Notes under the pieces: generated by a model
What the model was told of the DNA's origin: nothing
Databases searched by the model: none
The model's input: the letters and a program-made list of their open reading frames with translations, nothing else
Made by a program: the position numbers and the translations under genes
In this document: positions 1-64,000 of the stretch, one piece after another
Numbering within the stretch: the stretch's first letter is position 1
How the letters are laid out: the number at the start of each line of letters is the position of its first letter
Origin: Lepidodermella squamata
Lineage: Eukaryota; Animalia; Gastrotricha
DNA length: 64,000 nt
Reading direction: 5' to 3'
NCBI GenBank assembly: GCA_047495785.1
Contig: JBLDXI010000024.1
Location: 1,984,001-2,048,000 of the forward strand

Positions 1-1046
1 GGCCTGGTCGACCTTTAGCTGAATTTCCGACTCAGTCAGTTGCGTCAGACTTCGCAATGCAACAATGTAGTCAGCGATCACACTTCCCTTTCGAAACCCA
101 GTAATCGTGACACTGATTTTGCTAAAAGCCTCCGTAGTGTTGTAAATGAGAACAAGGGCTGGGTTGAAAATCGCATCGGCCTAGCTGACCAAGCTGAATT
201 GGGGAAGAAGGTACCAATTCGATAGAACGTTCATTTGACAACATGCCAGATGCAGCAGAAGAAAGTAACAATTGGAGACCAATCGCTTTGCGAAAGCATT
301 TTTGGAGGTCAGCTGCAAGAAAAATCTCGAAAACAGCCTCTCTTGGACCCAATACCTCCCTGCTAATTTCTTGTTTACTTCTCATCAAGATCCAACGATT
401 TGCAGTAATATTGAGGCTTCATAATTAGCCTATAAAAAACTCAGGTGTACGTTGTACGGGGTATTCGAGAAAAATTACTGGAAAGTCAAAATGATAAACA
501 ATTTCAATAAAAGCAATCGTTTTTCCAATTCTCCGGATTTCGGAATACATTGCAGGAATTAATTTGCCACGGACAACTGAGAATGGTCTTTTTCTCTTTT
601 CTTTTTACCATAATGCACAGAGAACACATTTCAATCCGCTTCGGGTTTTCCAATTCGATCATAGATAAATCAAGATTAGAACAACAAAGGCTTAGCAAGT
701 TCTTTCCGAGGATCAATATTATCAGACTTTGACGAATAGGTTAATATCGCTAAGTTCTCAGATGTTGGGACCATGAATGTTAGAGGTTTTCGAGTCATCT
801 TTCTAAACTCTAAACCAGAATTAAGTAGACAGCTAAAGGCGACCGAGGCGACCTAATTATTACGCAGGCTGTTCTGAAGGTGGAAACAATAGTTCGCTAA
901 AACTACACTTTGTGCACAATCTTGTTGGTGAAAAAACTGAGGTGAGCTTGCTTTAAGCGTGTTTTGAGCAAAATCAAGATTTTCTGCCAACATTATTTGC
1001 TCAGTTTTATTCTTCTTCTGTTAATTTTATTCAGTATCAGACAGGC

Positions 1047-3710
1047 TTAGAATGAGTTACTATTAGGTAATTCAAATGTTTCAATCGATTTCACATAGAC
1101 CCCAGACGAGTTCCTTTCTGCATGAGCCCCGACTCCGAGATAATAAGGCCCTGATGATTTGAATTCAGGCAGATTGCCTGTCAACACCGTCGAGTTTCCG
1201 TCTCCGAAGACGATTGTCGCAGACACGCTCTCGTCTTCGTAGAAAGCAAGAATTATCGTATTGTCGCCGTACATCTTGTCGATAGTTGCCGCAGGAGCTG
1301 TTTGAAGAACGAATTCCACATTGTTAATTTCAAATCCTGGCGGAGTTGTCGAAGGGTCGGGCTGGTAATACAACAATCTGACATGTTGCGTATTAGGAAC
1401 CGCCAGGAAAACGAAACCGCCCTGAAACGGAGCTTTCAAGCCGTAGAACGAAGATCCGCCTAAAATTTTGACATTGAATCAAAACGACAGCATGACGGAA
1501 AGTGAATACCCTTTTTAACAGGGTTCGCCAGAGAAATAGCTGGAACGACGAAAATAGCAAAACCACCTCCGCGTGTGCCCTTCTCCAGGGTCAATTTGAC
1601 CTGGACGGCGAAATTAGTTGAGGTCGGTAGAGGATGCTTTGACGTCATAGCAGCTTGCGCATGACGAGCATACGAAAACATCAAGGCGTATCGTTTGTCG
1701 GGCAATTTCTTCCCAGCAGGCATTGTTATTGCAAAGGGGTAAAAATTATCTTAAAAAGGAATAGCATTGCAGGCTTAGGATAGTATTTTCCAAATATTAC
1801 CAGCATTGCCATCTTTGAAAACGTGGGTTGGGATGATTTGCCAAGTGTCTGCATTATCGATTGTCGGAGCTGGCAATGTCGTCGTTTCGGGCAACTTGTC
1901 TTCATAGACATTAACGGACTTGACGTAGACATTTGATGCAAAATATCCAGCCGAACCTCCAACGCCCAAGTGGTATGGCCCACCTGAGGCAAAGCCAGTC
2001 AAAGTTATCGATGGCGTGCTGAACCCAGCCTTGCTTCCATCGGCGAAAAGAATTTCTGTAGTGAGGACTTCCTTATCAATTATCATACGAACAGTGAAAT
2101 CGCATGTGAGTGCCTTGTCAATCGCACTGTCTACGGCTTTGGCTTTTGTCTGGTATAAATAAGCTGATGTCACATTAGTAGTTGGTTCTGCAGAATAAGC
2201 TATTCTAATTTCTTTGTATTGAGGATATGGCCTCGCCAAGATCACGAATCCTTGGAAAAGTTCCCCCAGAATGAAGGGAGCGGCTGTTAAATATAGCAAA
2301 AAATGTCCTCATAATTCCAGCAACCAGTAAATGTGAAACTCACACCAAAAAGACGGGTTGTCTGATATGCTTATCCTCGGTACGACGAAGATGGCGAAAC
2401 CATCCCCTGGCGTTCTACTGACGATGTTGTTCATTCGCATTTCTACATCCAAGACGCATTTTGTTCCTGGCGTTGTGAACAAGCTATTTGGTAGCGCTGT
2501 TTTCGAGTAAATCCCAGTTGCATTTCTGTTTGAATTCTCATCTATTAGTTTAACTATTTGGTCTGACGTCTTTCTCGGAAAGAGTGGGTTATTTGTCGAC
2601 ACGTTGTAGTTGCCTAAACAAAGTGAGAACCACAAAGTATTAGATTTTCAATGCATGTTATTGCAGAGGATTACTGAAATCGCCGTTAATAAGACTGAAA
2701 TCCGCCAACGAGCTCCATGATGCCTCTGATGGCCATTGTTTCTGACCTGACGCACGGCATGATACCGGCTTTGTCGTAGTTTTATACCCAGGTGTAGCGG
2801 TGGTTGTAACATCACACTCCATTTTTTTCAAGAGGGCGCAGCTCACGAAATAGGTTTCAATTGATTTGAGGACGACGCCTGAAGTGTACATGCCATTACG
2901 AGCCCCGACACCAAGATGATATTGACCCATAAAATCTTCTATTCCACTCAACATCGCGGGGATTTCCAATACCTTCAGCGTGTTCGCAGCATAGACATAA
3001 ACACGAGCGTTGCTTTTATAAATTATGATTCTGATCACACCGAATCCGTCAGAAGAAAGTAACAGCTGAAGGATTTCATCTGAAGTTCCTTGAACGAACT
3101 TTGGATCGTAAGCCGATACGTTACTTGCCCAGGCTGAAAAAGCTACCTTTGTATCGCCGTAAAACGGCCTCGCATAGAAATACAGTCCGCCTTGAAATTC
3201 TTTCAAAACGCCAGCATATTGTTCTTTATACGAAGAAAGATTTGGAGTTTCTGGTTACCAGAAGTCATTCATTACATACCGCTCGAAAAATTTCCTGCCA
3301 GACCTGCTTTCGGCACGAGAAAAATCGCAAAGCCTTCGCCGCCTTTAGCGCCATTTTCTACGAAAAGTTTAATGGTCACATCTATTACTAGGCTTCCGTT
3401 TGTAGGGGGTTTCGGTACTGGATCAATCGAATAGAATGCAGAATCAGAATACTGAGTTTTGGTTCCAATCATTTGGAAGCTGCCATCACTTAAAAGCTTG
3501 GGCGAAGCTGAATCAGTGATGAATTTAATGAATTTTGCTACAAAAAATAGTTATCATTCAACTTTTAAAATTTTAGCATTAATTACATGCGTCTCCAGCT
3601 TTCAAAGTATGCGACGATAGCAGCGACCACTCAGCTGTTGGCTTGCTCAACTGAGCCCATGCGACGTTGCAATGTAGACCAAAAAGGATAGCGATTTGGA
3701 GAGTGGTCAT
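1047..3710 (-). CDS. Secreted protein with three tandem L-type (legume/ConA-like) lectin-like domains, 6 exons
   Basis: ATG at 3710 gives signal peptide MTTLQIAILFGLHCNVAWA. Five phase-1 GT-AG introns join ORFs 3272-3472, 2658-3206, 2309-2635, 1775-2299, 1460-1723 and 1047-1439 in frame. Each repeat has G[E/D/G]GFAIF[L/V]VP and Y[H/Y]LGVG..G..S.V..KS, resembling the L-lectin GDGFA and YFGVSA motifs. Confidence 0.7.
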
Positions 3711-4227
3711 CAGTCAAGTTGAAAATGTTGCAAAATGTCAGTCGACACTTTTAGTGTACCCAACTAAAAGTGGGTTTAATTGAATGTTTGCTTCTCATTT
3801 TAATTATTTTTTTAGCGAATCGATTGGCTCATTAATTTGGTATTTACTTTTTCACGAAAACCCCTCGCCTTGCTGTAACAAAATGAAGAATTAAGAAGAT
3901 GAACGGATGTTTCGTTAAAAATATAGGTGAAGGGAATCGATTCTTGTTATCTCTCGGAAAGAAAAAAATTAAATGCAAGTTTCATAATATATTGCTCATT
4001 AAATCTATGAAAAAATGTCAACAATCGAGGGAAAAAACCAGCAGTCACCATTCGTTTTTCCCAGGTCATCCGTGGTAAATCGTACGTTCATGTCTTCGAC
4101 ATAGGAAGTTTTTCATTTTTTATTATATTTTATTTCGGAATCATGATAAAATCATCAGCAAATTAGAGGCTTCGGAAGTTTCGTTGCACGGTTTTTGAGA
4201 TCAGCATTCATCCGAATTGCTCCCCAA

Positions 4228-6737
4228 CTAATTGCTCTTCTTGCGCCAAGTTCGGGGTGGATTGGCCCGGATTAACAGCGCGATAAGGCCGAGCAACCGA
4301 AATCCAACAAATAAAGCTAGCATGCAGTAAAAATCCCGGTCCAAGTTATCCTAATAAATCCAAGTTCAACGAAAATTATAAAAAAATTTAAAAAGATTAC
4401 AGGGCTGTAGCTGTAAGCTTGGAGAACAGCCTCGCCATCTACGAAACATCTCGATGCGGCTGATGTCCCATTATTTACAATCGGTAGCGATGTCGTAGTC
4501 AGGTTTCCGATGATTGGCGATAGTGTTGTAGTAGTTGGCGTCTCCGGCGGGAACTCGCAGGTGATATTCCCGAAATTGTGCCATTGATTAATGAAATAAA
4601 TTTCATTCGAATACTTGAACCACGACAGCCATTCAAGCCAAATGAAGTAGGGTGGTATCGATCTATGAACAATTTTATCGTGATATTCCTCGAATTTTCA
4701 AAAAAAACTCACGAATCGTTGAGCAAAAACCCGCCGAATAAGCTGAACGGAACTAGTAAAGGTCCAGCTAAGGCCATGCCAACGTTAGGATTGCCAGCCA
4801 TACATGACACCATACATCCGAAAGATACGACAACATTAACCAGTAAAATTGAAGTTCCGGTACAAATCAGGAAGGCCATAAAGTCAGGTTTGAAGCCTAT
4901 CATCCAGTACAGTATCGCCGTGAAAGCGATAGGATTAAAAATAAAAACTGGCAGGTCAGCCATAGATTTGCAAATATAATAGACTGAAGTACGATACGTC
5001 CCGTTTTCGTTGTCTCTTTTGAAAAGAGGAATCTCTTGCGTAAAAGTCTGGAAAAAACCCAAAATTATGAAATTGGACATAAATATAGCAATTTTTCTCA
5101 CCGTAATTACTCCAAAAGCATTGCCGAAGGTTAAATTAGTAACAAATAGGAAAAGCGCGCCGTTGATGTTTTGAACTCCTTTCTGATTGTTATCCTGCCC
5201 AAGGAAAACGAGGCCAATAACAACGGCGATGAAAAGGTTAGTGAAAAGGCGAATGTTGAGGACTGCTATGTCTTTATATCCCGTTAACAGTGATCGCCAG
5301 CCCACTAATCGTAACTGCGTGAAATAGCTAGCTTTGAAGCGCGACTTCGAGGCCGGATAAATCGCAGCGGGTGACTTAAAAATTATTTTTTTTTTAATTA
5401 AATTAAAAAAAATATTTTATTCTTACCAGAATTGTGTCATGCTTCACATCTGCTGCCTCAGCAATATCGGTCTGAAGCTTTTTGCCATCTTCCGAAGCCA
5501 TGAATCCTTCGTGGATTTTTTGAAGCCGCTCTCGTGCTTCGACCTCTTTTCCGGGGGTTACAGCCAAATTTCGAATGTAAAAATCGGCTGGGTTGTATTG
5601 TTTCGGACAATTGTAACCGGCGGAAGCGAAAAACTCGCGAGCACCCACTGCCGAGCCCATGTACATAACTCGACCCTCAGCTAATAGCAACAGACTGAAA
5701 AAATAAAAATAAAATTATTTTAAAATTTTAAAATTTAAAATTTCAAATTTTAGATTCAAGTTTTTTTTAATTAATCTAATTAAATAAATATTAATTAAAT
5801 AATTAATTAAACTTTGATTAGTTGAACTTAGATTTGTAACCACAACTTACTTGTCAAAAAGCGCGAAAATTTCAGAAGAAGGTTGATGAATCGTGCAGAC
5901 AATCGTTTTGCCGCGGCTTGCCAATTTTTTCAGGGTGGTCACAACACTTTCAGCCATGAAAGAGTCCAGTCCAGACGTGGGCTCATCGCAAAACATCATA
6001 GCCGGGTTCATTAGAATCTCCGACGCAAACGCCAGCCGCTTCCTTTCACCGCCCGACAGCGATTTCACCTTGCCCGGCGTGCCGATAATCGAATTTTGAA
6101 CCTTAGTAAGGCCTAAATCTCGCAGAACACTCCTGACCCGTGACTCGCGTTGCTCAATCGTCGTATTTTGGTCCATCCTAAGCATAGCCTGGAACCAAAT
6201 ATGTTGGCGAACTGTCATTACGCCAACAAATAAATCCTCCTGCTGCACGTAGGATGAAAGGCTGGCGATTCCAGCCCCGATATTGACCCCATTCACCTTA
6301 ACATCGCCAGTGATATCCAACCCATCGATATTTCGGTTTGTCAACACGTTGAGAAGGGTTGTTTTACCCGACCCACTAGCGCCCATAATTGCCAGCAAAG
6401 TGCCTGGTTTCACCACACCTGACACGCCTTTGATAATTTCCAACGGGCCATTTTTCGGTTTTCCGAATAGAGGCTTCTTCGGCGGCAAGATGACGCGAAG
6501 ATTTTCCCAGGAAAGGGTTACAGCCTCAGTTGCAGCCTCGCGGAAACTTTGCTGGAGAGCCGCTTGTTGTTGGTCTACAGAAAGATGCTTATTCAGGGCT
6601 GAAGCTCGACTGCTTCCAGATAGATTGCCGTACGCAGCTTTACCGCCCGAAATTACGGCAGATTTCTCCTCCGATTCAATGCTGCTGGTACTCGATAATG
6701 AACCTTCTTCGCCGAGAAGCCGAGGCTTGTCACTCAT
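4228..6737 (-). CDS. ABCG half-transporter, white-like (copy 1), multi-exon
   Basis: Walker [10 protein letters not shown], signature LSGGERKRL, Walker [21 protein letters not shown] '[12 protein letters not shown]' and 'LFGGFLLN'; stop at 4228-4230. Confidence 0.93.
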
Positions 6738-6822
6738 AGTTAATTTAGGAAAAAATTCTAAAATTAATTGACAATTTTTGATAATATAATTATTATTCAG
6801 GGAATTGAATGAATGGGTCAGT

Positions 6823-9305
6823 TTAGCGACCCTTGCTGAACCATTTTCGAATAGGGTTCATTCTGATAAATAGGAACAAATAACCCAAAACTCGGAATCC
6901 AACTAGCAGAGCTGCCAGGGCGATAAAGTCAACAGCCCAATTATTCTGGAAAAATTAATTGATTAAGCTATCTTTTTTTCGAACAAAATTAGGGCTATAC
7001 CGCGTCGTAGCCGAGGGTGACCAAAACTTCATTGCCATCAGCCAGGCAACGGCTGGTTGGTTCTGTTGCATTTCCAATTGTGCTATTGCTCGGAAGGAAT
7101 TCGCATTCGATCCCGGTGACGTCTTTCCATTGATTGATGAAGAAAAGCTCAGTGGAGTATTTGAACCAAGACAAATATTCGAGCCAAATAAAATAAGGTG
7201 GAATTGATCTGTAATTAAAAGAATTCAGATGAATTTCCGTTAATTAAAATTAATTAAAATTTAAAATTTGACTCACGAGTTGTTAAGAAGATAACCGCCA
7301 AACAAGACGAATGGTACAACGATAGGTCCGGATAAAGCCGCCCCGGTCGCCGGATCTCCCGCCAAAGTTGAAATCATGACACCAAATGAGACGACCACGT
7401 TAGTTGTCAAAACAACGGCGCCAAGGTGGATGAAAAATCGAGCGACGTCCGGATTTAGACCAATCATCCAGTACAAGACAACGACGTAGAGTGATGGGCC
7501 GATAATGAAAATCGGGAGATCGGCTAAAGATTTACCCATGTAGTAGATCAGCGTCCGGTATGTCCCGTTTTCATGATCTCGTTTGAATATTGGAAGTTCC
7601 ATTGCAAAAGCCTGAAATTAAATTTTCGTTTCGAATTTCGGAAAATTAAAAAAAATTAAAAAAAATTCCCACCGTTACAACCGTGAAGACGTTAGAGAAT
7701 GAAATGTTAGTGGCAATTGTGAACATGGCACCGTCTATATTTTGGACACCCTTCTGATTCAGCGGCTGTTGAAGGTAGACCAAGCCTGAAAAAAACCCGG
7801 TTGGAAAATCAATTTCCTTGAAAGAGAAAAATTACCAGCAATTAGAGCGACAAAAACATTTTGAAAAATTCGGATTCGAACAACAGCAGCATCTCGCCAG
7901 ACAGTCACCCAGCAACTGATTTAAAATCCCTTTTTTCATTGAAAATTTAAAAAAATTAGAAAAAATTACCGCCAGAAAACAAGTCGTAATTGTTTCAGAT
8001 AGCTGGCTCGAATATTTGCATAATCAGAATACTCGAGCTCGTCGAAAAATTTCTGAAACAAACTTCTTAAAATATCATATAACAATCTTGGTTGTTAAAT
8101 CTACGTTATTTTTCGCATCTTTCGAGTTCGATTCATTGTCGATTTCCTTCACGATTGCCTTACCCTCATCGGAATTCGCGAACTGATCGCACATCAATTT
8201 CAGCTTTTCGCGTGATTCAGTCTCATTGCCGGGAACAACGGCCAGCGTTCGGACGTAGAAATCAGCCGGGTTGTACATGGGCGGGCAAACGTGACCTAAT
8301 TTAGCGAAAAAATCGCTCGCACCTTGCGCTGACCCGATGTAATTAACGCGGCCCTCAGACAGCAACATTAGCCTTGAAATTGAAAGAAAAATTAAAATTA
8401 AAATTTCAAATTTCAAATTTCAAAAATGCGAAATTTTAAAATTAATTTAATAAATTTTTTATAAATGTTTATAAATTTAATTACTTGTCAAATAGCTGGA
8501 AAACTTCAGAAGAAGGTTGATGAATCGTTGTAATAATAGTTCGCCCAGCGCTAGCCAACGATCGCAAGGTGGCTACAATATTTTCAGCCATAAATGAATC
8601 CAACCCAGAGGTCGGCTCGTCGCAGAACAAAATCGCCGGATTAGTCAGCACTTCAGTTGCGAATGACAGCCGCTTCCGTTCACCGCCCGACAGCGACTTG
8701 ACAATACCCGGCGTTCCGATAATTGTATTCTCGCATTTCCCTAAACCCAGCTCGCGGACAACCTCGCTGATACGTCTATCAAGCTGGGCCGGCGTCACGG
8801 TCTGATCCAATCGCAACGAGGCTTGGAAGTACAAATGCTCGCGGACGGTTAGGACGCCGATGAAAAGATCCTCCTGCTGAACGTAGGCCGAAATGCCGCG
8901 GATTTTTTCGCCGATATTAACGCCATTTACTAAGACATCGCCCGACATTTGAAGGTCGTCCGATGATCGCTGCGTAAGGACGTTCAACAGGGTCGTCTTA
9001 CCTGACCCACTCGCACCCATGATAGCTAACAAATTGCCCGGTTGAACGATTCCAGAAACTGAGATAGTAATTTATTTGTATGGATTTTTGAGGAAACATT
9101 GCTGGTACTTACCTCCTTTCAGAATTTGAATTTCAGGTGTTACCTTGCGAGTGAAAAATGACTTCTTCGCGGGAACCGTCACGCGTAGATCGCGCCAGGC
9201 TAGAGACACCCTGGTACCACTGCTTACGGGTCCTTCCTCGCCCACAGCTCCATACTGCTTCTGGCCTCGTACAGCCGAGGCTAGACCATCATCGCCTTTC
9301 ATCAT
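6823..9305 (-). CDS. ABCG half-transporter, white-like (copy 2), multi-exon
   Basis: [50 protein letters not shown]; the exons checked join through short GT-AG introns; stop at 6823-6825. Confidence 0.93.
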
Positions 9306-9617
9306 GTTTCAAAGTGTACGAAAATGTTTAAGTGTGTTTCAGTTTTCAAGCCAACCTAGTTTAGCACGACAAGAACCGGTTTATCTGATGCGTTTTGGTC
9401 TCGCTGCCCACAACTTGGACTACGCGGCTTGAGATAAAAGCATGCTTAATCTGAATTCCGCCATGATACGTAAACACCCTGTACCTAATTTTCGACAGAT
9501 AATGAGCACTTACACAACACTTGACGAGTCACTTCTATTTTATTCAGAAATTATATAAAATCCAACAATTTTTATTTAATAATACATTATGCGTTAGTCA
9601 CATCGATTTAAATTTTT

Positions 9618-12291
9618 TCAGAATCGAACTGCGCTCATGTTGGCAACAGTCGGGGTACCGGGCGTTGGCTCTGGCGGGTCGTGCGGGGTTCGACGGCGGA
9701 TGCGAATGGGATTCGCACGAATAAGGAGGCAAATGAAGCCAAGAATACGAAAAGCGATGAGTAAAACGGCCAAAAGAATGAAATCGCGGAAGAAATTATC
9801 CTTGAAAAAAGGAAAAATTAACTCCCAAAAATCTGAAAATAATCGAATTATTACCGGGCTGTAATTGAAAGCGGCGATAACTTCTTCGCCTGACCGGAAG
9901 CAGCGGGAGGGGTAAGTTCCATTACCTCCATCTCCGCCATGGATGGTTGAATTGGCGGGGACGAATTCGCAGCTAGTTCGAGGCAGCGAATAGAAAAAAT
10001 TCAAAAATCTGGAGAAAAACTCACTTAATCGGGCCAAAATTATGCCACTGGTTGACCTGCAAAATTTCGTTAGCGTACTTGAACCATGACATCCATTTCA
10101 GCCACGAAAAATATTCCGGAATCGACCTGAAAAAATAAGAGCCCTTTTTTAGTTGATAGCGCACATGTCACCGCGTATTATTATAATAGGTCGCGCACAT
10201 TACTATCAAGTGAAAATGGGTCATTTTTGCGAAAACTCACGCGTCATTAAGAAGAAAGCCGCCGAAAAAGACGAATGGCATCAATAGCGGACCAGCAAGC
10301 ACGGTGGCTCGGTTGCTTTCACCCGCTGCTGTGGAAATCAGATAGCCGAAAGACGCGACCGCGTTTGTTAACAGGATAGCGCAAGCGCAGCCGATCAAAA
10401 ATGCCATGTAATCATTCCTGAGGCCAACCATCCAATAAGTTATCTGAAATTTAAATAAGCTTAAATAGTTGGACAGTCAATTTTGTTCTTACTGATATGA
10501 AAATGATCGGATTGAGGATGAGAATTGGCACGTCGGCAAGCGTTCGGCATATGTAGTACATCGATGTTCGATAACTGCCATTTTCATGCTCACGTTTGAA
10601 GAGCGGAAGTTCAGCGGTGAATGCCTGGAAAATTTATTTTCACTAAAATTTCAAAAAATCATTTTCAAGCCCTCTATACCAGAATAACGCCGAAAGCGTT
10701 CGAGAAGGTCATATTCGTGCAAATGAGGAAAATGCAGCCGTTGATGTTTTGAACACCCTTCTGATCATTTTGCTGCGCCAGAAAAACGAGCCCAGTGAAG
10801 AGGGCGATGAAAATGTTTTGCAGCAATCGAATTCGCGCGTACATCTTCTCGCGATAATTAGCCGCCGCTGATCGCCAGGCCAAGCATCGAAATTGCCGAA
10901 ATACGTTCGCCTTAACGAGCGGCGCCTTCAAAACTTCGGCGGAGATGGCCTGCGATTCGGTGTTGGTCATGTCGTTCGCTTCGTTGATGCTTGCGATCAT
11001 TCTACGCCCGCTTTCCGATGTCCGGAATGAGTTCGATAACTTCTTGATACGAGCTCGACAGTCTTCAACTTGCCCGGGTACTACGGCAACTGTTCGAACG
11101 TAAAAATCAGCCTGTGTATAATTAGAGAAAATTGAAACTAAATTTCAAGAACTTTTTCTGGGACTAACCGGATTATAGAGAGTGGGACAAGCAAAACCGG
11201 CCCCAGCAAAAAAGTCACGTGCCCCAGTTGCGGAGCCCAGATAGACCAAACGACCTTCGGCAAGCAGCATAAGACTAAATTAAAAAAATAATTGAAAGTT
11301 TTTTAAATATTTAAAAATTCCTCCTTAATTTTTTTTAATTTCAAAATTCTAACAATTAAATTTCCTATAATTTTTGAGATTCGATTTCAAATTGTTTTCA
11401 CTAATTTAACGGACTAACTTATCGAACAAGGCGAAGATTTCAGAGGATGGCTGGTGAATAGTACACAGAATCGCTTTTCCCTTCACAGCCAAATTTTTCA
11501 GGTATTGAACAACGCTTTCAGCCATATAGGAATCAAGACCGGAAGTTGGCTCGTCGCAGAACATGATGTGAGGATTCGTCAAAATTTCCGACGCAAAAGC
11601 GAGACGTTTGCGTTCACCGCCCGATATCGACTTGAGCTGACCCGGCACGCCGATAATTGAATTTTCGCATTTTTGAAGGCCAAGATCGCGAATGACCTCC
11701 TCGATGCGTCGGTCACGCTCGGCTGCATTAACGCTCTGGTCCATGCGCAGGAGGGCTTGAAACCACAGATGCTCGCGGACAGTCAAGACGCCGACGAAGA
11801 GGTCTTCTTGCTGGACGTAGGCGGAAATGTTTGAAATTCGAGAGCCGAGGCTCATCCCGTTGACCTTCACAGTGCCGCTCATGTCGAAATCGCCGAGATT
11901 GCGGTTGGTTAGGACGTTGAGCATCGTCGTTTTACCAGAGCCACTGCTACCCATTATTGCCATCAAAGTCCCTGATTTTACAATTCCAGAAACTGAAAAA
12001 ATGGAGAATAATTTCCCATTGAGTAATTATTTCAAAATCCTCACCATTTCGGATAATCTTTTGAGGCTTTGCAGGTGCTTTGCCAAAACAAGCTCGCTTT
12101 TTCCTCAGCGAGACATTGATATTTTCCCAAGCTAATGAGATTTCGGCAGGATTGGATGGAGATTCAATAGGAATGATGACCGGTTGAGATGTTTGAGGTG
12201 TGTCGTTGATAACCAGGTCAGGCGAGCCAGGGCTTGTTGGTTCATCAATATCGTTGTCATCGGTGTCAACAATAATGGAAGATTTATCCAT
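9618..12291 (-). CDS. ABCG half-transporter, white-like (copy 3), multi-exon
   Basis: [49 protein letters not shown]; Pro-rich C-terminal tail. Confidence 0.92.
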
Positions 12292-12738
12292 TTTTGCAGG
12301 CTAATAAAATCTTCAACAAACTAATGTGTTTAAAATGTTGTTAATCGTGTGTTGTAAAAAGTATGAATTAAATTTTTGAATGAGTATGGTTTAGAGCTGC
12401 CTGAAACGAGCAGCAGATGCGCTCAGGAACCAGAAGGTGGTAGCGTCTAACAGAAACAAATATTTTTCGGCCTAATTGAAAGACGCATTCTGCTTTTCTG
12501 AATGAATAATAAACGAAAATTATGCCACAATCGGACATTGAACTCGTTCCGCCCGACACCATACGGGACCCACAGCGGCAAAAAATACTACTGTGTAAAT
12601 AATTATTATATTCCTGAAAACGTTTTTTTGGCAGTGTGGTAGTAGGGCTACTACTGAAGCACGTGTTTACCAAGCGTGAATATATTAATGGCAGCGCAAT
12701 ACAACAAGGCTGAGCTCTTGAATCAACATAGTGTGTAA

Positions 12739-12810
12739 TCCTTGGTAGTATAGTGGTTAGTATCCCCGCCTGTCACGCGGGAGACCAGGGTTCGATTCCC
12801 TGCCAAGGAG
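12739..12810 (+). tRNA. tRNA-Asp (GTC)
   Basis: TCCTTGG/CCAAGGA acceptor stem, D-arm TAGTATAGTGGTTAGTA, anticodon loop CTGTCAC, T-loop GGTTCGATTCC; 72 nt; followed by a T-run Pol III terminator. Confidence 0.96.
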
Positions 12811-13491
12811 CAATTTTTTAAATTTTTTATTTTTATTTTTTTATTTTTTTTAATATAGTAGTGCAGCTTAAATTGTCAAGTACTTGAAAACTGCTTGAAA
12901 ACTATACGAATTAAAAATTACACATTATTTTATATGTGTGTTATCCGGGTCGTATCGCAAACTATTCAGGGTTACTAGTATGGTACTTACACCCTCGCTA
13001 AATTTACATTGATTTAATTTGAAATTTATAAGTCCAACTTAAACAATCTTGAAATTTTTTTCCTTACTGCCCGATTCGATACCGGTCGTGAGCTTTTTTC
13101 TTCCGAACTTCTGCCCAATTTTCACCCATTCTTTTGTGATTTTTAATAAAATCGTTTTAGTAGTGTTGCTAGAACTTACTGGGTCGTTACTTATGTGCTT
13201 GTCAAGAGAGGTTTTTTGTGATATATTCTGAACAAGCGGGCATTTTTTACTAACTTTACAATATAAATGTCAGAAAATCCCTGCTTGCAAGAAGGTTTTA
13301 TCATTTTATAATTCGGCCATTAAGAAGGCATAGTTTACGATACGATCCGGATACGATACGGATAAAATCTAGAATTGATAAGAGCTGAGATATAAGTATT
13401 AGCCTTATGGCCACCGACCCCTGCGACATATCTATATGACGTAAGATTAGCCACTATTTTCGGCACGAATACGCTGCCAAAAATAATAAGA

Positions 13492-14978
13492 ATGAGAAAG
13501 CGGCACATTTCTTACGCGCTTTTAGCGTTAATTTTAGTTTATTCTCTATTAATTATCTTATATTCTTCTCTGGACGAGGCGAAAAGCATCGGTGATCTAA
13601 TTGACGATTTGTCTTACAAGCAATTGCCTCTGCTCATTCGGAGTTATCGGAATTATCTCGGCGATGTTCAAGAAATGAAATCGGAGCTGCTGAATGCTCT
13701 CTCAGTTATATCAGAAGTCACACCTGCAACGACACCAGCGCGACTTGATATTCAAATTCCGGTGCTAGTATTCGTGTGTAATCGATCAACAATATCTCGA
13801 CACATTGATCAATTGATAAAATATCGGCATAGTACTGGCAGTAACATCAATTTTCCGATTATTGTCAGTCAGGACAAATGCGGTAATTCGGAGGCGGCTA
13901 GGCAGATCATTCTCAAATACGGCGATACTGTCAAATTGATCGAACAGCCCAACGCCACGGATCCCTCGACTAAACGCGGCATTGCAGGGTACTTCAGGAT
14001 AGCAAGGCACTATAAATGGGCCCTGGATCAAGTCTTTCAAAATACCGAGTTTCCTGCTGTGATAATTACAGAAGGTTTCAATGAATTGATAGCGCGTTTA
14101 ACATGTTGACCTATTTATTTTCAGATGACCTAGACATTGCCCCAGATTTTTTCGAGTATTTCGCCGCTCTCTACTCATTATTGATACGTGACCCATCGCT
14201 GTGGTGCATTTCTGCTTGGAATGAGCATGGCCGGCCTGATTTGATATTGCTCGACCGAAAAGAACTACTGCATCGAACTGATTTCTTCCCCGGGCTTGGA
14301 TGGATGATGACGAGAGAGTTGTGGCAAGAATTAAGCCCGAAATGGCCTGATTCTTTCTGGGACGATTGGATGAGGCGGCCGGAGCAACGGCGAAATAGAA
14401 CTTGTATTAGGCCGGAAATCAGCCGGAGTTCAACTTTCGGCCGGAATGGCGGCGTTAGCAGGTTGAAAAGAAATAAATTCCAGAAAATTCGTTGATTAAT
14501 TTTAAATTGTTACTAATAGAGGCCAGTATTACGATAAATACCTGTCCCATATATATTTGAACACGAATATGACCCCATTCTCGCAATACGATTTGTCTTA
14601 CTTGCAAAAGGTTTGTAATTCGAAAACTCCGAATATATTGACATTTTATGTCCGAAATTTTTTTAGGAAAATTACGACAAGATATTTGATGAACAGGTTT
14701 ATGGTAAAGGGACTGTGCTAGTTCAAGTTGAAAATTTGCTCACTCGAACCTTCGAAAACGAAACAATGGCGACCGCGAAATCTATGCGAGTTGAGTATGG
14801 CTCAAAGTCTGATTTCAAATTTTTGGCTAAAACGCTGAATATTGTTGATGATTTTCGTTCTGGTGTTATGCGGATGGCTTATCGAGGCGTAGTTTCTGTC
14901 GCCTTTCTCGGCAAAAGACTTTATCTAGTACTTAAAGCCGGGCGGGCATGGACTGATTATGACATGAAATGGCAATAA
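13492..14978 (+). CDS. MGAT1: Alpha-1,3-mannosyl-glycoprotein 2-beta-N-acetylglucosaminyltransferase (GnT-I, GT13), 4 exons
   Basis: Type II TM anchor; PVLVFVCNR, FPIIVSQD, YFRIARHYKWALDQVF, (E)DDLDIAPDFFEYF, CISAWN, TDFFPGLGW, FWDDWMR, CIRPEISRS, RMAYRGVVS. Confidence 0.92.
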
Positions 14979-15060
14979 AAACTTGTGATATAATAATATT
15001 TATTTTATTGATTTTTTTTTGAAAATTTTCAAGCTTCAACAAATGTATAAAAATGGTGAG

Positions 15061-17770
15061 TTAGGAGGATGCTGCTATTATTCCTGCTGCACTTCGCGTG
15101 ATCCAATCAACGTAAGAAGACACTTTCGTGTAGACTCCAGGTGAATTCGCAGAACCACATCCGAATCCCCAACTGAAAGATAATAGGTGAAAAATCTATT
15201 TTAAATTCGAAATCACAACTAAGATCGAACCTGATAATGCCTTGAAGGATGTAATTGTTGCCTTGAAGACAAGACATAGGCCCGCCACTGTCTCCCTGAC
15301 ATGCGTCGACGCCACCCTAATAGAAAAATTATATAAATTAAGGGGCTAATTTTTATTAAGGTCAAACCAACCTCCTCAAGATATCCAGCACAAATCATAT
15401 TGTGGGTCAGGGCTAAATCCATTTTTTTGCTGGTGTTCCGACAGCGATCTTCATCGACGATGGGGACCTAGATTAATCAAAATTAATTAAAAAAAAATTT
15501 TTAATTTTAAAATTAATTTTTTTAAATACTTGAATAATTTTTGAAATAGTTTTCAAAATTTTAATAATTTGGATTTAATTAAAATGATTACGAGTTTTTA
15601 AATTCGAATGTCAACCTTTTGCGCGGAATAATTGAAGATCTTTACAATCAAATTTCAAAACAGGAAAAATTCTTAAAAAAATACTTAACCTGTGCCTCCT
15701 TAAGACGTTCTTCACTGCCGGTGTTTTTAGTCTCCCCGAACCCTGTAATCGTGCACATCGAGCCGGTTAATACATGTTCACCCTGCCTGGGCAAACACGC
15801 TGGGAAAACATGCCGGCTATATCGAACAGGGTGCGCAAGATGAAGCAGCGCGATATCACCGTCGAATTTCCGCGTAAATTTGTCACCATACACAGGATGA
15901 ATAGTAATCGAAGCAACCCGTAACGGCCCGACCTCGGTCTCCTCGCCTAACAGCCGACGAACTTTGCCGAGATAAACGCTCCATAGCGAGGTGTTACTGG
16001 ACGATTCTTTGAAGCAATGCGCGGCCGTGAGGACGAAATTGCGGCTGATCAGTGTCCCGCCGCAGACGTGAACGTCCAAAAAGCGTAGACTCACCTGCCA
16101 CGGCCATGAATCAGGCTTATCGACCGCTATTCCGCCGACGATGCGTGGTTTTTGCTCGTCATCCTGGTGATCGGAAGCCACGATTTCGATACCAAATTCG
16201 TCGAACTCGGGGGCGGCCCTTGCGTTTCGGTTGACTGCGTCTTCATTCGCCCGACCCGGTTCTACCCCGCCTTTCAACCCACAATTCATCACTAAAAGAA
16301 AATAAAATAAAATGTCTAGCAAAAGAAGAATTATGACTAACTTGATGCAGACGGAAATTCTGGTTCCGGAGCCTTTGTTGTTGTCTTCTCCTCCTGAACC
16401 TGCTGGTTGATGATGATGACTGATGGCTCGCGCCTAGTAGCCTCAGTCGGGGCGATTTGGATATTATTGTTATTAGGCACTGGTACAAATACTGGAACTT
16501 CGACAACTGGTGGCGGTTGGTTAATTTCAGGCACGAAAATCACTTGAGGAGGCTGAGTAATAAAAATCGGCGGTGGGTCATAACCTCGACCACCTTGCGG
16601 CTCATGAGGTCGATGAGGACGGTGTGGCGGCTGATGACCACCCTGCCCCGGAACATGAGGCTGGTTGTTTTGACCTGGCCAAGGATTATTATTTGGGCCA
16701 GGGAGATTGGGCCGATGACCTTGACCTCCTGGGCGATTCTGGCCAGCTGATCCCGGGTAATGACCTCCTGACCCCGGAAGATTCGGTCGCTGATTAGGAT
16801 TTGGAAAATTATTAGGCCGGTGAGATTGACCCCCTGACCCCGGGCGATGTGGCCGATTATTGAAGCCTGGTAGCCCAGGCCGATTATGATCGAAATTGCC
16901 CATACCTGGCCTGTTTATGTGCCCACCTTGATGACCCAAAGAATTTGGAAAATTACCGAAGCCACCATTTTGGTTTAATCCTGGTTGATTAAATTGATGG
17001 GTACCAGGTCGGTTCCCACGGGGCCTATTGAAGTTACCGCCGATGTTGTTTTGGTTATTCGCCCAGCCACCATGGCTCGGTTTCACTCCGGTTTGATGCT
17101 GATTGGGAAAGCCATATTGGCCACCACCGCCCAGATTGTTAGGGTACTGGTGGTGGTTGTAGCTGCCATGATTCTGGTAGTTATTAGGCCGTCCGAAACC
17201 TCCCTGGCCGTAGTTCTGTCCACCGAACCCATGGCTAGGGCGACCTCCGAATCCTCCGCTGTTTTGACCCCAATTTCCAGACTGATGTCCCCCGGAAAAA
17301 TGATTGCCTCCCTGATAACCATACCCAGGTCGACCAGCGCCAAAACCACCGCCCTGGTTCTGGCCCCAACCTCCGCCAGACCCGTGATGAGAGCCTCCAA
17401 AGCCACCTCCGCCGAAACCGCCTCCTCCGAGTCCTCCGAACCCAACGCCACCGTGACCCCCGAACCCACCCCCACCGTGACCTCCGAACCCACGGCCACC
17501 GTGACTTCCGAAGCCACCGCCACTGTGACCTCCGAATCCGCCGCCACCGTGACCTCCGAAGCCACCGCCACCGTGACCGCCGAAACCGCCTCCGCCGTGA
17601 CCTCCGAAGCCATGTCCACCTCCGTGACCACGTCGATCTTCGCTCTCGATGGTCTCGGTAAAATCGTCTATTTCAGCCGGTGAAAGATCGAGAAGGCCAG
17701 CATCTGATGCAACGTCTTCGCAAAAAATCTCGAAGCTAGCCAACAATAGTAAAAACAAAAGTCTAATCAT
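15061..17770 (-). CDS. Secreted trypsin-like serine protease with a ~475-aa Gly/His-, N/Q/G- and Pro-rich N-terminal region
   Basis: Signal peptide [17 protein letters not shown]. The Gly-rich ORF splices in phase 1 (TCA A|gttagt...ttttag|TG ATG AAT TGT) into the protease ORF. Activation site [25 protein letters not shown]; stop at 15061-15063. Confidence 0.85.
17400..17630 (-). repeat. Coding 24-nt tandem repeat encoding (GGHGGGGF)n, about 8 units
   Basis: Repeated ccgtgacctccgaagccaccgcca-type units on the + strand; translation [17 protein letters not shown]... Boundaries approximate. Confidence 0.85.
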
Positions 17771-17891
17771 CAAAACGCTTAGCTTGATTCTTTAATCTAA
17801 ATTTTGTAAAGCTACTAAAACCTGACAGGTGATACGCCATATTTAACACACATTTTGTTTATTTATTTGCACTTCCAAATAAAACCTAACA

Positions 17892-18881
17892 TTATCTTCT
17901 CATTATGGTCTTCAAATTCGTGTCCTTGTTTTCCGATTTTAATTTCGCAAGTAAATTTTCCCAATCAGATTTCCAACTGAACGACGAGTATTGTACCGTA
18001 TAGGCTGAGGCTGAAAATTTCATCTTGCAAGCTGTCTCGTTTTGTTTCGGGGACAAACCCGAACAAATCTGCCCGGTCGGGTCGTGCTCGTCCTGCCAGT
18101 TATACGGGTAAATCAGACCTGGCTCCAGTATTCGAATGTCATGCACCGTACTAGACCCGGACTGAACTGCACCCTCGAATTGGCCCGAAATTTCACGCAT
18201 CATTGCCGTATAGGATTTTATGGCGTTATAAAACAAAATTGGCCCAGTTATTATATCAGGCCGGGTTGTAGGCGGGTATTTTTTCGCGGCTTCCATGATC
18301 TGCATCAAAGTCACCAGCCATAAGGAATGGCCAGGCTCTGATATGAGAAAACCAGGCTGGACATTATTTTCATTCTCGTATTTATGAGATAAATATCCGA
18401 GTGTTACAGGCTTTTCCGAATTATCGATGAGAAAATCGAGTGGCCGAAGCGGTTCCATGTCTAAATCGGCGTAAATTCCGCCGAAACGATGCATTTGAAG
18501 GTAATGGCTAGCGTCGGATTTCATGATACCAGCCGGCAGGGCGTCGTAGGTGGGCAGGAACCAAATGTAGTAGCAACGGACCAGTTTGCGGTTATCCTCG
18601 TCCGTCCATAAGACATGCGTCCAGTTTGGATGCATTTCCAACCAACTCTGGCGATATCTGGCATATTTTTCTGGTAAATTCTTCGTTTTCCATGTTTGAT
18701 GTAGGAGTTTCGGAATTTTTTGGTATTTTAACTGCGTTATTTCTTCGAAATTGCAGAATTCAGGATCGTTGTTGGACGAGCAAGAAAATCGAACGATTAT
18801 AACTATGACAATTGTAGTAATGAATAATTTGATTAAATAACCGGAATAACGCCTCGCAAGGTGATAAAAAGCTGGATTCAT
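17892..18881 (-). CDS. GT32 / Gly_transf_sug DXD glycosyltransferase (SUR1/Och1-like), intronless, type II membrane
   Basis: N-terminal TM; KIPKLLHQTWKT, SW..MHPNW..VLWTD, GGIYADLD (DXD), PGHSLW, TGPILF. Confidence 0.85.
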   Translation of the reverse strand: MNPAFYHLARRYSGYLIKLFITTIVIVIIVRFSCSSNNDPEFCNFEEITQLKYQKIPKLLHQTWKTKNLPEKYARYRQSWLEMHPNWTHVLWTDEDNRKLVRCYYIWFLPTYDALPAGIMKSDASHYLQMHRFGGIYADLDMEPLRPLDFLIDNSEKPVTLGYLSHKYENENNVQPGFLISEPGHSLWLVTLMQIMEAAKKYPPTTRPDIITGPILFYNAIKSYTAMMREISGQFEGAVQSGSSTVHDIRILEPGLIYPYNWQDEHDPTGQICSGLSPKQNETACKMKFSASAYTVQYSSFSWKSDWENLLAKLKSENKDTNLKTIMRR

Positions 18882-19536
18882 TCCTCATATTTTTATTTTC
18901 GCGTCTAGCTTGAGTTTACACACAATTACAAATTTCTGACTATTCATACCCTATAATTCATCTTCTATTTTCCATTCATCTTCTATTCACAACGGTGAAT
19001 GATAATGAGCTATAGGAAAAGCTAAGAAGTTATCCTTTCCTTATCAATGAAATGTCTCCTATTCAGGCTAAACGCTTGAGAATTTACAGAAAATAACCGA
19101 ATAATTTCCGATTGGGTTTCAGCCGGTTTTTTTTATCTTTTATCGGTGACACTAGAAATTCCACTTCCAAGAATGACAAATCGATAAAATAACGATCTCC
19201 CGGTGAATTCTTAACCTAAATTGACCTATTTAGCTCTTGTTCTAGAACAATTTGAGCAAACAAAAGAGACGCCAAACGCCAATATTGTATCATTGTTATT
19301 ATCCGTGCGTTAGACGAAAAAAACTAATCGAGCCATTTTTACGTGAAGATACCAATTACGCCCGTCGTATTAAACGCTATAGTCGCAAGTCGCGCGTAGC
19401 ATTTGTTCGCGATAAGGTAATAAAAAAATGTCCCTAGAATCAGTCTAAGATAGCAAAAGGTAGGCTGATAAAAAATTACCCTAAAAAAGCATCATTCTAT
19501 CCTGAAAAGTCTAATACGATTTTATTTGAAGAAAAA

Positions 19537-21661
19537 ATGAAAAGTGGTGAGTTTTTTCTGTCTAACTTATTTTCCTTACTTTTCAATTGGTTATATAGCG
19601 TTGCTGATTTGCCTGTGCCTCACCGCTTGTCTGGCTGTATCCGCGAGGCGACTGAAACATAAGCCATCACGGGCACATATAAGCGACTCGAGCGTCACTT
19701 TCCATGACAACTATGCCAATCACCCTTGTAAACGAACCTGCCAACCAGAAGGCAAGCCCATGACCTGCGACTACGAATTCCACGTTTCATGGTGGGCAAC
19801 TATGGCTAGGGCTTGTTATCTCTGCCCTGACGTTCCGGAGGACTGTAACAGGGCTGGGTGTATCCCGGGCAGTGGAACCCAACGCCCGGTTGTAGTTGTG
19901 AACAAACAACTCCCTGGCCCTGCAATCGAAATCTGCCAGGGCGACAGAATTCGCGTCAAGGTCTTCAACGAGCTTCAAGATGGCGAGGCAACGTCGATCC
20001 ATTGGCACGGCATGCTGCAGAAGGACACGCCATGGATGGATGGAGCCGCCGGCGTGACACAATGCCCGATCCCGTCTGGCAGGAATTTCACCTACGAATT
20101 CACCCCTGAATTGGCTGGGACCTATTTCTGGCACGGGCATGTTGGCACGCAACGAGCTGATGGTCTCGCCGGGCCTCTTATCATCAGATCCGCGGCAGAG
20201 CCTCTCAAAAAGCTGTACGATAACGACGACCTACCCGCCTTCATGACAGAAGACTGGTTCCCGCAGGAGACGGCTTTAGACAAGTTTGTGACTTACCACT
20301 ACGGCAATGCAGCCTTTGCCCCGCAACAGATTCTCCTCAACGGAATCTGGCCATCTTCGTCCGAGCCGATTACGCCATCTGTCGAAAATACGACCCATGA
20401 CTTTCCATTCGATTTGTCACCCTACGAGATTAAACTTGACCCTACGCAGCGGTATAGATTCCGTTTCATCAACAACGCGTACTGGCTCACCCCTGTTTTG
20501 ATCTCGATCGAAAGCCACAATTTGATTGTCATCGCGAGTGATGGTCAGAATTTGGAGCCAGTCGTTACAGAAACTTTGGTGGTCTTGCCATCTGAGCGTT
20601 ACGACTTCATTCCGTATTTCACTGGGGAGAAAGTTTCGACTAAGGGTGAGTATTTGGTAACTATGACCGGTCTTGGGGATAGTGAAGCTGGCGGGGCCAT
20701 AACCTATGCGAGAATCCTCTACAAAAATGGCGTCAGCCCTGCCCCGAGAACAGCTGCTGAGGCCACTCTCAACATGACATCTGAAGTTGTTGAAATCGTA
20801 AACTATTGGGACTGGTCCGACTTCCCAGATAACGATGATGGAAAGGTCGGCAAACGAGTTGGCCAGCTACGTTCGCTGACAACTGCCAGTGAAATTGCTC
20901 GTGAGCCTGATGTTAAATTCTACGTGTCTTTCGACTTCCAAAACGTCAATGACCCTCGTTTGCAGCCAACCGACACCGCGAGAGGTTACTTGTTCGAAAT
21001 TTCTGAAAACTTCCCGCACACCTTCCTGACGCCGAGGCTGAACAACATCACCCACATGATGCCTCCGTACCCCATACTGACCCAGCATGACGAAATTCCG
21101 GCGGATAAGTACTGTAATGCCGAGAATAGGAAGTGTCCGAATGGCGAATTCTGCGAATGCATCCACGTGCTGGACATTCCAACTGGTTCTCTCGTTGAAA
21201 TGGTTATGGTCGACAACGGATTTTCCGATGAAATCCACGACTTCAACCACCCGATGCATATCCATGGTTACTACTTTCATGTCGTCGCTCAGGGCCGTAT
21301 TGAGTTGAACCTCAGCGACGACGAATTCTTTGCCTATGAAAAGGCTGGCAAGGTTAAACGGAATTTCGATCGTGCCCCGTTGAAAGACGTTATCGGAGTT
21401 TCAAGTGGTGGCTACACTGTGATTAGGTTCATTGCTGATAATCCTGGTGCTTGGATGTTTCATTGCCATATCGACTTTCATATGGAGTTCGGTATGGCTC
21501 TCATTCTCCGAGTTGGGGAGACTTCCGAATGGAAACAACCCCCAGATGACTTCCCAAGGTGCCCCTATTCCAATCTAAGGAGTGGTGCTGGTCCAATCAG
21601 TCATTCCGGATTCTTTGCTTACTTAATGACCCTCGCAATTCTTACAATTTTCAGTATTTAA
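19537..21661 (+). CDS. Multicopper oxidase / laccase (arthropod laccase-1/MCO1-like) with probable GPI signal
   Basis: Micro-exon ATG AAA AGT G|gtgagt (19537-19546) splices to 19599, giving signal MKSALLICLCLTACLAVSA. Cys-rich N-terminal region; Cu motifs HWHG, WHGH, HPMHIHG, HCHIDFHMEFGM; hydrophobic C-terminus. Confidence 0.92.
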
Positions 21662-21978
21662 TGATGATTTTTGTTGCATCCAAAGCTTTCTGTGTTTTGA
21701 GCTTTTATTCAAGAAAATAAAGAGAGAATCATTTCAAGCCCATTTTCTGAGCTCAATGAGGTAGCATTAATAACTTAAAAGTTTGGAATTGTTTAACAAT
21801 TGTCACCTTAATGCTAGAATGACAGGTCGTGACGAAATAAAGGCGGCAGAAAAGAGGATTAGAAATAACGAGCTCGCTAGACTTTATTTCATTTCGCATT
21901 CATATACGTGCCTTAATACCAAAAACTCTGCGCTTAGTGCTATACTCGTTGCTAGTGAAAATACGGATACCTGGAAAT

Positions 21979-23324
21979 ATGATGTCAGCAATTCCGCAGG
22001 TAATTTGTTGCTTATTCTTAAATTAAAATAGAAATAAATTGAATTTCAGGGACTGGATTGCCCCATCTGTTATGATCTATTTACGGAGCCAAAATCTCTA
22101 TCCTGTGGGCACACTTTCTGCCTGGAGTGCCTTCAAAAACTTGAAAACAGCGAAAAACGGCGATGTTCAATTCCGTGCCCGAAGTGTCGCCGGGAAACAT
22201 CGATTTTCCCTCATGCCGGCGGTGTCAAAGGGCTGAGCACAAATTTTCAGCTGCAAAGTGTCGTAGAACAATTCAGATGCTCGAGTCCAAGTTGTGACAA
22301 GAGCGCGATTCAATCGAAAATTGTTTCATGTCCTCACTGTGGAAACAGAATCTGTGAAGAATGCCTGCAACGCCACTTTGATGACGAAGTAGCGAATGTC
22401 AAACGAAAACTGGAGCTCTTATCCAGCCGTGCGATGAACTCTCAAGATTTTCAAAAGACAGAACTTCGAATTAAGAGGAACATGGTTGAAAATGAGCAGA
22501 AAATCAACCTGGCATCAAAGAAGCTGAACGATCTTTTGAAACAAGCTATGGAGAAACATCGTTTGAAGATCATTGCTGAAAATCGTGAATTATGCGGCAA
22601 ACAGATTGAACGAATCAAGTCTGCGATGCAAGTTACAGGACTTGCTCGAGACCTTGATGCAATCGCGAAGCCTAGAGATTTTAATGGCCTGACAAGCTTC
22701 ACCGAAAAAGTGAGTTCCTTGGAAAGGAAACTCAGTGAGGCGGAATCGAGTATGGACCATACACTTCGTTTCAACATTGACGAGATCGAGGAGCGATTCA
22801 AGAATATGCTGTCATTCAACTTTTCCCTTGGGCCTGAGTCTCAGAAAGACTCACCCATTTCAAGAGCAACATCGACCCTGACGAATGATATTGACATGAG
22901 CAGCCCTAATGTGCAATGTCTAACTTGTTGGGGAGAGCACAATGCCTTTCGAATATGCTCGGAGTGTGCCGAGATTCACCACCGTGGTCATGTTTTGAAG
23001 AGGAAAGGTCAATCAAAAGGCACTGAGATTACTTGCTGCTCATGTTGCAAGTCGAATCATGCACCGGAAGCGACATGTACCTCTGCTTTGGCGAATGACT
23101 GTGACAAATTGGTCAAGCAAGGAGTTTACATCTGCAAGGATTGCTTCGACGTCGATGAGTTTCGGAAGTTGAATAATGGCGCAACTCCTGGCGTTTGCTT
23201 ACCTTGCTACAAAAAATGTCATAACGGACACGATGTTGAATTTTTTCGATACTCGAAAGCCTTTTCTTGCGATTGCGGCGTTGAAAGAAGATGCAAGGGT
23301 AATTGCACGCTATCACGCCCCTGA
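21979..23324 (+). CDS. TRIM-like protein: C3HC4 RING, B-box-like Zn finger, coiled coil and two UBR-box-like Zn fingers
   Basis: Exon 21979-21999 (CAG|gtaatt) plus exon 22050-23324. RING CPICYDLFTEPKSLSCGHTFCLECL...CPKCR reads in frame into ORF 22434. C-terminal YICKDC...VCLPCYKKCHNGHDV...FSCDCG matches the zf-UBR pattern. Confidence 0.8.
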
Positions 23325-23474
23325 TTACAGCATTCCTCTGAATATAGTAGAAAATTCCGGAAAAATCATGTCAGGTCTAAAATTGTTTATTAAACGGGTC
23401 ATTTCGACGAAATAACATTGACACAACATTGCTTTTTGAACACTAAATTGGCTATTTGTCGTAATATTGTGATG

Positions 23475-25865
23475 TTATGCTACTTCCGATGGCGGCTTTG
23501 AATTGAACTGGGACACGGTAGTAGTTGATAGCTCACTACGCTGCGTTAAAGCAAGCTGATAGCTATTTACAGACTCGGTTGTTGGCCATTTTCCAGACCA
23601 GATGGGGAAATAGGCGATCAAACCAGCCGATAAAGAAAACACTAAATTCCCAACAGCTAACACTGTCGCTTGATCATCAGAAGACAGCAGAATGAGAACA
23701 AAAGCGAACAATATCGCTAAAGCATTCGCCGAGTTCAGTTGTATCAACTTGCGTTCCATCAGAAGACTCGGCGATGGCAACCGGAGGTTTCGAATTTCAA
23801 ACGAAACGAAGCATGCGAGGAAAAGGATCAAGACATTTGCAGCGACAAAAGCAATTTCCCATGCGGTTTCGATATCTCCGATACAGGTGACAGTAGTCAC
23901 ATCAAAATACACATCTTCATCATCGTCAAAGTCAGGGGGAGACGTGTCGATCTTAAATCTAAAAGGCGAGTAGCTGATCCATATCAAGGCTAACAGAATG
24001 AAGAAACAACATAAGGTTATTGTTGCGATTCTGACAGATTTCAGGTTTAAACTCGACTTTAGACTTTTCGCCTTTTTGTTTTTCGCTATGTAATTACCAG
24101 AGGGCTTCGATGCTGAAGTTGTCTTATAACGCCGCGTTAAGTCCCGGAAGAATGCAGCTCGAAACATAATGACCACATTGATACTTGAGACTCCGATAAT
24201 CGTAAAGAAAGGTCGAATCTTGCAAATTGAATCGACCTCATATTTAGCTTCAATGACAAACAAAATTGCAGCTATGTTTGACGCAAGCCAACCAAAATTA
24301 ATGATAAGACTGAGGACCCATTCGAAGAGGACTCCGATATCTTCGCATTTGGGATTTTTCCACGCTCTGCTCAAAATGAAAAGTTGGAAAAGCGTTGCAA
24401 ACCCAGCGAGGCAAATTATGATGATGAAACCAGACAATGGATAGATATCTTTCCTATGTTGAACAGTTGACAAGTCTTTTGGCGCTTTCCTGTTCTTAGT
24501 GAACCAAAACGGAGGTTTCAACGGAATCAGCTCGTATGACGTTGAATTGAAAACGAGAGATGCATCGATATTTGTTCTCGATATTCTGAAAATCACCTCT
24601 TCCTTATCGAATGGTCTCTGAATGACCCAAAGCGGTTCACCATCGACCTCAAGGCGATTGGAGTAGCTAACTCTCCCGATACGGATTCCGGTGAAGTCAG
24701 TTTCCGATGCCGTTTGGTTAACAACATTTGATATTAGGTCTGGATATTTCTGGAAATCTCTAAGGGACATGTTGTGCATTGTCTTCAATGTAGGTTCTGT
24801 TTTGTTAAGCGCAACCACCAGTGCGGTCATGGCGTCGTGACACAAATGCGGTCTATCTGGGTCAGGATGCGAGCGATTGCGAATTTTGTCTGCGTAATTC
24901 CGCTCGAAATATTCTAGATCATAGCCCAATGATGTTGGCCCGTAGTTTCTCAGCGCGAAATTCGAAGGGCCTATCCAAAACACTATCTTCAATTGTTCTC
25001 TCAAGATCGCCCTTGAGCAGCCAGGAGGAATCGGAAGCGACGTGGTATCGGGGTCGAAGAATGACCTCACAAACATAACAAAGACGTAGCTAGGCATCCG
25101 GATGCCAACTTGATGAGCTAAGCAAAGTAATCGCAGCATAATTGGGGGAGAGTTTCCAACTGATATCACTATGTACCTCGCTCCACTGTTTTTCAACGAG
25201 ATCACAGTGTCTAGGGTGAAGTCAGTCTCGGCACTGTAGTGGAGAACCTGATAACCAGCTGCGACGACTTGCTCAAAGATCAGTCTGCCTTGAACGATGT
25301 TGTTCTCACTGTTCGCGTAGGTTAATATTCCGATTTGACGCCAGTTGCCGACAATTCTTCCAAAAGGCGCGATCGACATCTGGTAGCCTTCGCCCGGGGT
25401 TACTACTCTGTACAAGGTTGAGAACATTCGCCGATTAGCCACTAAAAAGGCACCGGCACAGGCTGGTGAAAAATGAGTATAGCCCATAGTTCGAGTTGCG
25501 AGAGCCACGTTCTGGCAGGCCGAAAGAGGGCCTAAAATAATTGGGCTCGGAAAACTAGTTGTCAAACCACGGTCGAAGGTTCGTGAGAACGCCATAAAAC
25601 TTCTTGGCGATGAACTAGACTCTCGTCCCTCGTCACGAATATCGAGATTTAGATGATAGTCAGGCAGGATATCGCTTCTCTTGTTGACATACTCAAGAAC
25701 GATCTGCGCAGCTGTAGAGCAAGCCGTGAAGTAATTTGGATCCCGTTCATCGAATGGCATGATTCCCAAAATCGTAAGGTTGATCTTTCTCGATGATTGC
25801 GCGATCGAAAGGGAGCATAGCCCAAGAAGCATTTGCAGTTTGAAGAACATTTTCAAGTCCAACAT
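23475..25865 (-). CDS. Class C GPCR, GABA-B-receptor-like (Venus flytrap + 7TM), intronless, copy 1
   Basis: Signal peptide; ACSTAAQIVLEYVNKRSDILPDYHLNL resembles the GABA-B/ANF-receptor VFT start; CHDAMTAL; seven hydrophobic segments with no Cys-rich linker domain. Confidence 0.85.
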   Translation of the reverse strand: MLDLKMFFKLQMLLGLCSLSIAQSSRKINLTILGIMPFDERDPNYFTACSTAAQIVLEYVNKRSDILPDYHLNLDIRDEGRESSSSPRSFMAFSRTFDRGLTTSFPSPIILGPLSACQNVALATRTMGYTHFSPACAGAFLVANRRMFSTLYRVVTPGEGYQMSIAPFGRIVGNWRQIGILTYANSENNIVQGRLIFEQVVAAGYQVLHYSAETDFTLDTVISLKNSGARYIVISVGNSPPIMLRLLCLAHQVGIRMPSYVFVMFVRSFFDPDTTSLPIPPGCSRAILREQLKIVFWIGPSNFALRNYGPTSLGYDLEYFERNYADKIRNRSHPDPDRPHLCHDAMTALVVALNKTEPTLKTMHNMSLRDFQKYPDLISNVVNQTASETDFTGIRIGRVSYSNRLEVDGEPLWVIQRPFDKEEVIFRISRTNIDASLVFNSTSYELIPLKPPFWFTKNRKAPKDLSTVQHRKDIYPLSGFIIIICLAGFATLFQLFILSRAWKNPKCEDIGVLFEWVLSLIINFGWLASNIAAILFVIEAKYEVDSICKIRPFFTIIGVSSINVVIMFRAAFFRDLTRRYKTTSASKPSGNYIAKNKKAKSLKSSLNLKSVRIATITLCCFFILLALIWISYSPFRFKIDTSPPDFDDDEDVYFDVTTVTCIGDIETAWEIAFVAANVLILFLACFVSFEIRNLRLPSPSLLMERKLIQLNSANALAILFAFVLILLSSDDQATVLAVGNLVFSLSAGLIAYFPIWSGKWPTTESVNSYQLALTQRSELSTTTVSQFNSKPPSEVA

Positions 25866-25965
25866 TTTTGAAGAAACAGATTCAAGTGATTAATCAACTT
25901 TTGCATTAAATAATCAAGACATGTTCTCCTCTGACCTTGTAACCAGGACGTAAGTGCGTTTATTT

Positions 25966-26480
25966 TCTCAAATTTCTGGTGAATTTGAGTACTTGGCTTG
26001 TGTAAGAGTCATTTCAGCGGCAGTGCAATATTAGGTGTACATGTGGCGGGTAAGTCCTCACGGTTCCGGAATGTTTTGTCAGCTAGCTATCCAACTCATC
26101 CCTCCACGTGTATGTCCAATATCGAATTACGGAATACGTAGGCCTCGAAAAACTTCGCCTTAAAAGCTGCTGTATCATGCCTCATCCTGTTTTGTCGACA
26201 CACTGACGTTGTGAATTCCGGACATTTTCGAACAGAGAAGTACCAACCGTGGGCGTAGAATTTTCGTATCGCAATCGCTCGATCCAACTTCGAAAATAGA
26301 GAGAGACCTGCGACAAGGTTGTCCCCTGCTGTCCCCGCTGCTCCTAAGTGCAACATTCGACACAACATGTGGGGATATTTTTCGCCGCAGTTTTTCTTGA
26401 GGTGCGTTTTTCAACATGCCCGAACTTTGATTGTTCTCGACTGTGATCAAGTTTTCGGGCATCCACGCAACAAAATAATA
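25966..26480 (-). pseudogene. Decayed 3' fragment of the GT32 gene
   Basis: Frameshifted matches to the 43463-44653 C-terminus: 'EVGSSDCDTKILRPRLV' vs 'EIGSRLIYDLKMLRPGLV', 'KAKFFEAYV' vs 'KAKFSEAYV'; DNA similarity continues to the stop. Boundaries approximate. Confidence 0.75.
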
Positions 26481-26934
26481 ACAATCAACTAATTTTCCGG
26501 TTCATGCCCGAGGTCGAGTGGGGGGCAGCTAAGACAAATCACCCTCCGACTCGACGAGATTTAAGCCTCGACAAAACGTGACATGGTTGTAATTAATTTA
26601 CGACTGCGCCATGCGACTCTCATTAATTTATGACTACGTGTCTTGAGGTCATTTTTTAGCAAAAAACACCGAAAGGCTTGTTTTAGTTTCTTCGATTTAT
26701 TTAGTGATAAATCAACGGGTAAATCGAATTTAAAAAATCGATGAATTTGGTAAAATTTAGGGAAATTTAGTGAGTTTTAGGTGTTTTCCGACGATTATTT
26801 TGAATCCAGACTTGTCCATAACTTCAATTTCCATAATTTCTAATTTTTCAAATTTAAGAAGGGTTTGAAAAGCTTCACAATTTCGATTGTGTCATCTGTT
26901 GTTAGCAACTGTAATTAAGTTCGGGCTGACCATG

Positions 26935-29238
26935 GGTGTGTTCAAAAAGTCTCAGAGCTTCAGAACGCTGTTCTTTCAGAATTACACGTGGTAGGACATA
27001 AGGGCGCAGACATAAGCGCGCAGACATAAGGGCGCCGACTTTAGAGCGGAAGACAAAAGGGCGCCGGACAAAAAGGCGCGAGGGCATAAGGGCGCTAAAT
27101 CAAGACAAAAGGGCGCCGAGACAAAAGGGCGCCTGGACAAAAGGGCGCCTGGACAAAAGGGCGCCTGGACAAAAGGGCGCAGGACATAAGGGCGCCAGAT
27201 AAAATTACCAATTACTTTTAGTAGTAGTTTATTTAAAAATCAATGTTCCGTCCAATACTAAGTATCAGATTGCCTAAAGACACGGGTATTTACATTTAAC
27301 AATTATTTGTTGTACAGGTGGTTATTAATTATTTTGCATGAGTCCTTAATTACTGAGATGACAATGTCAGGTAGGATTGACTGGGGCAGGTTGAACTTTT
27401 TGATGAATTCAGTTCACTTATTTGTCATTTTTTGTTATACTCATTATAGATTTGTTCATGAAAATTGAAAATACCTAGTAACACAGTTATAAAACTTGAT
27501 AATAATGCTGCAATCGGAAATTGATGCGACTGTGAGTTTTATAAGATTTTATAAGATTTCCGAAGGCAAAATAAGCAAAATAAGTTATGATAAAACCTAA
27601 AATCTATACGTGATCGAGATTTATTATCATGCGAGAGAAGCATGCCATTTTCAATCAATGACCGAATAAATTAAATCATTTAGCACAAAGTCATTCGAAT
27701 CGAAAATTAATTATCTAGCACATGCCAAATGGCGTCTAAATAAGGGAATAGGTTTTCAAAGTCAAACAGATTATCTTTTAATGGGACTAGGGCTCTCAGG
27801 CGCTCGTCTATCAGCCGGTAAATCGACCTGGGGATGAACCTGGTTCGCGAAGGGGTTATATTTGCCAACACTCCGCATTTTAAAACAATTAGTTTCCTCT
27901 AAAAGCGTCGCAAAGCCATCGTTTTAAAAAATAATAACTAATAGGCCTTCGTTATACATAAAAATCAGGCGCCCTTTTGTCCCGGCGCCCTTTTGTCCAG
28001 GCGCCCTTTTGTCTCAGCGCCCTTTTGTCCCGGCGCCCTTTTGTCTGCGCTCTTCGGTCTTTCGCCCTTATGTCCGGCGCCCTTATGTCTTTCGCGCTTT
28101 TATCCGCGCCCTTATGTCATGGTACCGAATTACACGATGATTGCGTTTTTTAATGTTCAGAGCGATTTTTCGCATTGTTTAGTTTCAGAGGAAAGGGACA
28201 CAGATGCTCTTGATTACGCTTTCAGGCGATTTTTCAATGCTCAGAACGTTCAGTAAGGGACAAGCATTGTTCGAAGTTTCAGGCTGCTCGAGCAGTCTGA
28301 AACTTTCCCTGATTACTCACGTGCGTCATGATTAGTCACAATGGTTCGATATGAATTTTATTTTTATCAATTTTTTGACGGCAAAGCGTTTATATGTCTG
28401 CAAAGTGGGAAAATTATGCGGAAACCTTGCGGAACACCTTGGAACGCCTCTACGGCACATTTCTACTTCACAGCTCTTAAAAATTCATCAATTTGAAGTT
28501 GGAATAAATGAATTTTTTTAATAAATCAATGCAAAAAAATAGCACATGAAATGCCGAATGGTACCACTTCTTCCTTTCCCCTTTTTCAGGAAAACACATA
28601 AGGCTCAGGTCAATTTTTAATTTTTCTTTTCCAAAAATTGAAAATTAAATTAAAAATTGAAATTAAAAATTTTGGGCGGCATCACACATTTTCAATTTCA
28701 CAACTGCTAATTTTCGAAGCCTTCCCAATACATTTACTTTTATCGGGAGGGTTATAGCTGCAGCTTTCAATTAAAAATCAAGAGTTATTTGATGAACAAT
28801 TCTCAAAAATTCATTCAGATTGAGACTGATTCCAAACTTTCTCGCAGCATGTATCATTTATGCTGATAAAATCGCGGCGACACTGTGGAGGTCTAGATTC
28901 TAGATTGTTCTCTATCGTCGTAAACCGAAAAAACGGTTTGAAAATCACTCGACAATCCGATAGGTCGCTTTGACTTGCCTTTTGGAGGGAAATTATTACC
29001 AAAATGTTCCCAAAAAATCAAAATTGAAGAGAGACTGTTGGGCGCAAATTCCTAACAATTTTCCCAAAATTTATTGCAATATTTAAAAAATTTCCCGAGG
29101 TGAATAAGCTTTCCGCGTTAGACTGCGATAAAAAGAAATAAAAGTCAAAGTTTCGTTGAAACACTATTGCGCAATGAGAGAACAATGCCTGTAATTAAGA
29201 ATGCGCATTCAGTGGCGCTGAGACTTTTTGAACACACC
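26935..29238. mobile_element. Non-autonomous DNA transposon with TIRs GGTGTGTTCAAAAAGTCTCAG, flanked by CATG
   Basis: catg|ggtgtgttcaaaaagtctcag at 26931 and ctgagactttttgaacacacc|catg ending at 29242; no transposase ORF. Confidence 0.75.
26989..28126. mobile_element. Foldback/Mutator-like MITE with inverted subterminal 15-16-nt tandem repeats, nested in the previous element
   Basis: (ggacaaaagggcgcct)n at about 26995-27200 and (ggcgcccttttgtcc)n at about 27968-28119; direct repeat gaattacacg at 26979-26988 and 28127-28136 (TSD). Confidence 0.85.
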
Positions 29239-32005
29239 CATGGGCATGTTGAAAAACGCACTTTTCGTCGCATTTACACGAGCTACTTCGTAATTATCGA
29301 TGTTAATTACTTATGCTGTTGCGTCATCATTTTTACTAAACCTCAAGCGAGCGCTGCTTTTATTTTTGTGTGCATTTTTAATGGGCCCTGTAACGTAGTC
29401 ACTGCAAGGCGGTTTAAAACTCAAATTTAGCGGTATCAGGTAATAGCAATTTCCTGATCACATCCTTGCCTGGCTGGCACGTGATCCATAAAATTCCCTG
29501 ATAAAGGCTCCAAATATTTCCACCACTAAAAATGAGGTTCCAGCACTAAATGTTTCTGGCACTAAATTTTTCAGATTTTTTGCGATTTCGGCGTTTTCGG
29601 TTTTTGATCGATACTGATGCCCTCCCTGATCCTATAGGATATTTATTTCAGCTACGTGATACGTGATACGTGAAAGACGGCTGATATCGGGAAAATCACT
29701 GATTTTTTAAATCAAATCGATACTTGGAATCGATATCGGCTCTATAGGTTGAAGTATAATTCGTAAACTGACCGCTCATAGTGCGAAATACATGTAACGT
29801 AAAGGCAAGATTCTAGTGAAGACTAGAAATTCGAGAAACCATATTTAAGAGAAATCTAGTGCTGGAGTCTCAAATTTAGGGTGTGCATTTGGCACACCCA
29901 AATATAAGAGATCGATTTCGCAATTATAAAAATTCTTAAATTTTGCGAAAATCCTCCTTAAATGAATTATGCAACGAATCGCATCACTGCGACAGTTTCA
30001 AACCACCCTGTATTATGTATTGTAGCTCTATAAAATACCTGGAAAATTCAGAAATAAAAAATATCGATTTGTTTGAGGTATTTCTCATGAATGATTGATT
30101 TTTCGAGGTCATTATTGTAGTACAAGCAGCCCAATTTTATTAAAGTTTGGTCTAATAATTTTGCCTAAAATATGACAACATCACACCTCAATTTCATCAA
30201 TTTTGATGCGCAATCTAAAATTGTCAAATTACGATTTTAAATTTCAATTTTCGAATTTTTTCATTAATTTTCCTCGGGAAAAATTGTCAAAAATTCGAAC
30301 AATTTTCACAGCAAATTTCAAGCAAGGTTCTAGGTACGCATAGACCTCAATCGCGCTAATTTTGAGGTATTTCTTCTCGAGCAGACTCGCTTCTTTGGTA
30401 AATATTTTAAATTTGAATTAAAATTAATTAAACCACGCATTCAGTCTTACTTGAAAAATGATTGCGCAACAGTGAAAATAATTAACTTGGATAATTACGG
30501 GTAGTCTAGTGTAAATGCGACGTGTGGCAGATTATTGTGTTAACTGACATAACAGAATGTCACGTTTGTCAAGCGAAAGTTTTTCACAATTTGCTCTTTT
30601 TCACGTTGAAACTTTAAAGCAACGTTTTTATATCGTTCGACTCGCTGTTCATTACATGCGGCTAATGTCAAACTTTCACGGTGTCAAAAATCGAACTGTT
30701 GCCAAACCATTTCTGCGAGAGATCGCGATAAAGATGATTGAGGAGCGATTCAAAAATTGTATAATGTGAACATTTCTTAATGCGCGTTTCCGCGACGTGA
30801 ACGTTCTTCAGTCTTCAGGATCAAAACTCGCGTAAATCAAGCGAATTTAAACGACCAGAGCAGCGTTTTCTGTGCTGACCCCTGATCATCCCGAACGAAA
30901 ATTTTTAAAGAACTGTTTTTGTTTCTCCGAGTTTATTCTAGTTTGATCGCGTTTTTGCTGAATTTAGCTGGGATATTTGATGAAAAGTCGAAGCTGAAAT
31001 ATCCCGATTTATGTAGCAACGTTTCCATCCATTCATATATTAACGAGTTTTCCTGTGGTTTAATTGGAAAGTGTGAAAAACCCGAAATAATCGACGCAAT
31101 TTATTAGAGTGTTTTCGACAGTGGTGGATCTTTTTGATCACATTTCAACCTTGCGCTTAAATAGGGGTTTTTACGAGCGAAATAGGCTGAGAGATTTTTA
31201 GGGTTTTCGCAATAAGCTGACAAAGCGGAAAACTTCAAATTTATTCAAACGTGCGATCGAGTATTTATCGCGGGTTTTTCATGATTTTGTGTCGAGTTGA
31301 GTCACCATTGTTACGTCACGGTAAATCTGAACTAGTTTCAAATGAACAAACACTCATTTCGCAATTTTTCAATCTTATTATTAGTACTTACAATTTGCAG
31401 TAGTAATACTTAACAAATTTTTCAATTCTTCGATCGAGCAATCAATAGAGCATTAAGAGATGTTTCAATTCAATAGAGCATACTTTTCCAGTCATAGATT
31501 GAACTGCTGCTACTTTGAGCTCCTTATTTTTCTCTAAATTTCATTTCTTAGCCAAAAATGGCGGCAAGCTGCCAAGAATAATCTAATAGGTATTTTTACC
31601 TTACAACTTATAGGTACCTGAGCAAAAATTTGATTCAGTCTTTTTTTATGTGCCCCATAAAACCATCTTTTAATTTCAAAAACCTATTTTCTCTTGATAA
31701 TCAGCTGAATTGATTTTTTCAAGTTTTCGATTTTTTTTAATTCTAGAATTGTGTTAAGTGATGAGGCTGAACGGGCGTTTGCAACGATGTAGCGAAAAAT
31801 TACTGCCGATATTCAGCCATGCTTGGTTTTTACTCCTAAATGAAATTAATTACAGACTTGGTTACGACAATACGAATTCATTAAAAATATTTTAATATGA
31901 AAGAATGTTCCGCGATTTTTGTTGTCATTTCATCTGTGTGAAGTTAGCATGAATTATTGTTTATGTATTAAAAATCGAAGTGCCTTATTATTGTACTCAT
32001 TCAAA

Positions 32006-32168
32006 CTCGAATTATTGCGGAAAATATCTGAAATATTCCTGTCATCCACGACTCCAACTCTAATTCGACCGAATAGCCGCCATTTCACACATGGCGACTG
32101 CTCGATCGGATTAGAGTTGGAGTCGTGGATGACAGGAATATTTCAGATATTTTCCGCAATAAATCGAG
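32006..32168. repeat. Long hairpin / palindromic MITE-like element
   Basis: About 58-bp near-perfect arms (ttattgcggaaaatatctgaaatattcctgtcatccacgactccaactctaat and its reverse complement) with an imperfectly paired inner region. Confidence 0.8.
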
Positions 32169-33499
32169 GTATTTCAGAGCTGCATTTTTTCAATAAACCA
32201 GGGTTTATTAGGCATTTGGGTCTCCGACTGTTTTCAGAGTTTACCGGGAAATTTCAAATTAACGTTTGATAAACTCGGAATGAAAATTAGTTATAAAACA
32301 TCAAAATAACCCGGAGAATTTTCGTTCGGGTATGAGGTAATTTCGTCTAGTGTTACTGCGGAAATATGATGCATTTCGATGCGAGTCGATGGGCCGTTGC
32401 TGGTTGACAACTTGACCTGAGAGTTCGTGTCAAAACTGCCCCCGATTTCCGATGAGCTGAAACATCAGATTACATCGGGTTGACGCAGATCTTTGAAAAG
32501 AAGTTCGATTCGTGTTTTTGTGGGAGGCGAATTGAGAATTGAGCATGTTTCAACTTTCAAGTCAAGCATTTATTCAGGAACACGCTATTGATCAAATGCG
32601 CAGCAAAGACCAAAGACTAAACTATAAAAAAATACGGTCGTGATTGCCCTGGATATGTACCCTCTCTCATTAAATGTTATTTAAATCTTATTAAATACTG
32701 AATACATACTTACGTGATCCCGCGAGTGCCAGTCCTTCGAATATCAGTCTGAGAAGTTGACCTGGAAGCCGCAGATCTACCACATGCTCAATCGCTACTC
32801 AATCGTACCATACCTTTAGAACCTTTCGATAAAAGCGAACACCTTTCAAAAGTCTTGAAGTCGGGCGTATTCCCGATTATTGCGATGTATGTACGATACT
32901 CCCGAAAAGTAGTGAAAATTGCGTTTTTCTCATAAAACTGTACATTTTAGTAAATTGTTAGCCAGGTGAATGTGAATCAGCCGAAAGATATTCTCATTGT
33001 TTCAGGTCAACTTTGAGCGATGTCTTCTCCAAGTTCGCTCCCTACAAGTATCAAAAATCAAAACTTTGGCTAACATGGCTAAAATAGCGATGTTTCACCA
33101 GGCCTGGTTTAATACGGTGCTTCAGTCTAATTTAAGCGGCAGGATATCTTCTCAAGAATTAACGTCATGCCGGGCAGTAAGTTGAATTTCGGTATATTTC
33201 TAAGCCTTTTCTAGAGCCTTTTACTTTAGAGCTTTAGAGGACAATGCGAAGCTAATTTTCATTCCACTCCTGAATGACGCATTCATCCATCTATTTGGAC
33301 TTCCTAATTATAGCTTTTAGGCGGCTAAATACATCATAGAACTCATGTGTTTTACTAGTAATTATGACGTAGACGAACGAAATCAAATGCAAAACTGTGG
33401 GTAAAATATGTGTCTAATAAAAGTCGAATAAAAGGATCATGTAGACGAAATACCAATTACGTAATATTATTATCGGCAATGTTATGTAATCTTGTGATG

Positions 33500-35878
33500 C
33501 TATGCGATCTCGGTAGGCGGTTTAGAATTGATCCGAGTCAAATTCGTATTCAAATCAGCACGCTGAATGAAAGCAAGCTGAATGCTATTTCTAGACTCGG
33601 GCCATTTTCCGGACCAGACCGGGAAATACGCTATCAAACAAGCTGATGTAGAGAATACTAAATTCGCAACAGCCAATACGGTCGCTTGATCATCAGAAGA
33701 TTGCTGATTCAGAAGAATAAGCACGAATGCAAATAACATCGCCAATGCATTGGCCGAATTCAACTGTATAAGCTGGCGTTCCATCAAAAGACTCGGAGAT
33801 GGCAACCGAAGGGTTCGCATTTCAAAGGATACGAAGCATGCGAGGAAAAGGATCAAGACATTTGCAGCGACCAAAGCGATTTCCCATGCTGTTTCGATAT
33901 CTCCAATACAGGTGACAGTAGTCACGTCAAAATACACATCTTCGTCATCGTCAAAGTCAGGCAGAGATATTTCGGTCCTAAATTGATAAGGCGAATAGCC
34001 GACCCAAAACAAGCCTAACACAATGAAGAAACAAAACAACGCGGTTATTATGATTCTGACAGATTTCAGGTTCAAACTCGGCTTGATTGGTATTCTCAAT
34101 TGATTGGTTAGCGCTATGCTAGTCCTAGAAGGTTTCGAAACTAATGTCCTCTTTAATTGTCGCATTAAGACCCGGAAGAATGTAGCTCGAAACAAAATGA
34201 CAACGTTGATACTTGAGATTCCGATAATCGTGAAGAGAGGCCGAATCTTGCAAATCGCATCAACCTCAAATTTGGCCTCCGTGACAAACAACGTAACAGC
34301 TATGTTTGACGCAAGCCAACCAAAATTCATTAAGAGAGTAAAAACCAACTCGAAGAGGAGAGCGAAGTCTTTAACGTTTTGATTTTTCCACGCTCTGCTC
34401 AGAATGAAAAGTTGGAAAATCGTTGTAAACCCAGCGAGGCAAATTATTATGATGAAACCTGACATTGGATAGATGTCTTTCCTATGCTGCACTGTCGACA
34501 AGTCTTTGGGCGCTTTCTTGGTCTTTGTAAACCAAAACGGAGGTTTTACTGATATCAGTTCGTATGACGTTGAATTGAAAACCAAAGAAGCATCGGTAGT
34601 TGTTCTCGATATTCTAAATATCACCTCTTCCTTATCAAAAGCTTTCTGAGTGATCCAAAGCGGTTCACCATCGACCTCAAAACGGTTGGAGTAACTCACT
34701 CTCCCGATACGGATGCCATTAAAGTCAGTTTCCGAAGCAGTTTGATTAACGATTCTTAAGAACAAGTCTGGATTGCTCTGGAAATCCCTTAAAGACATGT
34801 TATGGAATCTTTTCAAAGTGGATTCTGTTTTGTTTAGCGCGATCAATAGTGCGGTCATGGCGTCGTGACACAAGTGCGGCCTATCAGGGTCAGGATGCGA
34901 GCGATTGCGCATTTTTGCCGAGTATTCTCGCTCGAAATATTCCAGATCGTAGCCCAATGATGTTGGCCCGTAGTTTCTCAGCGCGAAATTCGAAGGGCCT
35001 ATCCAAAACACGATTTTCAGTTGTTCTCTCAAGATCGCTCTTGAGCAGCCGGTGGGAATTGGAAGCGCAGTGGTATCCGGGTCGAAGAATGATCGAACGA
35101 AGATTACGAAAACGTAACTAGGCATCCGGATGCCAACTTGATATGCCAAGCAAAGTAATCGTATCATGATTGCTGGAGAATTTCCGACCGATATCACTAT
35201 GTACCTCGCTCCACTGTTTTTCAACGCGATTACAGTGTCTAGGGTGAATTCAGTCTCGGCGCTGTAGTGGAGAACCTGATAACCAGCTGCGACGACCTGC
35301 TCGAAGATCTGCTTACCAAGAATGACATTGTTTTCGTTGTTAGCGTAGGTTAAAATGCCAATTTGACTCCAGTTGCCTACAATTTTCCCAAATGGTGCGA
35401 TCGACATCTGGTAGCCTTCGCCCGGGGTTACTACTCTGTACAAAGTTGAGAACATTCGCCGATTAGCCACTAAATAGGCACCGGCACAAGCTGGTGAAAA
35501 ATGAGTAAAACCCATAGTTCGAGTTACCAGGGCCACATTCTGACAAATCGAAAGTGGCCCAAACACGATTGGGCTCGGGAAATTAGTTGTCACGCTGCGG
35601 TCGAAGGTTCTTGCGAAAGCCATGAAACTTCTTGGCGACATTACAGAATCCTTTCCTTCGTCGCGAATTTCGAGATTTAAATGATAGTCAGGAAGGATCT
35701 CACTTCTCTTGTTGACATACTCAAGCACGATTTGCGCAGCTGTAGAACAGGCTGTGAAATAGTTCGCATCCCGTTCATCAAATGGCATGATTCCCAAAAT
35801 CGTGAGGTTAAACTTTCTCGACGATTGTGTCATCGAAAGAGAGCATAGCGCAAGAAGCATGAGCAGTTTGAAAAGCAT
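33500..35878 (-). CDS. Class C GPCR, GABA-B-receptor-like, intronless, copy 2
   Basis: Full-length paralogue of 23475-25865. ATG is at 35878; the ORF track starts at an upstream GTG. Confidence 0.85.
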   Translation of the reverse strand: MLFKLLMLLALCSLSMTQSSRKFNLTILGIMPFDERDANYFTACSTAAQIVLEYVNKRSEILPDYHLNLEIRDEGKDSVMSPRSFMAFARTFDRSVTTNFPSPIVFGPLSICQNVALVTRTMGFTHFSPACAGAYLVANRRMFSTLYRVVTPGEGYQMSIAPFGKIVGNWSQIGILTYANNENNVILGKQIFEQVVAAGYQVLHYSAETEFTLDTVIALKNSGARYIVISVGNSPAIMIRLLCLAYQVGIRMPSYVFVIFVRSFFDPDTTALPIPTGCSRAILREQLKIVFWIGPSNFALRNYGPTSLGYDLEYFEREYSAKMRNRSHPDPDRPHLCHDAMTALLIALNKTESTLKRFHNMSLRDFQSNPDLFLRIVNQTASETDFNGIRIGRVSYSNRFEVDGEPLWITQKAFDKEEVIFRISRTTTDASLVFNSTSYELISVKPPFWFTKTKKAPKDLSTVQHRKDIYPMSGFIIIICLAGFTTIFQLFILSRAWKNQNVKDFALLFELVFTLLMNFGWLASNIAVTLFVTEAKFEVDAICKIRPLFTIIGISSINVVILFRATFFRVLMRQLKRTLVSKPSRTSIALTNQLRIPIKPSLNLKSVRIIITALFCFFIVLGLFWVGYSPYQFRTEISLPDFDDDEDVYFDVTTVTCIGDIETAWEIALVAANVLILFLACFVSFEMRTLRLPSPSLLMERQLIQLNSANALAMLFAFVLILLNQQSSDDQATVLAVANLVFSTSACLIAYFPVWSGKWPESRNSIQLAFIQRADLNTNLTRINSKPPTEIA

Positions 35879-36158
35879 TTTCACTTCGTTTCAAGAAAAT
35901 GATATATTGAATGACAATATTTCTTATTAAATGACCTAAATATGCTCGTCTCTGTTCATAAATGATAAGAACTGTCCTAAATGAGACAGTCTGCAAGAAA
36001 GGCAATAAACGTTTTTCGATTTGTCTTAAAACATACCTGGACGAAACGATTTCACGAATGTGTATCACTGTATCATTTTATTCTAGGTTTTATTGCTCTT
36101 CTTGCGTACGGTCTCAAATGTCGGATTCAACTTCTGAATTATAAAACACTTTTATTAC

Positions 36159-36420
36159 TCAAATTTCTGGCAGATAGGTATGAATACTGAGCCTATGTAA
36201 GGGGAGTGCAATATCAGATTTTAAGCTGGCACGTAAGTATTCCCGTTTCCGAATAGCCTTGTTCAGATTGCTATCCCACTCATCTCTCCACCTGTTTGCC
36301 TGGTATCGAATTACGTAGGCCTCAAAAACTTTCGCCTCTGTTATCCTGTTTTGACGACCGCCACGCACATACTGACGACCGAGGGGCGGGAAAATCTGAC
36401 GGCTTTGACAGGTAGACTAA
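36159..36420 (-). pseudogene. Truncated 3' remnant of the GT32 gene
   Basis: EAYVIRYQANRWRDEWDSNLNKAIRKREYL...DIALP...YLPEI closely matches the C-terminus of 43463-44653; the 5' part is missing. Confidence 0.8.
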
Positions 36421-36859
36421 GATTTTGGGGATACGAATGCATGTATGACCTAATCGGAAATACATTGTTGAGTTATTGGATTTTAAATTCGACCCATCTC
36501 AGCATGCATGTTGCGTCTACCTTGATGAATCGTGAAACAGTTCCTTTGACTACCTTTATGATTTAGCCTGCGTTTTAGTTTTTGAAAATGTGAACTATGA
36601 CCAATTTCTTTAGTTTTAGAAATAGTTTTAAAAAAGTGCACAATGACAGGAATTCGCTCATGTGTCATCTGATTTGGTTTGTATTTGTTTACACTTGTAT
36701 TACTAATACATATCGAGCTTCGCAGAATGTTTGCATTGTGCATTCCTATTTACAAGAAAATCGACAAGCTGTCTTTATCAATACAATTAACATGTTAGCC
36801 GGAAAATGTTAAGACAAGGGCATAACATATGAAGTTTGAAATTATTATTGCCTACATTC

Positions 36860-39800
36860 TCAGAGCAATATGATCAAAATAGCGAAAAACATCATCTGAG
36901 AAAAGTCGATATGCTTGTATTCCGATGCAGTGGACGAATAATTTGGTTTGATGCTCGGTCGGGTCGAGCTACCAACCATTGCTGATCCACCTGAATAATT
37001 TACTGTTGTTTCAGCGAAATTGACCCCAGTCGACGTCGCAGCGCCACGTAATTTCGCTATAGCCACATTGACCTTGTTTTGGATATCGGTCTCCGTAAGC
37101 TGCGTCAAACTTCTCAGAGCTACAATGTAGTCTGAGATGACACTGCCTTGCCTGAAGCCAGTTATCGTCACCTTTACGTCAGTGAATTGGCCGGTGGTGT
37201 AAATCAGCTCAATGGCGGGTTTAATAGCAGCTTCGGTGTCCTTGAAGAGTTGGCTCGATATGTCATTGAGTTCCTTAGGCCACGGCTCCCCAGTCAATGT
37301 AATGCCGTTCGCTAGCGCTACAGCTTTAGCATGAAGAGCTCCGCCACCTGCAATTTAAAAATTGTGTGCAATAATACAGTAGAAGCTGTATAATCCGGAC
37401 ACCATCGGTGGCGGAAAATTTGTCCGCATTAGCGCGCTGTCCGCATTGGGCGATCCCCTATATTCCGAGGCGCCCCTTGAAACGGCCTCAGCGGACAGGT
37501 TTAGGCCCCCTTTTACGCGCAGGTACTGTTTGCCTTTCTAATTAGCGCACTCTTTAATTAGATTTGAGTGGTTTTTACACATAATTTGCAACTTGAGGCT
37601 AAGTAAGCGAAGATTTGGGACAATAAGGGAATACTCTATGGCAAACCATGGAGAAATATAATTTCCCCCCGATCTGGAACCCCGAGTGAGTTTGGCGCAG
37701 CCAAACGAATCGAGGGGTTCCAGAGTATTCCCTTAGTCTGGAAACGGACAACTCGTTGCCTCGATGAAGAAGCCATTCAAACCGATTGCCAGCCGGTTTC
37801 GCACAGAAATCAATGCATCGCGCCGTCTGGATGAAGACTGACAACAATAAAAGCCATCCGAGCTCGCTGCATGGTATCTAATGGTATTCAGGTCGCGGCG
37901 GAAATTATTCCATGGATTTGGGTCAATTTTGCCGGTCGAAGACTCGCCGAGAAACCAGCCATTGTCGCGTCTTATGTTGCTATGGCTAGTCGCTGAATTT
38001 CTGTGTTGTCGCTCAAAACCGCGAATCAGGAGGGAAACCTGGATCTGCATCGCGACAGCTGCCAGCAAGAGATTTCGACGACCTCGTTTTTCGCCTCATT
38101 TCGCCTCTTTTCGTCGGATTTGTTTCTTTGCACGTGAAATTGCTTTTAAATAAAATTGAGGTTTTCGCTCTTTCTGTGACTTTCCTACGATTCTCGAGAA
38201 AATGCGTTTTATGGGGGTTTTGAGGCTAATTCTGAGCAAAATGCTGCCCAAATTTGTGGTAGTTTCAAGCCATAGAGAAATATTTCTAACCATAGAGAAA
38301 CATGTGTTTCTCCATGGCAAAATTTAACCATGCGTATGTGGGAATATCAATAACCCACTCGGAGACATGGAGTTGAGGGGTGTCCGCGGTGTCCGCATTA
38401 AAGAGGCTAAAATACCCGTATGGACTATGGACAGTGCGACTGTAGCTAGAAAACTGGCCGTATTAGCACGCGTCCGTATTAAGAAGCTGTCCCCTTAAAG
38501 AGCGCGATGTCCGCATGTTATAACGTAAACTCTGTCCGTCGCCCTAAAATCGTCCGTCGTCCGGACTAGCCCGCTGTCCGCATTGCTGGGGTTCGGATTA
38601 TACAGCTTCTACTGTAAATAAACAAAACTTCACTGATCTGCAGACTCTGTCCCAAAAAAATGGAAAAATTGGGACTGCACAAAACATTAGCCCGGATAGG
38701 ATAACCCCGTATTCAATCGAATTTGGCCTTACAGCCACTTGTATAGCAGAACCCGTCAATACCTCTAATGTCGAAGCCTGGTTGGGATTGTGAGGTAGTT
38801 TGGCCTCCAACTGAAGTCTGCGTAGTAGGATTCCGTTGGCTACTAGTCACCGCATCAGGGAACGAAGTTGTGCCTGGGGTTCGAGCAGACTGTGTAGTAG
38901 CTTGCGTCGCAGCTATTGTCGTAGGTTTAGACGTCTGACTTGCTTGACTAATCGCCGTAGAAATCGTAGATGTTGTAGCCTGATTCACAGATGATATTGT
39001 CGTAACCTTAGGTGTCGAGGTTGTTGCTACCGGAGATGTTGAAGTCCGCGTTAGAGTCGTAGCAGTCATGGTTGAAGATCCTTTGGTAGCCGAAGAACTG
39101 GGAAGCTCAATCGAAGTAGTTTCTTGCGTAGTTGCAACCGGCGTTGTTGAGGTTGATGGCCCCTGCGTCGTGGTTGTATAAGTCATCAGCTCTTCGCTCG
39201 TTGTAGACGGCTCCGAGGTTGTTGTGGACTCGAAAATCGTTGATGTTGTCGTTGGATCGAGAGTAGAGGTCGACTCAGCGATCGTAGAAGTTGTTGTTGG
39301 CTCGAAAATCGTAGAAGACGTTATCTCGAGAGATGAAGTTGATTCAGCGATCGTAGAGGTTGTCGTCAACTCGAGGGATGAGGTTGACTCAGTGTTTGCG
39401 GACGTAGTAGTCGATTCAAAAGTCGTAGTGGTTGTTATACCGCAACTCTGGGGCTCCATAGTCTGTCCTGTCACTTGATACGTCTCAATCGACTTCAAAA
39501 TAACTCCAGATGAGTAATAGCCCGACTGAGCACCAACACCAAAGTGGTAGGGTTGGCTAGCGCTCAGCCCCGCTATAAACATGGGCACGTCCTCGAACGT
39601 TTTCATACTGCCATTTACGCAAATGTATATAGTCACCTGGTCCCCCTGAAAGAACATTCTGATCTGCCCGAATGTGTCGTAGAACAAATCAACTGTTCCT
39701 TGTGGTGCATCTCCTTCACTTAGCGTATCGTCCACAGCTGGTACGGTCGTAGGCTCGGATGAGAACGATATAGAGATGTCATGGTAGTAAGGACGAGCGT

Positions 39801-40355
39801 ATAGAAACAACCCTCCTCCAAATGGTTCTTTCAACCCGAATTTAGCGTCGTTGCCTTGAAAAATTGATGCATGAAACTTGGAGGAAACATTAGTTTATTT
39901 TTTACGTACCATTTGATCCATTGACGGCCAAACTCGACGGTGGTACTAGAAAAATCGCGAAACCATCCCCTGCGGTGCCTCGAATAATCTTTATCGTCGT
40001 GTCGATAACGAAGCTTCCCATTTGCCAGAAAGTTGAAGGCAACGTCGAGGCTGAGTAAACACCCGATCCTGCATAAGTTGCATCCTCTCGCATCAACTGG
40101 ATTGTTCCGTCGCCCAGAATCAACGGAGCAAGAGCATCAGAAAAGACTGTGCGGTAATACGCTGTATGGAATATACCCGCACAATTCACGCTGATTAAAG
40201 GTTGAGGAGAGCTTACTCATATCGCCATCTTTTAGAGTGTATGGAGTCTGTAAGACCCAGTTAGGTGGCACGTTCATCTGACCATTACAGCTCCATCTCA
40301 TAAACGCCGTTAGCAAAGCTTGCAACGTATATATCCGGAATGAACTGATTACCAT
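36860..40355 (-). CDS. Surface protein: signal peptide, L-type lectin-like domain, Ser/Thr mucin stalk, SEA domain, GPI-type tail; 4 exons
   Basis: Phase-1 introns join 40355, 39902-ORF, 38713-ORF and, through intron 37348-38732 (GGC T|gtaagg...tgcag|GT GGC), the 36860 ORF. GDGFAIFLVP lectin motif; about 230-aa S/T region; GFRQ-GSVI SEA cleavage motif; hydrophobic C-terminus. Confidence 0.82.
37377..38614. mobile_element. Non-autonomous Tc1/mariner-superfamily (pogo/Tigger-like) element inside an intron
   Basis: TA|CAGTAGAAGCTGTATAATCCG ... CGGATTATACAGCTTCTACTG|TA; internal repeated tgtccgcatt motifs. Confidence 0.85.
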
Positions 40356-40938
40356 CGCAGCTAAAATTGTCTACGGTCCTCTTAGCGTTTCTCAAAGCTG
40401 CATTCAAAACTTGCTAGACAGGTCAGAACTTCAGTATTTGTTATTTGCTTCTCATCATCAATGGTAAATACTAAATCCGTAAAAATGCTTAGCGCATTCT
40501 TCCAATCTCATACAGAGCGAGTAGGCGTGCCAATTCGATATAACGAGGGACGATGATAATTTAAAACAAAACGAAACACAGAAGAAGGCGAAGAAATAAC
40601 CTCAGCAAGAAGGTTCAACCTTGTTTTCTCCGACATTAGAAAGTCTTTATTTTTTGCGAATGCGGCTTTCAAGAACTTTGCAAGGTTAATTGCATAAGCA
40701 ATCACGCCCCCGATTAGCGCATGCCTCTATTTTTGCGGTCATGCTTATTTACAGCTTGATTGTTACTAAAAATATCAAAGGATTCGTGTTTTTCCCGTAT
40801 TCATCACGTAGGGGATAAAGTACAATATCGGGGAGAAAAGTTTCATGTCAGCTCTAAAGTTATTCGATGAAAGAGCCATGCTGACAATGTTGACTGAAGT
40901 AATACTGTTTTAAAACCCAAAATCGAATTTTTTTGAAG

Positions 40939-43310
40939 CTATGCGATTTCGGTGAGCGGTTTTGAATTAAGCCGCGCCAAATTCGATTTGAAATCACCGC
41001 GCTGATTGAGAGCGAGAAGCTGAAAACTATTCCTAGTAGCGGTTGAGGGCCATTTGCCAGACCATACGGGGTAATATGCTATTAAACAAGCCGATAAAGA
41101 GAAAACTAAATTCCCAACAGCTAATACTGTCGCCTGGTCATCAGAAGATTGCTGATTCAAAAGAATAAGCACGAATGCAAATATCATCGCTAAAGCGTTG
41201 AGTGAATTCAGCTGTATCAGTTGGCGTTCCATCAGAAGACTCGGCGATGGCAACCGGAGTGTTCGCAGTTCGAAAGAAACGAAACATGCGAGGAATAGGA
41301 TCACGACATTTGCAGTAACCAAAGCGATTTGCCAAGCTGTTTCGAAATCTCCGATACAAGTAACAGTAGTAGCATCAAAATACACATCTTCATCATCGTC
41401 AAATTCGGGGAGAGATATTTTGGTCCTAAGTTGATAAGGCGAATAGCCGACCCAGAACAAGGCTAACAGAGTGAAGAGGCAACATAACACAATTGTTACA
41501 ATTCTGACAGATTTCAGGTTCAAATTCGACTTGATTGGTATGCTCAATTGATTGGTTAGCGCTATGTTATTCCCAGAAGGCTTCGATACTAAATTTCCCT
41601 TGTATTGCCGAGTTACTTCCCGGAAGAATGCTGCTCGAAATAGAATGACAATGTTTATACTTGAGATTCCGACTATCGTAAAGAGAGGTCGAATCTTACA
41701 AATCGAATCCACCTCATACTTGGCCTCAATGGCAAACAAAACTGTAGCTATGCTTGAAGCAAGCCACCCGAGATTCATCAGTGGACTGAGCACACACTCG
41801 AAGATGGCAGTAAAGTGTTTACATTTTGGGTTTTTCCGTGCTTTGCTCAGAATAAAAAGTTGTACAATCGTTGCAAACCCAGCGAGGCAAATTATGATGA
41901 TAAAACCCGACATTGGGTAGTCATCTTTCCTGTGTTGAACGATTGACAAATCTTTTGGCGCTTTCTTGTTCTTGGTAAACCAAAACGGAGGTTTTACTGA
42001 TATCAAATCGTATGACGTTGAATTGAAAACCAAAGAAGCGTCAGTAGTTGTTCTCGATATTCTGAATATCACCTCTTCCTTATCGAAAGCTTTCTGAGTG
42101 ATCCAAGGCGGTTCACCATCGACCTCGAGACGATTGGAGTAGCTAACTCTCCCGATACGAATTCCGGTGAAGTCAGTTTCCGATGCAGTTTGGTTAACAA
42201 TGTTTGATACTAGGTCAGGATTTCTCTGGAAATCCCTTAGGGACATGTTATGGAATCTTTTCAAAGTGGATTCTGTTTTGTTTAGCGCGATCAATAGTGC
42301 GGTCATGGCGTCGTGACACAAGTGCGGCCTATCAGGGTCAGGATGCGAGCGATTGCGCATTTTTGCCGAGTATTCTCGCTCGAAATATTCCAGATCGTAG
42401 CCCAATGATGTTGGCCCGTAGTTTCTCAGCGCGAAATTCGAAGGGCCTATCCAAAACACGATTTTCAGTTGTTCTCTCAAGATCGCTCTTGAGCAGCCGG
42501 TGGGAATTGGAAGCGCAGTGGTATCCGGGTCGAAGAATGATCGAACGAAGATTACGAAAACGTAACTAGGCATCCGGATGCCAACTTGATATGCCAAGCA
42601 AAGTAATCGTATCATGATTGCTGGAGAATTTCCGACCGATATCACTATGTACCTCGCTCCACTGTTTTTCAACGCGATTACAGTGTCTAGGGTGAATTCA
42701 GTCTCGGCGCTGTAGTGGAGAACCTGATAACCAGCTGCGACGACCTGCTCGAAGATCTGCTTACCAAGAATGACATTGTTTTCGTTGTTAGCGTAGGTTA
42801 AAATGCCGATTTGACTCCAGTTACTGACAATTTTGCCGAAAGGGGCGATCGACATCTGGTAGCCTTCGCCCGGAGTTACAACCCTGTACAAAGTCGAAAA
42901 CATTCGCCTATTCGCTACTGCATAAGCTCCAGCACAGGCTGGGGAAAAATGAGCATATCCCATAGTACGAGTTACTAGAGCGACATTTTGACAAACTGAA
43001 AGCGGCTCGGGAAACTAGTTGTCAAACCACGGTCAAAGGTTCGCGTGAACGCCATAAAACTTCTTGGCGATGAACTAGACTCTCGTCCTTCGTCTCGAAT
43101 GTCAAGATTCAAATGGTAGTCAGGCAGGATATCGCTTCTCTTGTTCACATACTCCAGCACGATCTGCGCAGCTGTAGAGCAAGCTGTGAAGTAATTGGGA
43201 TCGCGTTCATCGAATGGCATGATCCCCAAAATCGTTAGGTTGAACTTTTTCGATGATTGCGCCATCGGAAGAGAGCAAAGCCCAAGAAGCATTTGCAGTT
43301 TGAATAGCAT
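40939..43310 (-). pseudogene. Class C GABA-B-like GPCR copy 3, frameshifted
   Basis: Split into ORFs 42975-43400 and 40939-42963. Comparison with copy 1 shows a 16-nt deletion (gggcctaaaataattg) near 43003. Confidence 0.8.
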
Positions 43311-43462
43311 TTTCAAGTTCAATACTTTATGTCCGAAAAAATTTGCTAATGAAGGATCAAGTTTTGCATATATCACAGGACCAAAATATGCAGGTTTCAA
43401 TCCTAATGATCAAAACGTAAATATAGTCTTCAGCTTCGCAACTATTAGGCACGTTTTATTTC

Positions 43463-44653
43463 TTAAATGTCTGGTAAATATGAATACTGGGCTTGGGTAA
43501 GGATCATCTCAGTAGGGAGTGCAATATCAGGTTCCAAGTTTGCGGGTAAGTATTCGCGTTTTCGGAGAGTTTTGTTCAGATAGCTATCCCACTCATCTCG
43601 CCACGTGTTCGTCCAGTATCGAATTACGTAAGCCTCGGAAAACTTCGCCTTGCAAGCTGACTCATCCTGTTTAGCCGACCGCCCTGAACATTGGCGACCG
43701 AGCGGCGTGAATTCCTGACTGCTTTGATAAGGAAAAACCAGACCAGGGCGTAGCATCTTCAAATCGTAAATTAGCCTCGATCCAATTTCGACAGATCCAG
43801 ACGGCAGTTGATGTATGCCCCGTTGAAAGGCGGTGTAGCTTCGAATCGCCCGGTAGAACAAAACTGGCCCTGTAACAAAGTCTGGGCTCGTATTAACCGG
43901 GTACTTCTTCGCCGCCGCCATTATCTGAATCAAAACTATCAACCAGAAAGGATGGCCCTGCTGCGAGATCATAAAACCGGGCTGAACGTTACTCGCGTCT
44001 CGAAAGTTCCGAGTCATATAGGACAGGGTGACAGGGAAAGTCACGTTTTCAACAAGAAAATCAATCTGCCTCAGCGGTTCCGTGTCCAGATCAGCGAAAA
44101 CGCCTCCATAGCGGTGCAGGTACATGTAATGAGCGGCGTCTGATCTCATGGCGTTAATTGGCAGATTGTCGTAGGTCGATAGGAACCAAGGATAGTGCTG
44201 CTCGACCATCTCTCGGTTCTGCCGTTCAGACCACAGTTGGTGCTCCCAGTCCGGGTGTAAATTGATCCAAGACCGTCTGTACTGTTGGAATTTCGGCGTG
44301 AATTTACGATACGTTTGATGGAGAATTTTCGGAACTTTCCCGCTCGATTTTTCAATGTGAGACATCAGCCGGTCGTCGACGCCTCGGAACGCGACTGAAC
44401 TCGGGTCGAGGATGACGTAGACATCAGGCTCGCCCACTTCCTCAGTCGAATCAACCTCTTGTGAAGATGCTGTCCCACTTGTTTGCCGGTCGGGTTTTTG
44501 AATCGGGGGGAATTCGTGCCAGATTAGGAGGATGCAGACTAGTAGCACTCCTGTTGCAATAGCAGCATAGAGCTGCTTGTTACACCCTTCTTTCCTCTGG
44601 GGTCTAACAGGTTCGAAATTGATAAGGGCATCGTTGGGTAGAGACATCATCAT
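43463..44653 (-). CDS. GT32 / Gly_transf_sug DXD glycosyltransferase, intronless, type II membrane (intact paralogue)
   Basis: TM anchor; KVPKILHQTY, SWINLHPDW, YPWFLSTYDNLP, GGVFADLD, GHPFW, TGPVLF. Confidence 0.85.
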   Translation of the reverse strand: MMMSLPNDALINFEPVRPQRKEGCNKQLYAAIATGVLLVCILLIWHEFPPIQKPDRQTSGTASSQEVDSTEEVGEPDVYVILDPSSVAFRGVDDRLMSHIEKSSGKVPKILHQTYRKFTPKFQQYRRSWINLHPDWEHQLWSERQNREMVEQHYPWFLSTYDNLPINAMRSDAAHYMYLHRYGGVFADLDTEPLRQIDFLVENVTFPVTLSYMTRNFRDASNVQPGFMISQQGHPFWLIVLIQIMAAAKKYPVNTSPDFVTGPVLFYRAIRSYTAFQRGIHQLPSGSVEIGSRLIYDLKMLRPGLVFPYQSSQEFTPLGRQCSGRSAKQDESACKAKFSEAYVIRYWTNTWRDEWDSYLNKTLRKREYLPANLEPDIALPTEMILTQAQYSYLPDI

Positions 44654-45032
44654 CGCAGTGCAGATTATAATAATTCAGAAATGAACAATCGCCGCTATTG
44701 AGCTGTGTATTTCGATAGGCAGTGTGATGGATAATCGCCCGGCTGCGGCTGCTGGCCGGTTGTTTGTTTTGTTTGTTAGGCCACCATCGTCGGCCCGGAA
44801 GACGGCCGAGTAAGTGCACGCTAATCCAGGCTCGTAATACACGTAAAAAGTAAACAGCCAGCAGTACCGGATCATGTTTTCTCGGCTTTATTATATTGCC
44901 TCTCTTTTAAAATAATGTAAATTTTTTGAAATAACTACGACGTCATAGCCGCATTTCATATCGATTCGCCAACTTCCTATAAAAATCATCGAGGTAAAAA
45001 AATAATAATGAAATGTAATCAAACAAATTATG

Positions 45033-46655
45033 TCAAGAAATACTAATGTTCATCGGCGCTTCAAAGCCGAAAAATTCGTAATCAGTCCGGTAAAAGTCGA
45101 CCACTTGCTTCAACAGTTGCTTCGGTAGCTTTCCTATAGCTTCTTCCGCAACAGAATCGTGTTCGTTCGATAGTTCCTCTTGCTCGTCGAATAAAACAGT
45201 TTTTTGATTGGTGGCTTCTTGAATAACGAAATCAGCCTCGTCACTGCCGCCTTCCAGATGCCCAATGTAGTCGTAGTCGATAAAACAAGGCGCACAAATC
45301 CTACATAAAAATTATCTAAAATAACGTGGGAGAGGGTCATTTTGGTCAAAACCATGTTTTCGAGGATTAAAAATCAGTTAAAATTCAGAAATCGATGATT
45401 TTTGGTAACAAGATGCGTGAGGTGAGCCCCGATTTATCGGTAAAATTTGGTGATTTTACGACTTTTTCCTGATTTTTGACGATCGATAACATGTATGAAT
45501 GCAGTTGGATAATTAGCGGGTAATTTTGGACGCTCATTTGCATACGCAACTAGCATTGTGCGTTTTCAGCTTTTATTGCGCTTTGGGTCAAATTTTGAAA
45601 TATTTTTTAAAATATTTTTTAAAAATCAAATATTACTCCGATCACCTCAGGACTTGCACCATTCGAAAGCTCAAAAGACGGGCAATTTTACAGTGCGTTG
45701 ACAATACGGTGCGTAAAAAAAACTAGGAAAAAAACGTTACTTGTAGTAGGGTGTCCAATGAATGTCTCGGAACGGCCGTTCAGAGTCGGTGATGAACATT
45801 AAAAATTCGAAAAATTTCAGCTGATTCGGATTTTCGATCAATTTTTTCATCCTGGATTGCCGAAGGATAGACTTTGCACCCTCCAAATAGTTAACCAGCA
45901 TCTGAAATTTTTTAAATTATACAATAAAATCAAATACCAATTATCAATCTTACTCTTTCAAAATGGTCATTTTTAGTTGTAAATTTGCTTTGCCATGCAG
46001 AATAAAGCCTTCGAATCGGCTCTCGAACCCACATAATTTTCGAAAACTCCTTCGTTTTTTCCTGTTGTACGTCGATTGTACCGCCGAATTCATCGTTGAA
46101 CCCTATTGGCTGGAGATAACTTTGCATCGCTTTAGTATCGTGAAGTTTTTCGTCTTCGAAATCGCTCGTATGATCAGAGTTCTTGAGTTTAACAAAAAAC
46201 CGCCGCCATGATGTTGAAGCCACCTTTGGGACATTGCAGAATAGGACGTTGTAGTCACTTACGACGTAAATTGAGTCTAATAAATGAGGCTCGGACTTAG
46301 CGAGTTCCGGCGATATCGAGCCAGGCCCAGGCACCCGGCCGAGACTATTCCTACATTTTTCCCTCACTTTGCTGCGTCTTTTCGCGAAAAGATCAGCATA
46401 ATCGATGTTCGACTTGGGTTTTCGTCTCGCTTTCACAGTTTTTCGAGTCGAGGTAACAGCTTTCGAAGTTGCTGTTGTGGAAATGTTCGATTTTTTTGTG
46501 ATTGATTTCACTCGTGAGCTATTAGGAATTGTAACCTCGGCGGCTGTAGTTTCGTTCTCCGGCTTGAAATAACTACTGATTAATAAATAGGATATCATAA
46601 GACATGTAGCTGTATATAACGCTAATTTTAAATGGTAATACTGCATCCTATTCAT
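45033..46655 (-). CDS. Carbohydrate sulfotransferase (CHST8-14/HNK-1ST, Sulfotransfer_2 family), 3 exons
   Basis: TM anchor; 5'-PSB FCNVPKVASTSWRR; 3'-PB VREPIRRLYSAW; middle exon ...RDIHWTPYY; last exon CAPCFIDYDYIGHLE...YRTDYEFFGF; stop at 45033. Confidence 0.88.
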
Positions 46656-46880
46656 GATGAAAAAGCTCGATTCCTTAGGTTAAATATGAGCCGGTGTGAC
46701 TTGACTGACGTATGCGATAATTCTCCCCACCACACTTTGCAATCAATAAGAAAGCGCCTTAATAAATTTGCCTTAAATCAATAAAATACTGCATCAATTT
46801 TAATCATATTGTTTAAGGTAGATGAGTACAATATCGATTTATTTTGCAGATATTATCACGAATTCAATTGCATCCGAATA

Positions 46881-49034
46881 TTATTTGGGCAGGTCTAAAT
46901 AACCGAACAGTCGTAGATCAGCTTCGTAACTGATCAAAATTTCACGGAGAACATGAAGCGGGACAGTTTGCAGCATCGTCTGGTAGAAATCAGTCTGCCG
47001 CGGTAGATGATTAGGTGCTGGGAATAAAAATTCACGTTGACCTGTTATTTTTTCAATCACATAATCCGCCTCCTCGTTGCCGCCCTCTAAATGGCCAATG
47101 TAGTCGTAGTCGATGAAACACGTCAAGCAAAGCGAGTGATACGGCTCCCAGTGGACGTCCATAAATTTTTTGTAAGGATGGCTGAGAAATCGGAAAAATT
47201 CCTCCAGAGTTACTGGGCTTTTGTCTGATTGATTGTGACGATATTGCTGAATTATATAGCCGGAATAAATTGATTGATAATACGCGTTTTTAGACACTAA
47301 TTTGTTCAACCATGCGGAAACAAGCCGCTGGATAGGATCTCTATAGTAAAAATTCTGAAAATTCGAAAAAATTATTGAATAATCTTGTCTTACCTAACCC
47401 ACATGACTTTTTTGTAGCTACGAAATCGACGTCTCAATTTAACACTGCTGTCGTTGTAATAGCTCAGAGGTTTTAGATAGGGAAAGGTTGCATTTCCTTC
47501 ATGAAGCTCATCATCACTCAGGTCGAGATGCGATTTTCCGGTCGATAACTGCAGGAAAAATCGTCTCCAAGTCGTTGATGCTACTTTTGGGACGCTGAAA
47601 ATAAAGAAAGCGATTTGATTTAATTTCAAAAAATTTAATAAATTTTGAATTTGAAGGTTTTTTCAATTTAACCGAAAATATTTTGAATTGTGAATTTTCA
47701 AAAAAATGAATATCCATGGGCAGATTTTAAATTTTTATTAACACTTCCATTCGATATAGACTACCGATTGAGCGTGAAATTGAGTTCCGTTGATAATTAC
47801 ATGAAAACAATAATTTTTGAGGGGTAATTCCATTAGCCCTAGACGGTTCTATGCTGATTGAGCGAACGGAATTTGGCAACGAAAATAGAGCAAGGGCTTT
47901 TGAGCAACGATATAAGAGCAAACGAAATTAGAGCAAAATGAGCTCTAATTTCGTTTGCTCTTATATCGTTGCTCAAAAGCCCTTGCTCTATTTTCGTTGC
48001 CAAATTTTCTTTTGCTCAATTAGCATAGAGCCTTCTAGACAGGGAACCTAGTTTATTTCAGAAAAATTCGGTAAAAAAGGAAAAATTCCAAATTTTAATT
48101 GCCGATGTTCCGGTAAATTTTAGGAATTTTTAGCGTGAAATTTCGTTTATTCTATAACGTATTGGCTCGCGGCACTCATGGCGCGAATTTTTCCGATTTT
48201 TACCAAAATTTTGCTGAATTTTTCTCCTATAAACAGCTCATTTTTCAATCGTGATACACCAAGCCAACGAGAGACTGGCAATTTATCCGTTTTCCCCTAA
48301 ATTTATACGATTTCGTAGCGCCTTTCGCCTTATAGACCCCCTGGGGTTTAGTCACCCTACAGGATTTTATAATCATAGGGTGGTAGGTAAAGATTTGGCT
48401 TTAATAGGCTTCATTCCCCTATTAATTTTTTTTTATATTACAAGGTCTTGAAGCTTTCGGTCGTTATTTGACGATCGCTTTTGGACGCAATGCCAAAATT
48501 TCGCAAAAATTACCTGCAAAACAAAATTTTGCGCTTTTCGTCCAGGTAGATGAAAGATAACTGATGGCCATCTCGAAACTGCCTAAGTGACGGTTCAAAG
48601 TCCGGTTTGAAGCCGAAAATGTTCAAACAGTTCTGGTTAACAAGCCGCCGCCTTTCTTTAAAAATCCGATGCATCTTATGATCGATTAATCTAGTACTAT
48701 TCAGCAGCAAAACGTCGTAGTAAGGCAGTTCGGTACTCTCGGCGATTGACTTGTTATCAGATTTCTCCGCTGATGCTTTTTTGACAAAGCCACTATGAGA
48801 ATCGACAACAAGGCCATGCCGCGATAGATATGCCTTGACGATATCGAAATCGCGATGCCTCTCCGCTAATTCCATGCCGCTGGCGATTTGCCGGTACTTT
48901 GCCACGTAGATTTCATTCGACAACTGCCGGTTGTTTGTTGCCGTGTTTATTGTTAGTGTAATTATCAATAATGGAAGTGTAATGCAAGTCACTGTCACTA
49001 TTGCGTAGTAGAAACTTTGCTCAGATGAAGTCAT
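46881..49034 (-). CDS. Carbohydrate sulfotransferase paralogue (Sulfotransfer_2 family), 3 exons
   Basis: Exons at about 48514-49034, 47394-47596 and 46881-47342: ILFCSVPKVASTTWRR, VRDPIQRLVSAW, DVHWEPYHSLCLTCFIDYDYIGHLE, YEADLRLFGY. Confidence 0.88.
47839..48038. mobile_element. Palindromic (foldback) MITE in a sulfotransferase intron
   Basis: About 95-bp inverted arms built of gagcaa/ttgctc units around the loop aaaatga; CTAG at both ends. Confidence 0.8.
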
Positions 49035-49941
49035 TATAAATATTTACTACAATTTAGTGACATTGTAGGAGGTGTATAGCGTACTCTCATCCTTAGCCTG
49101 AGCTTAATCCACCTGAATTTGTATTTTGCTGCATCTATTTACTCAATAATTCCTTTCGATCGATGTAAGAGCTTCAAATAACCTGGGTTGTTTTCACGTG
49201 GGGAATTTCCTATTAAGCAAATGAGGTTGTGCTGTCAAGCGATCATGAATCCTCTTCACAATTTCATTTTCAATTTGTCTCCAAAAATAATTTACAACCG
49301 CAAAAATGAGGGCTGTAATAATTTTCACCGCAATAATATTCATTTTCCAAGCTGAATCGGAAATTTTAGTGGAAAAAACCCCAGTGAAAATTCCGATCAA
49401 AACCGATGCCGGCAATCGCCTGGTTCTGTTGTATCGATTTGGCCACGATTCTAAGCATGTAAATCCATCCAAAGAGTAAGAGTTCAAATTAATGAATTTT
49501 TTTTATTTTGCGTCCATTTTTTTAGGGCGAAAATTGTTGCACATTGGGTGCACAAATCGAAAAAGCGACTTTAATTTAATTTAAATCACAGTTAATTTAT
49601 CTTGACAGAATCAGTGACGTGTCCCATTTTTCGGCGAAAAATAAAAATGAATAATAAAATGTAGAATGGCTGAAATGACCTCGCAGTTTCAGGCGGAAAT
49701 TACAGGCTATTTTTTCGAGATTTTCAAAGTACATTTTATTTGAAATGTTGAACCCACCCGCGATTAGTAAGGATAATCACGTTTTTAATTGACTTCCGAT
49801 AATACGGCAAGCTGCTCGTATTACCTCGATCCTACACAAACACGACAAAGCTTCCGGCGTTCACACATTTAATCCTGCGCGGACGTTTTGAAAATCTCGC
49901 ATTTGTTTTCGAATTTTCTTGTTTTTAAAAAATCTGCTACT

Positions 49942-50224
49942 ATGAAACTAGCTTTCACGATTTTTTCACTGGTGCTAGTCGCCATGTTTTTTAACGATAT
50001 TGTAACAGCCGCTAGTCTGTTTATGAAAAATCAGCAGAGCAATGTCAAGGTCATCAAATCTGGCAAAGGGTTCGGCGTAGCTAGGCCTGTTTTCGGCGCG
50101 AAGACGATAAATGCTTTCAATTTGTCAGTTATTTTTTGAAACAAAATTTCAAATATTTAAAAAAATTATTTACAGCAACAAAAATTTCCTGCCGATCTAT
50201 AATCAGAGGCTATCGAAATCCTGA
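49942..50224 (+). CDS. Small secreted basic peptide 1 (2 exons)
   Basis: Signal MKLAFTIFSLVLVAMFFNDIVTA; K/R-rich mature part; phase-2 intron TT|gtcagt...tacag|C. Confidence 0.55.
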
Positions 50225-50684
50225 TGAGTCGGCGCGCTTTTACGGCTACATCAAACACGACGTCTGGACACATGATTAAGCAGTGACATGTTATGTCAGA
50301 ATTTTTAATATTGAAAATTGAAGCCGTAAATATTGAATGAGCATCAACTCCTACATCGAGACGAGGTACCTATACCTTTTAATCAAATTAAATGTTGATC
50401 AGGATAATAAAACATGTGGGCTGGCTATTGGTAATAGCGTTTTTAGCGTGAAAATTTCATTACTACAAAATGCCGTCATCAAGGTGTGCGCGCTTATGAC
50501 ACATTATTCACTCGCTAATCACTCACAAAATCACATACCGTAAAAATTGTGATGACCGATCAAAATGGCACGCCCGCATATGCATAATAAATATTTTCAC
50601 ACCCAAGTCACACTTGATTTAATATTTTTTTCCCCTCTGAGAAAGCCGGTTCTTTTTCATACATTAGTTTTGCATAAACATAAA

Positions 50685-51015
50685 ATGATCGCGAGTCGAT
50701 TTTCGAACAACAACAACGCAGGTGTCTATGTGGCTGTTCTTTTCATCCTGGCGATTTATTTCACGGCTGAATTTGCCGAGGGGCATGTCATCCAGTACCC
50801 CGTTCGAGTTCCGAGCCATGTGACCTTATATAGGACGTCTGCTCGTGGGAAAGTTGTCCCGAAAACGTCGCTGAGCGACCTTCTCACGCCCGGAGTTCGA
50901 ACGCCGATCATCATCAGAGAGTAATTTATCAAAAATAATTTATTTAATTATTTTAATTATATTTTTATGATTTAGCTTTTCCAAAGGAACGAACGTTAAG
51001 CAGTACCGATTTTAG
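50685..51015 (+). CDS. Small secreted basic peptide 2 (2 exons)
   Basis: Hydrophobic signal ending AEG; phase-2 intron GA|gtaatt...tttag|C; ends FSKGTNVKQYRF*. Confidence 0.55.
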
Positions 51016-51989
51016 CGCAATCGACACTTATACGGCCTTGCGATTTTTCGGCTCAACATTGAAAAATTTAGCTGATTTTTTGTTAGGATAAAATCTGAAA
51101 AATATTACTGAAGCTAGGTCTTCATTTAAAAAATGGAATTTAGGTGTAGTTATTAATTTAGTTGTGAATTCATATTGCTGAATTTCGAATAAAAATGCTT
51201 ATTAAAATGCTACCTGTGTCCTAATTATTTTCGTCGCGTGCTCGTCGCCTGATGTCAAGATGTTTCTTTTGAACCAACGCCACGAGCCAAGAATTATTCT
51301 TGTTTTTCCTTTAACGTCATCCTATAATCACAGTAGTATCGGCGATACGTGGTCAATATTTGACATTCGCCCGGGTAATTTTTATTTTGCACCTCCAATC
51401 GATGCCTATGTCACGCCGAAATCGCGTGGAAATTTCTATTATTTTTGCAACATTTCTAGGAAATAAAATTGTTTGCAATAAAATTAGGGTGGATTAAATA
51501 AAAATTGTTTGCGTGGCAAGTAAAAATGGCCGCTATTTAATTAAGCCACTGGCTACTCAATTTTGCGCGCATACTAAATTAGCGAGTCATTGAATTAGAG
51601 AGTGACCAGTCGATTTTTTTTAGCTGTATGAATCAGCAAATATTTTGCAATCATCATCGTGTGGTCATAATTTTGCGAGTTGCTAAATATTATGCAAATC
51701 GCTTTAAAAGACGACACATCGAATTATATTTGTGGCGAAGCCGCCCGCGCGCGTACCCGACCCCGCGAGAAATGGGCTTTCCTCTCAGATATACAACGGC
51801 CAATTTCCTGTGATGTATGCTCAATTCTTGCTTTAATAGACATCCTCGTCGCAATAATAATGTCTCGACTCCTATTTATATCACCAGCTTTTATACGACC
51901 TCGTCGACCTAAAAATGATATATTTTTTCTAGACACTTAATCCCGTCAAAAAATCCTAAATTTTCAATTTTAGACACTTGAATTTTAAC

Positions 51990-52335
51990 ATGAAGATTTT
52001 AAGCGGTTTATCCTCTTGGCAAATCGCGTGTTTGGTCGTGTTTTCAACGCTGACCATAAGCATGTCTGGCTTGATCGGCAACAACGTGATTCTTGTCTAC
52101 GCTGCTAGCCCAGGCGAGTTGAAAAATCACCGTAGTGTCAACGTGATTGTTGGCCGCCATGTCCCAAATACGGCTCGAGAGGCTCGTTACGCGGCTCAGA
52201 TCCTTTTCCGCACAGGCGGGGGCAGCGGTGCTGGCTATCACGACAAGTAATCCTTTTTTAAATAAAATAATTTTTTACGAATTTTTCAGTTTTTTTTCCA
52301 GCAATCGCAAGCCATCTTGGTGGAGCAAATATTAA
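51990..52335 (+). CDS. Small secreted basic peptide 3 (2 exons; acceptor ambiguous)
   Basis: Hydrophobic N-terminus; phase-2 intron AA|gtaatc...ccag|C gives NRKPSWWSKY*. An alternative acceptor gives a longer tail. Confidence 0.5.
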
Positions 52336-53109
52336 CCGCATAGTTCAGTATTTCTTGTTTGTTGGAGGCGCAGTCTGTATGCCTTTTTAGTTTATATTCG
52401 ATAGTTTAATTTTATCTTGGTTAATTATATGCCTCTTATCATCAAAATATCTGTGGACATTTTATTATTCATTCAAGCTTTCGAAGAAGTAAATTGAAAT
52501 GAGCCGAACACTTGATAATTTTTTTGCGAAAATCATCCAACTGGAATAAAAAAAACGAAAGCATTTTTCGAATGTTATACGTTTGGAAGGCCTGGATTGT
52601 GTGGGAGACTCGAAAACATCTAAGTAAAGAAGCGCCCACGTACCACGTGAAGCGCGACGAGAGCCGCGCGTAATCCAGCCTGATGTGTAATCCCTTACTC
52701 TCTTGTGAATTGAAAACAGTCTTCACGCCGATTGCGGTCAGGTGATGGCGTCCATCTTGAGTGGATCTCCAGGTGCGTAATTATCACCTAATCCCATGTG
52801 CGCTAGCGCAGCAGACAGCGTTTTTGTCATGCGATCTACAGCTGCTTGGAGGAATAGACACTCATGTACTTTTCATCCAAGACTGTCCACCCTCTTTCAC
52901 CGCCCACGGTGCATTTTTTTGCGCCATGCGAATTTGATTATTTGATCATTTACGTAGGTGACAGGTCAATATAGGGCTATGCGTTTGACCATTTTTTCGC
53001 TATCAGAACTGTTGACAATGCAATTAAAATTGCTATTAAACTATAAACTTTAGTCGTAGGATTTGATGGAAAAGCGATATCATAATTATGACTCAAAAAT
53101 GAAAAACCA

Positions 53110-53165
53110 GTCGCCTAATCCGACATGTTTCAGCTTTTATTCAGCCATCTTCAGGGTCTGACAAC
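53110..53165 (-). ncRNA. Mirror copy of the hammerhead ribozyme
   Basis: Reverse complement of 53839-53894 in the left arm. Confidence 0.72.
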
Positions 53166-53838
53166 AAGTAAGGAAATCAACAATCAAGTTTCGAGACTAA
53201 TATTAAAACAAGTTTACCAATTTTGTCACCAATCGTTTTTTTCCCGTGTAATTATCAAAAATTAATCAAAAGAATCAAAAACAGAAATCATGATCTATTA
53301 AAATAAATTGTATGAGTAATTATTTGTTACAGTAGTTATTAAGGCTAGGGTTAAGAGCTTGGATAAATAGTTTTTCAGTACGAAGTAAACGATAAGGTAA
53401 TTTACAATGATGTAGGATCTGAGTAGAGAACGGCGGATCAGATTTAGTACAGGTTTTGAAGTGTTCCCCAACCTGTCGCATACCGTACTACACAACACTG
53501 TTACGCTTCTAATAAAACTAAAGATGGCACCATTGGGGAACACTTCAAAACCTGTACTAAATCTGATCCGCCGTTCTCTACTCAGATCCTACATCATTGT
53601 AAATTACCTTATCGTTTACTTCGTACTGAAAAACTATTTATCCAAGCTCTTAACCCTAGCCTTAATAACTACTGTAACAAATAATTACTCATACAATTTA
53701 TTTTAATAGATCATGATTTCTGTTTTTGATTCTTTTGATTAATTTTTGATAATTACACGGGAAAAAAACGATTGGTGACAAAATTGGTAAACTTGTTTTA
53801 ATATTAGTCTCGAAACTTGATTGTTGATTTCCTTACTT

Positions 53839-53894
53839 GTTGTCAGACCCTGAAGATGGCTGAATAAAAGCTGAAACATGTCGGATTAGGCGAC
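53839..53894 (+). ncRNA. Minimal type I hammerhead ribozyme (PLE pLTR)
   Basis: CUGAAGA (53850-56), stem II ggct/agct, GAAA (53873-76), palindromic ACAUGU stem III, GUC cleavage at 53882; the flanks can form a bulged stem I. Confidence 0.75.
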
Positions 53895-55131
53895 TGGTTT
53901 TTCATTTTTGAGTAACAAAACTATAAACTGTTAACTATTAAACTATAAACTATATAAACTATAAACCTGAAAAACGGACGAAACCTAATGGACTGGCATA
54001 AGTCTCCGTCCTATTGCCTTTTATTTTTGTACTCCTAAAGCACTGAAAGTAACAGAAAAAAGTCCTCATATCATAGGATTCTGCTTACAATATTTTGAGC
54101 GTTTGCAAAATGCACAGAAATAAGAATAAGAAATAAAAAAGGCTCACCACCAAGCGTCACAGGAACACACCACTTGCAGCAGCGATTACGCAATGCAAAT
54201 AATTAGTGCGCCGCATGAAGGGACAAGTGGGCGCACGCGCGCGCGATGTGCGACCTGAATAAATGAATGCGACACGAAACTCAACCAAAGTGCTACAGAT
54301 TTTTGAAAAGGTGAAACACTAATCCCACGATTTGAAACACGCAATTATAACTGGGGTCCATGTAAGTACCCAGTTTCTTGTGGGACGTAGCCCAAAGATA
54401 GTTAGCAACCTCTCCACGTTATCCATTTTCACGTGAAACGTTTGAATTTTAAAATAATAATAAAAACTGCCTTTAATCAAATTCAGCCGAAAATTGCACT
54501 GAAAATTCGGCTGCGAATGCGGCCTGGCCTGGTACGGGATCTAAAAATTCTCTTCAAGGGCCTCCTAGTTAGACAATGGAATAGGCTGTATGAAGTCTGT
54601 ATGAAATAATATTGACTTCTACTCGTTGCATTTTGAGATTTCTGGGAATAAATCGCTGCGTTGCGCTCTTGTTAATTCGTGTTGCACTTTGGTTGAAATA
54701 TGATGCGCGTGCGACGCTTATTTATTTTCTGCTGCACTTCGGTATTTTGTGTGGCGCTGTGGTTTTCAGCGATAAACATTTTTTTAAGGTGGATCGTAAA
54801 TTTTCGCGAATTTCGTAATTATTGCCTCCTCCTGCATAAAGTATCAAGTATTTGATTTGTTTGTTTTGTGTTACAGCAAAAATTCAAGATCTGCATTTCT
54901 CCCCCACCTATGATCTATGATAAATTTAGATGCGTTTTACGGATATTGAGATAATTCAATCTATGATACTATTTTTGCAATTGATTAAATCCGTTTCCAA
55001 CGCAATAAAAATGTTGAGCAAATAAGTTTTATTGCAAACAAGACAGTATAGCTAAAACTCGCATGATGTGCCAACATTTCGTCGTTTTGTCAATCTCTAT
55101 GCAGATTTGCGATTCTTGAAGGAATCAAAAT

Positions 55132-55755
55132 ATGGATTGGCTGCTAGTGTTGGCAGTAATCACATGCACGTTGAACAGCGCCACGGGTTGGCCTGAGGGT
55201 GTTACCTCTCTGGACGAAGCTTTGGATGTCATGTACGTAGATGGTAATCATTTTGTTTGGTTTTTAAATGGCACGACCAACATGTTCGTTCCATCGAAAA
55301 ATTCTTTCCTCGAGTCGTCAATCACGCAGAATTCGATGAGTGCATCAACAGGTCCGTTTTCGAAAAACCCGCCAGGCACAACAACAGTGAACAGTGGTTC
55401 AGCATTGGGCAGATACAGCCTTGGGGTTTCGATTCAAAAATTCACCTTGACATTTTACGCGAAGCTCACGTGCTCTCAAGACACGGGTATCTTCACCCTA
55501 GAGAACATGCTATCACTGAGGTGTGTAAACTTAGATGGCGTAAGGATTTCCGACACGGTAGAAACTTGTGTAAAAGATAAGTCATGCACTTTCGGAAGAA
55601 GTTTCGATAATGATAAGAAATACTTTTATACTTTCCCTTATCTGAACATTAAAAATGGCGTGGTGAAAATAAACAGTAGCATCTCGAGCTCAGTATTCAT
55701 CTTCGGTCGTTGTGCCCAAGTCATCATTACATTTTCGTCCACTAAGTGGAATTAA
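55132..55755 (+). CDS. Secreted protein of unknown function (possibly ConA/LamG-like beta domain)
   Basis: Signal MDWLLVLAVITCTLNSATG; 207-aa ORF; FTLTFYAK weakly resembles a LamG/pentraxin strand. Confidence 0.55.
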   Translation: MDWLLVLAVITCTLNSATGWPEGVTSLDEALDVMYVDGNHFVWFLNGTTNMFVPSKNSFLESSITQNSMSASTGPFSKNPPGTTTVNSGSALGRYSLGVSIQKFTLTFYAKLTCSQDTGIFTLENMLSLRCVNLDGVRISDTVETCVKDKSCTFGRSFDNDKKYFYTFPYLNIKNGVVKINSSISSSVFIFGRCAQVIITFSSTKWN

Positions 55756-55781
55756 GAGTATTTCTTGTTTTTTTTCGCAAT

Positions 55782-56514
55782 ATGCCAGTTCCAGTGGAAG
55801 AGTGTCCGCGCGGTATTTGCAGAGGACAATGTCTCCTGCAGGTCGTCAAAAAAGCTCATGGATTGGCAAAGAGTCTAATTATGGCAGAAAAACAGTTTGC
55901 TATAGATCTGAACGGACTTCTGGCGAACGTCGAAAAAACTCACAAAAATGTGGGAGTAGCGCAAGCGGTTGGAGGGATAACTGCTGCTGCAGGTGTAGGA
56001 GCGGTAGTTTTTACTGGTCCAGTTGGCGCTGCCATTGCTGGTATTGGTCTAGCAATAGCTGGCGGTGGTGTTTCCGTGGGAGCTATAATTACAGAACATT
56101 TCATACAAAAAGATTTGATGAAGAAATGCAATCAGTACCTGGAGAAATATAAGGCTGATAGGGAGACCTTGAAGGAACTAATTGAAGAGATTTTGAAGTC
56201 ATTCGTCCCACCAACCGTGAACGCCGAGGAAGCTCAAAATATTGCGCGAAATATTGCACTTGGGTTGGTGGGAGGTGCAAGAATCGCACAATTTGCCCGA
56301 TTCGGAACTGATGCTGCTGCAATCGGACTGCGGGCTGTTGGTGCGGTTGTAGGCCCTCTTGGTATAGCTCTTGACATGATTATGGTTGTCCGTAAGCTGC
56401 TCAAGAGTGCACCTAACGCTGATGTCATTAGAGATGCAATCACGCAACAAGAGAAAGTTGTGGAAACATATGAGGAGCTCTTGAAGACACTTGTGGACTA
56501 TGAAACAATATCAG
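55782..56514 (+). CDS. Apolipoprotein L-like domain (predicted exon 1 of an ApoL-IRG fusion; unspliced ORF ends at 56573)
   Basis: KTHKNVGVAQAVGG-[Gly/Ala hydrophobic hairpin with FTG]-VSVGAIITE and C-terminal GIALDMIMVV...ADVIR..ITQQE resemble ApoL motifs; ATG at 55782. Confidence 0.65.
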
Positions 56515-56827
56515 GTAGAAAATATTATTTCGATTTTAGCATAGAAGTTGTACGTCGTACGTCGTTGAGTTAAGCAGACCATTTCTTGGCGGACCAATTG
56601 CCCGTTATTCCTTAACCGATGACGTTATCGAAGTGCGCCACACTGTTGCCACGTGTAACAAGGTGTGGCGCATCGTTTGAGATCAATCTTGACCGCATAT
56701 TCAATCGCGCTCTAGGCGCCCGTTATGCGCGCGCACTTGCATGCCCGTATTGATACTCATTAGCGTATGCACACAGCTTTTTGAATGCGCAAAATAGGAA
56801 GGTAGAAGGAAAACGCGCTCATTTTAC

Positions 56828-56983
56828 CAGGGCTGCAAAACCTGCGAAATTTCCCGCGCACTTTCTCAAAATTTCCCACTAATTTTGACCCATTTCAGCA
56901 AATTTTCCTGCAGTTTACTGTAATTTTTCAAAAATTATCCGCCGCGCACCAGTTGCGCCATTTTCGCATGTTTTGCAGCCCTG
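56828..56983. mobile_element. hAT-type MITE
   Basis: TIR CAGGGCTGCAAAAC / GTTTTGCAGCCCTG; 8-bp TSD cattttac / tattttac (7/8 match). Confidence 0.8.
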
Positions 56984-57297
56984 TATTTTACTTGCAACGA
57001 ACGAGTTTCGCAAGAACACTTATCAATTCGCAATACCCTTCTCCCTTTTCTCCTCCTTTACTTACTTGTCGCTTACTTCTTCTTCTCGCCCCGATCCTTC
57101 CTGTAACATTATATGTACCAGGATACAGAACTATTTGCAGCTGCTGATGAACTTGGGGAATCTTAGTAGTTCATCAGATGGCAGTTATCAGGGGGAATCG
57201 GCTAGTCATATGGCACACCTCCAATCTAGCTCGGAACACTGGTCCGCGGAACTCAACGACGTGGAAGTTGTTCTGATTATTTTATTTGGAAACACAG

Positions 57298-57950
57298 AAA
57301 ACATCCACAAATTCGGATATAACCCAGCCTGCTATAACATTGCGTTTGTCGGCAAACAGGATGCAGGAAAGTCAAGTCTTGTCAATTCATTGCGCCATCT
57401 CAGCAAAAAAGATTTGAATGCTGCGCCCGTAGGTGTAGGAGAAATGCACGTGGATGCGAAAGGCTTTCCGTACGTGGACTTCAATGCAACTAATTCTGTG
57501 CAAGTCAAAATTAGGGGGAGAGACGCCGTGTTATGGGATTTTCCTGGGGGAGGTACTGATAGGCACGACTGGGCTACATACTGGAAAGATTGTTTTCTAA
57601 CTGAGTTCGACTTAATTGTTCTAATTTTTACTGGAGCCGTGCCTGATCAAAATTACTTGGACCTCGCTAAACTTCTCATCTTGACGTATAATAAACCAAT
57701 CCTCTTCGTCAGAAGCAAAATTGACCGAGACATCCAAGACATTATGGAAGATGACAACATCGAGTTCGGGGACGCGCTTAAAGCTGAACTGAACCAAATA
57801 AGAGAAGACACACGGCGTAGCTTAGCGAATGCTGGAATAACCAACCCCCAGTTATTCTTAATCAGTGCCAGAACAATTTTAAATGCAGCTGGTCGGTATC
57901 CAATGGATGAAGAAAGCTTCATCCGAATCCTGAAAGCTGGTGGTAATTAA
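57298..57950 (+). CDS. Immunity-related GTPase (IRG / IIGP1-like, GKS type) G domain; predicted exon 2 of the ApoL-IRG fusion
   Basis: NIAFVGKQDAGKSSLVNSLR (G1), AAPVGVGE (switch I), LWDFPG (G3), FVRSKID (G4), FLISA (G5). The upstream 108 aa of the ORF start inside a MITE and look non-coding; acceptor cacag| at 57297. Confidence 0.82.
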
Positions 57951-58046
57951 ACTGCGACGTGCGAAAGGCTGTACTTATTCAGCTAAATAGTTACCAACAT
58001 TTTTTGATTATTGTTTGATTGCATTTGCTTCAAAGCCGATTAGATA

Positions 58047-58243
58047 TTAATAATGGTCATGGCTATGTGAACACAGGATTGTGTATCGGCCAATGGCTAT
58101 GCGTACACATTGTGTGTGCGTGATTGGCTACTTGAACACAGCGCGCGCTTAAATTTGGCTGTGTGTCACGCAATGTGTGTAGGTACGCATAGCCAATGCG
58201 CGATACACTTTTCCTGTGTTGACATAGCCACATCCATTAATAA
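58047..58243. mobile_element. Short imperfect palindromic MITE
   Basis: tggctatgtgaacacagga ... tcctgtgttgacatagcca, with inner tggctatgcgtac / gtacgcatagcca. Boundaries approximate. Confidence 0.65.
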
Positions 58244-58357
58244 TTGCTCCTCCCCGTGTGGGAATCTTTATCTATTGAGATAGATGTATTGCTTGATTTC
58301 ATTTAATGGCATTTGATGACAATAAAATGTTGTAAATATCTGAATTTTATGATTTAG

Positions 58358-58549
58358 TGTAAGTTCGTACCGGAAAATTCATATCGCGGTCATTTCGTAT
58401 TTCGTACCAATACAAATTCATATCGTTATTCTAATCCTCGCATTGCTTTGGGTATGAAAAAATCACTAAAAATTTTAGGAAAAGATCACCACTTTTGGTA
58501 CGAAATGACAGCGGTACGAAATTGCGGGTACGAAGTTACACGTTACCAA
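58358..58549. mobile_element. MITE-like element with inverted ttcgtacc / ggtacgaa subterminal repeats
   Basis: Several ttcgtacc motifs on the left and ggtacgaa motifs on the right. Boundaries approximate. Confidence 0.5.
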
Positions 58550-59218
58550 TTTGATTATCTATTTAAATAATATTAAATGAAAAATATAACAATCGATTTA
58601 GCTAGTTATAACATTGTGGAACCACTGGTAAGTTGAACCTTGGCGCGCACGCTGATTGGTCAATTTATCGTAGCTAATGACTCCGGAATGAAACATTTCC
58701 GTCGTGCGATCCACTAATAAATTATTTTATATTTATGAAAAAATGACCTTGCCACACCCTCTGCCCGGTTTCCATTGACCACGAGCGTAAACTCCATATT
58801 AATTGTGGTAAATTGCTGCGGCAAAAACACTTGTTGCAAAAACTTTTATGGATCGCACGACAGAACGTTTCATCCGGGAGTCATAGCAACGATCGATTGA
58901 CCAATCAGCGTGCGCATTGGATTGGACTTGTAAGTGGTCACACAATGAACCTGACAGGCATAGAGAATATTTATTTATTTGTTGTCGCAAGTGCACTTTC
59001 ATGCGTATGCAATTAGCCAGCCAGGCGCCTCACTGAGGATAAAAGTATTTCTCTAGGTTACAGTCAACATTAAGATATTGTTTAAAAACATTTAAAGAGG
59101 CAGAAACGACGTCAGCAGGTAGTTTGTTCCAATAATTAATTGTTCTTCTGTTAAAAAAATATTTTTTGCAATCGCGTTTACACTTAGGAGGTCTTAGCCG
59201 GTGTTTGCTAGCGTAATT

Positions 59219-60430
59219 TTATTTAGAAAATTCATAGAAGTCGTCAAAAGTGACATCATAGAAGTGGTGATATAGCTTATAAATTAATTTCAAATCATTT
59301 TTAAAGCGACGCTTTTCCAAGGAGTCCATTCCACTACGTTTCAATAAACATTCATACGTAATATGGGAGTAGCGAGGTATATTAAAGGCTCTTTTGAGAA
59401 AATTAAATTGTAATTTTTCTAGTGATTCTATGACAGTTAGCAAGTATGGCGAATATACGGATGAACAGTAATCGATTATAGGAAGGACATACACACGGTA
59501 GGCTTCAAGTCTGAAGGAAGTACCGTATTTCTCGAAAATATACGACACACCTGTATATATCCCCGCTCCCTAATACAACCCGACGAAAAGATCGTTTGTT
59601 CATATTTAACCCAGGCCTCGAAATTGTACCACAGCTATTTTAATTTGGGCGAAGCATGCGTTGGAACAAAAGAAAAGCCTTATTAATGACGCATTATCGT
59701 AATCAGTGATTAGCTATCGCGTAAGCAGCTTCGCAACGTCTGATCTTGGCACCATTCATAAGCCAGCAGAAAATGCCCATTCAGCATTCACTAGCTGAGA
59801 CACAGAGTTTTATTTTAACATTTTCATATCCTTCTTAATCGTTTTAACCTTCTGGAATCGATGATGGCTGGCTCTCCTGATCGTCTTCAAGATTCCGTCC
59901 AGGTGTCCGAAGAAGACAAGCGAAAGCGGCACCGCAAGTATTCCCTCGCATTTTCACTGAATCGACAAATAAAACAATCTAAAAACGTCGTCTTAATACG
60001 AATTGCTCGCGGCTTTTTGTGATGATTCGCAATTAAACAGCACACCCGTATATATCCCCACTCCCTAATACAACCCGAATCAAAAATCATTTGTTCATAA
60101 ATATAGCCCGCGGTAAATTTTCGAGAAATACGGTATTAGCAAAGGCTCTACAAATCAATCCACTTAGTCTAAGACATTTTGTTTTAAGGTTATCGCAGTG
60201 AATTCTGAAGTCAAATTTTTTGTCCACAATTATACCTAAATCACGAGTAAAGTCAACAACGTCAATCGCTTGCGTACCGATACGACAGTTAAAATCGAAT
60301 TTACAGTTTAAACGTAAAACACAGCATTTAGACGAGTTAATAGAGAGACCATGTTGTTCAAACCACCTACAAATGTTATTTTTAGACGAGTTAATAGAGA
60401 GACCATGTTGTTCAAACCACCTACAAATAG
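59219..60430 (-). mobile_element. Non-LTR retrotransposon (CR1/L2-like) 3' RT fragment, interrupted
   Basis: WFEQHGLSINSSKC, RDLGIIVDKKFDF.IH, YVLPIIDYCSSVYSPY, LEKLQ..FLKR, SLEKRR..DL..YK; includes a 54-nt tandem duplication at 60327-60428. Confidence 0.82.
59523..60133. mobile_element. Non-autonomous Tc1/mariner-superfamily (Tc2-like CCGTA termini) element inserted in the LINE
   Basis: TA|CCGTATTTCTCGAAAAT ... ATTTTCGAGAAATACGG|TA. Removing it restores the LINE frame (CRAFANTSFRLEAY). Confidence 0.85.
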
Positions 60431-61050
60431 TTACCAGAGATGAAACTCCTATTGGGAACTTGAAGTTTTTTTCTTTTGCCGATTTTCGTAAATTTGCGTT
60501 ATGGCTGATCTTTTTGAAACTGGCGCATACATGCTTACATGTAAAACAAGGTGTTTTCCTAATGGTTGTACCCAAAATAGCTCATCATGGAATTCCCATT
60601 TTTTCCCACTGATCGGTGGGAAAAATCTTGATTATGACCAGCTCAGAGGATTTCGTACGGAAATGAACGGTTTTGACGCCATAGCGATTTTCCCGAAGGT
60701 CACTTATTTGGGGGTTCATTCCGTGGGGTCAAGGCAACAAGGCACCCATGGGTGGTTTTGCCTTGACCCCACGGCCACTTCCTTAATCGGACAATCGCTT
60801 TCTTTAGTGGAATGTGGAATTGATAGAACCAAGTCCATATTATAAGCATATGAAATTATTTGTCTACCAAAGGCAGCATTCAGCATTATGCTTCCGTATT
60901 GCAGGATCAAAGGTCAACTCCCGAAAAAAATTGTTATTGCGTTTTTTGTATATCTCTGCGTGCATAATTTTCGCCGCTTCGTCACTTCGTGGTTTCTTCG
61001 TTTCCGGCAAAAGTGTTTTTTTGATTTTTCCGATTATTCTGTTCCATTAC

Positions 61051-61614
61051 ATGGCTTCGAATAGCGCACCCGGTCCCAGTCACCCCGGTAAGAAGCGTAA
61101 AGTTGATGCCGGGGCGGCTGCCGCGATGACCGACGAGCAACTCATGACTGAGTTGTCGCAAACGGTCATTTCTCCGCAACTCCCAGCCGAACGCCGAGTG
61201 AAACTGCGAAACGTTTTACTCGCAGTCAATAGCTATCGAGGTACTCATTTTTTTAATTTGTAAAGCAGTCAACGATAATGATTTTTTTATTCAGGGGGTT
61301 ACTCGAAATGGTCCTTTGAAATGGAAAATCGATTGCGACATATGCATGCAGCGTTTGCACTAATCGGCAAATCATCCACCGCTCCCAAGTCTGCGTGGGA
61401 CGCGTGGATGGTGGAAAACCCCGAAGATGCAAACGGGGCGTTCGAGCGAATGGTGGGCAAAAAACAAACCCCGATTTTGCGAAAGATAGCCGAGCTGGAC
61501 GCTGACATAAAGAAAGGCTTCTTCAAATTCGACTTTTCTAAGGATTACAACGAAATGGTCTGGGACACCAGCCTTAATCCGAGCAAATGGCGAGTGATCG
61601 AGAAAGATGCTTGA
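61051..61614 (+). CDS. Small orphan protein (~170 aa) with SV40-type NLS, 2 exons
   Basis: ATG at 61051; PGKKRKV; phase-1 intron 61241-61294 joins in frame to ORF 61321-61614. Confidence 0.6.
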
Positions 61615-61914
61615 ACTCAATTTTTATTTTCAAATTTGTGATCAAATAGAAGTAATTGAAACACTCCGATGGCGAAGCCAAATAAAGGTGTAATGTCTTG
61701 CTCAAATTTTGTAAAACATTCAACCGTATAATCAAATTAATCAGCCATTTTCGCATAAAAAAGGCGGTTTTCATTCTCCAAAACCTGCGGGGCGAAAGGT
61801 CTTGCTTGCATTCGTTGACGATTTCCAAGCGAATTTCATTACTTTCTTCAATTCTAGCTCAGCGTTCTCAGCAGCTATCTCGTTCAAAATATTATTTTTC
61901 TGGCGTATTATTTT

Positions 61915-62460
61915 TCAGCCGGAACACGCGCTAAAAACATCACCTTCAACCGAGTGAATTGGTAGAATGTTTCCAATCCTTTTTCGAATTTCGTAAAAAA
62001 CCTCTCGCTTGACATCAGGTAAACCCAAGTCTACCCGCATGCTATAGGTTTGCCGAGCACCCAGATTATGCCGCAGGCCTTTTCTGATCAATCTTTGATG
62101 ATAAAGCACATGCATTATCGCATTAGAAATTTAAGCTAAATAATTTTACTCGAGAGCTTTAGACTCCGGCGAAGGTTCTGCTTTGCGGGGCCAGGAAACT
62201 TCAACACTTCCGATCCCTTGATAATCTATTTTCAAAGTAGCCTTAGTGACAACAGCGCCATTCATCACAGCACCCAGGTATGACTCTGGCTGCTGGAGAT
62301 GAATGAGTTGCCCTGTTTCGGCTCTCGCTATTACACTTCGCGGTTTCAGCTCGGCGACCGGATCTGATTTAGAGCGAGAGCGACTGATCGTTTTGGCCAG
62401 CCCTTCTTTGTCTACTGGTTCAGTATAAAAAATGGCATTTGTAAAGAGCTTAATCTGATT
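61915..62460 (-). CDS. Unknown protein, at least 2 exons, start not resolved
   Basis: ORF 62146-62529 (CTC GA|gtaaaa) can splice in frame to ORF 61915-62115 (caaag|A TTG ATC); no recognisable motif. Confidence 0.35.
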
Positions 62461-63032
62461 ATTTGTAAAATGATGACATATATCATATGCTACTATATGA
62501 TTATGGAGTAATTTGGTGACTTTTTGCAACCGCAGGGCATGGATGGTGTTTCGATGGATTGATTATTTTATTACTTCTTACTATTTCTCAATGGTATTGA
62601 TTCCTCTCAGGATAAATACAAAAAAATCAAAAGCATGGCCGCGTCGCAGCTGCTATTTTTTTCTGAGGCTGACCTTTGATCCTGCAATCCGCATTTTGCA
62701 TTTTTTGGGATTCTGCTACTGAATATTGCTGTAACTGCAAAGGCTGAAATCGTTGCTAAGTTCTTTTTTCAAATCATTTCAAAGCAGCCTACGGAATTTC
62801 CCTAATTTCGAGCATTTTATCATGCGATGCGCGAACACGTTTTGCCATCCGGAATGACGGCTGGGTGGTTTAGGTATAAAGCATGTAAACCAAAAAAATA
62901 AAGCAACCGAAACCAATGAATAATTTTTCAACGGTGCCTTTGGTAGATAAATAATTTCATAAGATGCAAGACTCACATGTTGCATTGATGAAAACAGAGG
63001 TGATTTTATTCAATATTTGAAATTTATAAAAT

Positions 63033-64000
63033 TCACCAGTGCCAAGATTTACCATATTTCTCAAAGTCAGCCCTCCGTTTTGCCAGTAATTCTTCTGTGT
63101 TACTCGGCCTCTTTTCGGTAGATGGCCTGAACATTGGAGTAGGCGGCAAATCCCGTTCTTTCAAGAAAGCATTCGGCAGCAGGTGATCAGTCACCAAATT
63201 CAGCTCGACGGTTTCAATAATTTCTTTCCTGTATTTCTTTGGCTCCCTGTTACAAGATCCGCTGCTGAAATTTGTGGCCCAGCAAATGTAATCATAGAGC
63301 ACGAACGGGGTTACTTCGATGCCTACATGATTTGCGGTACCACCTGCATGCTTCATAATCCCGACTTTCCAGTCGGACAACGCAAGAACCTCAGGGTCAT
63401 CAGTCATGCGTGATTTCATTGCAGGGTGAGTTGCTTCCTTATTATCGCGAATGTGCCAACTGTAATCGCCACGGTGGTGCATGAACAGATAGTAGGCTAA
63501 CAAATCGTATTGCGTGTACTCGGCATATTTCGTACAAATCGCGTTAAATGCCTTCTCAAATGTTGTATTGTGAACTTTTGCGACGTGCGCGCGGAATGGG
63601 GCGAAATGCTTGCGGTGAACGATGAAGGGGAACCCGACTACAGCCATGAAAATGCCGATTTTTTTGCCGTTCGTTATACTCGAAGCCACCAACTCCCAAT
63701 CGTCGATACAGCAGCCGTTGTAGCCGGAGATTCTAGGTTTCCCGCCTTCGAACAAATCTTCAGGAATGACTTTTGTGACGAAGAACGTGTCAGTGTCTGC
63801 GATTCCTATGAATTCAGAGTCGGAAAGCAAATCGGCGTAGAAATTCGAGTAGATTTGTCGCGAATAGCCGATTCTCCTCCAGCCTGAACACAGCGTTCCA
63901 TCCGGCGGCATTTTTTCGAAAGCAACATTAGGGTAAGGAGGTAGTAGAGCTAAGGTGGTTGCAACTGCGTGATCTCTGTTCGATTCTTCGTCGAAAACAA
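63033..64000 (-). CDS. Partial GT-A-fold nucleotide-sugar transferase-like protein (5' end outside window)
   Basis: Frame is open to the window edge (VFDEESNRDH...). GYSRQIYSNFYAD...FIGIADTDTFF...PEDLF..GKP contains a DXD motif; no intron in about 970 nt. Confidence 0.6.
   Translation of the reverse strand, partial: VFDEESNRDHAVATTLALLPPYPNVAFEKMPPDGTLCSGWRRIGYSRQIYSNFYADLLSDSEFIGIADTDTFFVTKVIPEDLFEGGKPRISGYNGCCIDDWELVASSITNGKKIGIFMAVVGFPFIVHRKHFAPFRAHVAKVHNTTFEKAFNAICTKYAEYTQYDLLAYYLFMHHRGDYSWHIRDNKEATHPAMKSRMTDDPEVLALSDWKVGIMKHAGGTANHVGIEVTPFVLYDYICWATNFSSGSCNREPKKYRKEIIETVELNLVTDHLLPNAFLKERDLPPTPMFRPSTEKRPSNTEELLAKRRADFEKYGKSWHW

Follow-up and report, generated by a model that had tools for sequence, protein, structure and literature searches.

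An expressed two-exon gene of the gastrotrich Lepidodermella squamata joins a divergent apolipoprotein L domain to an IRG-type G domain in one chain

In vertebrates the apolipoprotein L (ApoL) and immunity-related GTPase (IRG) defence modules are separate proteins, and in mammals the handover of a marked membrane from immune GTPases to membrane-breaking proteins is still debated. A stretch of 64,000 nucleotides from the gastrotrich Lepidodermella squamata (the window; all positions count from its first letter) raises the question of whether both modules can be carried by one chain, and of what such a chain might do. A sequence-only reading had proposed that an ApoL-like reading frame and an IRG-type G domain downstream of it are spliced into one 461-aa protein, and the start, donor, acceptor, stop and joined frame that it described are all present in the window (Table 1).

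The proposed coding sequence runs from an ATG at 55782 to a TAA at 57948-57950, and its start is fixed because an in-frame stop (TAA at 55743-55745) stands upstream of this ATG within the transcript contig. The donor (TCA G/GTAGAA at 56514/56515) and the acceptor (...aaacacag/AA at 57297/57298) are both of phase 1, and joining them gives 733 + 653 nt, or 1386 nt, which corresponds to 461 codons and a stop with no internal stops. An ORF further upstream (55132-55755) was considered as a first exon and ruled out: its frame is a different one, the ATG has a stop in frame ahead of it, and 55714 is where the transcript contig begins. The 461-aa protein has no signal peptide. The gene stands alone among glycosyl- and sulfotransferase-like ORFs and is not part of an immune cluster.

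Table 1. Features of the ApoL-IRG gene and its intron, in positions of the 64,000-nucleotide window
Feature	Position	Strand	Basis or remark
5' UTR to limit of transcript contig	55714..55781	+	transcript contig; holds TAA 55743-55745
Coding exon 1: residues 1-244 and first base of codon 245	55782..56514	+	ends at phase-1 donor CAG/GTAGAA
Divergent ApoL domain, residues 30-238	55869..56495	+	207 columns aligned to profile of Pfam-ApoL-positive proteins
First Gly/Ala-rich hydrophobic helical hairpin (predicted), ~residues 57-108	55950..56105	+	ApoL signature AGxGxAxAGG...GAxIT
Second hydrophobic helical region (predicted), ~residues 175-208	56304..56405	+	hydropathy centres 186-198; helix H177-208
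Intron, 783 nt, GT..AG	56515..57297	+	44 nt unique, nested transposons, 35 nt unique
Outer transposon-like repeat	56559..57262	.	23-nt terminal inverted repeats (TIRs), 87% complementary; at least 25 dispersed copies
Innermost MITE, 156 bp	56828..56983	.	22-nt TIRs, 95% complementary; at least 40 genome copies
Coding exon 2: last two bases of codon 245, residues 246-461, stop	57298..57950	+	IRG-type G domain without helical domains
G1 / P-loop GKQDAGKS, residues 263-270, GKS type	57351..57374	+	alignment to Irga6
Switch-I glutamate E293 (Irga6 E106 position)	57441..57443	+	phmmer alignment to 1TQ4
G3 DFPG, residues 325-328	57537..57548	+	alignment
G4 SKID, residues 384-387; Irga6 counterpart TKVD	57714..57725	+	alignment
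G5 SAR, residues 434-436	57864..57872	+	alignment; chain ends 25 residues on
3' UTR to limit of transcript contig	57951..58282	+	ends in ~240 nt of high-copy repeat; true 3' end not fixed

Splicing of the two exons is seen in a 1786-nt contig from a public run of 2015 (run X1), which covers 55714-56511 and 57295-58282 and leaves out 783 nt bounded by GT..AG; the placement is ambiguous by 3 nt, with the cut at 56514^57298, and the support consists of this one transcript contig (a Logan contig, not raw reads) from one sample. The RNA label of run X1 is a guess, and its RNA nature is argued from the pattern of depth: the run behaves as RNA because the exons stand at 35.7 and the unique intron and flanks at about 0-3. 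The contig uses the very junction that the sequence-only reading had predicted. The contrary case, in which transcripts would end after the stop at 56573 or the IRG part would use another first exon, is not borne out by this sole transcript-like contig over the locus.

It could be argued, from the guessed RNA label and from the reliance on one Logan contig without raw reads, that the fusion is an artefact, whether of two separate genes, of a chimaeric assembly of the contig or of a processed DNA copy. Such an origin is highly improbable. The joint coincides exactly with the canonical, phase-compatible GT..AG pair predicted beforehand from sequence, and the contig extends 798 nt on one side of it and 988 nt on the other with no mismatch to the window. 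The joint is absent from a DNA-like run (X2), which has only unspliced contigs at the locus. Neither exon was found a second time in the 121-Mb assembly, so that the joint cannot be put down to a processed copy at another site. Exon 2 also lacks a start of its own, the upstream part of its ORF being entirely transposon sequence.

The intron is itself revealing of the age of the joint. Three transposons are nested in it, leaving a unique part of about 80 nt; a second, inner repeat sits inside the outer one, and the innermost MITE is flanked by cattttac and tattttac, an 8-bp duplication (7/8 positions matching) that fits hAT. The first possible start in the ORF that holds exon 2 (56973-57950) is a TTG in the right TIR of this MITE, in agreement with the earlier claim that this ORF begins inside a hAT MITE and has no credible start of its own. 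The ancestral intron is, as reconstructed from these repeats, about 80 nt long, and the three nested insertions came later. Because they followed, the junction of the exons is not recent. The locus is almost certainly a real, expressed two-exon gene for one cytosolic protein of 461 aa, in which an ApoL domain is followed by an IRG-type G domain.

The ApoL half and the G-domain half were analysed separately. An exhaustive phmmer search with exon 1 gave 27 matches, which are weak, and PF05461, the Pfam ApoL family, was present in 23 of the 26 that were scanned (best 2.7e-38). Aligned with hhalign to a profile of ApoL-positive proteins, exon 1 scored 99.4% with an E of 1.8e-21 over 207 columns, although this profile was built from matches to the query and is not fully independent of it. 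Language-model features from the ESM Atlas placed exon 1 at 0.96 to ApoL clusters. Pfam's own ApoL model, in contrast, gave no match to exon 1 even at E up to 1 (gathering score 25.9 bits), and a PF05461 scan of the genome found six other loci and not this exon. Because transitive and profile evidence thus stands beside a complete absence of matches from the Pfam model, exon 1 is a divergent member of the family. The assignment to ApoL made beforehand, for which the contrary case was a lack of any profile or structural match, is upheld by the hhalign and PF05461 results.

Exon 1 encodes a divergent ApoL domain over residues ~30-243, predicted to consist of two hydrophobic helical hairpins and an amphipathic helix. 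The first hairpin has hydropathy centres at residues 66-99, aligns to the ApoL consensus and is predicted to be helical at low confidence, and after the second hydrophobic region the AF2 model places an amphipathic C-terminal helix (H213-243). This model is all-helical and poor (pLDDT 61.6), and when its shape was compared with the ESM Atlas only unrelated helical proteins came back, at TM <=0.43, which is uninformative. A word-index search with exon 1 came back blank, probably on account of low-complexity words, and is uninformative on its relatives. A TcdA/TcdB pore domain was also considered for exon 1, but the Pfam match was below threshold (E 0.015; 14 bits, cut-off 27) and was not relied on.

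Exon 2 matches Pfam IIGP (PF05049) at 6.7e-21 and MMR_HSR1 at 1.7e-6. Its phmmer matches in the PDB are IRGs only, namely Irga6, Irgb6, Irgb10 and GM4951, with Irga6 (1TQ4) at 4.6e-14, and a word-index search with the IRG half returned two vertebrate IRGs only, at 29-30% identity. The AF2 model of the G domain is confident (pLDDT 83.6, pTM 0.85), and in a fold search of the PDB the best 38 matches are all IRGs (E 2e-13, TMq 0.7), the next family being Rho at 7e-8. Judging from its motifs and matches, exon 2 encodes, over residues ~255-461, an IRG-type G domain that is complete, equipped for catalysis and of the GKS kind. It is classed as an IRG-type G domain and not as a full IRG because only positions 36-201 of the 375 in IIGP are matched and the chain ends so soon after G5. 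Both IRG helical domains, N- and C-terminal (in the Irga6 architecture of about 400-420 aa), are missing, with ApoL in place of the N-terminal part; the G domain has apparently lost them, or never had them.

The sequence-only reading had already called a GKS-type IRG G domain here, which the IIGP score, the P-loop and the IRG-only PDB matches confirm. It was right that the C-terminal helical region is missing, but it put the end of the chain about 20 aa after G5, where the distance is 25 aa. Its description of switch I is matched by the alignment to 1TQ4: the glutamate corresponding to Irga6 E106 is kept, and V289 and H295 stand for Irga6 T102 and T108, the two threonines phosphorylated by Toxoplasma ROP18. 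In a G-domain tree the branch leading to the domain is long (1.8 changes per site), and the tree does not decide whether it belongs with the canonical IRG clade or with the short IRG-like family of the same genome.

A model of the G-domain homodimer with GTP has an ipSAE of 0.35, against 0.02 for the best control, with an interface formed by the P-loop, switch I and the G4 face; Irga6 dimers have already been solved (5FPH), and this score may reflect the model's memory of them. Among solved structures, 21 of 30 homodimers and 0 of 23 monomers reach the ipSAE mark applied to the dimer model. Across the homodimer runs, contact agreement was at least 67% and partner pLDDT at least 82.

The main explanation, which takes the gene architecture and a GTP-gated role in defence jointly, is fairly probable; that the protein acts as a GTP-gated membrane effector in defence is, considered by itself, an evenly balanced proposition. 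In such an effector the G domain would serve as a nucleotide switch, as in Irga6, and the binding of GTP would bring about head-to-head pairing of G domains and oligomerisation. Oligomerisation would cluster or release the ApoL hairpins, which would then insert into a target membrane, for example that of a microbe or of the vacuole around a pathogen, and permeabilise or remodel it. In membrane binding, ApoL would stand in for the helical domains and the myristoyl group of vertebrate IRGs, and the likely setting would be cell-autonomous defence.

Alternatively, the protein may be a membrane-anchored GTPase of host membrane dynamics, in which the ApoL hairpins are an anchor only and the chain tethers, fuses or divides host organelle membranes with no role in defence. 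The anchor would be comparable to the transmembrane hairpin of atlastin or mitofusin, and the two hydrophobic hairpins adjoin a G domain that is modelled as pairing head to head. The position of the gene among glycosyl- and sulfotransferase-like ORFs, outside an immune cluster, agrees with such a role, as does the view of recent reviews that APOLs basically act by controlling how membranes divide and fuse (PMC13177371). This possibility is nevertheless unlikely. What is known of both domain families comes mainly from the control of pathogens, and each half of the protein has diverged strongly; furthermore, housekeeping membrane GTPases are conserved across animals, whereas no orthologue of the fusion protein is detectable among 1.84 billion cluster representatives.

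More improbable still is that the gene is an exon-shuffling chimaera, transcribed and spliced but without a selected function, and either neutral or decaying. A single copy with no orthologue found, a G domain on a long branch, an intron invaded three times by transposons and a single transcript contig would all be compatible with such a chimaera. Yet the frame of 461 codons is unbroken, the G motifs and the ApoL signature have all been kept despite great divergence from every relative, the intron is cleanly removed at good depth despite its insertions, and the G domain is modelled with a confident fold. Because the motifs are intact in a gene so divergent from its relatives, the gene appears to have persisted for a long time. 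A GTP-gated defence protein remains the preferred reading.

The ApoL-IRG combination was sought in other proteins and genomes. IIGP is present in 0 of the 26 ApoL-type phmmer matches that were scanned, no IRG exon lies downstream of two of the closest ApoL relatives at their genomic loci, and no cluster listed in the Atlas feature searches joins ApoL with IIGP or GBP. A full-text literature search, in a library that is not the whole literature, found no description of an ApoL-IRG or ApoL-GTPase fusion; within that scope, the earlier remark that no example had been described holds.

The same genome does contain three tandem GBP-ApoL fusion genes (G000:C32:2.378-2.390 Mb, loci L014-L016). Like the ApoL-IRG gene, these place an immune-type GTPase and ApoL in a single chain and have phase-compatible introns, which in the GBP-ApoL genes are short; we infer their splicing from sequence (L014 723^780, 1002^1058). 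The order of the parts is reversed, with the GTPase N-terminal and ApoL C-terminal, whereas ApoL comes first in ApoL-IRG, and a large G domain of GBP/atlastin type (PF02263) takes the place of the IRG-type one. The ApoL domains of the GBP-ApoL genes pass the Pfam threshold and match exon 1 by BLASTP at 25% identity over 73 residues (E 0.001). There are three tandem copies of GBP-ApoL, compared with the single copy of ApoL-IRG. A word-index search with GBP-ApoL exon 3 was blank, again probably through low-complexity words, and says nothing on relatives. Around those of the genome's other ApoL-like loci that were inspected, no GTPase exon was found within 9-10 kb at each, the second C61 locus falling outside the stretch covered. 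The presence in one genome of a second GTPase-ApoL fusion, with a GTPase of a different family, suggests that the coupling is functional and not accidental.

Together with the GBP-ApoL trio, the ApoL-IRG gene might be viewed as a set of 'Rosetta-stone' fusions. On this view, which is conceivable but doubtful, ApoL modules would be old and direct partners of immune GTPases of the IRG/GBP kind, and GTPase-gated attack would predate the interferon system and would later have been split in vertebrates (GBP1, APOL3). The cooperation of GBP1 and APOL3 is a recent discovery. No interferon system is known in the group to which this animal belongs, and the range of IRG-type and ApoL-type defence proteins is here extended to such an animal. 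A single chain with an IRG-type switch and ApoL also offers a compact test system, in which GTPase state and membrane damage could be measured in one protein.

Among known systems, Irga6 and the GKS-type IRGs (Irgb6, Irgb10, GM4951) are the best and only close match of the G domain, in sequence as well as in fold. The GX4GKS P-loop, the E106 equivalent and the (S/T)KxD form of G4 are all Irga6-like, and the G domains are modelled as pairing head to head through their nucleotide faces, like those of Irga6 5FPH. The fusion differs from Irga6 in lacking the N- and C-terminal helical domains and the MG myristoylation start, in carrying an extra insert of ~12 residues after switch I, and in having V and H at the ROP18-target threonines. 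The identity of its G domain to Irga6 and other IRGs is only 27-30%.

The other half of the protein resembles APOL3 and APOL1 (PF05461) in being predicted as all-helical, with a hydrophobic hairpin rich in Gly/Ala, another hydrophobic region after it and an amphipathic helix at the C-terminus, and the nearest sequence relatives of exon 1 are ApoL proteins. A signal peptide is absent from the fusion, as it is from APOL3, which is intracellular. Compared with the APOL family, exon 1 is missing the N-terminal helices, roughly profile positions 1-65, and, unlike in APOL3 and APOL1, the C-terminus of its ApoL part runs on into a GTPase. Against a role in membrane attack, the business of ApoL domains may be to reshape or anchor membranes and not to kill.

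As a possible working mode, atlastin and mitofusin are comparable in that a G domain, here modelled as pairing through its nucleotide face, and hydrophobic hairpins are present in one chain. There is, however, no sequence relationship to them, the order of the parts is opposite, and the fusion has no helical bundle between its G domain and its hairpins.

A parallel made of two proteins exists in human cells, where GBP1 and APOL3 are reported to attack bacteria inside the cell jointly (Gaudet et al. 2021, Science 373:eabf8113; reviewed in PMC13702560 and PMC13177371). By analogy, the fusion would likewise bring a GTPase of defence and a membrane-disrupting ApoL part to bear on a common target. 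The human pair, however, consists of two separate interferon-induced proteins with a GBP as the GTPase, whereas in Lepidodermella squamata the two parts form one chain, with a GTPase of the IRG type.

The fusion gene places an ApoL domain and an intact IRG-type G domain, in that order, in one chain. The start, donor, acceptor and stop sites predicted in the sequence-only reading are all present, and the joined exons (733 + 653 nt) make 1386 nt, that is 461 codons and a stop, with no internal stops. Evidence of splicing comes from two public sequencing runs, X1 and X2, both of which contain the stretch and whose contigs were aligned over 54300-59300. In X1 (2015, 118 million letters; its label as RNA is a guess) one 1786-nt contig covers 55714-56511 and 57295-58282 with 0 mismatches and omits 783 nt with GT..AG ends. 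Because the alignment cut fits equally well 3 nt rightward, the junction is 56514^57298, exactly the one predicted; a transcript ending after the 56573 stop is not borne out. The in-frame stop that precedes the ATG also falls within the X1 contig, and the 461-aa frame is therefore complete at its 5' end.

X1 depth is 35.7 across both exons versus 0-3 across the flanks and the unique intron sequence. Were X1 a DNA run, its 118 Mb would cover the 121-Mb genome at only about 1x; it therefore behaves as RNA. X2 (2024) yields unspliced contigs (55485-56676 and 56880-58081, 0 mismatches), and the 56514^57298 joint is absent among its contigs over 54300-59300. A genome search found each exon at a single locus in the assembly, so the joint is not accounted for by a processed DNA copy. 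Splice support consists of one spliced contig from one sample, and we regard it as highly improbable that the fusion is an artefact.

Two neighbouring features were also recorded. Very high-copy repeats with many joints and strand switches occupy 57974-58307 and 58475-58975, where X2 depth is ~2,300-3,000 at the 3' UTR end and up to ~40,000 at 58642-58975, versus ~35 for single-copy sequence. Upstream, a 207-aa ORF (55132-55755, + strand) in another frame begins like a signal peptide, matches no Pfam family and ends 27 nt before the fusion ATG; its X1 depth is 0-2, part of it is present in DNA at 3-5x the single-copy X2 depth with mismatches, and it may be a member of a repeat family.

The 783-nt intron is composed of 44 nt of unique sequence, nested repeats and 35 nt of unique sequence, with a second repeat lying within the outer element. 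The long ORF preceding exon 2 is transposon sequence; thus exon 2 has no start of its own, as had been proposed. The ancestral intron was ~80 nt long, and the exon junction predates the three insertions; the inferred introns of GBP-ApoL genes in the same genome are ~55 nt. The 23-nt inverted repeats at 56559-56581 and 57240-57262 (87% complementary) form the termini of a ~400-bp dispersed element hosting two nested repeats; located near the intron ends, they could draw the splice sites together in the pre-mRNA.

Exon 2 matches the Pfam IRG family (IIGP, 6.7e-21) over profile positions 36-201 of 375 only, and IRGs are its sole matches among PDB sequences (mouse Irga6, 1TQ4, 4.6e-14). The 1TQ4 alignment displays the P-loop GKQDAGKS, DFPG, SKID and SAR; in switch I, E106 is retained as E, T102 is replaced by V and T108 by H. 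The predicted GKS class and switch I, with the Glu kept and the Thr positions replaced, are thus confirmed. Compared with Irga6, the fusion G domain has a ~12-residue insert after switch I. AF2 models were made for the exon 1 and exon 2 halves separately. With the exon 2 model (pLDDT 83.6, pTM 0.85), the top 38 PDB folds are all IRGs (E 2e-13, TMq ~0.7), followed by Rho at 7e-8, so that profile and structure both agree with the predicted IRG identity. Fold, profile and motif results together indicate that exon 2 is a complete IRG-type G domain minus the IRG helical domains. The chain had been expected to end about 20 aa after G5 without the C-terminal helical region; the helical domains are indeed missing, but the extension is 25 aa.

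A G-domain homodimer modelled with GTP scored 0.35 versus 0.02 for the best control (runs share at least 67% of contacts; partner pLDDT at least 82); among solved structures, 21 of 30 homodimers but 0 of 23 monomers attain that mark. The modelled contacts (exon-2 numbering: P-loop 20-21, switch I 35-36 and 44, G4 143) fall on the face used in Irga6-like head-to-head pairing. Because an Irga6 dimer has been solved, the score may reflect model memory.

The Pfam ApoL model does not match exon 1, whose only Pfam match is to the TcdA/TcdB pore-forming domain, sub-threshold (E 0.015, 14 bits versus a cut-off of 27) and probably compositional, over a Gly-rich hydrophobic hairpin (55968-56150, residues 63-123). 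The predicted ApoL identity therefore lacks its Pfam match but is upheld by relatives and profiles. Searched exhaustively with phmmer, 1.84 billion representatives yielded 27 weak matches (best 1.9e-7, none below 1e-10), and 23 of the 26 scanned carry Pfam ApoL (best 2.7e-38). Aligned by hhalign to 16 Pfam-ApoL relatives, exon 1 scores 99.4% (E 1.8e-21); the 207 aligned columns span residues 30-238 and include the Gly/Ala-rich signature stretch. In a language-model search exon 1 adjoins ApoL clusters at 0.96, and in 42 of the 100 matches ApoL is the sole Pfam family. Hydropathy reveals two hydrophobic cores (residues 66-99 and 186-198); the AF2 model is all-helical (pLDDT 61.6, with low confidence in these cores), and searching by shape with this model gave no useful information. 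Neither a signal peptide nor an MG start is present in the fusion protein. We conclude from these sequence comparisons that exon 1 is a divergent ApoL domain. Compared with vertebrate APOLs, it is without the N-terminal helices but keeps the region through the C-terminal helix, which runs straight into G-domain β1.

Within the same genome (121 Mb, 151 contigs), the fusion G domain has 31 distant relatives (identity at most 38%). The majority form a family of single-exon genes coding for ~290 aa, in which a Lys/Glu-rich coiled coil at the N-terminus accompanies an IIGP-type G domain; this family is without the IRG helical domains and has a short C-terminal end in common with the fusion G domain, which sits on a long branch of unresolved placement in the tree. 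A canonical full-length IRG clusters with vertebrate IRGs in a small tree. No second match to exon 1 was found by sequence search of the genome, and a profile search gave ~10 ApoL-like loci, three of which make up a GBP-ApoL tandem trio. In the trio, the GBP G domain (PF02263) is split between one exon (positions 3-156) and the next (159-228); predicted phase-compatible GT..AG joins would produce an open frame of 678 aa with GBP ahead of ApoL, and X1 contains 0.65 of the sampled words of the locus. Stretches of 9-10 kb around four other ApoL-like loci (the first at C61 and those at C24, C74 and C7) showed no GTPase exon, and neither did the examined loci of the closest ApoL relatives outside this genome.

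Features of the fusion gene (window coordinates) and of related loci (G000:Cn, contigs of the same assembly; L, loci fetched there)
Feature	Position	Strand	Detail
Upstream in-frame stop TAA	55743-55745	+	sequence reading
Start codon ATG	55782	+	sequence reading 55500-58300 and ORF list
Exon 1 donor, phase 1	56514/56515	+	TCA G/GTAGAA; sequence reading
Read-through stop of exon 1 ORF past donor	56571-56573	+	sequence reading
Outer element	56559-57262		23-nt terminal inverted repeats (TIRs); at least 25 dispersed copies
Innermost MITE, 156 bp	56828-56983		22-nt TIRs; at least 40 copies; flanking 8-bp duplication, 7/8 matching
Exon 2 acceptor, phase 1	57297/57298	+	polypyrimidine-rich, ...cacag/AA; sequence reading
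Final stop	57948-57950	+	sequence reading
~290-aa coiled-coil-IIGP clusters	G000:C10:2.10-2.19 Mb; C48:0.30-0.32 Mb		L002-L007, L010-L012; L003 IIGP 3e-22
Canonical full-length IRG	G000:C21:706,992-708,287		L008:1300-2595; 432-aa open frame; IIGP 8.8e-74, profile positions 5-305
GBP-ApoL tandem trio	G000:C32:2,378,000-2,390,000		L014, L015, L016; Pfam-positive ApoL exon after GBP-type G-domain exons
L014 exons (predicted)	133-723, 780-1002, 1058-2277		
Other ApoL-like loci	C61:135,972-141,445 (with a second locus at ~140.9-141.4 kb); C24:1,668,913-1,669,470; C74:952,037-952,651; C7:1,908,399-1,908,923; C32:441,159-441,683		profile search

Both modules are of known kinds, and their ApoL-IRG architecture is new to us. 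In full-text literature searching, no paper describing a fusion of ApoL with an IRG or another GTPase came up, in keeping with the earlier statement that no example had been described; the combination is also absent among the database matches obtained, from protein searches limited in reach, and may occur more widely. In Irga6, GTP-dependent head-to-head pairing requires E106; APOLs insert a hydrophobic hairpin and have channel or detergent-like activity; vertebrate IRGs bind membranes by their helical domains and a lipid anchor. By analogy with Irga6 and APOL biology, we infer that GTP binding would drive pairing or oligomerisation of the G domains, which at a target membrane could cluster the ApoL hairpins or unmask them, the ApoL domain substituting for the helical domains and lipid anchor. 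The same domains could instead form a membrane-anchored GTPase serving the host's own membrane dynamics, a reading with some plausibility that we consider unlikely. That the gene is a chimaera, transcribed but unselected, appears quite unlikely. GTP-driven membrane action of the ApoL domain is the favored interpretation, and functional coupling of GTPase and ApoL modules is plausible both because the same genome holds the GBP-ApoL trio and because, in the passages of PMC13702560 and PMC13177371 that cite Gaudet 2021, human GBP1 and APOL3 cooperate.
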